64,000 nucleotides of DNA from an uncultured Gemmatimonadales bacterium (GTDB lineage: Bacteria; Gemmatimonadota; Gemmatimonadetes; Longimicrobiales; RSA9): positions 2,400,001 to 2,464,000 of the forward strand of contig OY970192.1 in the NCBI GenBank assembly GCA_963708135.1, read 5' to 3'. The notes beneath the pieces were generated by a model. The model was not told where the DNA came from and did not search any database. It worked only from the letters and a program-made list of their open reading frames with translations. Of the stretch, positions 1 through 64,000 are shown piece after piece; the stretch's first letter is position 1, and each line of letters opens with the position of its first letter. Both the position numbers and the translations under genes were made by a program.

Positions 1-950
1 CCGCGCGCCGCGAGCGGCCGGAGCCGCTCCAGCACCCGCTCGGTGAACCTCCGGTTGGCCGCATCCGTGACCTCCGGAAGCGCGGCCGTGGTCGAGAGCG
101 CCCGGGCGAAGAAGCCGAGCGCCTGGTTGTCGCGCGGGAAGCATGGCCCGCCGTAGCCGAGCCCGCCCTTCAGGTAGGCCTCCCCCACGCGGCGGTCCAG
201 TCCGATCGCGCTCGTCACCCGGTCCACGTCGCCCCCGGGGATCCGCTCGCACAGGTCCGCCAGCATGTTGGCGAACGTGATCTTGACCGTCACGAAGGTG
301 TTCAGCGCGAGCTTCGTCAGCTCCGCGTTCTCCAGCGACATCCGCCTCACCGGCGGATCGTTCTCCAGCAGCCGGCCGTAGAGCCCCGCAAGGATGTCGC
401 CGGACCGCTCATCCAGCTCTCCGATGAGCACGAAATCCGGGTTGAGGAAGTCACGGAGCACGCTGCCGAGGGCGATGAACGCGGGGCTGTAGCACAGGCC
501 GAAATCGGCCCCCGCCCGCTTGCCGGAGGCGTGCTCGAGGATCGGCAGCAGCGCGTGGCGCGTCGAGCCGGGAAGCACGGTGCTCGTGACCACGACCAGG
601 TGGTAGGCGTCCTTCTCCGACAGCGCCGTGCCCACCTCGCGCAACGCCGCCGCCACGTGCTCCAACGAGAAGGCGCCGCTCTCCTCGCTGGGCGTGGGGA
701 CGATCACGAACGTGATGTCCGACGCGCGCACCGCCGCCAGGGCGTCGGTCGTCGCCCGCAGCCGTCCATCTGCCGCCGCGATCCGCTCCGCCAGCCCGGG
801 TTCCACCACGGGCGCACGCCCGCCGTTCACAGCCTCGACCGCGCGCGGATCCACGTCGACCCCGATCACATCCAGGTCGCGGCTCGCCAGGGCCGCCGCC
901 ATGCAGCCCCCCAGCTTCCCCAGCCCGACCACCGATACCGTCATGCCCAT
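1..950 (-). CDS. UDP-glucose/GDP-mannose dehydrogenase family protein (runs off left edge)
   Basis: Manual translation MGMTVSVVGLGKLGGCMAA (Rossmann GxGxxG), FVIVPTP, SPAFIALG, AELTKLALNTF, GYGGPCFPRD; GAGGAG RBS upstream; not in ORF track because truncated. Confidence 0.9.
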   Translation of the reverse strand, partial: MGMTVSVVGLGKLGGCMAAALASRDLDVIGVDVDPRAVEAVNGGRAPVVEPGLAERIAAADGRLRATTDALAAVRASDITFVIVPTPSEESGAFSLEHVAAALREVGTALSEKDAYHLVVVTSTVLPGSTRHALLPILEHASGKRAGADFGLCYSPAFIALGSVLRDFLNPDFVLIGELDERSGDILAGLYGRLLENDPPVRRMSLENAELTKLALNTFVTVKITFANMLADLCERIPGGDVDRVTSAIGLDRRVGEAYLKGGLGYGGPCFPRDNQALGFFARALSTTAALPEVTDAANRRFTERVLERLRPLAAR

Positions 951-2149
951 CCGGCTCGTCTCCTCGTCATCCCCTTGCCCCCCGCGGGCGCCGTCGGGAT
1001 CCGGCGGTAGAACCGCTCGACCCGGTCCACGACGCTCCCCCACGACAACTCTCCCTCGGCGAGCAGCCTCGCCCGCCGTCCCGCCTCCACCCGGCCGCAT
1101 GCGTCGTCCAGCGCCTGCGCGACCGCGCCGCCGAATGACTCCGCGTCGGCATCCGCCACCCATCCCAGCCCCCTCGCCTCCACCAGCGAGGCCGCATCCC
1201 CGACGCGTGTCACCGCCACCGGCCGGCCCGCGCTCAGATAGTCGTTCAGCTTCCCCGGCCAGCGGCCCCTGTTCCCCAGCGAATCCGGCATCGCGATGGC
1301 GCCGAGGTCGGCCGCGCCGAGCCACAACGCAAGCGCCTCCGCGGACACGTAGCCCGTGCGGAGCACCGCGCCCGAGCGCTCGAGGTCGGCCGGCACGCTC
1401 ACGCGCGGCTCGCCGATGAGGACCAGGCGAGCATCCGGGTGACGGCGCCGGACCACCCGCAGGCCGTCCGTGAGCAGCGCCATCTCCCCCGCCGTCGATC
1501 GGCCGAGGTAGGCCAACAGGGCGCCGTCCGCCGCAACGCCGAGCCGCGCCCGCGCCTCCGCGCGCTCCATGCAGGGGAGCGCCGGGTCGCAGCCGTTCGG
1601 CACGTGCAGGATCCACTCGGGATCCAGTCCGAGCCCCGCCGCCCGCGCGCGTAGCGCGCCGCTCGCCACCGTGGTCGCCGCCGCACGGCCCCTAAACGCC
1701 TCCTCGAACCACGTCTCGACGGGGCCGAAGAACGTGCGGACCAGCCACCCGGAGCGATCCGCGATCCTGCCGCCGTGTCCCCACCAGTCCGCCCAGTCCA
1801 TGACGAGGCGCGCCCCCGCGCCCTGCCCCGACACCAGGGCCGGCGCGAGGACCGCCGGACGGCAGTCGAAAGCGTGAACCAGGTCCCAGGCACGGCCGCG
1901 GAGCGCCACGATCCTGCGCAACGCATTGACCGGACCCCACCCCTGGCGGGCGCCGCTCCACAGGAGGTCCGGCGCCTCGAGCAGCTCGATTCCATCCCGC
2001 CGCTCGGCGCGCATCCTCAGGCGCGCCGTCCGGCTGGTCGTGACCAGCGTCACCGCGTGCCCCCGCGCCGCCATTCCGCGCGCCAGGAAGAACGCCCGCT
2101 GGAACGTGCCGGTGCCGCGCACGTTGTGGTTGAGAAACAGCATCCGCAC
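941..2149 (-). CDS. Glycosyltransferase family 4 (GT-B)
   Basis: LFLNHN..GTF, HVPNG, WPGKLNDYLSAGRPVAVTRVGD motifs; EPS locus context. Confidence 0.85.
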   Translation of the reverse strand: MRMLFLNHNVRGTGTFQRAFFLARGMAARGHAVTLVTTSRTARLRMRAERRDGIELLEAPDLLWSGARQGWGPVNALRRIVALRGRAWDLVHAFDCRPAVLAPALVSGQGAGARLVMDWADWWGHGGRIADRSGWLVRTFFGPVETWFEEAFRGRAAATTVASGALRARAAGLGLDPEWILHVPNGCDPALPCMERAEARARLGVAADGALLAYLGRSTAGEMALLTDGLRVVRRRHPDARLVLIGEPRVSVPADLERSGAVLRTGYVSAEALALWLGAADLGAIAMPDSLGNRGRWPGKLNDYLSAGRPVAVTRVGDAASLVEARGLGWVADADAESFGGAVAQALDDACGRVEAGRRARLLAEGELSWGSVVDRVERFYRRIPTAPAGGKGMTRRRAGWA

Positions 2150-2164
2150 GGCGCGGCCCGCCCG

Positions 2165-2926
2165 TCAGTACGCGCCCCGGCAGCGCAGGACCGCAGGGAT
2201 CGTGCGCAGCAGGAGCTTCAGGTCGAGCCAGAGGCTCCAGTGCTCGATATAGAGCAGGTCCAGCGCCACCCACTCGTCGAAGTCCGCGATCTCCGAGCGA
2301 CCGCTGACCTGCCAGATGCAGGTGATCCCCGGCGTCACGGCGAGCTTCGCGCGCTGCCACGGCTTGAAGCCGGCGAACTCCTCCGGAAACGGCGGGCGCG
2401 GACCGACCAGGCTCATGTCGCCGCGCAGCACGCTCCAGAGCTGTGGCAACTCGTCCAGGCTGGACTTGCGGAGCCACCGCCCCAGCGGCGTCACCCGCGG
2501 ATCCGTCCGCATCTTGAAGACCGGACCTCGCATCTCGTTGCGCTCGAGCAGCTCCGGCTTCTGCCGGTCCGCGTCCATCACCATCGTGCGGAACTTGTAG
2601 GTCACGAACGGACGCGCACGCTCCCCGAGCGCGTTCCAGCGGTAGAGCACCGGACCGCGGGAGCTCAGCTTCACGGCCACCGCCACGAGGAGGAACACCG
2701 GAGAGAGCACGACCAGCAGCACGGCGGAGAGGACCGCATCGAGCACCCGCTTCGCGACTCGCCGGAGCCGCCACCCACGGGTGCCGGCGCGCGCCGGCAG
2801 GCAGCCGTCCCAGTCGTAACCCGTCCGGGCGTCGGCCACGACCGCCTCGACCGCGGTCGTCGAAGCCGGCGCCGACGCGGCGGCGGACTGCCGTGTTCCG
2901 GCCACCATGCCGACGGAGCGGCTCAT
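2165..2926 (-). CDS. Sugar phosphotransferase / priming glycosyltransferase (Bac_transf domain)
   Basis: KRVLD, YKFRTM, DPRVTPLGRWLRKSSLDELPQLWSVLRGDMSLVGPRP, PGITCIWQVSGR; start chosen at ATG 2926 (uncertain). Confidence 0.9.
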   Translation of the reverse strand: MSRSVGMVAGTRQSAAASAPASTTAVEAVVADARTGYDWDGCLPARAGTRGWRLRRVAKRVLDAVLSAVLLVVLSPVFLLVAVAVKLSSRGPVLYRWNALGERARPFVTYKFRTMVMDADRQKPELLERNEMRGPVFKMRTDPRVTPLGRWLRKSSLDELPQLWSVLRGDMSLVGPRPPFPEEFAGFKPWQRAKLAVTPGITCIWQVSGRSEIADFDEWVALDLLYIEHWSLWLDLKLLLRTIPAVLRCRGAY

Positions 2927-2960
2927 GAATGCGCCGGGCACCGCCGGTCCGAGCTCCGCG

Positions 2961-3542
2961 TCACACCTCCGCTGCCCAGCCGGGTGCCGCCGTCGGGCGC
3001 AGCAGCCGGCCATCGACATCCACCTGCAGCCCCTGCCCCACCGCGGCCAGCCCCACCAGCACGCGCTTCCTCCCGCGGCATTCGATCACCCGCCCTTCCA
3101 CACCCCGCAGAGGCCCATCCGTGATGCGCACCCACTGCCCCTCCCGGATCATCGGCGAGAGCTCCGGCTCGACCCCGAGCTGCGCCGCGCCCTGCACGAA
3201 GCGGCGCACGTTCGCCAGCTCCTCGTCCGGGATCGGCGAGGGGAAGCCGCGCGTCCGCACGATGGTCGCGATCCCCGGCGTGGACAGCACGCGATGCACC
3301 TCGCGCAGCGTGAAGCGGCCGAAGACGTAGGACGGGAACAGCGGCCACTCGACGACCTTCTTCCGGTCCTTCCACTGGCGGACCCGCGGCACCAGCGGCA
3401 GGTAATTGGCGATGCCCCGGTTCTCGAGCAGCGAGGACACCTGCTTCTCCGCCCGGGCTCTCGTGTAGCAGGCATACCAGCGTGGCGCTTCGTAGAGGGC
3501 CGGCGGTGGCGTGAGCTCCGATGCGGTTGCGGCAAATTCCAT
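2961..3542 (-). CDS. UpxY/RfaH-like NusG-paralog transcription antiterminator
   Basis: WYACYTRARAEK...RQWKDRKKVVEWPLFPSYVF NGN domain plus KOW (VRITDGPLRGVEG); first gene of polysaccharide operon. Confidence 0.88.
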   Translation of the reverse strand: MEFAATASELTPPPALYEAPRWYACYTRARAEKQVSSLLENRGIANYLPLVPRVRQWKDRKKVVEWPLFPSYVFGRFTLREVHRVLSTPGIATIVRTRGFPSPIPDEELANVRRFVQGAAQLGVEPELSPMIREGQWVRITDGPLRGVEGRVIECRGRKRVLVGLAAVGQGLQVDVDGRLLRPTAAPGWAAEV

Positions 3543-3743
3543 GGCTCCGGGCCTCGCGACGGGGGGAACGGGTACACCTTGGCTCTGTCAGTCCCAGGGC
3601 GTATCTGACCTAGCCCAACGGCTTCGTATCTTAGGAACGCCGGCGCTGCCGCCGGCTGGTGGCCGACTCCGGGACGCCCCGGCACCGGCCCGCGGCCGGC
3701 GCCGCCCCCGGCGATCGAGGGTGGATCGCGGCATCCGCGTGCA

Positions 3744-3760
3744 GGCACATTTCGTACCGG
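3744..3760 (-). promoter_or_regulatory. Putative sigma54 (-24/-12) promoter for upxY-EPS operon
   Basis: CCGGTACGAAATGTGCC: GG-N10-GC spacing, resembles YTGGCACG-N4-TTGC. Confidence 0.45.
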
Positions 3761-3835
3761 CGCGTAGCCGGCGGGGGAAGCGCGGGAGGAGGTAGGGACC
3801 CGGGCGCGTGGGGGGCCGGGGCACGGCCGGCGCGG

Positions 3836-5242
3836 TCAGCCGGTGGCGACTTCGATCGGCCGCGACCTGGCCGGCGTGGCCGCGCCGCTGAGGCCCACGA
3901 TGTGGCCGGCGTCATGGGCGTGGATGGCGTTGCGCGTATCGACCACCAGCGGCGCGAGCCGGGCCACGCGGTCGTAATCGATGGCGCTGTGGTCGGTGGC
4001 GACCAGCACGCAATCGGTGGCACGGAGCGCGTCGTCGGTGAGCTCGATGCTCTCGCGCAGCTCGCCGTCCTCGCGCACGACCGGCACGTGCGGGTCGTGG
4101 TAGGAGACGACGCCGCCCTTCTCCTCGAGAAGCCGGATGATGTCGAGCGCGGGGCTCTCGCGCACATCGTCGATGTCTTTCTTGTAGGCGACGCCGAGGA
4201 CCAGCAGCCGGGACCCGTTCACCGCCTTGCGGTGCCGGTTCAGTGCGTCCTGGATCTTGTCCACGACGAAATGCGGCATCTCCGAGTTGATCTCGCTCGC
4301 CAGGTCGATCATGCGCGTGCGGTAGTTGAGCGTCTTCATCTTCCAGGCGAGGTAGTGCGGGTCGAGCGGGATGCAGTGGCCGCCGATGCCGGGGCCGGGG
4401 GTGAAGCGCATGAAGCCGAACGGCTTGGTGGCGGCCGCGTCGATGATCTCCCAGATGTTGACGCCGAGGCGGTCCGCGGCCTGGGCCATCTCGTTGACCA
4501 GCGCGATATTGATCGATCGGAAGGTGTTCTCGAGCAGCTTCGTGAGCTCCGCGGCCTCGGGCGAGCTCACCGGGACCACGGTCTCCATGACGCGCCCGTA
4601 GATGGCCGTGCCGAGCGCGCTGCACGCCACCGTAATGCCGCCGATGACCTTGGGCGTGTTCCGTACGGTCCACGTCGGGTTGCCGGGATCGACGCGCTCG
4701 GGGCTGAAGCAGAGGAAGACGTCAAGGCCGACGACGAGCCCCGTCTCCTCGAGCATCGGCAGCATCAGCTCCCGCGTCGTGCCGGGGTAAGTCGTGGACT
4801 CGAGCACCACGAGCTGGCCGGGACGCAGCGCCGCCTTCACGGCGGCCGTGGCGGACACGACGTAGCTGACGTCCGGGTCGCGCGTCTTCGACAGCGGGGT
4901 GGGGACGCAGATCGCGATGACGTCGCACTCCGCCAGCCGGCTCATGTCCGTCGTGGCCTCGAGCCGGCCCGCCGCGACGGCGCGCTCGACCACCTCCGAA
5001 GGCACGTCCTGCACGTGAGAGCGTCCGGCGTTTAGCGCCTCCGCCACGCGCGCCGAGACGTCGAAACCGAGCACGCGGTAGCCCGCCCGGACGATCTCCG
5101 CCGCGAGGGGCAGCCCGACATAGCCGAGGCCGATGATGCCGCACACCGCGCTGCCGTCCTCGATGCGGGCCCGCAGCGCCTCCGCGCGCGTCCCCGCCTC
5201 CACCTCCCCCGCCGCCAGCCCGCCGTCCTCGATGGCGCTCAT
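3836..5242 (-). CDS. Nucleotide sugar dehydrogenase (WbpA/WecC-like UDP-N-acetylhexosamine dehydrogenase)
   Basis: GIIGLGYVGLP, ICVPTP, LESTTYPGTT, FSPERVDPGN, GPGIGGHCIPLDP, GVAYKKDIDDVRESP; ATG overlaps hemD stop (ATGA). Confidence 0.92.
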   Translation of the reverse strand: MSAIEDGGLAAGEVEAGTRAEALRARIEDGSAVCGIIGLGYVGLPLAAEIVRAGYRVLGFDVSARVAEALNAGRSHVQDVPSEVVERAVAAGRLEATTDMSRLAECDVIAICVPTPLSKTRDPDVSYVVSATAAVKAALRPGQLVVLESTTYPGTTRELMLPMLEETGLVVGLDVFLCFSPERVDPGNPTWTVRNTPKVIGGITVACSALGTAIYGRVMETVVPVSSPEAAELTKLLENTFRSINIALVNEMAQAADRLGVNIWEIIDAAATKPFGFMRFTPGPGIGGHCIPLDPHYLAWKMKTLNYRTRMIDLASEINSEMPHFVVDKIQDALNRHRKAVNGSRLLVLGVAYKKDIDDVRESPALDIIRLLEEKGGVVSYHDPHVPVVREDGELRESIELTDDALRATDCVLVATDHSAIDYDRVARLAPLVVDTRNAIHAHDAGHIVGLSGAATPARSRPIEVATG

Positions 5243-6726
5243 TCCTGGTCCTCCTGCTCCTGCGCGCAGTGGCGCAGCAGCGCCGCGATCAGGCCTCTGA
5301 TCGTGTGCGTCTCCGCCACGATCGGCACGGGCAGGCCGGCCTCGCGGGCCGTGTTTGCGGTGATCGGCCCGATACAGGCCGCCACGGCGCCATGCAAGTT
5401 TCCGCCCACGGCCTCCACGAACTGCGTCACCGTGGACGACGACGTGAAGGTCACGATATCGATCTCGCCGGCCGCCAGCCGGCGCCGCACCTCCGCGGCT
5501 CCCTCCGCGTCCGGCACGGAACGGTACGCCTCCACCTCCTCGACCGTCGCGCCCAGAGCCTCGAGTCCCGCCGGCAACACCTCCCGCGCGCCGTATGCCC
5601 GCGGCAGCAGGACCCGCGCGCCGCGCAGCGAGCCGAGCGCCGCCATGGCCTCGAGCACCGACTCCGCCACGTAGGTGTCCGGAACCAGGTCCGCGCGCAC
5701 CCCCCACGTCTCCAGCGCGGCGGCCGTGGCCGGACCGATCGCGGCGATCCGGGCCCGCGCCAGCGCACGCGCATCGCGGCCCGCCTCCTCCAGCGCGGCG
5801 TGAAAGCGGTCCACGCCGTTGACCGAGGTGAAGACCACCCAGTCGTAGTCGCGCACGGAGGCGGCGGCCGCCGCGAGCGGCCCCGGGTCGGGCGGCGGCG
5901 CGATCCGGATGACCGGGAAGGCGACGACATCCGCTCCGAGCGCCTCGAGCGCGGCCATGAACTCCCGCGCCTGCGACCGCGCACGGGTCACGACGATCTT
6001 CAGCCCGAAGAGCGGGCGCGCCTCGAACCATTCGAGGCGCGCGCGGTGCGCCACCAGCCCACCCGCCAGCAGGAACAGCGGTCCCGCGAGCGCCGCGGCC
6101 GCCGCCCGCTCCGCGATCCGGCCGAGATCGCCCATCACCGTCCGCTGCCGGGGGGCGCCGCTCCCGGACACCACGAGGGCCGGGGTGTGCTCCGGGAATC
6201 CCTGGCCGAGGAGCGCGTCCGCGACGGCGGGGAGATCCGCCGGGTCGGTCGGGACGACCCGGAGCCCCAGGTGGGCGCCGCGGCCGGCGAGGTCCGCGAG
6301 GGTGCCCAGCGCGAGGGAGGCGGCAGGGGCATCGTCGCCATCCGGAGCCACGAGCGGAACGCCGCTGAACCCCGGCGCGGCGGCCGCGGCGAGCAGCCCG
6401 GGGACGACCTCGACCGCGACGCCGCGCTCGTGGAGCAGCATGGCCTCCCTCACGGCGACGGGGTTGCCCATCGGGTCTCCCGCACAGAGCCGTATCACGA
6501 GGGCGGACTCCTCGGCCGCGGCGGCCATCAAGGCGGCGCGGTCGTCCGGCCCCTCGCCGGGCCCGGCCTCGCGCAGCGCCGCACCGGCTGCGCCGAGGGC
6601 CAGCACGCGGGCGTCGAGTCCGCGGTCGTACAGCACGAGGGTGGCCCGGCCCAGGAGCTCCGCCCCGCGCAGCGTCAGCAGGGCTGGATCACCGGGTCCC
6701 GCACCAACGAAGTGGACCAAGCCCAC
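5239..6726 (-). CDS. hemD: Uroporphyrinogen-III methyltransferase-like/uroporphyrinogen-III synthase fusion (CobA-HemD)
   Basis: N-term VGAGPGDPALLT; C-term RPLFGLKIVVTRA, WVVFTSVNGV, AIGPATA, FTSSSTV, CIGPITA. Confidence 0.85.
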   Translation of the reverse strand: MGLVHFVGAGPGDPALLTLRGAELLGRATLVLYDRGLDARVLALGAAGAALREAGPGEGPDDRAALMAAAAEESALVIRLCAGDPMGNPVAVREAMLLHERGVAVEVVPGLLAAAAAPGFSGVPLVAPDGDDAPAASLALGTLADLAGRGAHLGLRVVPTDPADLPAVADALLGQGFPEHTPALVVSGSGAPRQRTVMGDLGRIAERAAAAALAGPLFLLAGGLVAHRARLEWFEARPLFGLKIVVTRARSQAREFMAALEALGADVVAFPVIRIAPPPDPGPLAAAAASVRDYDWVVFTSVNGVDRFHAALEEAGRDARALARARIAAIGPATAAALETWGVRADLVPDTYVAESVLEAMAALGSLRGARVLLPRAYGAREVLPAGLEALGATVEEVEAYRSVPDAEGAAEVRRRLAAGEIDIVTFTSSSTVTQFVEAVGGNLHGAVAACIGPITANTAREAGLPVPIVAETHTIRGLIAALLRHCAQEQEDQE

Positions 6727-6739
6727 GACTGAGCCCCCC

Positions 6740-7981
6740 TCAAGCTTCGGTCATCATCTCGGCCACGCCCGCGGGCGGCGGCCGCGGGCCGCCGCGGGAC
6801 GGGAACACGGCCTTAAGGAGCGGCGGGGCAAGGAAAGTCGTGACCATCACCATGAACGTCAATACGCTGAAGAGGTTCCGGTCGATGACTTCCTCCGCGA
6901 GACCCATCTGCGCGAAGATGAGCCCGACCTCCCCGCGCGGGATCATGCCGATGCCCACGACGAGCTTGCGGCCGCGGAACCAGAACGGGGCGTAGCCCGC
7001 CAGCAGTTTTCCCGCCACGGCCACCGCGACCAGCGCGACACCCATGAGCGCGATCCTGGGGGAGAGGAAGGCGCGCACGTCCACGGCGGCGCCGACCGAG
7101 ACGAAGAAGATCGGGACGAAGAAGTGTCCGAGCCGGACGACGCCCCGCTGCACGGTCGCCACCTGCGGCGTGGGCGCGAGGACGAGCCCAGCGGCGAAGG
7201 CGCCGATAATGAGCGCCGAGCCGGACGCGTACGCCAGCCACGCCAGCAGGAAGGCCAGCACCAGCGCCATCATGGCCACGGTATCCTCGTTGCCGATGCG
7301 GGCCAGGCCACGGAAGAGCGGCGGCACGAGCACCCTGCCCAGGAGCAGAACGGCTCCGAGGAAGCCGAAGGCGATCGCCGTCGTCAGCACGATCTCCGGC
7401 CCCGTCACCTCCACGCCGGCCACCAGCTTGCCCACGACCGCCAGGATGATCAGCCCGATCACGTCGTCGATCACCGCGGCGCCGAGCACGATCTGGCTCT
7501 CCGGCTCCTGCAGCCGACCCAGATCGGAGAGCACGCGGGCGGTGATCCCCACCGATGTCGCGGTCAGCGCGGCGCCCGCCACCACCATCGCCAGGCCGCT
7601 CAGGCCAAGCAGGCGCAACGCGACGAGCCCCAGCGCGAACGGCGCGACAACGCCCACCACCGCCACCACCGCCGATGTGCCGCCCACGCGCAGCAGGCGC
7701 CGAAGATTCGTCTCGAGGCCGATCTCGAACAGCAGGATCACAACGCCGATCTCGGCGAAAAGGCCCAGCACCGGATCCCTATCCGGCACCAGGCCCAGAA
7801 CGGACGGCCCCAGCAGCACGCCCGCCAGCAGCTCACCCACCACGGCGGGCTGACCCAGCCGCTCCGCGAGCTCGCCCAGGAGCTTGGCGGAGACCAGCAT
7901 GAAGATCAGGTATCCCAGGAAGGTGGGCACGGCGGCGACCGCTCCCGCCCCGCCCGCCACGACCCCGGTGCTGGCGAGCAT
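6740..7981 (-). CDS. Cation:proton antiporter (CPA2, NapA-like)
   Basis: Highly hydrophobic; GQPAVVGELLAG, LFEIGLE, TATSVGIT, AAVIDD, PIFFVSVG, GMIPRGEV; AGGAGG RBS. Confidence 0.9.
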   Translation of the reverse strand: MLASTGVVAGGAGAVAAVPTFLGYLIFMLVSAKLLGELAERLGQPAVVGELLAGVLLGPSVLGLVPDRDPVLGLFAEIGVVILLFEIGLETNLRRLLRVGGTSAVVAVVGVVAPFALGLVALRLLGLSGLAMVVAGAALTATSVGITARVLSDLGRLQEPESQIVLGAAVIDDVIGLIILAVVGKLVAGVEVTGPEIVLTTAIAFGFLGAVLLLGRVLVPPLFRGLARIGNEDTVAMMALVLAFLLAWLAYASGSALIIGAFAAGLVLAPTPQVATVQRGVVRLGHFFVPIFFVSVGAAVDVRAFLSPRIALMGVALVAVAVAGKLLAGYAPFWFRGRKLVVGIGMIPRGEVGLIFAQMGLAEEVIDRNLFSVLTFMVMVTTFLAPPLLKAVFPSRGGPRPPPAGVAEMMTEA

Positions 7982-7999
7982 CGTTCCTCCTGACCACTG

Positions 8000-8030
8000 A
8001 AAACGCCCGGCACCGCGGAGGTGCCGGGCG
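8000..8030 (-). terminator. Intrinsic terminator after rpmB
   Basis: 11-bp stem CGCCCGGCACC/GGTGCCGGGCG followed by TTTT; only ~18 nt upstream of antiporter ATG. Confidence 0.7.
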
Positions 8031-8063
8031 CCAGGTTCCCGGCCGGGAGCGCGCGGCCTCCGC

Positions 8064-8252
8064 TCAGGCCTTGCGGATCTTCCCCGACGAGATGCAGCGC
8101 GTGCAGACCCGGACGTGCTTCGGTCCCTCCTCCGTCAGGATGTGCACACGGCGCAGATTCGGCTGCCAGGACCGACGCGTGCGGTTGTTCGCGTGGCTGA
8201 CGTTATTGCCGAACCTCGTGCCCTTGTTGCAGATATAGCAGACGCGAGCCAT
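8064..8252 (-). CDS. rpmB: 50S ribosomal protein L28
   Basis: MARVCYICNKGTRFGNNVSHANNRTRRSWQPNL...VCTRC. Confidence 0.95.
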   Translation of the reverse strand: MARVCYICNKGTRFGNNVSHANNRTRRSWQPNLRRVHILTEEGPKHVRVCTRCISSGKIRKA

Positions 8253-8274
8253 CGCTCCTCCTCGCTTCCCGAAT

Positions 8275-8628
8275 CTAGTCGACCAGCTCGATGAGGGCGA
8301 CCTCGGCCGCGTCGCCGGTGCGGTGGCCCAGGTGCAGCACCCGGGTGTAGCCGCCCGGCCGCTCCGCGTAGCGGGGGCCGATCTCATCGAACAGCTTCTT
8401 CAGTGCGACCGCGTCCGAGATCTTGCGCGCCACCAGCCGGCGGGCGTGAAGGTCTCCCCGCTTCGCCTTCGTGATCAGCGGCTCGGCGAAGCGCCGCAGC
8501 TCCTTCGCCTTCTCGACGGTCGTCTCGATGCGGCCGTGCAGGAACAGCGAGGTCGCCATGTTGCGCATCATGGCCTTGCGGTGCTCGGCCGTGCGCGCGA
8601 AATGGCGCCCCTTCTTGCGGTGCCTCAT
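8275..8628 (-). CDS. rplQ: 50S ribosomal protein L17
   Basis: MRHRKKGR...RPGGYTRVL. Confidence 0.98.
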   Translation of the reverse strand: MRHRKKGRHFARTAEHRKAMMRNMATSLFLHGRIETTVEKAKELRRFAEPLITKAKRGDLHARRLVARKISDAVALKKLFDEIGPRYAERPGGYTRVLHLGHRTGDAAEVALIELVD

Positions 8629-9692
8629 GACTCCTGCTCCTCCTCCACCGGCTCGGCCAGGCTCGCCGTCTCCGGAAGCTCCTGATCGACGAGGTACATC
8701 TCGCCGTCCTCGCCTTCCTCCAGCTTCATCCCGAACTGCAGGTTCTGCTCATTCAGGAACTGCCGGATCTCCTCGAGCGACTTGATGCCGAAGTTCTCGA
8801 TGCCCAGCATCTGGTCCTCCGTGCGCTGCACGAGGTCGCCCAGCGTGATGATGTTCTCCTTCTTCAGCGAGTTCACCGACCGGACCGACAGCTCCGCCAG
8901 GTCCTCGATCGGGCGCCGGAACAGGTCGCGCAGCGGCGTCGGCACCCGGACCGCCCCCGGAACCGGCGGCTGCGACTCCGACGGGCCGCTGAAGCGCAGC
9001 ATGTACTCCAGGTGCTTGCGCGCCAGCTCCGCCCCATACGCCACCGCGTCCTCCGGCGACATGCTGCCGTTCGTCTCCACCAGCAGCGTCAGCCGGTCGA
9101 AATCCGTGCGCTGCCCCACGCGCGTCTCCTCGACCGTGAAGTTCGCCCGCAGCACCGGGTTGTAGATCGAATCCACCCGCACCAGGTCGACCGGGCTCCC
9201 CTTCGGGATCACGTGCTGCTCCGCCGGGATGAAGCCGCGCCCCTTGTTCACGTACAGGACCATGTTGACCTCGCGGTCGTCCTGCAGCGTGAACAGGTGG
9301 TGGTCGGGGTTGATGATCGTCACGGGCCCCGTCTTCTCGATCGCTCGCGCCGTCACCGCTCCCGCCTTGTCCACGCGCAGCTCCAGCGTGGCCTCCTCCG
9401 TCTCCTCCTCCAGCGAGAGCACCAGCGTCTTCAGGTTCTGGATGAGCTGGTGCACGTCCTCCACCACGCCCGACACCGTCTGGTGCTCGTGGAGCACGCC
9501 GTCCATCCGGAACGCCCACACCGCCGAGCCGCGCAGCGAGGAGAGCAGGATGCGCCGCACCGTATTGCCCAGCGTCTGGCCGAAGCCACGCTCCAGCGGG
9601 GCCATGACGAACTGCGCCAGGCGACCGTCTTCGGAGCGCTGCACCGCCTCGACGCGCTGCGGCAGTACCAGCCCGGTGAGATCAAGATCCAC
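8625..9692 (-). CDS. rpoA: RNA polymerase alpha subunit
   Basis: PLERGFGQTLGN, RVGQRTDFDRL, LSVRSVNSLK, NFGIKSL. Confidence 0.98.
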   Translation of the reverse strand: MDLDLTGLVLPQRVEAVQRSEDGRLAQFVMAPLERGFGQTLGNTVRRILLSSLRGSAVWAFRMDGVLHEHQTVSGVVEDVHQLIQNLKTLVLSLEEETEEATLELRVDKAGAVTARAIEKTGPVTIINPDHHLFTLQDDREVNMVLYVNKGRGFIPAEQHVIPKGSPVDLVRVDSIYNPVLRANFTVEETRVGQRTDFDRLTLLVETNGSMSPEDAVAYGAELARKHLEYMLRFSGPSESQPPVPGAVRVPTPLRDLFRRPIEDLAELSVRSVNSLKKENIITLGDLVQRTEDQMLGIENFGIKSLEEIRQFLNEQNLQFGMKLEEGEDGEMYLVDQELPETASLAEPVEEEQES

Positions 9693-9788
9693 GTGTACCT
9701 CCCCCTCTATCAGGGATGCCCGGCTTGCCGGGATACGAGAACGTCCTGCGCCGCGCCGCCCTCCTCACTCCGGGCGCGCGCGCCGTGC

Positions 9789-10424
9789 TTACTTCGAGTA
9801 GAGCTCCACGATCAGCTGCTCCTGGACCGCCAGCGGAATGTCCGCGCGGCCCGGGCGCTCGAGCATCCGCCCCGTGCGCGTGCCCCCATCCACGGCCAGC
9901 CAGCGTACGGTGTCGGGACGCGTCTTCGACTCCAGCGAGGCCTGCACCGGCAGGATGTCCTTCGAGCCGGGGGCGATGCGCACCTCGTCACCCGGATACA
10001 CCTCCGCGCTCGGCACGTCGAGGCGCCGGCCGTTCACCTCCACGTGGCCGTGGCGCACGAGCTGTCGCGCCTGGCTCCGGCTCGCGCCGAACCCCATGCG
10101 GTAAACGACGTTGTCGAGCCGCAACTCGAGGCCGACGAGCAGGTTCTCGCCCGTCACGCCCGCCTGCTTCGCGGCTCCCTCGAACAGATTCTTGAAGTAG
10201 CGCTCCGACACGCCGTAGATACGCTTGACCTTCTGCTTCTCACGCAGCTGCAGCGCGTAGTCCGACGTCTTGCGGCGGCGCGCCTGCGTCTGGCCGTGCT
10301 GCCCAGGCGCATAGTTGCGCCGCTCGATCGGGCACTTCTCCGTGTAGCACTTGGTTCCCTTCAGGAACAGCTTCTGCCCCTCGCGGCGGCAGAGCTTGCA
10401 GACCGGACCGGTATAGCGGGCCAT
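9789..10424 (-). CDS. rpsD: 30S ribosomal protein S4
   Basis: MARYTGPVCKLCRREG...LIVELYSK. Confidence 0.98.
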   Translation of the reverse strand: MARYTGPVCKLCRREGQKLFLKGTKCYTEKCPIERRNYAPGQHGQTQARRRKTSDYALQLREKQKVKRIYGVSERYFKNLFEGAAKQAGVTGENLLVGLELRLDNVVYRMGFGASRSQARQLVRHGHVEVNGRRLDVPSAEVYPGDEVRIAPGSKDILPVQASLESKTRPDTVRWLAVDGGTRTGRMLERPGRADIPLAVQEQLIVELYSK

Positions 10425-10518
10425 GAACCGTCTTCTCCTTTGTCGTCTCGAGCCATCGTTCGCTTCAGGCTTCTTCCCGCCCGACGGTTCGTGGCGGTTT
10501 ACACCCGGTCCAGCGTGC

Positions 10519-10914
10519 CTAGACTCGCCGCTTCTTCGGCGGCCGGCAGCCGTTGTGCGGGATCGGCGTCACATCCCGGATCGACTTCACCTGGAGTCCC
10601 GCCGCCGCCAGCGCCTGGATCGCCGACTCGCGGCCGCTCCCCGGACCCTGCACCCGCACATGCACCCGCCTCATCCCCAGATTGGCCGCCTCCCGCCCGC
10701 ACTGCTCGGCCGCCACCGTGGCGGCGAACGGCGTGGACTTCTTCGACCCCTTGAAGCCCGCCTTCCCGGCGCTGCCCCACACCACCACGCCTCCGCTCAT
10801 GTCCGTGATCGTCACGAGCGTGTTGTTGAACGTGGCCTTGATGTGGGCGATGCCCTCCGCCTCGACGTGCTTCCGCGCCCGCTTGGTCCGGGCACCCTTC
10901 TTCGGATTGGCCAT
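10519..10914 (-). CDS. rpsK: 30S ribosomal protein S11
   Basis: [27 protein letters not shown]. Confidence 0.98.
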
Positions 10915-10979
10915 CGAATGCCTTCCGCGACTGTTGGATCGTGAACGTGCGCACGTGCGCGCCCGCACGCGCCTCCGTT

Positions 10980-11360
10980 CTACTTCTTCGGCGCCTTCTT
11001 CTTGCCCGCGATCGCCCGCCGCGCGCCCTTGTGCGTGCGCGCGTTCGTGTGCGTGCGCTGGCCCCGCACCGGCAGGCCGCGCCGGTGCCGCAGCCCCCGG
11101 TAGCAGCCGATGTCCATGAGCCGCTTGATGTTCATGGACACTTCCGTGCGCAGCGCGCCCTCCACCTTGTGCTGGCTCTCGATCACGCGCCGCAGCCGAT
11201 TGACCTCCTCGTCCGACAGCTCGTGCACGCGCCGGTCCGGGTTCACCGCCGTCTGCGCGAGGATCTTCGTCGCCGTCGAGGCGCCGATTCCGAAGATGTA
11301 GGTGAGCGCGACCTCGATGCGCTTGTTGCGCGGCAGGTCCACGCCTGCGATTCGTGCCAT
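10980..11360 (-). CDS. rpsM: 30S ribosomal protein S13
   Basis: [10 protein letters not shown]...[15 protein letters not shown]. Confidence 0.98.
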
Positions 11361-11364
11361 ACGG

Positions 11365-11481
11365 TTACCCCTGCCGCTGCTTGTGGCGCGGATTCTTCTT
11401 GCAGATGATGCGCACGACGCCGGCGCGGCGGATCACCTTGCAGTGCTCGCAGATCGGTTTGACGCTGCTACGGACCTTCAT
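11365..11481 (-). CDS. rpmJ: 50S ribosomal protein L36
   Basis: Manual translation [38 protein letters not shown] (below ORF-track cutoff). Confidence 0.96.
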
Positions 11482-11519
11482 GGCGCCTCGCCATGTGTAG
11501 GGTTACTGGACAGCTTTGT

Positions 11520-11548
11520 AATATACCCCTTCGTTCCCGCCGGATCAA
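11520..11548 (-). promoter_or_regulatory. Sigma70-type promoter for rpmJ-alpha operon
   Basis: TTGATC-17 nt-TATATT, -35 overlapping the map stop codon. Confidence 0.7.
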
Positions 11549-12309
11549 GGGCGCCCGGGCAGGGCCGTCAGCACCTTCGGGCCGTCCGCCTGGACCGCCA
11601 CGGTGTGCTCGAAGTGGGCGCTGCGCTTGCGGTCGGCGGTGACCACCGTCCAGCGGTCGGAGAGCGTGCGGACGGCGGCCTGCCCCTGGTTGACCATCGG
11701 CTCAATGGCGATGACGAGGCCGGCCTCGAGGCGCAGGCCGCGGCCGGCGTGGCCGAAGTTCGGCACGTTCGGCTCCTCGTGGGGGGAGCGCCCGATGCCG
11801 TGGCCGACGAGGTCGCGGACGACGCTGAAGCCGGCCTGCTCGGCGGTCGCCTGGACGGCGGCGCCGATGTCGCCGATGCGGTTGCCGGGGAGCGCGTGGG
11901 CGATGCCGCGGCGGAGCGCCTCCTGGGTGATGTCGAGGAGGCGCCGGGACTCGGCGTCCACCTCCCCCACGGGATAGGTGCGGGCGGCGTCGGCGTACCA
12001 GCCCTCGAGGCGCACGCCGGCATCGACACTGACGAGGTCGCCGGCGGCGAGCCTGCGGCGGCGGCTGGGGATGCCGTGGACGACCTCCTGGTTGACCGAG
12101 ATGCAGAGACTGGCGGGAAAGCCGTAGAGGCCCTTGAAGGCGGGCTCGGCGCCGGGGTGTGCGCGGATGAAGTCCTCGGCGAAGGCGTCGAGCTCGGCGG
12201 TCGTCACGTCGGGGCGGATCTCATCGGGGAGCGTCTCGAAGAGCCGGGCGAGGATGACGCCCGCGCGGGCGATGGCCTCGATCTCCTGCGGGGCCTTGAG
12301 GGAGATCAC
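11545..12309 (-). CDS. map: Methionine aminopeptidase type I
   Basis: CISVNQEVVHGIP, GHGIG, HEEP, AIEPM, SAHFEHT. Confidence 0.97.
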   Translation of the reverse strand: MISLKAPQEIEAIARAGVILARLFETLPDEIRPDVTTAELDAFAEDFIRAHPGAEPAFKGLYGFPASLCISVNQEVVHGIPSRRRRLAAGDLVSVDAGVRLEGWYADAARTYPVGEVDAESRRLLDITQEALRRGIAHALPGNRIGDIGAAVQATAEQAGFSVVRDLVGHGIGRSPHEEPNVPNFGHAGRGLRLEAGLVIAIEPMVNQGQAAVRTLSDRWTVVTADRKRSAHFEHTVAVQADGPKVLTALPGRP

Positions 12310-12953
12310 GAGGCGAGCACCCCCCCGATCGCATCCTGGACCTCCTCCACGCTGCGGTCGCCATCCACGTGGAGGACCGGCACGCCGCTATCCTCGTAGT
12401 GGGCGAGGATCGGCTCGGTCTGGGCGGCGTAGACGTCGAGGCGGCGGCGGACGGTCTCGGGCGCGTCGTCGTCGCGGCGGACGAGCGTGGCGCCACACGA
12501 GTCGCAGCGGTCCTCGACGCGGGGCGGCTCGAAGTGGACGTTGTAGACGGTCTTGCAGCCCGGGCAGGAGCGCCGGCCGGCGAGGCGCTTGACCAAGGTC
12601 TCGGAGTTGACGTCCAGGACGACGACGGCGTCGAGCGGCTTGCCGGTCTGCGCCAGGATGCCGTCCAGCGCCAGGGCCTGCGGCAGCGTGCGCGGGAAGC
12701 CGTCAAAGATGACGCCGCTCTCGGCCGCGGGGGAGGCGAGGGCCTCGCGCACGAGGCCGAGGATGACGCTGTCCGGGACGAGCTCGCCGGCGTCCATGTA
12801 GCCGCGCGCTTGCTGGCCGAGCGGCGTGCCCTGCCGCACGGCCTCGCGCAGGAGGTCGCCGGTGGAGAGGCGCAGGGCGCCGGAGCGTTCCGCGAGCAGG
12901 GCTCCCTGGGTGCCTTTTCCGGCACCGGGAGCCCCGAAGAGAATCAAGTTCAT
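12306..12953 (-). CDS. adk: Adenylate kinase
   Basis: MNLILFGAPGAGKGTQ, STGDLLR, DGFPRT, zinc lid CPGC..CDSC; ORF-track extension into the IS is spurious. Confidence 0.96.
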   Translation of the reverse strand: MNLILFGAPGAGKGTQGALLAERSGALRLSTGDLLREAVRQGTPLGQQARGYMDAGELVPDSVILGLVREALASPAAESGVIFDGFPRTLPQALALDGILAQTGKPLDAVVVLDVNSETLVKRLAGRRSCPGCKTVYNVHFEPPRVEDRCDSCGATLVRRDDDAPETVRRRLDVYAAQTEPILAHYEDSGVPVLHVDGDRSVEEVQDAIGGVLAS

Positions 12954-13005
12954 GAGCCGTTCGCCGTGTGTACGCGCGGCGCTACTGTAGCGTCCGACAA
13001 ATAGC

Positions 13006-13034
13006 TTGACACAAGGAGGCGCCGGGCGTATCCT
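13006..13034 (+). promoter_or_regulatory. Transposase promoter (sigma70), probably leaderless
   Basis: TTGACA-17 nt-TATCCT; ATG begins 7 nt after the -10. Confidence 0.7.
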
Positions 13035-13040
13035 TGCGCC

Positions 13041-14129
13041 ATGGCGCGACCTGTGTCCAAGATCGAGATCACCGACGCCGAACGGCAAGAGCTTGAGCGG
13101 CGTGTGAAGGCGCCCAGCGTGTCCAAGCGCGACAGCCTTCGTGCCGCCATCGTGCTGCGGCGCGGGCGCGGTCTCGGCCAGGTGCAGGTGGCGCGGGAGC
13201 TGGGCGTGAGCGCCGCGTGCGTCAACAAGTGGTCCCAACGCTTCGAGCGCGAAGGCCTGGACGGCCTGAAGGATCGAAAAGGACGGGGCCGGCGCCCCTC
13301 GATCCCGGCGCACAAGGTGGAGCAGGTCATCACGCGGGCGACTCGGCCGCCCAAGCCGTGCACGCGTTGGAGTGTGCGCACAATGGCCCGTGAGGTCGGG
13401 ATCTCGCCGGACAGCGTGCACCGGATCTGGCGGGCAAACGAGATCAAGCCGCACCTGACGCAGACGTTCAAGCTGTCGAACGATCCGCGCTTCGAGGAGA
13501 AGTTCTGGGACGTGATCGGGCTGTATCTCGATCCGCCCGAGAGGGCGCTGGTCCTGTGTTGTGACGAGAAGAGCCAGTGCCAGGCCTTGGAGCGCACCCA
13601 ACCGGGCTTACCCCTCGGCGTCGGGGAGATTCGCACCAAGACCCACGACTACACCCGCCACGGCACCATCACGCTGTTTGCTGCACTGAACTACCTCGAC
13701 GGCAAATTGATCGCGCGCACGGAAGAGCGTCACACGCACGTCGAGTGGCTTCGCTTCCTCAAGCAGATCGATCGGGAGACGCCCAAGGATCTCGATCTAC
13801 ACCTCGTCGTGGACAATTACTGCACGCACAAGCAAGAGAGCGTAACCCAGTGGCTTGCGAAGCATCCGCGCTTCCACCTTCACTTCACGCCGACCAGCTC
13901 GTCCTGGTTGAATCTCGTCGAGCGCTTCTTCGGAGAGCTGACGCAGGACGTGATTCGGGAGGGCAGCTTCTCCAGCGTACGCGAGCTGGTGAGTGACATC
14001 GAGAGCTACTTGGCCGAACGAAAGCTCCATCCCAAGCCGTACCGGTGGCGAGCCAAAGGCGAGGACATCTTGCGCAAGATCCAGCGTGCACGCGAGGCGC
14101 TCACCGCAGTACGCTCGGAGTCTTGTTAA
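13041..14129 (+). CDS. IS630 family DDE transposase
   Basis: N-terminal HTH, CCDEKSQ, THDYTRHGT, VVDNYCTHK, FTPTSSSWLNLVERFF. Confidence 0.96.
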   Translation: MARPVSKIEITDAERQELERRVKAPSVSKRDSLRAAIVLRRGRGLGQVQVARELGVSAACVNKWSQRFEREGLDGLKDRKGRGRRPSIPAHKVEQVITRATRPPKPCTRWSVRTMAREVGISPDSVHRIWRANEIKPHLTQTFKLSNDPRFEEKFWDVIGLYLDPPERALVLCCDEKSQCQALERTQPGLPLGVGEIRTKTHDYTRHGTITLFAALNYLDGKLIARTEERHTHVEWLRFLKQIDRETPKDLDLHLVVDNYCTHKQESVTQWLAKHPRFHLHFTPTSSSWLNLVERFFGELTQDVIREGSFSSVRELVSDIESYLAERKLHPKPYRWRAKGEDILRKIQRAREALTAVRSESC

Positions 14130-14154
14130 ATCAACTCAATTGGCAGACACTACA

Positions 14155-15468
14155 CTACATGTATCGCTGCCGGCCGCGGAACCGAACGCGGCCCTTCTTC
14201 ATGAAGCCCTCGTAGTGGCGCAGCAGGAGGTGCTGCTGCATCTGCTGTACGGTGTCGAGGGCGACGCCGACGACGATGAGCAGCGAGGTGCCGCCGAAGA
14301 GGAAGAGCTGGGCTCCCAGCGCCTGACTGACCCAGAACGGGAGCAGCGCGATCAGGGCCAGGTAGATGGAGCCGGGCAGCGTGATCCGGCTGAGCACGTA
14401 GTCGATGTACTCGACCGTGCGCGCCCCCGGCTTCACGCCGGGAATGAAGGCCCCCTGCTTCTTGAGGTTGTCCGCCAGATCGACCGGATTGAAGATGATC
14501 GCCGTGTAGAAGTAGGTGAAGAAGACGATCAGGATCGAGTAGGCGAGGTAGTAGCCGGGCGTGCCGACCTGCACGTAATCGGCGATCATCTTCAGGAACG
14601 GCACGTTGGCGAAGGTGGCGGCCGTCGTCGGCACGATGATGATCGACTGCGCGAAGATGATCGGCATCACGCCGGCCGAGTTGATGCGCAGCGGGATGAA
14701 GCTCTTCTGGCCCTCGCGGATCCGGCCTCGTCCCATGACCTTGCGCGGGATCTGGACGGGGATCTTGCGGGCGGCCATGGTCATGGCGACCACACCGGCC
14801 ACCACCCCGATCATGAGCAGGACGATCATTACCAGGGCCGGAATGCTGATGACGCTGGTGGTCACCGCCTCCCAGGTACGGGCGAGGGCGGAGGGGAAGC
14901 GGTCGATGATGTTGAAGAAGATCAGCAGCGACATGCCGTTGCCGATCCCCCGCTCGGTAATCATCTCCCCGAGCCACATGACGAAGACCGCGCCGCTGGT
15001 CATGATCAGCGCAGTGCTGATCATGAAGCTGAAGCCGGGGTAGCGCACCGCCCCCTGCATGCTCTGCAGGAACACCGCGTAGCCCCACGCCTGAAGGAAG
15101 GAGAGGGCGACGGTGGCGTAGCGGGTCCACTGCGTGAGCTTCTTCCGCCCGTCCTCGCCCTCCTTCTGCATCTTCTCGACCGTCGGGAAGACGGCCGCCA
15201 GCAGCTGGAACATGATGCTGGCGGAGATATACGGCATGATGCCGAGGGAGAAGATGGTCGCCCGCTGCAGGGCGCCGCCGACGAAGAGGTCGTAGAGGCC
15301 GAGCACGGTGCCCTGGAGCTGGCCGAACTGCTGCTGCAGCACGCCCACGTCGAGGCCCGGCGCGGTGATGTGGGCGCCGATGCGGTAGACGAAGAGCGCC
15401 AGGAGGGTGAAGAGGATCTTCTCCTTCAGCTCCGGGATCTTCCAGAGGTTGGGAATCGGGTTGGCCAT
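14155..15468 (-). CDS. secY: Preprotein translocase SecY
   Basis: LGIMPYISASI, ITERGIGNG, AGVMPIIFA, FIPGVKPG, GGTSLLIVVGV. Confidence 0.98.
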   Translation of the reverse strand: MANPIPNLWKIPELKEKILFTLLALFVYRIGAHITAPGLDVGVLQQQFGQLQGTVLGLYDLFVGGALQRATIFSLGIMPYISASIMFQLLAAVFPTVEKMQKEGEDGRKKLTQWTRYATVALSFLQAWGYAVFLQSMQGAVRYPGFSFMISTALIMTSGAVFVMWLGEMITERGIGNGMSLLIFFNIIDRFPSALARTWEAVTTSVISIPALVMIVLLMIGVVAGVVAMTMAARKIPVQIPRKVMGRGRIREGQKSFIPLRINSAGVMPIIFAQSIIIVPTTAATFANVPFLKMIADYVQVGTPGYYLAYSILIVFFTYFYTAIIFNPVDLADNLKKQGAFIPGVKPGARTVEYIDYVLSRITLPGSIYLALIALLPFWVSQALGAQLFLFGGTSLLIVVGVALDTVQQMQQHLLLRHYEGFMKKGRVRFRGRQRYM

Positions 15469-15472
15469 GCGC

Positions 15473-15925
15473 TCAGCTCTCCAGCAGCTCGACCGCGCCG
15501 CCCGCGGCCTCGATCTTGGCGCGGGCGCTCGCGCTCACGGCGTGGGTCCGAACGGTGAGCTTGCGGTCGATGTCGCCATCTCCAAGAAGCTTGATGGGCA
15601 GCTTCGAGCCCCTGCTGACGAGGCCGCTCGCGCCGAGGGTCTCGGGCGTGACCTCGTCGCCGTCGATGCGGCCGAGGTCGCGCAGGTTGACGACCGCGTA
15701 CTCCGTGCGGAACCGATTCGTGAAGCCGCGCTTCGGGACGCGCCGCTGGAGCGGCATCTGTCCCCCCTCGAACCAGGAGGGCATGCCGTGATGGCCGGTG
15801 CGGGCCTTCTGGCCCTTGTGACCCTTGCCGGCGGTCTTGCCCTTCCCCGAGCCGGGGCCGCGGCCGATGCGCTTGCGGCGGCGGTTGGCGCCGTCCGGGC
15901 TGCGCAGATTGCTGAGGTCCGTCAT
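15473..15925 (-). CDS. rplO: 50S ribosomal protein L15
   Basis: [27 protein letters not shown]. Confidence 0.98.
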
Positions 15926-16149
15926 TTCTGCTCCTCGCCTGCCTCGACCTCCTGGACGGCCACCAGGTGCTGGACCTGGAAGAGCATGCCCCGGATCGCG
16001 GGCGTATCCGTCTGAATGACCGACTGCTGATGCCGCCGCAGCCCGAGCGCACGCAGCGTCGCCCGATGCTTGCCCGGGCGACCGTTCCCGCTCCTGACCT
16101 GCGTGATCCTCAGCTTCCGCGGCGCGTCGGCCTCTTTCTTCCTAGCCAC
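15922..16149 (-). CDS. rpmD: 50S ribosomal protein L30
   Basis: LRITQVRS...TLRALGLRR...AIRGM. Confidence 0.95.
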
Positions 16150-16675
16150 GGCGTACCCCCAGCTCCTGGACGGTGATCCCTCGCTCCGCGGCCACCTGCT
16201 CGGCCGTCACCAGCTCCGTCAGACCGTTGAACGTGGCGCGGGCGACATTGATCGGGTTGTCCGAGCCGAGGCTCTTCGTGAGCACGTCGCTGATGCCGAC
16301 GGCCTCCAGCACGGCGCGCACGGGACCGCCCGCGATCACGCCCGTTCCGGCGCCGGCCGGCTTCAGCAGCACCCGGGCCGAGCCCTGCCTGCCGATGATC
16401 TCGTGCGGTATGGTTCCGGACTGCACCGGCACCTCGACCATGCCGCGCCGCGCCTGCTCGAGCCCCTTCCGGATCGCCTCCGCGACCTCGTTCGCCTTGC
16501 CGAGCGCGAGGCCGACCTTGCCCTTCTTGTCCCCCACCGCCACCAGCGCGGTGAAAGAGAAGCGCCGGCCGCCTTTCACGACCTTTGCGACGCGATTGAC
16601 GAACACGACGTTCTCGACGAGGTCCGACTGCTCCCGCCCCCGCCGGCCGCCCCCGCCTCTCTGGTCTCTAGCCAT
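16142..16675 (-). CDS. rpsE: 30S ribosomal protein S5
   Basis: [24 protein letters not shown]. Confidence 0.98.
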
Positions 16676-16711
16676 TCCGCTGCCTCTCCATTCGCGATGC
16701 GGGCACAGCCC

Positions 16712-17098
16712 TCAGAACTCCAGGCCGCCCTCGCGGGCGCCTTCCGCGAAAGCGGCGATGCGCCCGTGGTACAGGTAGCCGCCGCGATCGAACACGACGC
16801 CCGTGATCCCGGCCGCCTTCGCGCGCTCCGCCAGCAGGCGGCCGGCAGCGCGGCTTGCGGCGGTCTTGCTCAGCTCCTCCTCCTCGCCCTGCCGCTCGCG
16901 CAGCTCCGGCGCGAGGGTGGAAACGCCGAGGAGCATCTTGCCGCTGACGTCGTCCGTCAGGTGGCCCTGCATGTTTTTCAGCGAGCGGTGCACGACGAGG
17001 CGCGGCCGGTCCGCCGTGCCCTCGACCTTGCGGCGGACGCGGCGGTGCCTGCGCAGCCGCTGCTGCTCGCGATCTCTCGACTTCTGTCTGAATGCCAT
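16712..17098 (-). CDS. rplR: 50S ribosomal protein L18
   Basis: [30 protein letters not shown]. Confidence 0.97.
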
Positions 17099-17114
17099 GG
17101 TCCGTGTCCCCGGG

Positions 17115-17654
17115 CTACTTGGCGCCCGCCTTGCCGGCCTTGCGCCGGACTTGCTCACCCTGATAGCGGATCCCCTTGCCCTTGTAGGGCTCCGGCGGCC
17201 GAACCGCCCGGATCTCCGCCGCGACCTGTCCAACCTTTTCCTTGTCGATCCCCTCGACCAGCACCGTTGTCGGGGTGGGCGCCGTGAGCGAGATCCCCGC
17301 CGGCTCCGGGTATACGACGGTATGCGAGTAGCCCACGCTCAGGACCAGCGTGCCACCCTTCTTCTCCGCCCGGTAGCCGACGCCGATGATCTCGAGCGCG
17401 CGCCGGAAGCCGGCGGAGACGCCCTGCACCATGTTGGCGAGGAGCGCCCGCGTGAGGCCGTGCAGGGCGCGGTGCATCGTCTCGTCCGACGGCCGCTCGA
17501 CGAGGACCTGCCCGTCCTCGATCCGGATCGTCATCTCGGAGCGGAAGGTGCGCTCGAGCTCGCCCTTTGGCCCCTTCACCCGGACCGTCGCGCCGTCCAC
17601 GCTCACCGTGACACCGCTCGGGATCGGGATCGGCTTCTTGCCAATGCGTGACAT
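17115..17654 (-). CDS. rplF: 50S ribosomal protein L6
   Basis: MSRIGKKPI...[11 protein letters not shown]. Confidence 0.98.
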
Positions 17655-17670
17655 CAGTTCGTCTCTCCGC

Positions 17671-18063
17671 TCACCAGACCAGCGCCATGACTTCGCCACC
17701 CACGTTGCGGGCGCGCGCCTCCTTGTCCGACATGAGACCCTGCGGCGTGGAGACGATCGCGATGCCCAGGCCGCCGCGGACGCGCGGCAGCGCCGAGGCG
17801 CCGGAATAGGCGCGCCTGCCCGGGCGCGAGATGCGCTGCAGGTTCCGGATCACGGGCCGGTCCTCGTAGTACTTGAGGTAAAGGCGGAGCACGCCGTGAC
17901 GCCCGTCATCCAGCAGCTTGTAGTCGTGGATGAAGTGGTGCTCCTTGAGGACGCGCGCGATCTCGGTCTTGAGCTTGGAGGGAGGCACATCCACGCGGCG
18001 GTGCCGCGCCCCCCCTGCGTTGCGGATGCGCGTGAGCATGTCCGCGACAGGGTCCGTCATCAT
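17671..18063 (-). CDS. rpsH: 30S ribosomal protein S8
   Basis: [28 protein letters not shown]. Confidence 0.98.
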
Positions 18064-18075
18064 GTCGGTGATCTC

Positions 18076-18110
18076 TCCTATAGTATCCGGTCGCTGCCGG
18101 ACTTGTAGGA
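18076..18110 (-). promoter_or_regulatory. Putative S8-binding mRNA hairpin (16S helix-21 mimic) overlapping rpsH RBS
   Basis: UCCUAC-AAGUC-CGG-CAGCGA-CCG-GAUACU-AUAGGA; 3' arm contains the AGGA of the SD. Confidence 0.7.
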
Positions 18111-18127
18111 ACTGGGGAATCCAGCTC

Positions 18128-18313
18128 TTACCAGCTCGCCTTGCGAACGCCCGGGATCTCGCCGCGCAGCGACATCTCGCGGAAGCAGATACGGCACAGC
18201 CCGAACTTGCGGATGAAGGCCCGCGGCCGGCCGCAACGGGTGCAGCGGTTGCGGGTGCGGACGCCGAACTTCGGCTTGCGCCGCGACTTCTCGATGAGCG
18301 CCTTTCTGGCCAT
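18128..18313 (-). CDS. rpsN: 30S ribosomal protein S14 (zinc-binding type Z)
   Basis: 61 aa, [16 protein letters not shown]. Confidence 0.97.
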
Positions 18314-18342
18314 GTTCCTCTCGTCTCGGTGTGGCGGCGCGC

Positions 18343-18933
18343 TCAGACGGCCGCGCCGCTCAGCTCTTCGCCGGACACGATGACGGGCGTGCCGCCCCGG
18401 AACGGCATTCCCAGCTCGCGCAGCAGGGCGAACGCCTCGTCGTCCTTGTCGGTCGTGCTGACCATGACGATGTCCATCCCGTGCACCTGCGCGACCTTGT
18501 CGTACTCGATCTCGGGGAAGATGAGCTGCTCCTTGACCCCGAGGTTGTAGTTGCCGCGGCCGTCGAAGGAGCGCGTCGGCAGGCCGCGGAAATCACGGAT
18601 CCGCGGTATGGCCACGTTGATGAGCCGGTCCAGGAACTCATACATCCTGGGGCCACGCAGCGTGACCATGGCACCAATGGGCATTCCCTGCCGGATGCCG
18701 AAGTTGGAGATCGCCTTCCGCGCCCGCGTCACGACCGGCTTCTGGCCGGTGATCATTCCCAGCTCCTCGAGCACCGACTCGAGCAGCTTCGGGTTCTTCG
18801 GCGCCTCGCCGACGCCAACGTTCAGAACCACCTTCTCGATGCGCGGGACCCGCAGCGGGTTGTCGAAGCCGAATTCCTCCATGAGCTTCGGCTGGATCCG
18901 CTCCTCATAGTACTTCTGCAGTCTGGGCTTCAT
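18343..18933 (-). CDS. rplE: 50S ribosomal protein L5
   Basis: [22 protein letters not shown]. Confidence 0.98.
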
Positions 18934-18946
18934 CTGCTCCCGTTCC

Positions 18947-19330
18947 TTAGCCCTGCGGCTTCGGGATGGCGTTGCCGCTCTTGGCCGCGATCCGCTCCTT
19001 GGTGCCGCCCTCGTCGATGTGCGCGCGTGTCCGGGTCGGATCGCCGCTCTTCGGGTCGAGCAGCATCACGTTGGAGGCATGGATCGGCGCCTCGAAGGTG
19101 ATGATGCCGCCCTCCGGGTTGGCATCGCTGGGCCGGGTGTGCCGCTTGCGCAGGTTCACGCCCTCCACGACCACCCGATTCTCCTTGGCCAGGACGCGCA
19201 GGATCGTGCCCTCCATGCCGGCGTGGTTGCCTCGCGTCACGCGCACATGATCGCCGCGGCGCACGTGCATCTTCTGGCGCTTCTTCTGACTGTGGCGGGC
19301 GGTGCCCATGCCCATGACCATGCGGGTCAT
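18947..19330 (-). CDS. rplX: 50S ribosomal protein L24
   Basis: [22 protein letters not shown]; start could be 19270. Confidence 0.95.
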
Positions 19331-19698
19331 CAGATCACCTCCGGCGCGAGCGAGACGATCTTCATGAACCGCTTCTCGCGCAGCTCGCGGCCGACGGGGC
19401 CGAAAATGCGCGTGGCGCGCGGCTCGCCGGCGTCGTTGATGAGCACGGCCGCGTTGTCGTCGAACCGGATGTAGGAGCCATCCTTGCGGCGAGCCTCCTT
19501 CGCGGTGCGGACGACGACCGCCCGGGCGACCTCGCCCTTCTTGACGGTGCCGTGCGGGATGGCGTCCTTGATGGCGACGATGATGATGTCGCCCACACGC
19601 GCGTAGCGGCGGCCGGAGCCACCGAGGACGCGAATGCAGAGCGCCTCCTTGGCACCCGAGTTGTCCGCGATCTTGAGCCTGGTCTCCTGCTGGATCAT
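19330..19698 (-). CDS. rplN: 50S ribosomal protein L14
   Basis: [17 protein letters not shown]...SLAPEVI. Confidence 0.98.
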
Positions 19699-19708
19699 TG
19701 TCCGCGCC

Positions 19709-19972
19709 TCACTTCGCCCGCTCGACGATCTCGACGACCCGCCAGCGCTTCAGCTTGGACAGAGGCCGGGTCTCCATGATGCGGACCCTGTCGCCCGCGT
19801 GCGCCTGCCGCTCCTCATCGTGCGCGTAGTACCTCTTGGTGCGCGCGACCTTCTTGCCGTAGAGCCGGTGCGAGACTTGGCGCCCGACCGCGACGACGAC
19901 CGTCTTGTCCATGCGGTCGCTCACCACGGTTCCCACGCGCGTCTTGCGGCTCCCTCTCGTCTCGTCAGCCAT
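19709..19972 (-). CDS. rpsQ: 30S ribosomal protein S17
   Basis: [22 protein letters not shown]. Confidence 0.97.
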
Positions 19973-19980
19973 ATCCGGAC

Positions 19981-20187
19981 TCATTGCTGGGCCTGCTCAG
20001 CGAGCTCGCGCTCGCGCAGGATCGTCTTCATGCGCGCCAGGTCACGGCGCAGCGTCTTGAGCAGCGCCGTATTTTCGAGCTGCTGGGTGGCGCCGCGGAA
20101 CCGGAGCCGGAACAGCTCCTCGTGGATCTCGCCGATGCGGTCGGCGATCTCGCTCTCCGTCAGGTCCCTGATCTCGGCGGCCTTCAC
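19981..20187 (-). CDS. rpmC: 50S ribosomal protein L29
   Basis: GTG start KAAEIRDL...ELFRLRF...RRDLARMKT. Confidence 0.95.
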
Positions 20188-20615
20188 GCGTTGCCTCCCT
20201 CCGCACCGCGCTCGCGCACGATGAACTTCGTCTTGACGGGCAGCTTGGCGGCGGCCAGAGCGAAGGCGCGGCGGGCGATGTCTTCGGGCACGCCCTCGAG
20301 CTCGAACATCATGCGTCCCGGCTTGACCACCGCGACCCACATCTCCGGGCTGCCCTTGCCCTTCCCCATCCGCGTCTCCGCGGGCTTCTTCGTGACCGGC
20401 TTGTCCGGGAAGATGCGAATCCAGACCTTGCCGCCACGCTTGATGTGACGCGTCATGGCGACACGGGCGGCCTCGATCTGCCGGTTGGTGATCCAGCCCG
20501 GCTCCATCGTCTGCAAGCCGTAATCGCCAAAGGAAACGGCGTTGCCCCGCGTGGCCATGCCGCGCGTGCGACCCTTCTGCTGCTTGCGGTACTTGACTCT
20601 CTTCGGCGCCAGCAT
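20184..20615 (-). CDS. rplP: 50S ribosomal protein L16
   Basis: [11 protein letters not shown]...ETRMGKGKG. Confidence 0.98.
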
Positions 20616-20629
20616 GGCTCCTGCCCCTA

Positions 20630-21289
<660 letters not shown>

Positions 21290-21290
21290 G

Positions 21291-21641
21291 TTACTCCTTA
21301 CGATCCACGACGATCACGACATGGCTGGTCGGCCGCCGGATCGGCGCCGCACGGCCCATGGCGGCGGCGCGCCAGCGCTTGAGGCGCGGGCCTTCGTTGA
21401 CGAAGGCTTCCCTGACGACGAGGTCGTCAACGTCCACGAACTCGCCCGCGTCCTCCGCCTTGGCCCGCGCGTTGGCGACGGCCGAGCGCAGCGTCTTGTC
21501 GATCTGCACCGCAGCCCGCTTCTTCGAGAACTGGAGCAGCGCGTACGCCTCGCCCACGCCGCGACCCCGGATGAGGTCCGCGACGAGCCGCATCTTGCGC
21601 GGGCTCTGCCGGATATGCCTGGACTCTGCCCGAGCTTTCAT
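21291..21641 (-). CDS. rplV: 50S ribosomal protein L22
   Basis: [20 protein letters not shown]. Confidence 0.98.
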
Positions 21642-21642
21642 C

Positions 21643-21930
21643 TCACCTCGCCCTGGATCGCTTGTCCGCCAGCTTGCCGCCGTGCCCGCGGAAGAGCCGC
21701 GTGGGCGAGAACTCGCCCAGCTTGTGGCCGACCATGTTCTCCGTGACGTAGACGGGAATGAACTTGTTCCCGTTGTGCACGGCGAGGGTGTGGCCGACGA
21801 AGTCCGGGGAGATCATCGACGCCCTCGACCAGGTCTTCACGACCCGCCTCTCGTTCCTCGAGTTCATCTGCTGGATCTTGCCCAGCAGCTTCGGCTCGAT
21901 GTGCGGCCCCTTCTTGATCGATCTCGACAT
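21643..21930 (-). CDS. rpsS: 30S ribosomal protein S19
   Basis: [18 protein letters not shown]. Confidence 0.98.
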
Positions 21931-21946
21931 GGCTCGGTCGTATCCC

Positions 21947-22786
21947 TCAGCTCGTGGCCTTGCCGCGCTTACGGCCGCGGACGATGTGCTGGTTCGACTT
22001 CTTCTTGTGGTCGCGCGTCTTCCTGCCCTCGGGCTTGCCCCAGGGCGAGACGGGCGGCCGGCCGCCCGACGTCCGACCCTCGCCGCCGCCCAGCGGGTGG
22101 TCCACGGGATTCATGGCGACGCCGCGCACCTTGGGCCGGCGGCCGCGCCAGCGGCTCGCGCCCGCCTTGCCGATGGTCTGCAGGTTGTGATCGCCGTTGC
22201 CGACCTGGCCGATCGTGGCGAAGCAGGTCCGGTGGATCATGCGGACCTCCGTCGAGGGCATCCGCAGCGTCACGTAGTCGCCCTCCTTGGCCATCACCTG
22301 GGCGCCGGCGCCGGCGGTGCGGACGAGCTGTGCCCCCTTGCCGCGCTTCATCTCCAGGTTGTGGACCACCGTGCCCAGGGGGATCTCCGCCAGGGGCAGG
22401 GCGTTGCCCACCCGGATGTCGGAGCCGGGCCCGCTCACCACCGTTTCCCCCGGGGCGAGCCCCTTGGGGTGCAGGATGTAGCGCTTGTCGCCGTCCGCGT
22501 AGTGGACGAGCGCGATGTTGGCGCTGCGGTTCGGGTCGTACTCGATCTCGGCGATCCTGCCCGGCACGCCGATCTTGTCGCGCTTGAAGTCGATCTTGCG
22601 GTAAACGCGCTTCGCGCCACCGCCGCGCCGGCGCGAGGTGATCCGGCCGTGGTGATTGCGGCCGCCGGACTTCTTGAGCGGCTCGGTCAGCGACTTCTCC
22701 GGTCCCCGTCGCGTCACGACGTCGTGCTCGACGACGGCCCGGAAGCGGCTGGACGCGGTGACAGGCTTGAACTTCTTGATCGGCAT
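21947..22786 (-). CDS. rplB: 50S ribosomal protein L2
   Basis: [26 protein letters not shown]. Confidence 0.98.
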
Positions 22787-22790
22787 CGGA

Positions 22791-23081
22791 CTAGATCCCC
22801 TCGTAGACGTCGATGCGCTCGCCCGGGGCGAGCTTGACGATCGCCTTCTTGTAGCCGGGCCGGCGGCCGATGCTGCGGCCGACGCGGCGCAGCTTGCCGC
22901 GGTAGTTCATGGTCCGCACGTCGGCGACGCGCACGGCGAACAGCCGCTCGACGGCGTTACGGATCTCGATCTTGTTGGACTCGGGCGCGACGATGAAGGC
23001 GTACGCGCCCTCATTCTCGCCCATGTCCGTGGACCGCTCCGTGACGACGGGGCGGATCAGGACCTCGCGCGGGCTACGCAT
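22791..23081 (-). CDS. rplW: 50S ribosomal protein L23
   Basis: [25 protein letters not shown]. Confidence 0.96.
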
Positions 23082-23706
23082 GGGCCACCTCCCCGGCGCG
23101 CTCGAGCGCGGGCTCCTCGATGATGAGCGTGTCGGCCCAGAGCACGTCATACGCGGACTCGGTGCCGAAGGCCTGCACCTGGACGCCCGAAAGGTTACGG
23201 GCGGAGCGGTAGACGAGCGGCTTGTGGCCGTCGGTCAGGATCAGCACGTTGCCGCTCGTGCCGGCGGCGGCCAGGAGCTGCGTGATGCGGCGCGTCTTCG
23301 GCGCATCGAAGTCGAGGGCATCCACAACCAGCACCGCTCCGTCCTGGGCCCGCGCGTTGTAGGCGGAGCGCCGCGCGAGCCAGCGCACCTTCCGCGGCAC
23401 GGCCTCGTGGAAGTTCCGGTTCGCCCGCGGGCCGAAGACGTTACCGCCTCCGCGCCAGTGCGGCGCACGCGTGGAGCCCACGCGCGCCCGGCCGGTGCCC
23501 TTCTGGCGCCATGGCTTGCTGTTGCCGCCGGACACGTAGCGGCGGGTCTTCGTGGCCGCCGTCGCCTGGCGCTGGTTGGCCAGGTAGGCCTTCACGGTCT
23601 GCCACATGGCGGCCTCGTGGATCGTGCCGTCGAAGAGCGTGTCCGGAAGCTCCGTCTCGGCCGACTTCTTCTCGCCCTCGGCCGTAAAGGCGGCTGCCTT
23701 GAACAT
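23074..23706 (-). CDS. rplD: 50S ribosomal protein L4
   Basis: [15 protein letters not shown]. Confidence 0.97.
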
Positions 23707-23732
23707 CGTCGAATCTCCCGCGCCCGCCACGA

Positions 23733-24353
23733 TTATACCTTCCTCAGGAACACGAGGCTGTTGCGCGCCCCCGGGACCGCGCCACGGACGAAGATCAGGT
23801 TGCGCCCGGCGTCCACACGCTCCACGCGCACGTTGCGCAGCGTGTGCTGCTGTCCGCCCATCTGCCCCGGCATCTTCTTGCCCTTGATCACGCGTGACGG
23901 GTTCGTGCCAGGACCGAGAGAGCCGACGTTGCGCGCCTTCGGGTGCCCATGGGAGCCGGGGCGTCCGCGGAAGCCGTGGCGCTTCATGGCGCCCTGGAAG
24001 CCGCGGCCCTTCGTCGTGCCGACCACCTTGATTCGCTGGCCGGCCTCGAACTGCTCGACCGTCAGCTGCTGGCCCGGCTCGAAGCCCTCGGGCTCGGCGA
24101 CGCGGAACTCGTGCAGCGTACGCGGCGCGTACTCCAGCCCGGCACGGGCGGCGTGGCCGCGCTCGGCGCGCGTGCTGCGGCGCTCCTTGCGGGCGCCCCA
24201 GCCGAGCTGGATGGCCGTATAGCCGTCCGTCTCCGCGGTCTTGACCTGCGTCACGGGGCAGGGGCCGGCCTCGATCACGGTGACCGGCACGGCGCTGCCA
24301 TCCTCTTTGAAGATCTGGGTCATCCCCAGCTTGCGTCCGATGAGTGCCGACAT
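23733..24353 (-). CDS. rplC: 50S ribosomal protein L3
   Basis: GRKLGMTQIF, KGRGFQG, KGKKMPG. Confidence 0.97.
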   Translation of the reverse strand: MSALIGRKLGMTQIFKEDGSAVPVTVIEAGPCPVTQVKTAETDGYTAIQLGWGARKERRSTRAERGHAARAGLEYAPRTLHEFRVAEPEGFEPGQQLTVEQFEAGQRIKVVGTTKGRGFQGAMKRHGFRGRPGSHGHPKARNVGSLGPGTNPSRVIKGKKMPGQMGGQQHTLRNVRVERVDAGRNLIFVRGAVPGARNSLVFLRKV

Positions 24354-24357
24354 CGCC

Positions 24358-24666
24358 CTAGTCCACCTTGATCTCGACGTCCACACCGGCCGGCAGATCC
24401 AGCTTGGTGAGCGCGTCGATCGTCTGGGGCCGCGAGTCGATGATGTCGATGACCCGCTTATGGGTCTTCAGCTCGAACTGCTCGCGGCTCTTCTTGTCCA
24501 CGTGGGGCGAGCGCAGCACGGTCCAACGCTGGATCCGCGTCGGTAGCGGGATCGGGCCGCTGACGCGCGCACCGCTCTTCTCCGCCGTGCGGACGATGTC
24601 CGAGGCGGTCTGGTCGATGACGGCGTGGTCGAACGCCTTGAGCCGGATCCTGATCTTGCCAGCCAT
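24358..24666 (-). CDS. rpsJ: 30S ribosomal protein S10
   Basis: [24 protein letters not shown]. Confidence 0.98.
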
Positions 24667-24693
24667 AGTCTCTTTTCTCTCGCGCGTGCCGCG

Positions 24694-25887
<1,194 letters not shown>

Positions 25888-25899
25888 GATCTCTTCTCC

Positions 25900-27997
<2,098 letters not shown>

Positions 27998-28014
27998 ACC
28001 CGAACTCTATTCCC

Positions 28015-28485
28015 CTACCACCGGTAGTGAGCGAAGGCCTTGTTGGCCTCGGCCATGCGGTGGGTGTCTTCCTTGCGCTTGATGGCGCTGCCCTCGTTGC
28101 GGCTGGCGGCCATGAGCTCCGCGGCCAGACGCTCGGCCATGGACTTCTCCCCACGCCCGCGCGAAAAGCTGACGAGCCACTTCATGGCCAGCGCGTTGCG
28201 CCGCTCCGGCCGCACCTCGACCGGCACCTGGTAGGTCGCACCGCCGACGCGGCGGCTCTTGACCTCGAGCACGGGCTTGACGTTGTTCACCGCCTGCTTG
28301 AACACGTTCATCGCCGGCTGCCCGGTCTTCTCCTCGATGATGCGCATGGCCTCGTAGAAGATTCCCTCAGCCGTCGACTTCTTGCCGGCCAGCATCAGGT
28401 TGTTGACGAACTTGCTCACCGTCGTGGACCCGTACTGCGGGTCCGGCGGGACCTCGCGCTTGACCGCTCGCTGGCGTCTGCTCAT
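28015..28485 (-). CDS. rpsG: 30S ribosomal protein S7
   Basis: MSRRQR...[11 protein letters not shown]...[10 protein letters not shown]. Confidence 0.98.
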
Positions 28486-28487
28486 GG

Positions 28488-28859
<372 letters not shown>

Positions 28860-28897
28860 GCGTCCTAGAGCCTCTCGGATCTGCGTGTTGCCGGGCG

Positions 28898-28925
28898 AAA
28901 AAACGCGGGGACTCAGGCCCCCGCA
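28898..28925 (-). terminator. Intrinsic terminator-like hairpin within rpsL leader
   Basis: GCGGGGGC-CUGA-GUCCCCGC-G-UUUUUU. Confidence 0.7.
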
Positions 28926-28960
28926 GCGGCCGCTGCAAAAAGTGGCCGGACAGACTTGGA

Positions 28961-28989
28961 AATGTAAAGGCCGCCCCTCGAAGTGTCAA
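28961..28989 (-). promoter_or_regulatory. Sigma70 promoter of str operon
   Basis: TTGACA-17 nt-TACATT. Confidence 0.8.
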
Positions 28990-29076
28990 GGAGCGGCGCT
29001 TCACGATTCGGGTGGGCCCGCGGCGCCGTAGGCGCCTGCAGGAGCAGGCGGATGCGGGCGCCGGGGCGGGCGCGGG

Positions 29077-33427
<4,351 letters not shown>

Positions 33428-33436
33428 ATTGGTGTC

Positions 33437-37613
<4,177 letters not shown>

Positions 37614-37710
37614 GGTGGCTCTCCCTCCTCAGGCCCTCGGGGCGGCAAAGAGTGCGCGGCGCGCCGTGGCGGCGCCGCACGAAGCGGCGCGCATGCGGCC
37701 CGTTCGGGTC

Positions 37711-37763
37711 AACAAGCGCACAAACCCCCCGAACCGCCGACGGGGGCGGGGGGATCGGTGCGC
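37711..37763 (-). promoter_or_regulatory. Possible attenuator hairpin in rplL-rpoB intergenic region
   Basis: GCGCAC..CCCCC/GGGGG..GUGCGC followed by UUGUU; a second perfect 12-bp hairpin at 37844..37870. Confidence 0.45.
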
Positions 37764-37888
37764 ACCGGATCTCGTGAAATTTGGTCTCGCTCGCGCGGAG
37801 CATGGGCACCCTTCGTCAGCTGTTTCACTCGGCCAGCGGGACGTCCGTCCCGGCCGGCGGCCGGGACGGAACGCGCACGCGGGGCGAG

Positions 37889-38257
37889 CTACTTCAGCTC
37901 GACGTCGGCGCCCTGCTCCTCGAGCTTGGCCTTGACCTGCTCGGCCTCATCCTTGGAAACGGCCTCCTTGACGGCCCTGGGCGGGTTGTCCACCAGGTCC
38001 TTGGCCTCCTTGAGGCCGAGGCTGGTGACCTCGCGGACGACCTTGATGACCTGGATCTTCTTGGGTCCAGCGCCCTTGAGGATGACGTCGAACTCCGTCT
38101 GCTCCTCGACGGCCGGCGCGGCGGCCGGCGCGGCGGGGGCGGCGGCGGCGACGGCGGCCGTGACGTTGAACTTCTCCTTGAAGGCCTCGACGAAGTCCGC
38201 CAGCTCGAGGACGGTCATGTTGCCGATGGCGTCGAGCAGCTCTTCCTTGTTAGCCAT
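37889..38257 (-). CDS. rplL: 50S ribosomal protein L7/L12
   Basis: [26 protein letters not shown]. Confidence 0.98.
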
Positions 38258-38291
38258 GTCGCGTCTTCCTGTGATACGGATGAAGGTGGAT

Positions 38292-38813
38292 TCAGCCTTG
38301 CTCTCGCTCGGCACGCAGCGCCTCGAGCAGACCGGAGAACTCGCTCAGCTTCCCCTGCAGGACGAAGAGCATCTGGGCCAGCGGCGCCTGGAGGGCGCCG
38401 GCCAGCTGGGCCAGGAGCTGCTCGCGGGGCGGCAGCTTGGCCAGACGCCCGATCTCCTCGGGCGTAACCGCGCGGTGCTCGACGACGCCGGCCTTGAAGG
38501 CGGGGCGGTTGTCGTGCGCCCGGGCGAACTCGTCCAGGACCTTCGCGGCGGCGACGGGATCGGCGGTAAAGGCAACCGCCGTGGGCCCGACGAAGAACTC
38601 CGCGACGTCGGGCAGCTCGAGCTGCGTGAGCGCCCGCTTGACGAGGGTGTTCTTGACCACGAGGTACTCGACGCCGGCGTTGCGCAGCCGGGCGCGCAGC
38701 TCGGTGGCGTTCTTGACGTTGAGGCCCGTGAAGTCGGTGAGGTAGAACGCCTCGGCGCCCTTCAGCTTGGACGCCAGCCCATCGACGACGGCCTGCTTCT
38801 CCTGAACGTTCAT
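38292..38813 (-). CDS. rplJ: 50S ribosomal protein L10
   Basis: DFTGLNV, VVKNTL, GPTAVAF, LPPREQL. Confidence 0.97.
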
Positions 38814-39520
38814 CGGGCGGCCACCCGGCGGTAGAGGTTCGGATCGATCCGCACGCCCGGCCCCATGGTGCTGGAGACGGTGACGCTGCGGATATAGGTG
38901 CCCTTGGCCGCGGACGGCTTGGCCCGGACGACGTTGTCCATGAAGGCGTCGAGGTTCTCCGCGAGGTCCTCGACGGAGAACGAGACGCGGCCGATCGGCG
39001 CGTGCAGGTTGCCGGTCTTGTCCACGCGGAACTCGATCTTTCCGGCCTTGATCTCGGTGATGGCGCGGCCGACGTCGAAGGTGACGGTGCCGGCCTTGGG
39101 CGACGGCATGAGGCCGCGCGGACCGAGGATACGACCGAGCTGGCCGAACTGCCCCATGACATCGGGGGTCGCGACGGCGACGTCGAAGTCGATCCAGCCG
39201 TCCTTGATCTTCTGGATGTACTCCATGCCGACGAAGTCGGCGCCGGCCTCCTCGGCCTCGCGGACCTTCTCGCCCTGGGCCACGACGAGGACGCGGACGG
39301 CCTTGCCGGTGCCGTGGGGCAGCACGACGGTGCCGCGCACGATCTGGTCGGCGTGGCGCGGATCGACGCCGAGGCGGACGGCGACCTCGACGGTCTCATC
39401 GAACTTCGCGAACGAGGTCTCCTTGACCAGGCGGAGCGCCTCCACCGGCTGGTCGAGCGGATTCTCGCGCGCCGGGACGGCCGTCGCGGCCTTGCGGAAC
39501 TTCTTCCCGTGCGCCGGCAT
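38810..39520 (-). CDS. rplA: 50S ribosomal protein L1
   Basis: [22 protein letters not shown]. Confidence 0.98.
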
Positions 39521-39945
39521 CAGTCCACCACCGTGTAGCCCATGGAGCGGGCGGTGCCCTCGACCATGCGCATGGCGGACTCGACGCTGCCGGCGTTCAG
39601 GTCCGGCATCTTGAGCTGGGCGATCTCGCGCACCTGCTGGCGCGTCACCGAGGCGACCTTGTCCCGGTTGGGCGCCGCGGAGCCCTTGTCCTTGCCGGCG
39701 GCCTTCTTGAGCAGGACGGCGGCCGGCGGTGTCTTCGTGATGAAGGTGAAGGAGCGGTCCGCGAACACGGTGATCTCGACGGGGATGATCATCCCCGGCT
39801 GACCCTGCGTGCGCGCGTTGAACTGCTTGCAGAACTCCATGATGTTGACGCCGTGCTGACCGAGCGCCGGCCCCACGGGGGGGGCGGGGTTGGCCGCGCC
39901 GGCGGGCACCTGGAGCTTGATGAACCCGACGACCTTCTTCGCCAT
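39520..39945 (-). CDS. rplK: 50S ribosomal protein L11
   Basis: [19 protein letters not shown]. Confidence 0.98.
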
Positions 39946-39994
39946 GGAACCTTTCTCATCTACGGTCGGGGCGGCGGCGCGCCGGCTCGACCGC

Positions 39995-40072
39995 GCGGTT
40001 TCAGCGGCCCGGGCGGAGGCGGTTCAGGCGGCGCGGCACGCGTCGCCGTCCTGCCTCCCCGAAGCCTCCCGC
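39995..40072 (-). promoter_or_regulatory. Putative L1-binding leader upstream of rplK
   Basis: GCGG-GA-GGC ... GCC-GCUGAAA-CCGC helix/internal loop. Confidence 0.65.
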
Positions 40073-40623
40073 TAGTATCCCTTGAGCTGGGTATAGTCCA
40101 GCTCGACGGAGGTGGGGCGGCCGAACAGGCTGACCTCCACCTTCACCTTCCCCTTGTCGTGGTAGACTTCCTGGACCGTTCCGGTGAAGTCGCTGAACGG
40201 CCCTTCGGTGACCTCGACGACCTGACCGGCGCGGAACGGGATCTCCTCCCGCGGCTCGAGCTCCTCCTCGACCGGGGCGAGGCCGAGGATCTTGTTGATC
40301 TCGTCCTCGCGCAGCGGCTGGGGCTCCTTGCCGGCGCCCACGAACTTGATGACACCCTGGATGTTGTTGATCACGTGCATGGTGCGCTGATTCGCGATCA
40401 TCTTCACCAGGACGTATCCGGGGTAGAGCCGGCGGGTCACGGTGACCCGCTTACCGTTCTTGATCTCCACGACGTCCTGCGTGGGGACCATGACCTCCTG
40501 GATGCCCTTCTCCTCGGGCGTCTCGCCGGCCTCCTCCGCGATCCGGTGCTCGATGAGCTTCTTGACCTTGTTCTCGTGGCCGGAGTAGGTCTGGATCGCG
40601 TACCAGCGGGCGTCTTCCACCAT
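40072..40623 (-). CDS. nusG: Transcription termination/antitermination factor NusG
   Basis: WYAIQTYSGHENKVK, YPGYVLV, GPFSDF, FGRPTSVEL. Confidence 0.98.
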   Translation of the reverse strand: MVEDARWYAIQTYSGHENKVKKLIEHRIAEEAGETPEEKGIQEVMVPTQDVVEIKNGKRVTVTRRLYPGYVLVKMIANQRTMHVINNIQGVIKFVGAGKEPQPLREDEINKILGLAPVEEELEPREEIPFRAGQVVEVTEGPFSDFTGTVQEVYHDKGKVKVEVSLFGRPTSVELDYTQLKGY

Positions 40624-40626
40624 ACC

Positions 40627-40833
40627 TCAGCGCGTGAACAGGGTAATGACCCCGCCGAGCACGTTGCGGACAGTGACATCCATGAGCCAGATCACGAGCG
40701 AGACGACGAGCGAGAAGAAGATGATGACCGCCGTCACGTTCTTGAGCTGGGGCCAGTCGGGCCACGTGACCTTCTTGACCTCCTCCACCGTCTCCTGGGT
40801 GAAGGACCGTACGCGGGCGAGGGAATTCGCCAT
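40627..40833 (-). CDS. secE: Preprotein translocase SecE
   Basis: EVKKVTWP followed by one TM helix. Confidence 0.95.
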   Translation of the reverse strand: MANSLARVRSFTQETVEEVKKVTWPDWPQLKNVTAVIIFFSLVVSLVIWLMDVTVRNVLGGVITLFTR

Positions 40834-40985
40834 TACTTCGTTTCCTTGTGCAGCGTGTGCACATTGCAGCGCGGGCAGTGCTTCTTCCACTCGACGCGCT
40901 CGGGATGCTTGCGCTTGTTCTTGGTCGTGAAATAGTTGCGCTCCTGGCACTGGGTGCACGCCAGGATGACCTTGTCACGGGGCAC
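40833..40985 (-). CDS. rpmG: 50S ribosomal protein L33
   Basis: Manual translation (GTG) [64 protein letters not shown] overlap with secE. Confidence 0.95.
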
Positions 40986-41233
40986 GTCTCACCTCCGGGC
41001 CGGGAGCCGAACGAATCCGGTGCAGCCTTTATGATATCCCGAAGCGCCGTGCCGGTTCCGCCGGCGCCCGGTGCCGGCGCGCTCCACGCAGGGTGGAGCC
41101 GACCGGCGGGTCGAGTCGATCGAGGTGTCGATCAATGGTTTCGGGGACGACGCGCGCGCCGGCAGTAGCGCCGGGGGTGTCCCGCACGCGCGGCTCCCGA
41201 GTACAAGGCGCGCGCGTGCGACTGCGTGCCGCG

Positions 41234-42427
<1,194 letters not shown>

Positions 42428-42464
42428 GATTCCCCTCGAGAGTGATCGCCGGTCCAGGTTCAGG

Positions 42465-42536
<72 letters not shown>

Positions 42537-42685
42537 CATCGTAGCGCGGCGCGGCCGAAGGAGGCATCCTCCGCCCGCGCCGCGACAGTTCATCTCGGAG
42601 CGACGGGGACCGCGGCGGGCGCTACGGCCGGCGGGGCCCCCGGGGTCCCGGGCGGGCGCGAGGGCCGGCTCCGAGACAGACCGCA

Positions 42686-42714
42686 ATGATATAGGAGGAG
42701 AGGGAGGGAGTCAA
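42686..42714 (-). promoter_or_regulatory. Sigma70 promoter for tRNA-Thr(GGT)-tuf
   Basis: TTGACT-17 nt-TATCAT. Confidence 0.75.
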
Positions 42715-42751
42715 GGGCTGGGACGGCCCGGGACGGCGGGACCGCGGGTCA

Positions 42752-42797
42752 GGGTGGGGGTGGGGGTGCGGGAAACGGTGGGGGTGGGGGTGGGGGT
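42752..42797 (+). repeat. (GGGGGT)n low-complexity G-tract
   Basis: Two runs of GGGGGT hexamers. Confidence 0.6.
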
Positions 42798-42901
42798 GAG
42801 GCGGCGGACGGGAGGGGTGGGAGGGACAGGGGGAGTGGGTTACATTGGCGGGCGGGGCGGGCGGGGGAGCGCCCCAGGGAAACTTCAACGCGGAGTGAAG
42901 A

Positions 42902-43084
42902 ATGCTGGAGTTCAAGGAGAATCAGTGGGGGACGGGGTACACGGTGCTGAAGGACGGGGAGCGGGTGGCGTCGGTGATCCCGCAGGGGGACAAGGTGGGG
43001 TACACGGTGTTCAACACGCCGGACATGGGGACGAAGGGGTCGATCGAGGACGTGAAGTCGCACCTGGAGAAGGTGCTCGGCTGA
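42902..43084 (+). CDS. Small hypothetical protein (60 aa)
   Basis: GGAG RBS, GC-ending codons, globular composition, hairpin GGCTCC-GGC-GGAGCC right after stop. Confidence 0.75.
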   Translation: MLEFKENQWGTGYTVLKDGERVASVIPQGDKVGYTVFNTPDMGTKGSIEDVKSHLEKVLG

Positions 43085-43304
43085 GGCTCCGGCGGAGCCG
43101 AACGGAACGCGCCCGGCCGCGAGAGAACGCGGTGCGGGCGCGTTCCGCATTCGGGGGGCCGGCTCCGGGTCCGCGCGGGGTGCTTCCGGCCGCATCCGGG
43201 GGATCCCCGGTCCCCGGAGCCTGCGCCGGGAGATCCCGAGCAGTGGGGGCCGCACGGATCGGCCGGCCCGCGTGGGGCGGGGCGGCCGATCGGGGGTGGG
43301 GGAG

Positions 43305-43377
43305 AGCGGGCGACCGGGCTCGAACCGGCGACCCCGAACTTGGAAGGCTCGTGCTCTACCAACTGAGCTACGCCCGC
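43305..43377 (-). tRNA. tRNA-Gly(TCC)
   Basis: GCGGGCGTAGCTCAGTTGGTAGAGC, CGAGC-CTTCCAA-GTTCG, GGTTCGAGCC; CCA not encoded. Confidence 0.95.
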
Positions 43378-43409
43378 GAAAGCGGCCGGAGCGGGCCGGC
43401 CGGGGAGGA

Positions 43410-43438
43410 AAGATAGCGCTGGAGGCGCTGGGTCTCAA
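43410..43438 (-). promoter_or_regulatory. Sigma70 promoter for tRNA-Gly
   Basis: TTGAGA-17 nt-TATCTT. Confidence 0.65.
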
Positions 43439-43682
43439 GTCGGAGCGGGGCAGGCCGGGCGGCGCTCGGGGGGTGCCGGCGGGGTCCGGGGCATCGAGCG
43501 GGGAGGGGGGTCGGATCGGGGGCCGGCGCGAGCTGGGCGAGGGGGGTGGGTGGGCTCGGGGTGGCGGGGTCGAGGGTGGCACGACTCGTGCGCCCCGGGG
43601 CGACGACTCAAAGTACTCCAACCGGTTGTCCAGGCGGGTGTTACAGACGCCGGTCGGATTCTCGAACTGGAGGTTTGCTGCC

Positions 43683-44648
43683 ATGGGCCGGACACTGACC
43701 ACGATCGCGCTGCTGGCGGTCACGAGTGCCTCGCTGCTGGCGGGCTGCGGCGATCAGAACAACGCTGTGACGACGGGCGGAACGGGGCGGATCTCGATCA
43801 TGCTGACGGACGCGCCCTCGGCGACGGTGCAGTCGGCGGTGGTGACGATCTCGAAGGTGTACCTGGTGGGGAGCGCGGCGGACACGGCGGACGCTTCGGC
43901 GCAGGTGCAGCTGCTGCCGGCGCCGGTGACGACGGACCTGCTGACGCTGTCGAACGACCTGGCGACGCTCGTGGACACGATGACCGTGAAGGCGGGCACC
44001 TACCAGCAGCTGCGGTTCGTGATCGACGGGGCGTACATCCAGACGGTGGACGAGAACGGCGCGACGCACGCGTACGCGACGGCTGGGTATGCCAACGCGC
44101 CGGGCCCGGTAGAGGGGACGCTGAAGTGCCCGAGCTGCGCGCAGAGCGGGATCAAGGTGAACCTGCCGGACGGGGGCCTCACAGTGGCAGAGGATGAGAC
44201 GACGGGGCTGCTGGTCAACTTCAACGTGGCGGACACGTTCGGCCACCAGGCGGGGAACTCCGGGATGTGGGTCATGCACCCGACACTGAACGCCACGGAG
44301 GCGACGCTGGCGGGGAAGGTGCACGTCACGCTGGCGCTTCCGGACTCGGTCACGCTGCCGATGATCGACACGGTGACGACGACGCTGGGCAGCTTCTCGG
44401 CTGAGTTGAAGCCGGCGGGTGCGGATTCGACCGCAACGGGCACGATCGTTCAGTTCACGAACAGCAACGGCACGTACGTGGCCGACTACAGCTACCTGGT
44501 GCCCGGAACCTACACGCTGGACATCGTGGGCCCGTCGGGTCTCACGTTCACGACCTCGCCGGTCACGCAGACGGTGACGGTCGAGGGTGGCGGCACGGCG
44601 AACGCGGACTTCACGATCACGTCAGCGGTGCTTGCCGCCGGCGGCTAA
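43683..44648 (+). CDS. DUF4382-like lipoprotein with C-terminal beta-sandwich
   Basis: Lipobox LLAGC, MLTDAP motif, PSCAQSGIKV; Thr/Val rich; GGAGG RBS. Confidence 0.8.
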   Translation: MGRTLTTIALLAVTSASLLAGCGDQNNAVTTGGTGRISIMLTDAPSATVQSAVVTISKVYLVGSAADTADASAQVQLLPAPVTTDLLTLSNDLATLVDTMTVKAGTYQQLRFVIDGAYIQTVDENGATHAYATAGYANAPGPVEGTLKCPSCAQSGIKVNLPDGGLTVAEDETTGLLVNFNVADTFGHQAGNSGMWVMHPTLNATEATLAGKVHVTLALPDSVTLPMIDTVTTTLGSFSAELKPAGADSTATGTIVQFTNSNGTYVADYSYLVPGTYTLDIVGPSGLTFTTSPVTQTVTVEGGGTANADFTITSAVLAAGG

Positions 44649-44721
44649 GCCGGGCGTCGGGCGCGACCCGGTCGAGGGGACTGGCCCTCCCCGGCAGGAC
44701 GCGCCGAGGAGGGAGAGAAGG

Positions 44722-44762
44722 CGGAGAGGAGCGGCGGTCCGGGGGGCTGCCGCTCCTCTTCG
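44722..44762. terminator. Long hairpin between convergent genes (likely bidirectional terminator)
   Basis: AGAGGAGCGGC / GCCGCTCCTCT inverted repeat. Confidence 0.55.
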
Positions 44763-44795
44763 TTCGCTGCCGAGCGGGTCTGGTTGGAGGGCTCG

Positions 44796-46133
44796 CTACT
44801 TCGGCGCGCTCCGGACCGCAGCGGCGTCGGGATCCGGGATGGGCGTCGCGACGATGGCGGCGCCGTCGGTCGCGCGACGGCCACGCGCGCTGAGCAGCGC
44901 CTCGACGTCCACGCCGAACGCCGTGGAGAGCTGCTCGACGAGGGCGAGGGCGCCGCGGAAGCGCTGGTTGGCGACGTTGGCGATGCCGTCGCCATCGCCG
45001 CCGTCCACGACGACCATGCGGTCGACGTCGATGCCCTCGACGGCCCTGGACGCGACCTCCATCAGGCCCGGCAGCTTCTCGGCCATGAAGACCTGGAAGC
45101 CGCGTTCGCCGCCCCCGCGGATGGTGGAGAAGAGCAGCTCGAGGACCTGGGCCTGCGCCCGGCCCGTCTCGAGAATGGGCGCCGCGGTGGCCTTCGCCCG
45201 GGACTCGGCGGCCGTGCGCTCCGCTTCGGCCGGCGTGATGACATCGGCGTTGAGGCGCTCCCGCTCCGTCTCCGTGCGCCGCTGCTGCAGCTCGCGCTGC
45301 GCCTCGACCTCGGCGCGCTCGGCGGCGACGCGGGCGATCTTGTCCGCGGTTTCCGACTCCTGCCGGAGCTGGGCCTGGCGCACCTTCAGCTGCGTCTGCG
45401 CCTCCGAGATCTGGATCTGGGCGTGCGCCTCCGCCACGGCCGCAGTCTGGTCCGCGGCGGCTTTCTTCTGCCGCGTCTCCGACTGGTTCTCCGCCTCGGC
45501 CACCTCGGCCTCCTTGATCACCTGCGCCGTCTTCTTCCGCCCCATGGCGTCCAGGTAGCCGACCTCGTCGCTCACGTTCTGGATCTTCAGCACGTCCAGC
45601 GAGAAGCCCAGCTTCTTGAGATCGTTCTCCGCCTCCTCCGCCAGGTTCTGCGCGAACATGAGGCGGTCCTCGTTGACCTGCTCCGGCGTGAGCGTCGCCA
45701 GCACGCCCCGCAGGTTGCCCGTCAGCGTCTCCTTCGCCAGCCCCTCGATCTCGTCGGGCAGCTTCCCGAGCAGTCGCTCCACGGCGTTGTTGAAGTCGGT
45801 CTCCGGCTCGGAGGCGATCTTCACGTTCGCGATGGCCTGCACGCTCAGCGGGATGTTCCCCTTCGAGAAGGCGTTGGCGACCGTGATCTCCAGCGGGATC
45901 GTCGCCAGCGACAGGTACTGCGCGCTCTCCAGGATCGGGATCCGGATCGTCCGGCCCCCGATGACGGCCCGGTAGCCGACGCGCTGCCCGTCGTTCAGCG
46001 TGCGACGCCGGCCGGTGATCACCGCCGCCCGGTTCGGCGGTACGATGATGATGAGGCTGCTGATCGTCCAGATGACGACGAGCACGGCCGCGAACACGAC
46101 CAGTCCCGCCACCACGCCGAAGCTCTCCAGCAT
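44796..46133 (-). CDS. Flotillin / SPFH-domain protein
   Basis: N-terminal TM, VPPNRAAVITG, GNLRGVLATLTPEQVNEDR, AEA-rich coiled coil. Confidence 0.9.
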   Translation of the reverse strand: MLESFGVVAGLVVFAAVLVVIWTISSLIIIVPPNRAAVITGRRRTLNDGQRVGYRAVIGGRTIRIPILESAQYLSLATIPLEITVANAFSKGNIPLSVQAIANVKIASEPETDFNNAVERLLGKLPDEIEGLAKETLTGNLRGVLATLTPEQVNEDRLMFAQNLAEEAENDLKKLGFSLDVLKIQNVSDEVGYLDAMGRKKTAQVIKEAEVAEAENQSETRQKKAAADQTAAVAEAHAQIQISEAQTQLKVRQAQLRQESETADKIARVAAERAEVEAQRELQQRRTETERERLNADVITPAEAERTAAESRAKATAAPILETGRAQAQVLELLFSTIRGGGERGFQVFMAEKLPGLMEVASRAVEGIDVDRMVVVDGGDGDGIANVANQRFRGALALVEQLSTAFGVDVEALLSARGRRATDGAAIVATPIPDPDAAAVRSAPK

Positions 46134-46142
46134 CCGATCCTC

Positions 46143-46820
46143 CTACTCCGAGGGTGCATCGAAGGGGGCGACGAGGGCCGTGCCCTCGCGCATCTCCACG
46201 ATCACGACGTCTCTGCCGACGTCGGTCGCTATGGGGTCGCGTCCGAACGGCCGCGCCCGCAGCTCGTACTCGCGCGCACCACGCCGGACCAGGATCCGGC
46301 CGGAGCGCTGCGCGTCGACGGGCAGCACCACCGTGGCGGCCAGCCCGACGAAGCTGCTCTCGCCCTGCCGCTCGCCGGCCTCCGTCGAGCGGACCCATCC
46401 GAACACGGCGACGCTCACGCCCGCCGCCAGCACCCCGCAGAGCCCGCTGCCGGCCGCGACCAGCAGCGGGCTCGCGGCCGGTGCCAGGCGCGCGAGCAGC
46501 ACGCCGGTCGCCCCGAAGCCGAACAGAAAGTAGGTGACGGTGCGCAGCGAGAGGATGCGGACCGCCTGCACGTCGTGGCCGCCGGACGCCGCGGCGCCGG
46601 ACGCGTCCGTCAGGGCGTGGGCGCCGATGGCGACGTCGCCTTCCGCACCCTCCGTTGACAGCTCGACCTCGTGGCCGCCGCCGGCAAAGTCGACGTCGTG
46701 CCCCCCGAAGCCGATGTCCGCATCGTGTCCGCCAAGCACGTCGCCGAACAGATCGCCGAGCAGCGACACGAGGAGCATCCCGCCGCCGACGATGAGGGAG
46801 AACCAGTAGAGGGACTGCAT
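46143..46820 (-). CDS. NfeD-like membrane protein (flotillin partner)
   Basis: TM, Gly/Asp/His-rich linker, LSLRTVTYFLFGFG, C-terminal OB-fold-like VGLAATVVLP..GRI..VVIVE. Confidence 0.8.
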   Translation of the reverse strand: MQSLYWFSLIVGGGMLLVSLLGDLFGDVLGGHDADIGFGGHDVDFAGGGHEVELSTEGAEGDVAIGAHALTDASGAAASGGHDVQAVRILSLRTVTYFLFGFGATGVLLARLAPAASPLLVAAGSGLCGVLAAGVSVAVFGWVRSTEAGERQGESSFVGLAATVVLPVDAQRSGRILVRRGAREYELRARPFGRDPIATDVGRDVVIVEMREGTALVAPFDAPSE

Positions 46821-46968
46821 CAGAGGGACTGCATTCTGTATCCGAGCGGGCCAGGGGGCCGGACGATCCTGTCAGGGATGAAGTTTGCGCGCCCGTCCCG
46901 GCCTGGCAAGAGGACGTGCCGCCGTCTCCCCTCGGTTCGAGCAGTGGTGGGAAATTCTTTCCCGCAAG

Positions 46969-47041
46969 AGCTGACGGTGGGACTCGAACCCACGACCTGC
47001 CGCTTACAAGGCGGCTGCTCTACCAGCTGAGCTACGTCAGC
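46969..47041 (-). tRNA. tRNA-Thr(TGT)
   Basis: GCTGACGTAGCTCAGCTGGTAGAGC, GCCGC-CTTGTAA-GCGGC, GGTTCGAGTCC; CCA not encoded. Confidence 0.95.
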
Positions 47042-47049
47042 ACGCCAAG

Positions 47050-47079
47050 ACCTTACCCGTCCCCGCCCTCAGAGGTCAA
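47050..47079 (-). promoter_or_regulatory. Sigma70 promoter for tRNA-Thr(TGT)
   Basis: TTGACC-18 nt-TAAGGT. Confidence 0.6.
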
Positions 47080-47116
47080 CGCAGGGAGCCCCGAGCCCGG
47101 CATCCCGCATCCCGCG

Positions 47117-48565
47117 TCACCCCCTCCTCCACCTCGCCCCCTGCGCCGTATCCTCGACGACCACGCCCGCGGCAGTCAGCTCCTCGCGGATCGCGTCGGC
47201 GGCGGCGAAATCGCGGGCCTTGCGCGCCGCCTGGCGCGCGGACAGCCGCTCCTCGACCCAGGCGGCGAAGTCCTCGTCGACGCCGGGCGCGTGGGCGTGG
47301 GCGAGCGAGATCACGCCGAGCACCTCGTCGGCGCGGCGCAGCGCGGCGAGTGCCGTGTCGCGCTCGGCCGCCGCCACGCTGCCGGAGGCATCGAGCGCGG
47401 CGTTGCCCTGGCGCACGAACGTGAAGAGGGCGGCGAGCGCGGCGGGGGTGTTCAGGTCCTCGTCGAGCGCGGCCTCGAAGTCCCGGAGCAGGGTCTCGGC
47501 GAGCGCGGGCAGCGGCGAGGGGGGCGCGTCGGGCGAGGTCGTCGCCTTCTCGAGGCGGGTCTCGAACTCCACGAGCCGGCGGACCGCCGCCGCGGCGTCA
47601 TCCAGCCCGTCCTCGCTGAAGTTGAGCTCCTTGCGGTAGTGGGCGGAGAGGAGCAGGTAGCGGATGGCGGCGGGGCTGCGGCCGTCCTCGAGCAGCGCGC
47701 GCAGGGTGACGAAGTTGCCGAGCGACTTCGACATCTTCTCGGCGTTGATCGTCAGGTGCTTCACGTGCAGCCAGGTGCGCACGAAGGGCTCGCCGGTGGC
47801 GGCCTCGGACTGCGCGATCTCGTCCTCGTGGTGCGGGAAGATGAGGTCCTCGCCGCCCACGTGGATGTCGAAGGTGTCGCCGAGCTCGGCCATGCTCATG
47901 GCGGAGCACTCGATGTGCCAGCCGGGGCGGCCCTCGCCCCACGGCGTCGGCCAGACCGCGCCGACCCGGCGGTCGGCATCGCGGGAGGCCTTCCACAGCG
48001 CGAAGTCGCGCGCATCCTCCTTGAAGTCGTCCGCGTCCGCGACCCGCGCCCGCTGCTCGAGCCCCGCGCCGGAGCGGATCTCGCGAGTGTCCAGCCTGGA
48101 CAGGCGGCCGTAGGCGGGGAACGAGGAGATGTCGAAGTACACGGAGCCGCCGGCCTCGTAGGCGTGCCCGCGCTCGAGGAGGCGGCCGATCAGCTCGACC
48201 ATCTGCTCGATGTGGTGCGTGGCCCGGGGGTAGACGTCGGCGGGGCGCACGCCCAGCGTCTCGAGGTCCTCGAAGAAGCCGCGGGCGACGCTCTCCGTGA
48301 ACGCGTCCAGCGCGATGTCCGCCTCCGCCGCGCCATTGATGGTGCGGTCGTCCACGTCCGTCAGGTTCATGACGAAGCGGACGTCGAGCCCCTTCCACTC
48401 GAGGGTGCGGTGCACCAGGTCCGAGAAGAGGAACGTGCGGTAGTTGCCGATGTGCGGCAGCTTGTAGACCGTGGGGCCGCACGCGTACATGCCGATGCGG
48501 CCCGGCTCGAGCGGCTCGAGCGGCTCGAGCGCGCGGCTGAGCGTGTTGTAGAGCTTGAGCGCCAT
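47117..48565 (-). CDS. cysS: Cysteine--tRNA ligase
   Basis: MYACGPTVY, HIGN, DFALWK, GRPGWHIECSAM, KMSKS. Confidence 0.97.
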   Translation of the reverse strand: MALKLYNTLSRALEPLEPLEPGRIGMYACGPTVYKLPHIGNYRTFLFSDLVHRTLEWKGLDVRFVMNLTDVDDRTINGAAEADIALDAFTESVARGFFEDLETLGVRPADVYPRATHHIEQMVELIGRLLERGHAYEAGGSVYFDISSFPAYGRLSRLDTREIRSGAGLEQRARVADADDFKEDARDFALWKASRDADRRVGAVWPTPWGEGRPGWHIECSAMSMAELGDTFDIHVGGEDLIFPHHEDEIAQSEAATGEPFVRTWLHVKHLTINAEKMSKSLGNFVTLRALLEDGRSPAAIRYLLLSAHYRKELNFSEDGLDDAAAAVRRLVEFETRLEKATTSPDAPPSPLPALAETLLRDFEAALDEDLNTPAALAALFTFVRQGNAALDASGSVAAAERDTALAALRRADEVLGVISLAHAHAPGVDEDFAAWVEERLSARQAARKARDFAAADAIREELTAAGVVVEDTAQGARWRRG

Positions 48566-48575
48566 CGTCCGCTCC

Positions 48576-49547
48576 CTACCTCCCCGGCTCGGCCGCGCCC
48601 CGCCCCGCGAGCGCGCCATCGCCCGCGGGCTCCGGCCGCTGGCCGTCCCCCCAGTAGAACGTCATGTGCGGGAACGGGATCTCGATCCCCTCCGCGTCGA
48701 AGCGGTTCTTCACCCGCCGGCGCAGCTCGCGTGCAATGTCCCACTGCTTGAGCGGCAGCGTCTTGGCCATGACGCGCACGACCACCGCCGAGTCGCCAAA
48801 TTCCTGCACGCCCGGCACGACCGGCTCCTCCAGCAGCAGCGGCGCCCACTCGGTGTCGCCGTACAGCTGCTCGCACAGCTCGCGCAGCACCGCGATCACC
48901 CGGTCCACGTCCTCCTTGTACGCCACCCCGATGTCCAGCACGGCGCGCGACCACGACTTGGTCAGGTTGCTGACCATGGTGACCTCGCCGTTCGGGATGA
49001 TGTGGACCACGCCCTCGACGTCGCGCAGCACGGTCGTGCGCAGGGTGATCTTCTCGACCGTGCCGGCCGTGCCGCCGATGCGGACCACGTCGCCGATGCC
49101 GAACTGCCCCTCCATCAGCATGAACGTGCCGTTGATGATGTCCTTCACGAGCGACTGCGCGCCGAAGGAGAAGGCCAGCCCGACGATGCCGACGGACGCG
49201 AGCAGCGGCGCGATGTCGATGTACTGCTTCAGGACCATCAGGGCCGCGATGGTCGCGATGCTGAACACCGCCACGTTGTTCAGCAGGCTGGCGATCGTCT
49301 GGACGCGCTGCTCGCGCACCCGCTTCACCAGCGGGTCCTCCTCCTCGATCTGGTGCATCACGAGGCGGTGCGTGAACAGCTTGGTCAGCCGGTAGGCAAC
49401 GAAGGCGACGACCACGATGATGACGGTCGCGATGAGGTCGGCGACGAGCCGCTCCGCGTTGAATCCGGGCAGCAGGCGCAGCCCCCCCGTGTCCGCTCCG
49501 GCCGCCGCCGCCCGGCCCGCCAGCACCCGTGCGGCCTGGAGCATCAC
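48576..49547 (-). CDS. Small-conductance mechanosensitive channel (MscS family)
   Basis: GIVGLAFSFGAQSLVKD, GTVEKITLRTT, IPNGEV, GIEIPFPH. Confidence 0.92.
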   Translation of the reverse strand: MMLQAARVLAGRAAAAGADTGGLRLLPGFNAERLVADLIATVIIVVVAFVAYRLTKLFTHRLVMHQIEEEDPLVKRVREQRVQTIASLLNNVAVFSIATIAALMVLKQYIDIAPLLASVGIVGLAFSFGAQSLVKDIINGTFMLMEGQFGIGDVVRIGGTAGTVEKITLRTTVLRDVEGVVHIIPNGEVTMVSNLTKSWSRAVLDIGVAYKEDVDRVIAVLRELCEQLYGDTEWAPLLLEEPVVPGVQEFGDSAVVVRVMAKTLPLKQWDIARELRRRVKNRFDAEGIEIPFPHMTFYWGDGQRPEPAGDGALAGRGAAEPGR

Positions 49548-49972
49548 GGCAGCAGCCGGATCTGGGTGATCCGCCAGCCGTCCGACTCCCGGACGAGCGC
49601 CAGGAACACCGTCGCGTGCTCGGGGATCGTGGTGCCGCGCGTGCGCGTGAACCAGGCCAGCTCGCCGAACGCGCGCGGCGGCGCGCCACCCACGATCTGC
49701 GCCAGCCCCGCGCGCAGCGTGACCGTCTCCCGGTCGTCGAAGATCCGCCGCAGCATGGCCGCCGCCTGGCGCGCGCCGAGCGGGCCGACCGGGCCGCCGT
49801 TCACGTCGATCGACAGCCCCGAGCGGGACGCCAACGCCGCCACGCCGGCCGCATCACCGTGCGCCCACGCGTTGGCGAAGCGGTCGAGCGCGCGCTCCAG
49901 CTCCTGGGCATGCAGGGGGCCGGCCACCGCCAGGAGGAGCGCGACGGCGAGCAGCAGCGGGCGCCGCATCAT
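49544..49972 (-). CDS. Secreted hypothetical protein (NTF2/SnoaL-like fold suspected)
   Basis: Signal peptide; FANAWAHGDAAGV; C-term GWRITQIR; overlaps both neighbours. Confidence 0.6.
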   Translation of the reverse strand: MMRRPLLLAVALLLAVAGPLHAQELERALDRFANAWAHGDAAGVAALASRSGLSIDVNGGPVGPLGARQAAAMLRRIFDDRETVTLRAGLAQIVGGAPPRAFGELAWFTRTRGTTIPEHATVFLALVRESDGWRITQIRLLP

Positions 49973-50676
49973 TCACCGGCCTCCACCATGCCGGCGATCT
50001 CCTCGTTGATGCGCTCCGCGACGGCCACGGGATCCTCCGCGCCGGTGATCGGCCGCCCGATCACGAGGTAGTCGGCGCCGGCACGCACCGCCTCCGCCGG
50101 CGTGGCGATGCGGGCCTGGTCGCCCTGCAGCTCGCCCGCGGGCCGGATCCCCGGCGTCACCACCAGGAAGTCCGCGCCGTAGCGGCGCTTCATGACCTCG
50201 GCCTCGAGCGCGGAGGTGACGATGCCGTGGAGCCCCGCGTCCGCGGCCAGCCCGGCAAGGCGCGCCACCTCCTCGCGCATTGACAGCAGCTCCTTGCCCC
50301 AGACCTCCTCGACGTCTCCCGGCGTGAACGACGTGAGCAGCGTCACGCCGAGCAGCCGTGGCCCATCGTCTCCGGCCGCCTCCCGTGCCGCCCGCAGCAT
50401 GGCCGTGCCGCCGGACGCGTGCAGCGTGAGCATCTCGACCTCGAGCTCCGCGGCCGCCCGCACAGCCTGCGCGACGGTGTTCGGGATGTCATGGAACTTC
50501 AGATCGAGGAAGACGCGGCGGCCGCGCTCGCGCAGCGCGTGCACGATCTCCGGACCGCCGCGCGTGAAGAGGGACGGGCCGATCTTGTAGAAGTCGACGG
50601 TGTCGCCGAGGCGGTTCACGAGCTGGAGCGCCCGGGCGACCTCCGGCAGGTCGAGCGCGACGATGATCTCAGGCAT
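49969..50676 (-). CDS. pyrF: Orotidine-5'-phosphate decarboxylase
   Basis: IVALD, FLDLKFHDIPNTV, VTPGIRP, VIGRPIT. Confidence 0.96.
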   Translation of the reverse strand: MPEIIVALDLPEVARALQLVNRLGDTVDFYKIGPSLFTRGGPEIVHALRERGRRVFLDLKFHDIPNTVAQAVRAAAELEVEMLTLHASGGTAMLRAAREAAGDDGPRLLGVTLLTSFTPGDVEEVWGKELLSMREEVARLAGLAADAGLHGIVTSALEAEVMKRRYGADFLVVTPGIRPAGELQGDQARIATPAEAVRAGADYLVIGRPITGAEDPVAVAERINEEIAGMVEAGE

Positions 50677-51622
50677 GCGCGGCCTTGTGCGGGGAAGGCG
50701 CGCGCCCGCCGGCGTGCGCCGCTCCGACCAGCTCGCGGACGTCGGCCACCCGCTGCCGCCGGCCGAGCCGTTCGAGTCCAGACAATACACGCGCGGCCGC
50801 GCGAGGGTCCGCGAAACTGGCCGTCCCGACCTGCACCAGCGAGGCTCCCGCGAGCAGGTACTGCATGGCATCTTCCGCCGTGCGGATCCCGCCCACGCCC
50901 AGGATCGGCACGTCCACACGCCGCCTCGCCTGCCACACCGCGTGCACCCCGATCGGCAGGAGCGCCGGCCCGCTCACCCCACCCGGCCCCTGCCCCAGCA
51001 CCGGCCGCCGCGTCTCCAGGTCGAAGAGCAGCCCCGGATGCGTGTTCACCAGCGTGAGCCCGTCCGCCCCCTCGCCCACCACCACCTCCGCCATGCGGCC
51101 GATGTCGGGGACGTTCGGCGCGAGCTTGACCACCAGCGGCCGGCTCGTGGCCGCGCGGCAGGCGCGCACCACCGCCGCGAGCAGGTCCTCGCGCGCGGAG
51201 AAGAGCGCGCCGCCCTCCTTCACGTTCGGGCAGGAGACGTTCAGCTCGAAGGCGTGGAAGCCGGCCTCGCCGTCCAGCGCGGCCACCAGCCGCGCGAACT
51301 CCTCGACCGTCGCGCCGGCCACGTTCACCAGCACCCGCGCCCGCCTCAGGCGCTGCGCCAGCCACGGCAGCTTCTCCGCGCGGAACGCGTCGAGCCCGAC
51401 GTTCGCGAGCCCCACGGAGTTCAGCATCCCGGCGCCGAACTCCGCCACCCGCGGCGCGGGGTTGCCCGCGCGCGGCTCCAGCGTGAGCCCCTTGGTCACG
51501 AGCCCGCCGAGCGCATCGAGCTCGATCAGCTCCGAGAGCTCCTCGCCGTAGCCGCACGTGCCGCTGGCCAGCAGCACGGGGTTCTGGAAGGTCGTCCCGA
51601 ACAGCTCCTGCGCGAGCTCCAA
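50669..51622 (-). CDS. pyrD: Dihydroorotate dehydrogenase, family 1 catalytic subunit
   Basis: NPVLLASGTCGYG, ELNVSCPNV, VKLAPNV, GGVSGPA; TTG start with GGGAGG RBS. Confidence 0.93.
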   Translation of the reverse strand: MELAQELFGTTFQNPVLLASGTCGYGEELSELIELDALGGLVTKGLTLEPRAGNPAPRVAEFGAGMLNSVGLANVGLDAFRAEKLPWLAQRLRRARVLVNVAGATVEEFARLVAALDGEAGFHAFELNVSCPNVKEGGALFSAREDLLAAVVRACRAATSRPLVVKLAPNVPDIGRMAEVVVGEGADGLTLVNTHPGLLFDLETRRPVLGQGPGGVSGPALLPIGVHAVWQARRRVDVPILGVGGIRTAEDAMQYLLAGASLVQVGTASFADPRAAARVLSGLERLGRRQRVADVRELVGAAHAGGRAPSPHKAAHA

Positions 51623-51633
51623 GCGTCCTCCCG

Positions 51634-53320
51634 TCAGTGCCCGAGGGTGTCCCGGTCCCGGCTGCGCGCTCTCAGGCGGCCCACGGCCGTCGTGTCCACG
51701 AAGGCGAGGGTGTCGGCCCGGAGGAAGAACGCCAGCTTCACGCTGTCCTGCCGCAGGCACGCGCCGCGTACGCTGTCCGCCCGGATCCCCTTGAGCGCCA
51801 GGCTGTCCATGAGGCTGCCGCACGCCAGAATGCACGCTGTCCGCCTCCGCCGCCTTCTTCACGCTGTCCAGCGCCGCCACCGCCTGCGCCACGCCGGCAT
51901 CGCGCCCTTCCGCCTCGTGCTCGGCGTTCGTCCGCAACGCCGAGAGCGCCGCCGACAGCCGCTCCTCCGCGTCCGAGAACGCGCCCGGCTCCGCCGCCGT
52001 ACCCCGCACCGCCGCCAGGTAGACGTTCCCGTCATAGCCTTCCAGGCGACGTCGCAGCGAATCCCTCGCCGCGCCCGCAGGCGCCACCGCCGCCGCCGCG
52101 AGCAGCGCCTTGGCCGCCCACGGCGAACGCGGCACCAGGTCCGCGTAGGACGTGAAGAAGCGGCGCGCGAGCACCGGCGCCGCCAGCACGTCGCGGGCGA
52201 GCTCCGCCGCCTCGAAGAGCGCCAGCGGCTGTCCGGACGCCGCGAGCCCCGCCAGCACCTCCACTGTCTTCAGGCCGTGCAGCAGCGCCTGCGCCTCGGC
52301 GTCGGCCACGGCCGGCAGCAGGGTGGCGCGGACCGACGCGAGCCCCGGCAGGTCGCTCACCCGGGCCAGCTCCCAGCGGGCGAGGCGCACCCGGGCACGC
52401 GCCGCCGTGCGCGCGTCCGCGGCCTGCGCCAGATCGTGCGCCTCCCGCCGCGCGGATGCGGTGTCGCCCGCCTCCTCCGCGAGCTGCGCCCGCTCGAGCA
52501 GCAGCGTCGAGCGCGGCCGCGCCGTCCAGAGCGCCTTGCCGACGGGCTCCAGCAGCGACCTTGCCGTATCCGCCCCCCACCGCTCCGCCGCCGCCCGCGC
52601 CAGCGCCGCGATGCTGTCGGCGGCGCCGTCGGCATCCGGATCCCTGAACAGCGCGCCCAGCGCGGCCGCCGCCCGCGCCCGCCCGCCGCCCACCACGGCG
52701 CGGCGCACGGCCTCCAGCCGGGCGTCCCGGCCGAGCGTGCCGGGCGCGCCGGCCGCCGCCTCCAGGTCGCGCCAGGCGCCCGCGGAATCGTCCGCCGCGA
52801 AGCGGGCCCGCGCGCGCCACAGGTGCGCGAACGCCGTCGCCTGCTGCCCCGGCTCGAGCACGGCGAGGGCGGAGTCGAGCTGGACGAGCCCGGCCGCCGC
52901 ATCGTCGATCCGCACCTCCGAGGCGCCCAGGTAGGCGTGCGCCTCGGCGCGCATGCGGCGGTCACCCGCGAGCGGCAGCAGCCGCGTAAAGCTGACGCGC
53001 GCGGAGTCGTACTGCGCGAGCGCGAACTGCGAGCGGCCGATCAGGTAGAGCGCGTCATCCGACCAGCGGCCGTGGGGCGCGCGCTTGAGGCTCTTGCGCG
53101 CCTTCTCCACCGCCTGCCCGTAGTCGGTCCGCGCGGTGGCGCGGTCGCCCTTGGACTCCGCGCGTTGCGCCTGGCCGTACAGCCGGCGCGCGTTGTAGAG
53201 CGAGTTGAAGTACGCGCAGGCCGGGAGGCTGAGCGCCACGAGCGCCGCCGCGAGGATGCCGCGCAGCCGCGCGCCTCCCGGCGAGCGGCCGGCCGGGGCC
53301 GCGCTTCGCCGCGCGCTCAT
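51634..53320 (-). CDS. TPR-like outer-membrane/periplasmic lipoprotein (frame break near 51832)
   Basis: Lipobox LPAC then AYFNSLYNA, WSDDALYLIGRS; likely true C-term ILACGSLMDSL...DTLGH* in adjacent frame. Confidence 0.7.
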
Positions 53321-54123
53321 CCGCCACCCCCCGCGTGCACCAGACGCGGGTGCGACAGGAAGAAGGCGTCCACCGCATCCGCCAGCGCGTGCGCGATCCT
53401 GTCCTGGAATGCCGAGCCCGCGAGCAGCCGCTCCTCCTTCCGGTCCGAGATGAAGGCCGTCTCCACCAGCACGGCCGGCATGAACGCGCCCACGAGCACG
53501 CGGAACCCCGCCTGCTTCACGCCGCGGTTCGGCCCCGGCTCGAAGGCCGCCAGCCGCCGCTGGACGATCTCCGCCAGGTCGTCGGAGGCGTGGATGTAGT
53601 AGTCGTTGCGCAGGTTGTTCAGGATCCTGTCCACGTCCGACCCCGTGGTCGCGCCCGCGTCCTCGTAGCGAGTCGCCTCGTTCTCCATCTCCGCCACCCG
53701 CCGCTCGTCCTCCGTCCGCGCGTCCGAGAGGAAGTACGTCTCGAAGCCGCGCGAGCCGGGGACCCCGGCGTTGCAGTGGATCGACACGAACAGGGAAGCC
53801 GCCCGCCCCGCCTTCCATTCGTTCGCCCGGCGCGGCCGGTCCGCCAGCGAGATCAGCGTGTCCCGCGCCCGCGTCAGGTGCACCTCGTAGCCCCGCTGCC
53901 GCAGCACCGCGCCGAGCTGCTTCGACAGCGCCAGCGTGACGTCCTTCTCGCGCACGCCGTCCGGCCCGATCCGCCCGGCATCCCGGCCGCCGTGCCCGGC
54001 ATCGATCACCACGACCCGCCCCGCGCCCATGGTCGGGTGCGCGGAGGCGGTCCGTGCCGTCTGCGCCACGGCGGACAGGGAGAGGGGCAGCAGCAGCGCC
54101 AGCAGGAGGAGGGCTCGCATCAT
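53317..54123 (-). CDS. N-acetylmuramoyl-L-alanine amidase (Amidase_3)
   Basis: Signal peptide; VVIDAGHGG, EKDVTL, FVSIHCN, PAVLVETAF. Confidence 0.93.
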   Translation of the reverse strand: MMRALLLLALLLPLSLSAVAQTARTASAHPTMGAGRVVVIDAGHGGRDAGRIGPDGVREKDVTLALSKQLGAVLRQRGYEVHLTRARDTLISLADRPRRANEWKAGRAASLFVSIHCNAGVPGSRGFETYFLSDARTEDERRVAEMENEATRYEDAGATTGSDVDRILNNLRNDYYIHASDDLAEIVQRRLAAFEPGPNRGVKQAGFRVLVGAFMPAVLVETAFISDRKEERLLAGSAFQDRIAHALADAVDAFFLSHPRLVHAGGGG

Positions 54124-54590
54124 CGTCCCGCGCGGAAGGCGCGCTCGACCTCCCGCTCGGCCGCGCGCTTCTTCAGGTCCTCGCGCTTGTCGTAGAGCTT
54201 CTTGCCCCGCCCGAGGGCGAGGGTCACCTTGATGTGGCCGTGGCTGAGGTAGAGGTCGAGCGGCACGAGCGTGAGCCCCTTCTCCTGCACGGCACCGATC
54301 AGCCGCCGGATCTCGGAGCGGTGCAGCAGCAGCTTGCGCGGCCGGACCGGGTCCGTGTTCCAGCGGCTCGCGGGGTCGTACGGGCTCACGTGCATGTCGT
54401 GCAGCCAGACCTCGCCGCGGTCCACGCGGCCAAAGGCCTCGGCCAGGCTCGCCCTCCCCGCCCGCACCGACTTGACCTCGGGCCCGGTCAGCACGATCCC
54501 CGCCTCCCACGTGTCCAGCACGTGGTAGTCGTGGCGCGCCTTCTTGTTCCGGGCAAGGAATTTCCTCGTGTCCGTGCTGGGCTTGGCCAT
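54120..54590 (-). CDS. smpB: SsrA-binding protein
   Basis: NKKARHDY, EAGIVLTGPEVKS, RKLLLHR, GKKLYDKRE. Confidence 0.97.
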   Translation of the reverse strand: MAKPSTDTRKFLARNKKARHDYHVLDTWEAGIVLTGPEVKSVRAGRASLAEAFGRVDRGEVWLHDMHVSPYDPASRWNTDPVRPRKLLLHRSEIRRLIGAVQEKGLTLVPLDLYLSHGHIKVTLALGRGKKLYDKREDLKKRAAEREVERAFRAGR

Positions 54591-54639
54591 GTGCGATCAA
54601 TCTATCCGGCGGCGGCGGGCCGCGGAAGTCGTGGCGGGC

Positions 54640-55278
54640 TCAGTAGATGAGGACCGGCGTCCCCACGTCCACCAGGTAGTACAGCTCGCGCGCGTCCTCG
54701 TTCGTGAAGCGGATGCAGCCGTGCGAGACGCGCCGCTCCGCGGGGTCCGGCCGGAGCACCAGGTCGGGGTGATCCGTGCCGTGCATCGCCAGCTCGTAGC
54801 CGATGTAGAGGGCCGTCGTGCCCAGCGTCCCCGGCTGCCGGCGGTCCGGCGCATCCGCCGACGGCACCGGCTGCCCCTCCTCAATGTAGGCCCAGTCCGG
54901 CTTCACCCACACCGGGTCCTTCTCCTTGCGCTCGACCCGGAACACCCCCCGCGGCGTGCCGAACTTCCACGCCCGCTGGCTGTGCTCCAGCCGGAACCCC
55001 GTCCCCGTGGCTACGGGCGCGCTCCACAGCACCCGCCGCCCCTCGAGGACGTAGGCCCGGTTCTCCGCCAGGTGGATCACTACGTAGCGGCCCGGCGCCT
55101 CGAGCGCCGCCCGGTCGAGCACGGTCCCGGCGGCGGCGGCGGCGCCCACCTCCGGCGCAGCGGCGCCGAAGCGCAGCGCAATGCCGTCCGTGCCGTCCTG
55201 CGCGCCCGCGCCCCGGGGCGCGAGCGCCAGCAGCGCGAGGCCGAGCGCCTGCCCGGCCCGCGCCCACGTCCGCCTCAT
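54640..55278 (-). CDS. L,D-transpeptidase (YkuD domain)
   Basis: PVATG, TPRG, AMHGT, VSHGCIR; signal peptide. Confidence 0.9.
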   Translation of the reverse strand: MRRTWARAGQALGLALLALAPRGAGAQDGTDGIALRFGAAAPEVGAAAAAGTVLDRAALEAPGRYVVIHLAENRAYVLEGRRVLWSAPVATGTGFRLEHSQRAWKFGTPRGVFRVERKEKDPVWVKPDWAYIEEGQPVPSADAPDRRQPGTLGTTALYIGYELAMHGTDHPDLVLRPDPAERRVSHGCIRFTNEDARELYYLVDVGTPVLIY

Positions 55279-56140
55279 CCCAGCCGCTCCTTCTGCCGTC
55301 TGCGGATCCGCTTCATCGCGAAGATCTGCGCCACCTCGCCGCCGAGGATGAACACCACGGCGGAGTAATAGATCCAGAGCACGAGTACCACCAGCGTGGC
55401 CAGGTTGCCGTACATCGAGGTGTAGTCCGCCAGGCTGGTGACGTACCAGGAGAAGCCCTGCTTGAGCAGCTCGAAGAGGACCGCCGTGAAGGTGGCCGCC
55501 ACAATGGAGGTGCGCCATTGGGTGCGGCGCGCCGGCAGGTAGCGGTAGACGAGCACGAACATGACCCAGATGGAGAGGAACGCCACCGCCTCGACGTAGA
55601 CCTGGTGCGGGCCCGGCTGGTCGAGCTGGAACCCGAACACGCGCAGCCCGAAGCCCGCGATCACGTCCACCGCCACCGTCAGGCCGACGTTCAGCGTGAA
55701 CAGCGCGCCCGCCGCGAAGACCATCTTCACGTCGAAGATCTTGCCGGCAATGATGCCGCGGTCCTGGGCCAGGTCGAACACCTGCTTGAGCGTCGAGCGG
55801 AGCGTGCCGATCAGGCGGGTGGCGAACCAGATCAGCCCGACCATGCCGATGCTCAGCAAGCCCGTCGAACTGGTCCACCAGTCCGTGCAGCAGCTGCGCG
55901 ATCCACTGCTCGAACTGCGGGCTCACGGGGGGAATGCTGCGCAGGACGATGTCGAGCAGCTTGCCGGTGGGATTGCCCTCCTGCTGGCGCAGGATGAAGC
56001 CGGCCATCCCCAGCACGGCCAGGATCAATGGGACGAAGGCGACGAGCACGTTGAACGCGATCGCCGCCGCCATGAAGAAGATGTCGTCCGCGCCCGCCTT
56101 GTCCCAGATCCGGCGGATGAAGTCCTGCCCCCCGCGCCAC
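55275..56140 (-). CDS. YihY/BrkB family membrane protein (frame break near 55868; start uncertain)
   Basis: MAAAIAFN..AFVP; YRYLP, FELLKQGFSWY, MYGNLAT, WIYYSA, GGEV. Confidence 0.8.
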
Positions 56141-56161
56141 CCGCGCCCCGCGGCGGACCCC

Positions 56162-56602
56162 TCAGTCGCGGGCTTCGTCGTCCTCCTCCAGCTCGACCTC
56201 GATCTCGAGATCGGACTGCCCCTCCGCCGTGTACGCCCGGCGCGCTTCGTCGAAGGTCTCGCGCGTCTCGCGGATGCGACGCTCCATGTCCGCCCGCGTC
56301 TCGCGCGCCGCCGTCCGGCCCGTGTCGAGGGCATCGCGCGCCGCGTCCATCGTGCCGCCCACCTGGCGCCGCACGCTCTCCACCGTGTCGCCGACCGCGT
56401 CCTGCACCTGCCGCACCGCGTCCTCCGCCCGGTCGCGGACGCGGCGGGCGCCATCCCGCAGCCCCTCGCGCGTCTCCCGCCCCGAGCGCGGCGCGAGCAG
56501 CAGCGCCGCCCCCGCCCCGAGCATCAGTCCCCAAACGAACGCCCGGAAGCCGCCTGTCTCCCGCTCCACCACGATGTAGGGTAGCTCCTCGTAGTCGCTC
56601 AT
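56162..56602 (-). CDS. YtxH-like protein
   Basis: FVWGLMLGAGAALLLAPRSGRETR followed by coiled coil. Confidence 0.85.
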   Translation of the reverse strand: MSDYEELPYIVVERETGGFRAFVWGLMLGAGAALLLAPRSGRETREGLRDGARRVRDRAEDAVRQVQDAVGDTVESVRRQVGGTMDAARDALDTGRTAARETRADMERRIRETRETFDEARRAYTAEGQSDLEIEVELEEDDEARD

Positions 56603-56651
56603 GTCGCAATCGCTCCTGTCGGGACGCACGCTCCGGCGCGTGCGGCGGGGT

Positions 56652-58013
56652 TCACGTCGCCGCGACCTTCTCTTTCGTGTACGTCGTCAGCTTCGACTTC
56701 AGGTCCTTCTGCGTCATGCCCAGAATCTTGGCCGTCTTCCTGTGGTCCCCGCCCGTGAAGGCGAACGTCTTCAGGATCAGCAGCCGCTCCGCGTCGCCGA
56801 GCGAGCTGCCGACCGGCACGTAGACCTCCCGCTCCTCCATGCTCGCGTTGCGCGGCTGCAGGTCCGCGGCCTCGATCCGCTCGCCGCGCGCCAGGATCAC
56901 GGCCCGCTCGATCGCGTTCTTCAGCTCCCGCACGTTGCCCGGCCAGCGATACGTCTCGATGTACTCGATCGCCCCCTCGCCGAGCCCCTCCAGCTTCTTG
57001 CCGTGGTGTTCGCCGAAGCGCCCCAGGAACTCCTCCGCCAGCAGCAGCACGTCCCCGCCCCGCTCCCTGAGCGGCGGCAGGAACATCGGGATCACCGCCA
57101 GCCGGTGGTAGAGGTCCTCGCGCAGATCGCCGTCCTTCAGTGCGTCGTCGATGTTCTTGTTCGTGGCGGCCACCACCCGGATGTCCACCTGGATCTCCTT
57201 CTTCCCGCCCAGCCGCCGGAACGAGCGCTGCTCGAGCGCGCGCAGGAACTTCACCTGTACGTCCGGCTCCATCTCGGCCACCTCGTCCAGGAACAGCGTG
57301 CCGCCGTCCGCCAGCTCGAACGCGCCGGGCTTCTCGGCGATCGCCCCCGTGAACGCTCCCTTCTCGTGGCCGAACAGCTCGTTCTCCAGGATCTCGCGCG
57401 GGAACGCGCCGCAGTTCAGCGCGATGAACGGCCCCTTCGCGCGCGTCAACTTCTGGTGGAGCGCCCGGGCGACGAGCTCCTTCCCCGTCCCGCTCTCGCC
57501 CACGATGAGCACGCTCGCATCCGACGGAGCGACCGCCTCGATCACCGTGTAGATCTCCCGCATCTCCTCCGACTGCCCCAGCATCTCGCCGAAGCGCGTC
57601 AGGCTCTCCAGCCGCTTCTGCAGCTGCTTGTTGGCCGTCCGCACCTGGTACTTCTCCAGCGCCCGCGGGATCAGCGCCTTCAGCCGCTCCAGGTCGAGCG
57701 GCTTCGGCAGGTAGTCGTACGCGCCGTTGCGCATCGCCTCCACCGCGTCCGCCACCGTCCCCTTGCCCGTGATGAAGATCACCTCGCTGTCGATCTTCTC
57801 CTCGCGCATTTTCGCGAACAGCTCCAGCCCGTCGATGCGCGGCATCTTCAGGTCGGCCAGCACCAGACCGTACTCCACCGCCTGCACCTTCTCCAGCGCC
57901 TCCCTCCCGTCCGCGGCCGTGTCAGCCTCGTAGCCCTCCTCCTGGAGGAGCATCTGGAGACCTTCGGCAATGTGCCGTTCGTCGTCCGCGATCAGCAGCT
58001 TGGGTTGGCTCAT
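56652..58013 (-). CDS. Sigma54-dependent response regulator (NtrC/AtoC family)
   Basis: Receiver (ADDE, DLKMP), GESGTGKE, ELFGHEKGAFTGA, WPGNVRELKN, HTH. Confidence 0.95.
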   Translation of the reverse strand: MSQPKLLIADDERHIAEGLQMLLQEEGYEADTAADGREALEKVQAVEYGLVLADLKMPRIDGLELFAKMREEKIDSEVIFITGKGTVADAVEAMRNGAYDYLPKPLDLERLKALIPRALEKYQVRTANKQLQKRLESLTRFGEMLGQSEEMREIYTVIEAVAPSDASVLIVGESGTGKELVARALHQKLTRAKGPFIALNCGAFPREILENELFGHEKGAFTGAIAEKPGAFELADGGTLFLDEVAEMEPDVQVKFLRALEQRSFRRLGGKKEIQVDIRVVAATNKNIDDALKDGDLREDLYHRLAVIPMFLPPLRERGGDVLLLAEEFLGRFGEHHGKKLEGLGEGAIEYIETYRWPGNVRELKNAIERAVILARGERIEAADLQPRNASMEEREVYVPVGSSLGDAERLLILKTFAFTGGDHRKTAKILGMTQKDLKSKLTTYTKEKVAAT

Positions 58014-58073
58014 ACGCTCCGCATGCAGATTCCGTGGGTACCGCCTGAAAGTTGACCGCCGCCGACGACCCGG

Positions 58074-58865
58074 TCAAGCACGCCCGGCAAGCGGCACCGA
58101 CAGCGTGAACGCGACGCCCCGCCCCTCCAGCCCCGGCGCCTCCTCCAGCAGCACCGTCCCGCCCGCCGCCGCCGCCAGGTGGCACGCCACCGCCAGTCCC
58201 AGTCCGCGCCGGCCCGGCCGCGAGGAGACCCCCGGCTCGCCCAGCCGCTGCCGCAGCGACGCCTCGATCCCCGGCCCGTCATCGGCCACCCGCACGCGCG
58301 CCACCCCGCTCCCCACCACCACCGCCACGGACACGCGCCCACCCCCACTCGCGGCATCCAGCCCGTTCAGCACCAGGTTCAGCACCACGTGGCGCAACGC
58401 GTGCTTCGCCATCGCGACGCGCGGGCCCAGCCCCGGCGAGGTGTATTCCACGTCAACGCGGGCGAGCTTGCCGAGCACCTCCACGAGCGGAACGATCTCC
58501 TCGAGCGCGGCCGCCAGGTCGCTCTCCGCCTCCTCGTCGCGGGGCGGCCGGATCACGCGCAGCAGCTGCTCGACGAGGGCGTTCACCCGCCGCATCTCGG
58601 TCTCCAGGATGCCGACGCGCTCGAGCGCGTCGGCGCCGCGGTCCGCCTCCACACGACGCCGCAGCAACTCGAGGTTGATCACCATGGCGTGCAGCGGGTT
58701 CTTGATCTCGTGCGCGAGGTCGTCCGCCAGCCGGCTGACCAGATCCAGCCGGTTGGCCTGCACCTCCAGGACACTCACCTGCGTCGCCTGGCCGATCACG
58801 GTCTCGGAGTCGGGGTCTGGGTCATGGGTCGATGGCGAGGATGCTGCACGATCCGTTCCCCCCAC
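58074..58865 (-). CDS. Histidine kinase (HisKA + HATPase, no obvious sensor domain; start uncertain)
   Basis: AHEIKNPL, NLVLNGLDA, DDGPG, GLGLAV. Confidence 0.85.
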   Translation of the reverse strand: MGGTDRAASSPSTHDPDPDSETVIGQATQVSVLEVQANRLDLVSRLADDLAHEIKNPLHAMVINLELLRRRVEADRGADALERVGILETEMRRVNALVEQLLRVIRPPRDEEAESDLAAALEEIVPLVEVLGKLARVDVEYTSPGLGPRVAMAKHALRHVVLNLVLNGLDAASGGGRVSVAVVVGSGVARVRVADDGPGIEASLRQRLGEPGVSSRPGRRGLGLAVACHLAAAAGGTVLLEEAPGLEGRGVAFTLSVPLAGRA

Positions 58866-58871
58866 CGCGCC

Positions 58872-59726
58872 TCAGGAAGGCACGCGCGAATCCCGCTCCG
58901 CCGCCGCCTCGCGCGCCACCTGCGCCCAGTAGGGGCCCGCGAGCGACGTGGCCGCGTGCCGCGCCTCCGCCGGGAACACCCGGCCGTCCAGCGAGCGGAA
59001 CGGCACGATGCCGAGCGAGGACATGGTGGCGAACGCCTCCTCCGCGCCGTCCAGCGCGCCGCGCGGGAAGCTCCCCTCCTCGACGCTGAGCCCGAGGCCG
59101 GGCGCCAGCTCGAGCAGCGCCGCGCGCGTCACGCCTTCGAGCAGCCCCAGCGCCGCGGCCGGCGTGTAGAGCACATCGCCGCGTCGCCAGAACACGTTCC
59201 AGCTCGGCCCCTCGGCCACGGCCCCCTCCTCGCAGAGGAGCAGCGCGTCCTCGGCGCCGGCGCGGCGCGCCTCCAGCCGTGCCAGCAGCCCGTGCAGCCG
59301 TCCGAGCGTCTTCAGACGCGAGAGCGGGCCGGGCGGCGGGTGCCGGACCGCCGCCGTCGCGATCGTCCAGCCGGCCGCGGCGCGCTCGCGCCAGTCCGCC
59401 GGCAGCGGCGCGAGGGTTCCGAGCACGGTGGGCCCGGCGCCGGGCCGTCCGCGCGTGATCGTGAGGCGGAGCCCCGCCTCCTCGATGGCGTTACGCTCCG
59501 CCAGCCCGACGGCGATGGTGCGCAGCGTATCGGCCGGCGGCAGTGGGATCTCGAGCGCGGCCGCGCCGGCGGCGAGGCGTTCGAGGTGGCGCCCGAGTCG
59601 GAAGTAGCCGCCGCGGTGCAGCCGGGCGGTCTCGAAGAGGGCGTCGCCGTGGAGGAACCCGCGGTCGTCGATCGGGATACACGCGTCCGCCGCGTCCAGC
59701 CAGCGGCCGTCGAGATGGACGATCAC
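58872..59726 (-). CDS. Class IV aminotransferase (PabC/IlvE/Dat family)
   Basis: DRGFLHGDALFET, HLERL, LKT, EGPSWN, LLEGVTR. Confidence 0.9.
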   Translation of the reverse strand: MIVHLDGRWLDAADACIPIDDRGFLHGDALFETARLHRGGYFRLGRHLERLAAGAAALEIPLPPADTLRTIAVGLAERNAIEEAGLRLTITRGRPGAGPTVLGTLAPLPADWRERAAAGWTIATAAVRHPPPGPLSRLKTLGRLHGLLARLEARRAGAEDALLLCEEGAVAEGPSWNVFWRRGDVLYTPAAALGLLEGVTRAALLELAPGLGLSVEEGSFPRGALDGAEEAFATMSSLGIVPFRSLDGRVFPAEARHAATSLAGPYWAQVAREAAAERDSRVPS

Positions 59727-59748
59727 GCGCCGATCGCGGGGGGCCGCG

Positions 59749-61146
<1,398 letters not shown>

Positions 61147-61168
61147 GAGACCCCCTGGTGTCACGACG

Positions 61169-61948
61169 CTAGATCTCGACGGCGAGGCCGTCGTAGGCGG
61201 GCTCCACCCCGGCGGGCAGGCGCGCGGCCAGCTCGGCGTGCACCAGACGGTGCGTCAGGTGGGTCAGATAGGTACGCTCCGCGCCGACGGCCGCCGCCGC
61301 CGCCAGCGCTTCCTCGATGTTGAGGTGGGTGGGGTGCGGGCGCCCGAACCAGAGCGCGTTCAGCACCAGCACGCGCACACCCGCGAGCGCCTCCAGCGTG
61401 CGCGGCGGCAGCGACTTGGCATCCGTGACGTAGCCGAGCGCTCCGGCCCGGAAGCCGTACGCCTCCATGTCGCCGTGCGGCACGGGGAGCGGCGTCATCT
61501 CGAGCCCCGCCACCCGAAGCGGGACGTAGGGCTGGTAGCTCTGCAGCCGGATCTCCGGCCGCGTGGTGCCCTCCGGCGGGCGGTAGTCGCGGTCGAAGAT
61601 GTAGCCGAACTTCTCGCGCAGAACCCGCGCGCACTCGGGGTCGGCGTACGCGGGCAGCGCCGCCGTCCCGCGCACGGAGAAGACGCGCAGGTCGTCGATG
61701 CCGTGGATGTGGTCCGCGTGGCAGTGCGTGTAGTAGACGGCGTCCACGCGGTCCACTCCCGCGGCCAGCAGCTGGAGCCTCAGCTCCGGCGGCGTGTCGA
61801 CGAGGACGGCCGCGCCGTCGTCCGTCTCGAGCAGCGCGCCGTGCCGCGAGCGGCGGTCGTGCGGGTCGGCCGAGGTGCACGCCGCGCAGCGGCAGCCAAC
61901 CACCGGGATCCCGAAGGAGGTCCCGGTGCCGAGGAAGGTGAGCCTCAC
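61169..61948 (-). CDS. MBL-fold metallohydrolase (PhnP-like)
   Basis: LTFLGTGTSFG, CRCAAC, THCHADHIHG, THLTH; GTG overlapping pyk stop. Confidence 0.9.
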   Translation of the reverse strand: MRLTFLGTGTSFGIPVVGCRCAACTSADPHDRRSRHGALLETDDGAAVLVDTPPELRLQLLAAGVDRVDAVYYTHCHADHIHGIDDLRVFSVRGTAALPAYADPECARVLREKFGYIFDRDYRPPEGTTRPEIRLQSYQPYVPLRVAGLEMTPLPVPHGDMEAYGFRAGALGYVTDAKSLPPRTLEALAGVRVLVLNALWFGRPHPTHLNIEEALAAAAAVGAERTYLTHLTHRLVHAELAARLPAGVEPAYDGLAVEI

Positions 61949-63357
61949 AGCTCCTCGACCTTCAGCATGTTGGTCGTCCCCGGCACGTGGAAGGGGACTC
62001 CGGCCGTGACCACGATCCGCTGCCCCTCGTGCGCCAGGCCGCTCTCGAGCAGCCGCTCGCGCGCGCACGCCAGCATGTTGTCGTACGTCACCTCTCCGTG
62101 GCAGAGCACCGGCGTCACGCCCCACACCAGCGCCAGCTGGCGGTAGGTCCGCTCCTGGTCGCTCACGCCCAGGATCGGGACCGGCGGCCGGTAGCTCGAG
62201 ACCAGCCGCGCCGAGAAGCCCGTGCGCGTGAACGTCACGATCGCCGGCGCGCCCAGCAGGCTCGCCGCTTCCACCGTAGCCGCCGAGATGGCGTGCTCGG
62301 TGGGCGTGGCGCCCGCGCGCAGGTGGTCCAGCACCGGTACGTCGTATTTCGGCCCTTCGCCGTACGCCTGCGTGCGCTCGATCTCGCCGGCGATCCGCAC
62401 CATTGCCTCGACCGCGAGCAGCGGGTAGCGCCCCATGGCGGTCTCCCCGGACAGCATCACCGCGTCCGTACCGTCGAAGAGGGCGTTCGCGACGTCGCTC
62501 GTCTCCGCCCGCGTCGGACGCGGGTTCTCGATCATCGACTCCAGCATCTGCGTGGCCGTGATCACGGGGCGGCCGTACAGGTTGGCGTACTGCACGATGC
62601 GCTTCTGCGCGATCGGCACCTGCTCGAAGGGCAGCTCCACGCCCAGGTCGCCGCGGGCGACCATCACCGCGTCCGTCTCCGCGAGGATCGACTCGAGGTT
62701 CTCCAGCGCCGTGTCCTTCTCGATCTTGGCCACGATCAGCATGCCCTTCGGGATCCGGCCGCGCAGGTCCACCACGTCCTCCGCCCGCTGCACGAAGCTC
62801 AGCCCTATGTAGTCCACCCCGTGCTCGACCGCGAACGCCAGGTCCGTCAGGTCCTTGGGCGTCAGCGCGGGCGCGCTCACGCGCACGCCCGGCAGGTTCA
62901 TCCCCTTGTGCTCCTTCAGCAGCCCCCCGCGGATCACGCGCGCGAGCACCCGCGGCGGCCGCACCTCCTCGACCCGCAGCTCCATGAGCCCGTCGTCCAG
63001 GAGCACGCGGTCTCCCGGCGCCACGTCCCCCGCGAGCCCCGCGTACGTCGTCGGCAGCTCGTCGCCCGAGGCCTGCTCCTCCGGCGCCAGCGTGACGTGC
63101 TGCTGCTCGCGCAGCTCGAGCGGCGCCGGCAGCGCGCCGATCCGGATCTTCGGCCCACCCAGGTCCGCCAGCACCGCCATCGGCTTGCCCATCACCCGCG
63201 ACGCCTCCCGCACCCACTCCACCACCTGCGCGTGCGTCTCGTGCGCGCCGTGCGCGAAGTTCACCCGCACGACGTCCACGCCCAGCTCCGCCAGCGCGTG
63301 GATCCGGTCCCGCTCGGCCGTGGCCGGCCCTATGGTCGCAACGATCTTGGTTCGCAC
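61945..63357 (-). CDS. pyk: Pyruvate kinase
   Basis: TKIVATIGP, AKIE, MVARGDLG, ATQMLESM, DAVMLSGETA. Confidence 0.97.
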   Translation of the reverse strand: MRTKIVATIGPATAERDRIHALAELGVDVVRVNFAHGAHETHAQVVEWVREASRVMGKPMAVLADLGGPKIRIGALPAPLELREQQHVTLAPEEQASGDELPTTYAGLAGDVAPGDRVLLDDGLMELRVEEVRPPRVLARVIRGGLLKEHKGMNLPGVRVSAPALTPKDLTDLAFAVEHGVDYIGLSFVQRAEDVVDLRGRIPKGMLIVAKIEKDTALENLESILAETDAVMVARGDLGVELPFEQVPIAQKRIVQYANLYGRPVITATQMLESMIENPRPTRAETSDVANALFDGTDAVMLSGETAMGRYPLLAVEAMVRIAGEIERTQAYGEGPKYDVPVLDHLRAGATPTEHAISAATVEAASLLGAPAIVTFTRTGFSARLVSSYRPPVPILGVSDQERTYRQLALVWGVTPVLCHGEVTYDNMLACARERLLESGLAHEGQRIVVTAGVPFHVPGTTNMLKVEEL

Positions 63358-63398
63358 CCCGACTCCCGTCCCACTTCACCGGTCCATGTCCCGCGGCG

Positions 63399-64000
63399 TC
63401 AGCCGCGCTCGTTCCACACCACCACCCCGCCCACCACCGCCGCCACGCAGCGGAGCGACAGCAGCTCCGCCCCCGCCGCCTCGAGCGGGTCGCGGTCCCA
63501 CGCGGCGAAGTCCGCATCGGCGCCGGCGGCGAGGTGGCCCCGCGTCACCTGGAGCCCGGCGGCCCGCGCCGCGCCCCGGGTGTAGCCGGCCAGCGTCTCG
63601 GCCATCCCGATCCGCTCCTCCGGGTGCCAGCCCCCCGCCGGCCCGCCCTCCGCATCCTGCCGCGCGGTGGCGCCCAGGAACCCGAGCCGCGGATCCACCG
63701 GCTCGACCGGCGCATCCGAGCCGAAGGCCAGCGTCGCGCCCGCCCGCGCGAGCGAGCCGAACGCGTACGCGCCGCGGCAGCGCGCCTCGCCCCAGTGCCG
63801 GTCCGCGGCCCGCCAGTCCGTGCACAGGTGGGCCGGCTGCATCGAGCAGACGATCCCCGCCCGCGCCGCGTCGCCGAAGCGCTCCGGCGGGCAGAGCTGC
63901 ACGTGCTCGATCCGGTGCGGCAGCGCGAGCCCGCTCCCGCCCACGCGAGCCAGCACGTCCAGGGCCAGCTCGACGGCCGCGTCCCCGATCGCGTGCACCG
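63399..64000 (-). CDS. Amidohydrolase family 3 (YtcJ-like), C-terminal part; start beyond window
   Basis: HAIGD, RIEHVQ, SMQPAH, FGSDAPV, YTRGAA, ADF. Confidence 0.88.
   Translation of the reverse strand, partial: VHAIGDAAVELALDVLARVGGSGLALPHRIEHVQLCPPERFGDAARAGIVCSMQPAHLCTDWRAADRHWGEARCRGAYAFGSLARAGATLAFGSDAPVEPVDPRLGFLGATARQDAEGGPAGGWHPEERIGMAETLAGYTRGAARAAGLQVTRGHLAAGADADFAAWDRDPLEAAGAELLSLRCVAAVVGGVVVWNERG

Follow-up and report, generated by a model that had tools for sequence, protein, structure and literature searches.

A helix-21-like hairpin directly upstream of rpsH in Gemmatimonadota, a candidate operator for ribosomal protein S8

Does ribosomal protein S8 (uS8) control its own translation outside the Gammaproteobacteria, and if so, from which site on the mRNA? 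This is the question raised by the spacer between rpsN and rpsH in the Gemmatimonadota genome studied here. The regulation of the longest ribosomal-protein operon outside Gammaproteobacteria is an acknowledged gap, and the part of a 2024 review cited here gives the regulation of spc outside E. coli-like bacteria as unknown (PMC10931766). The characterised S8 operator overlaps the start of rplE in E. coli and its relatives (Cerretti 1988, Gregory 1988 and Merianos 2004, as cited in PMC3616713, PMC10931766 and PMC4176348), and according to the cited section of PMC3616713 this type is confined to Gammaproteobacteria. We have analysed a stretch of 64,000 nucleotides (the window) and propose, with a probability of about 0.78, that a hairpin in its rpsN-rpsH spacer is a translational operator for S8 that mimics the S8 site in helix 21 of 16S rRNA. 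The position before rpsH, the topology of a local hairpin and the lineage are what is new in this proposal; S8 autocontrol by mimicry of helix 21 is known from E. coli-like bacteria.

The genes and the parts of the hairpin are listed in Table 1. Past rpsH the gene order on the minus strand is rplF, rplR and rpsE. Read 5' to 3', the spacer is GAGCUGGAUUCCCCAG-UUCCUA-C-AAGUC-CGG(CAGCGA)CCG-GAUACU-A-UAGGAG-AGAUCACCGAC-AUG, and both the spacer and the hairpin (minus strand, 18111-18075) had been given in the preliminary description exactly to the base. Its two central observations, a helix-21 S8 core in the hairpin and the Shine-Dalgarno sequence (SD) of rpsH in the 3' arm, are borne out by the sequence. 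Its E. coli numbering is also right, since in MG1655 rrsH the letters AAGUC are 16S positions 595-599 and GAUACU positions 639-644. The two halves CGG and CCG of the distal stem form, together with the equivalent of the C599-G639 pair (18100-18087), an upper stem of 4 bp. The hairpin is matched by CM R1 with 59.4 bits (E 1.2e-10, genome positions 2418072-2418113) and by CM R2 with 52 bits. The S8 protein encoded in the window and its E. coli counterpart share 50% identity, and the residues of the RNA-binding surface described in PMC4176348, a Tyr and a Ser-Thr, are kept in the alignment. AGGAG is the sole SD-like run ahead of the rpsH AUG in the window; its spacing of 11 nt from the AUG is rather long, which counts against reading the hairpin as an S8 operator.

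Table 1. Genes and hairpin segments around the rpsN-rpsH spacer (positions in the window; numbers such as 594 are equivalents of E. coli 16S positions)
Feature	Position	Strand	Basis or remark
rplE	18933-18343	minus	ORF list, NCBIfam
rpsN, type Z S14, 61 aa	18313-18128	minus	stop UAA 18130-18128; NCBIfam NF005974, 110 bits, cut-off 77
rpsN-rpsH intercistronic spacer, 64 nt, contains the element	18127-18064	minus	sequence
Upstream 7-bp hairpin GAGCUGG(AUUCC)CCAGUUC	18127-18109	minus	MFE fold
Whole putative operator hairpin: lower helix, S8-type asymmetric internal loop, 4-bp upper stem, hexaloop	18111-18075	minus	sequence, CM, pair counts
Lower helix 5' arm UUCCUA, partner UAGGAG	18111-18106	minus	A2 columns 3-8 x 44-49: 6 pairs, 5 with double changes
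C, 594 equivalent, opposite A, mismatched	18105	minus	sequence
Core 5' strand AAGUC: A595, A596, G597, U598, C599 equivalents	18104-18100	minus	A2: G12 and C14 invariant, U13 near-invariant
Distal stem 5' side CGG	18099-18097	minus	sequence
Loop CAGCGA	18096-18091	minus	sequence
Distal stem 3' side CCG	18090-18088	minus	sequence
Core 3' strand GAUACU: G639, A640, U641, A642, C643, U644 equivalents	18087-18082	minus	sequence, A2
A, 645 equivalent	18081	minus	sequence
Lower helix 3' arm UAGGAG, includes SD	18080-18075	minus	sequence
rpsH Shine-Dalgarno AGGAG	18079-18075	minus	11 nt before AUG
rpsH AUG	18063-18061	minus	sequence
rpsH, S8, 130 aa, presumed ligand and regulated gene	18063-17671	minus	NCBIfam NF001109, 174.9 bits, cut-off 119

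In E. coli the S8 site of 16S rRNA helix 21 comprises positions 588-603/635-651. It is described, in the sections of PMC4176348 used here, as a helix broken by a conserved internal loop with the triples A595-(A596-U644) and (G597-C643)-U641. In T. thermophilus the first triple is the variant G595-(C596-G644) (PMC4176348). According to the same sections A642 is invariant and makes the sole conserved base-specific contact with the protein, and Tyr85 of S8 contacts G597 (PMC4176348). In an alignment of 43 sequences of the element (A2) the equivalent of A642, the test for an S8 motif of the helix-21 type, is unpaired and invariant in 43 of 43. The pair G597-C643 with a free 641 is likewise present in all 43, the triple itself being a possibility as far as sequence goes. 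A bulged 595 lies beside a 596-644 position that forms a Watson-Crick pair in 43/43, with three pair types, and U598 stands opposite A640 and is followed by C599-G639 and a distal helix.

Helix 21 in the 16S rRNA of the same genome reads GGGC-AAGUC-GGAAG...CUCCC-GAAACU-GCCUG, and shares with the hairpin the letters of the internal loop, the order of the strands and the flanking helices on both sides. The two also differ. Position 641 is A in the rRNA and U in the hairpin, which counts against the mimicry, though this position varies within the element family. At 594/645 the rRNA has a C-G pair and the hairpin a C/A mismatch, and the 39 nt between C599 and G639 in the rRNA are replaced in the hairpin type by a stem of 2-7 bp and a small loop. 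Only in the hairpin is the proximal helix an SD region. The pair 596-644 is A-U in E. coli and C-G in Thermus (given in the cited part of PMC4176348) and covaries likewise in the hairpin. Judged by the alignment, the positions that are variable in rRNA (596-644, 641 and 595) are the ones that vary in the element, and in the same manner. With filters off, CM R2, which is built on A2, left unmatched helix 21 of the genome's own 16S, the E. coli 16S, the E. coli spc region with its S8 operator and the Arthrobacter and Oscillospiraceae loci, the best hit (E 0.34) being spurious. The likeness is thus confined to about 11 core nucleotides and the architecture. We discarded CM R2 as a test of mimicry, since the model is dominated by the sequence of the lower helix.

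The preliminary description had let much depend on whether the element is conserved in relatives, and in part of Gemmatimonadota it is: there it is kept and covaries, as the 43-sequence alignment documents. The rpsH loci of relatives were fetched by way of the S8 protein, which leaves the RNA sequence unbiased. The set from the genome's own order consists of 29 loci (this genome and 28 relatives), of which 21 have the element, and so do 22 of the 26 loci from a second order, which makes three families in two orders. In the family of this genome (f1) the element is found in 15 of 17 loci, the two exceptions having a spacer of 22 nt or overlapping genes; family f3 has it in 6/6, and from 25 genomes of family f5, which represents the second order, 26 loci were obtained, 22 with the element. 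It was found in 0/6 loci of family f2, where rplE stands directly before rpsH without rpsN between them, and in 0/30 loci of family f4, where the rpsN-rpsH spacers are short, about 10-25 nt for most and, judged by eye, between 0 and about 40 nt for all. The presence of the element tracks the length of the rpsN-rpsH spacer. In 151 genomes sampled across the phylum, CM R2 gave exactly one match per genome in 22, namely this genome, 2/2 of f3 and 19/31 of f5, and gave 0/1 in f1 besides this genome, 0/16 in f2, 0/71 in f4 and 0/29 in f6-f12; these counts are lower bounds, as the filters are stricter above 40 genomes. CM R1 matched 8 of 31 f5 genomes, an undercount against the 22/26 loci obtained by protein-guided retrieval from a separately drawn f5 sample. 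Alignment A2 and R2 include rows from the unpublished genomes G016, G020 and G195 (L018, L024 and L207), and the unpublished G015, G181, G217 and G234 are counted solely among the loci without the element; the counts quoted include all of these, and the conclusions are independent of them.

The element always lies directly 5' of rpsH, with 8-16 nt from the end of the helix to the start codon in the loci of the own order and 15-20 nt in f5. Many relatives have 100-190 nt of spacer upstream of it. These upstream stretches lend some weight to the alternative that survives best, that the hairpin binds S8 and has its main role elsewhere, either as an mRNA stabiliser or processing signal that splits rplN-rpsN from rpsH and the genes onward, or as a leader behind an internal promoter, with S8 then acting on the fate of the transcript or on a transcription unit of its own. 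The Longimicrobium-type locus L020 has a promoter-like TTGACG-18-TATCGT about 30 nt upstream of the element, and some f5 members carry the SD-like run on the 3' side of the helix and not inside it, both of which would suit such a role. The promoter-like match is however absent from L023, a relative of L020, and the spacer in the window is just 64 nt long, in a neighbourhood where a scan of the coding strand (17600-19200) found neither promoter-like nor terminator-like sites. Moreover, the near-fixed 8-20 nt to the start codon indicates that translation initiation is the target. We consider this alternative rather unlikely.

Reading the hairpin as an operator that acts on initiation, we envisage that S8 in excess of free 16S rRNA would bind the asymmetric internal loop, in which the bulged A595 equivalent, the Watson-Crick pair 596-644, G597-C643, U598/A640, the flipped 641 and A642 would make up the bound form. 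This would clamp the adjoining lower helix, the 3' arm of which is the rpsH SD or, in some relatives, lies directly beside it; loading of the 30S subunit would then be blocked, and translation of rpsH would drop. The arrangement would amount to a protein-dependent switch, where free mRNA initiates and an S8-bound core fixes the lower helix and occludes both the SD and the 30S landing zone. Several f5 members have a second purine-rich, SD-like run between helix and AUG, or a 3' arm that does not resemble an SD at all (GUGGC in L198), and strict sequestration of the SD is therefore not universal. In those members the block would be steric and not a matter of SD pairing.

The folding calculations are consistent with a switch of this kind, and also contain a point against it. 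The minimum-energy fold (ViennaRNA, nearest-neighbour model, -28.4 kcal/mol) consists of the upstream hairpin at 18127-18109 and the distal stem, with the SD mostly open (unpaired probability 0.38-0.88 in this model). The lower helix is absent from it, which counts against the operator reading. The best fold compatible with the operator has -23.5 kcal/mol in a nearest-neighbour model that cannot score triples. Since the more stable fold leaves the SD open, closure of the operator plausibly needs the protein. The 5' arm of the lower helix begins with three bases that also belong to the 3' arm of the upstream hairpin, and the upstream hairpin may therefore compete with the closure of the operator. 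By eye, a similar upstream hairpin is seen among the listed relatives in L005 and L007 only.

The genes upstream of the element, from rplN to rpsN, are not directly blockable by it. For the genes downstream, the preliminary description had drawn rplF, rplR and rpsE into the repression by coupling. We could not sustain this, since nothing speaks for it but that only 16 nt separate the stop codon of rpsH from the AUG of rplF, and rplF has a GGAGAG of its own; an effect on rplF and later genes is possible.

The covariation in A2 is extensive. Standard pairs are formed in 97.0% of 508 cells, and in 8 of the 12 pairs both partners change (53 cells). Across 500 shuffles none of the five measures was ever reached, and when the partner was slid by 1-3 columns pairing fell to 33-53%. 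Kinship among the sequences inflates the shuffle statistics, and it is safer to go by how many different pair types occur. On that count the 596-644 equivalent (A-U in 21, C-G in 19, G-C in 3 and unpaired in none, n=43) and the lower helix with the SD are both covarying, the column pair 8-44 being AU in 26, CG in 8, GC in 3, UG in 3 and other in 3. Locus L198 has wholly different lower-helix arms, GCCAC/GUGGC. Amid these changes the equivalents of G597, C599, G639, A640, A642 and C643 are invariant in 43/43. The pair G597-C643 is GC and C599-G639 is C-G in all 43, the next pair beyond C599-G639 forms in all 43, and U598/A640 is kept in 42, the exception being L209 with A at 598. At 641 the sequences have U or A, which the model leaves unpaired, and at 595 A prevails (38 of the 43, against 4 with G and 1 with C); three of the four sequences with G595 combine it with C594 and C596-G644, copying the Thermus-type triple. 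The stretch between the C599 and G639 equivalents is 6-22 nt in the relatives and is variable in length and sequence. The position 594/645 is mismatched in 36 and paired in 7 of the 43. Through this mismatch S8 would probably bind the mRNA less tightly than the rRNA, and ribosome assembly would be served first.

This pattern bears on a second alternative, in which the hairpin is a conserved structure that masks the SD without binding S8, for instance for tuning translation, for sensing temperature or as the site of another protein, and in which the likeness to helix 21 is coincidental. A lower helix that overlaps the SD would by itself lower initiation, and the failure of the element's CM to find helix 21 speaks for a coincidence. 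Masking does not, however, explain why A640 and A642 stay invariant and unpaired, 595 bulged and G597-C643 unchanged amid covarying neighbours, nor why in the family of the Arthrobacter genome the same core, set in another lower helix and among other neighbouring genes, stands before rpsH. We regard a stem that merely masks the SD as improbable.

The element was also sought with a pattern, TCCTNNMNGTC-N(4-34)-GAWACNNNAGGAG-N(6-14)-ATG, in a collection of 185,579 species genomes. The pattern leaves 593, 594, 596, 644, 645 and 646 free and fixes the core letters, for which reason it is uninformative on the invariance of the core. It was found at no fewer than 120 loci, of which at least 47 have the S8 gene next, and 46 of those 47 also have an S14 match upstream. 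Among the 47 S8-linked matches listed, 44 have names from the Gemmatimonadota lineage (Gemmatimonas, Gemmatimonadaceae, Gemmatimonadales, Roseisolibacter, Longimicrobium, Longimicrobiales and similar), one is named "bacterium", and two are other metagenome-assembled genomes (MAGs), labelled Ca. Kuenenia and Verrucomicrobiota. The MAG with the Verrucomicrobiota label shares its exact motif with a Gemmatimonas MAG, and the Ca. Kuenenia and Verrucomicrobiota matches both look like binning errors. Some records of the scan are probably of the same species as the relatives retrieved by protein, and neither set is independent of the other.

The other 73 of the 120 listed loci are chance matches, for example to a conserved coding stretch in Arthrobacter, and served as an internal control for the free positions. 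Among the matches listed, 596-644 is a Watson-Crick pair in 44 of the 45 distinct S8-linked sequences (AU 12, CG 13, GC 19) against 18 of 67 in the control. For the same listed matches, 593-646 is paired in 42/45 against 25/67, 594/645 is mismatched in 44/45 against 37/67, and at least two contiguous distal pairs are present in 45/45 against 20/67. The exceptions among these listed matches are an A/C mismatch at 596-644 in L132, and C at 595 in 4 of the 45.

How often such a motif arises by accident was estimated in two ways. The plain string AAGTC(6-70 nt)GATACT has three occurrences in the 5.45-Mb genome, both strands counted, among them the site in the rpsN-rpsH spacer. A structural detector (GUC...GANAC, Watson-Crick 596-644, at least three contiguous upper pairs and at least 4/5 lower pairs) gave 219 matches in 10.9 Mb, among them both 16S copies of helix 21 and the spacer site; about 0.001 matches are expected in a spacer of 64 nt. 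Conservation is a stronger argument than these chance statistics for the element being real. A functionless chance likeness in a single genome, for which the shortness of the core and the 219 firings of a loose detector in a GC-rich genome might be pleaded, is refuted by the conservation data, since the element recurs in this position in 43 of the 55 loci retrieved by protein (three families) and at no fewer than 47 further public loci, with compensatory changes, and we give it next to no credence.

The closest known system is the S8 operator of E. coli, which has in common with the Gemmatimonadota element the presumed ligand, the principle of helix-21 mimicry, the operon and the core letters. 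Also common to both is the idea of an mRNA site weakened by departures from the rRNA site: the bulged C5 and U2 are implicated, in the part of PMC3616713 used here, in the lower affinity of the E. coli mRNA site. The preliminary description had placed the gammaproteobacterial operator elsewhere than before rpsH, and our reading of the E. coli sequence agrees, with regard to position at the start of rplE as well as topology. It has GAAACU at +6..+11 and CAAGUC at +79..+84, paired across about 70 nt of coding sequence, which is a permuted arrangement, and its triple is given as A+80-(A+81-U+11) in the cited part of PMC4176348. The Gemmatimonadota element, on the other hand, lies between rpsN and rpsH without overlapping the rplE start, and where the E. 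coli operator has GANACU on the 5' side and AAGUC on the 3' side of a loop of about 65 nt, it has AAGUC first and GAUACU second in a local hairpin of 35-50 nt. The initiation region is on the proximal side of the core (588-594/645-651) in the Gemmatimonadota element and on the distal side in the E. coli operator. No such element is present in the E. coli rpsN-rpsH spacer (33 nt), and a permuted site of the E. coli type is absent from the rplE start in the window according to a permuted-site detector that was positive on the E. coli control; this was a relaxed version, as a stricter one missed the control. Position and topology were thus both compared and both differ, and the element is not a member of the E. 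coli operator family. If the operator reading is right, to the degree of confidence given at the outset, it would work like the E. coli S8 operator from outside that family.

The Rfam comparison that the preliminary description had left to be made turned out negative, in that no Rfam 15 family matches the element or its position; at permissive thresholds there was only noise for positions 12000-26000 and 18030-18160 of the window and for the loci L224, L020 and L212. This silence says little, because no Rfam 15 model matches the E. coli S8 operator either, at E up to 1. For genome annotation the element thereby provides a model so far missing, S8 leaders being without an Rfam family.

Among the predicted leaders of ribosomal protein genes that imitate rRNA (those of L20, eL15, S15 and S4; cited section of PMC7247131), the evidence is of the same class as here, a conserved covarying structure upstream of the gene of the ligand. 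In the Gemmatimonadota element such a structure is found consistently upstream of rpsH. None of the 20 leaders in Table 1 of Eckert and Weinberg 2020 has S8 as ligand or rpsH as target (PMC7247131, as far as that table goes), and rpsH, rplE and Gemmatimonad are unmentioned in those of its supplements that are other than file 2. There is no S8 leader in the study on bacilli, PMC3849166. A full-text literature search, with a coverage that ends at subscription-only papers, returned no description of an S8 leader before rpsH. The preliminary description had called this a candidate new position for such a leader, which stands in the sense that it is undescribed in the literature searched; it has to be widened in the sense that the position reaches beyond one genome and one phylum, with an analogue in the family of the Arthrobacter genome. 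More distantly, the intron of yeast RPS22B (the uS8 homologue) is described in the cited part of PMC13232506 as autoregulating through a stem with two bulge loops, which its authors liken to bacterial S8 sites. That system is eukaryotic and acts by inhibition of splicing, whereas the Gemmatimonadota proposal concerns translation initiation.

In the Arthrobacter genome rplE stands directly before rpsH, and the spacer contains AAAAGGUCCG...CGGAAACCGUUAUGAGGAAGG. With one upper pair required, the detector flags 28 of 30 loci in the family of this genome, which we take to be Micrococcaceae, and the remaining two have an AGGUC...GAAACC core by eye. The lower helices in this family covary (CGUAA/UUACG, CGCCC/GGAGCG and UAUUA/UAAUA), the distal hairpins are 7-94 nt long, and the start always follows at 21-24 nt. 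CM R2 fails to detect these elements, and they are therefore not sequence relatives of the Gemmatimonadota one. In a sample of the phylum of the Arthrobacter genome only 3 of 30 loci have the element. The detector's background is 34 matches in 671,900 nt, about 1 per 20 kb.

We lean, if only slightly, towards the view that hairpin-type S8 operators before rpsH are a distinct class of leader that has arisen repeatedly, in Gemmatimonadota behind rpsN, in the Arthrobacter family behind rplE and perhaps in some Clostridia, with the helix-21 core in common and unrelated flanking helices, and with S8 controlling the distal half of spc only. If true, spc would be split into two regulatory units in these bacteria, whereas in E. 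coli the one site at rplE governs the whole. The Gemmatimonadota and Micrococcaceae elements would then be independent natural answers to one recognition problem, and both would be useful for studying the evolution of rRNA mimicry and the tuning of mRNA sites below rRNA sites. The element of the window is at any rate a concrete and testable candidate for an S8 operator from a phylum that has been little studied, with clear contact nucleotides, natural compensatory variants of 596-644 (A-U, C-G and G-C) and a minimal size (35-50 nt) convenient for binding, structural and reporter work.

A wider survey used a detector that demands the exact Gemmatimonadota architecture, and that other designs would escape. 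It flagged 0/30 loci in the phylum of an Ignavibacteriae MAG, 0/30 in the phylum of an Oscillospiraceae MAG, and 0/5 among single MAGs of Ignavibacteriae, Cryptobacteroides, Acidobacteriota, Chloroflexia and Pirellulales. Two Oscillospiraceae loci were also looked at individually: L221 is doubtful, and the spacer of L220, about 140 nt long, contains GGGUC...GAUACC, which resembles the core, together with a lower helix that does not fit.

A hairpin resembling 16S helix 21 also precedes rpsH in the Arthrobacter family, represented in the table by genome G216 and found as well at L225, L226 and L320-L347, and it is independent of the Gemmatimonadota element. Its AGGUC...GAAACC core stands on a covarying lower helix and carries a variable distal hairpin, the rpsH start follows 21-24 nt downstream, and rpsH comes after rplE without an intervening rpsN. 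The structural detector flagged it in 28 of the 30 family loci, the remaining two being recognised by eye, and in the wider Actinomycetota sample the type was found in just 3 of 30 loci. Rfam gave no match for it. A further candidate lies in the rpsN-rpsH spacer (~140 nt) of an Oscillospiraceae MAG, where a core-like GGGUC...GAUACC flanks a long GC-rich hairpin; its proximal helix does not fit the detector.

Coordinates of the features discussed
Feature	Location	Strand	Remark
Proposed S8 operator hairpin	window 18075-18111	-	rpsN-rpsH spacer
7-bp hairpin upstream of the operator	window 18109-18127	-	GAGCUGG(AUUCC)CCAGUUC; in predicted MFE
Permuted-detector match	window 21154-21184	-	taken as chance
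Arthrobacter-family hairpin	L224:1390-1500		genome G216
Promoter-like site	L020:1386-1415		TTGACG-18-TATCGT
Oscillospiraceae candidate	L220:1360-1500		

In the window, the 7-bp hairpin begins immediately 3' of the rpsN stop, and its 3' arm shares the first three bases of the lower helix of the proposed S8 operator. It may be an anti-sequestering competitor of the operator; among the listed sequences of relatives a similar upstream hairpin was recognised, by eye, in L005 and L007 only. When the detector was permuted to the E. coli-type strand order it matched a single site in the S10-spc cluster. This site, with G at the 641 position and the rplE start ~2.2 kb further downstream, is taken to be a chance match.

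In f2, a family of the same order as the source genome, rpsN is absent from between rplE and rpsH, which are direct neighbours (L025, L026, L028-L031), and the element is missing (none of six loci, and none of 16 genomes by covariance model). In L013, L014, L021, L199 and L208 the spacer upstream of rpsH contains 100-190 nt of inserted sequence that is repetitive or palindromic, for example runs of GGGATT-like, TGAATT-like and CAACAGC-like units, and that sits between rpsN and the element or replaces it. The Longimicrobium-type relative L020 has a spacer of ~185 nt with a promoter-like site ~30 nt 5' of the element, which hints at an own promoter for rpsH in some lineages; the site has no match in the related L023.

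Among the 43 element sequences retrieved through S8, the sole departure at the U598 equivalent is the A of L209. The same genome (G204) holds a near-identical rpsH locus with U on a separate contig (L218), and strain heterogeneity or else a duplicate in the assembly accounts for the pair. Finally, the Gemmatimonas-type element occurs together with the S14-S8 genes on contigs of two MAGs, one labelled Ca. Kuenenia stuttgartiensis (L180) and the other Verrucomicrobiota (L186); these occurrences are probably binning errors, and L186 has exactly the same motif as a Gemmatimonas MAG (L174).
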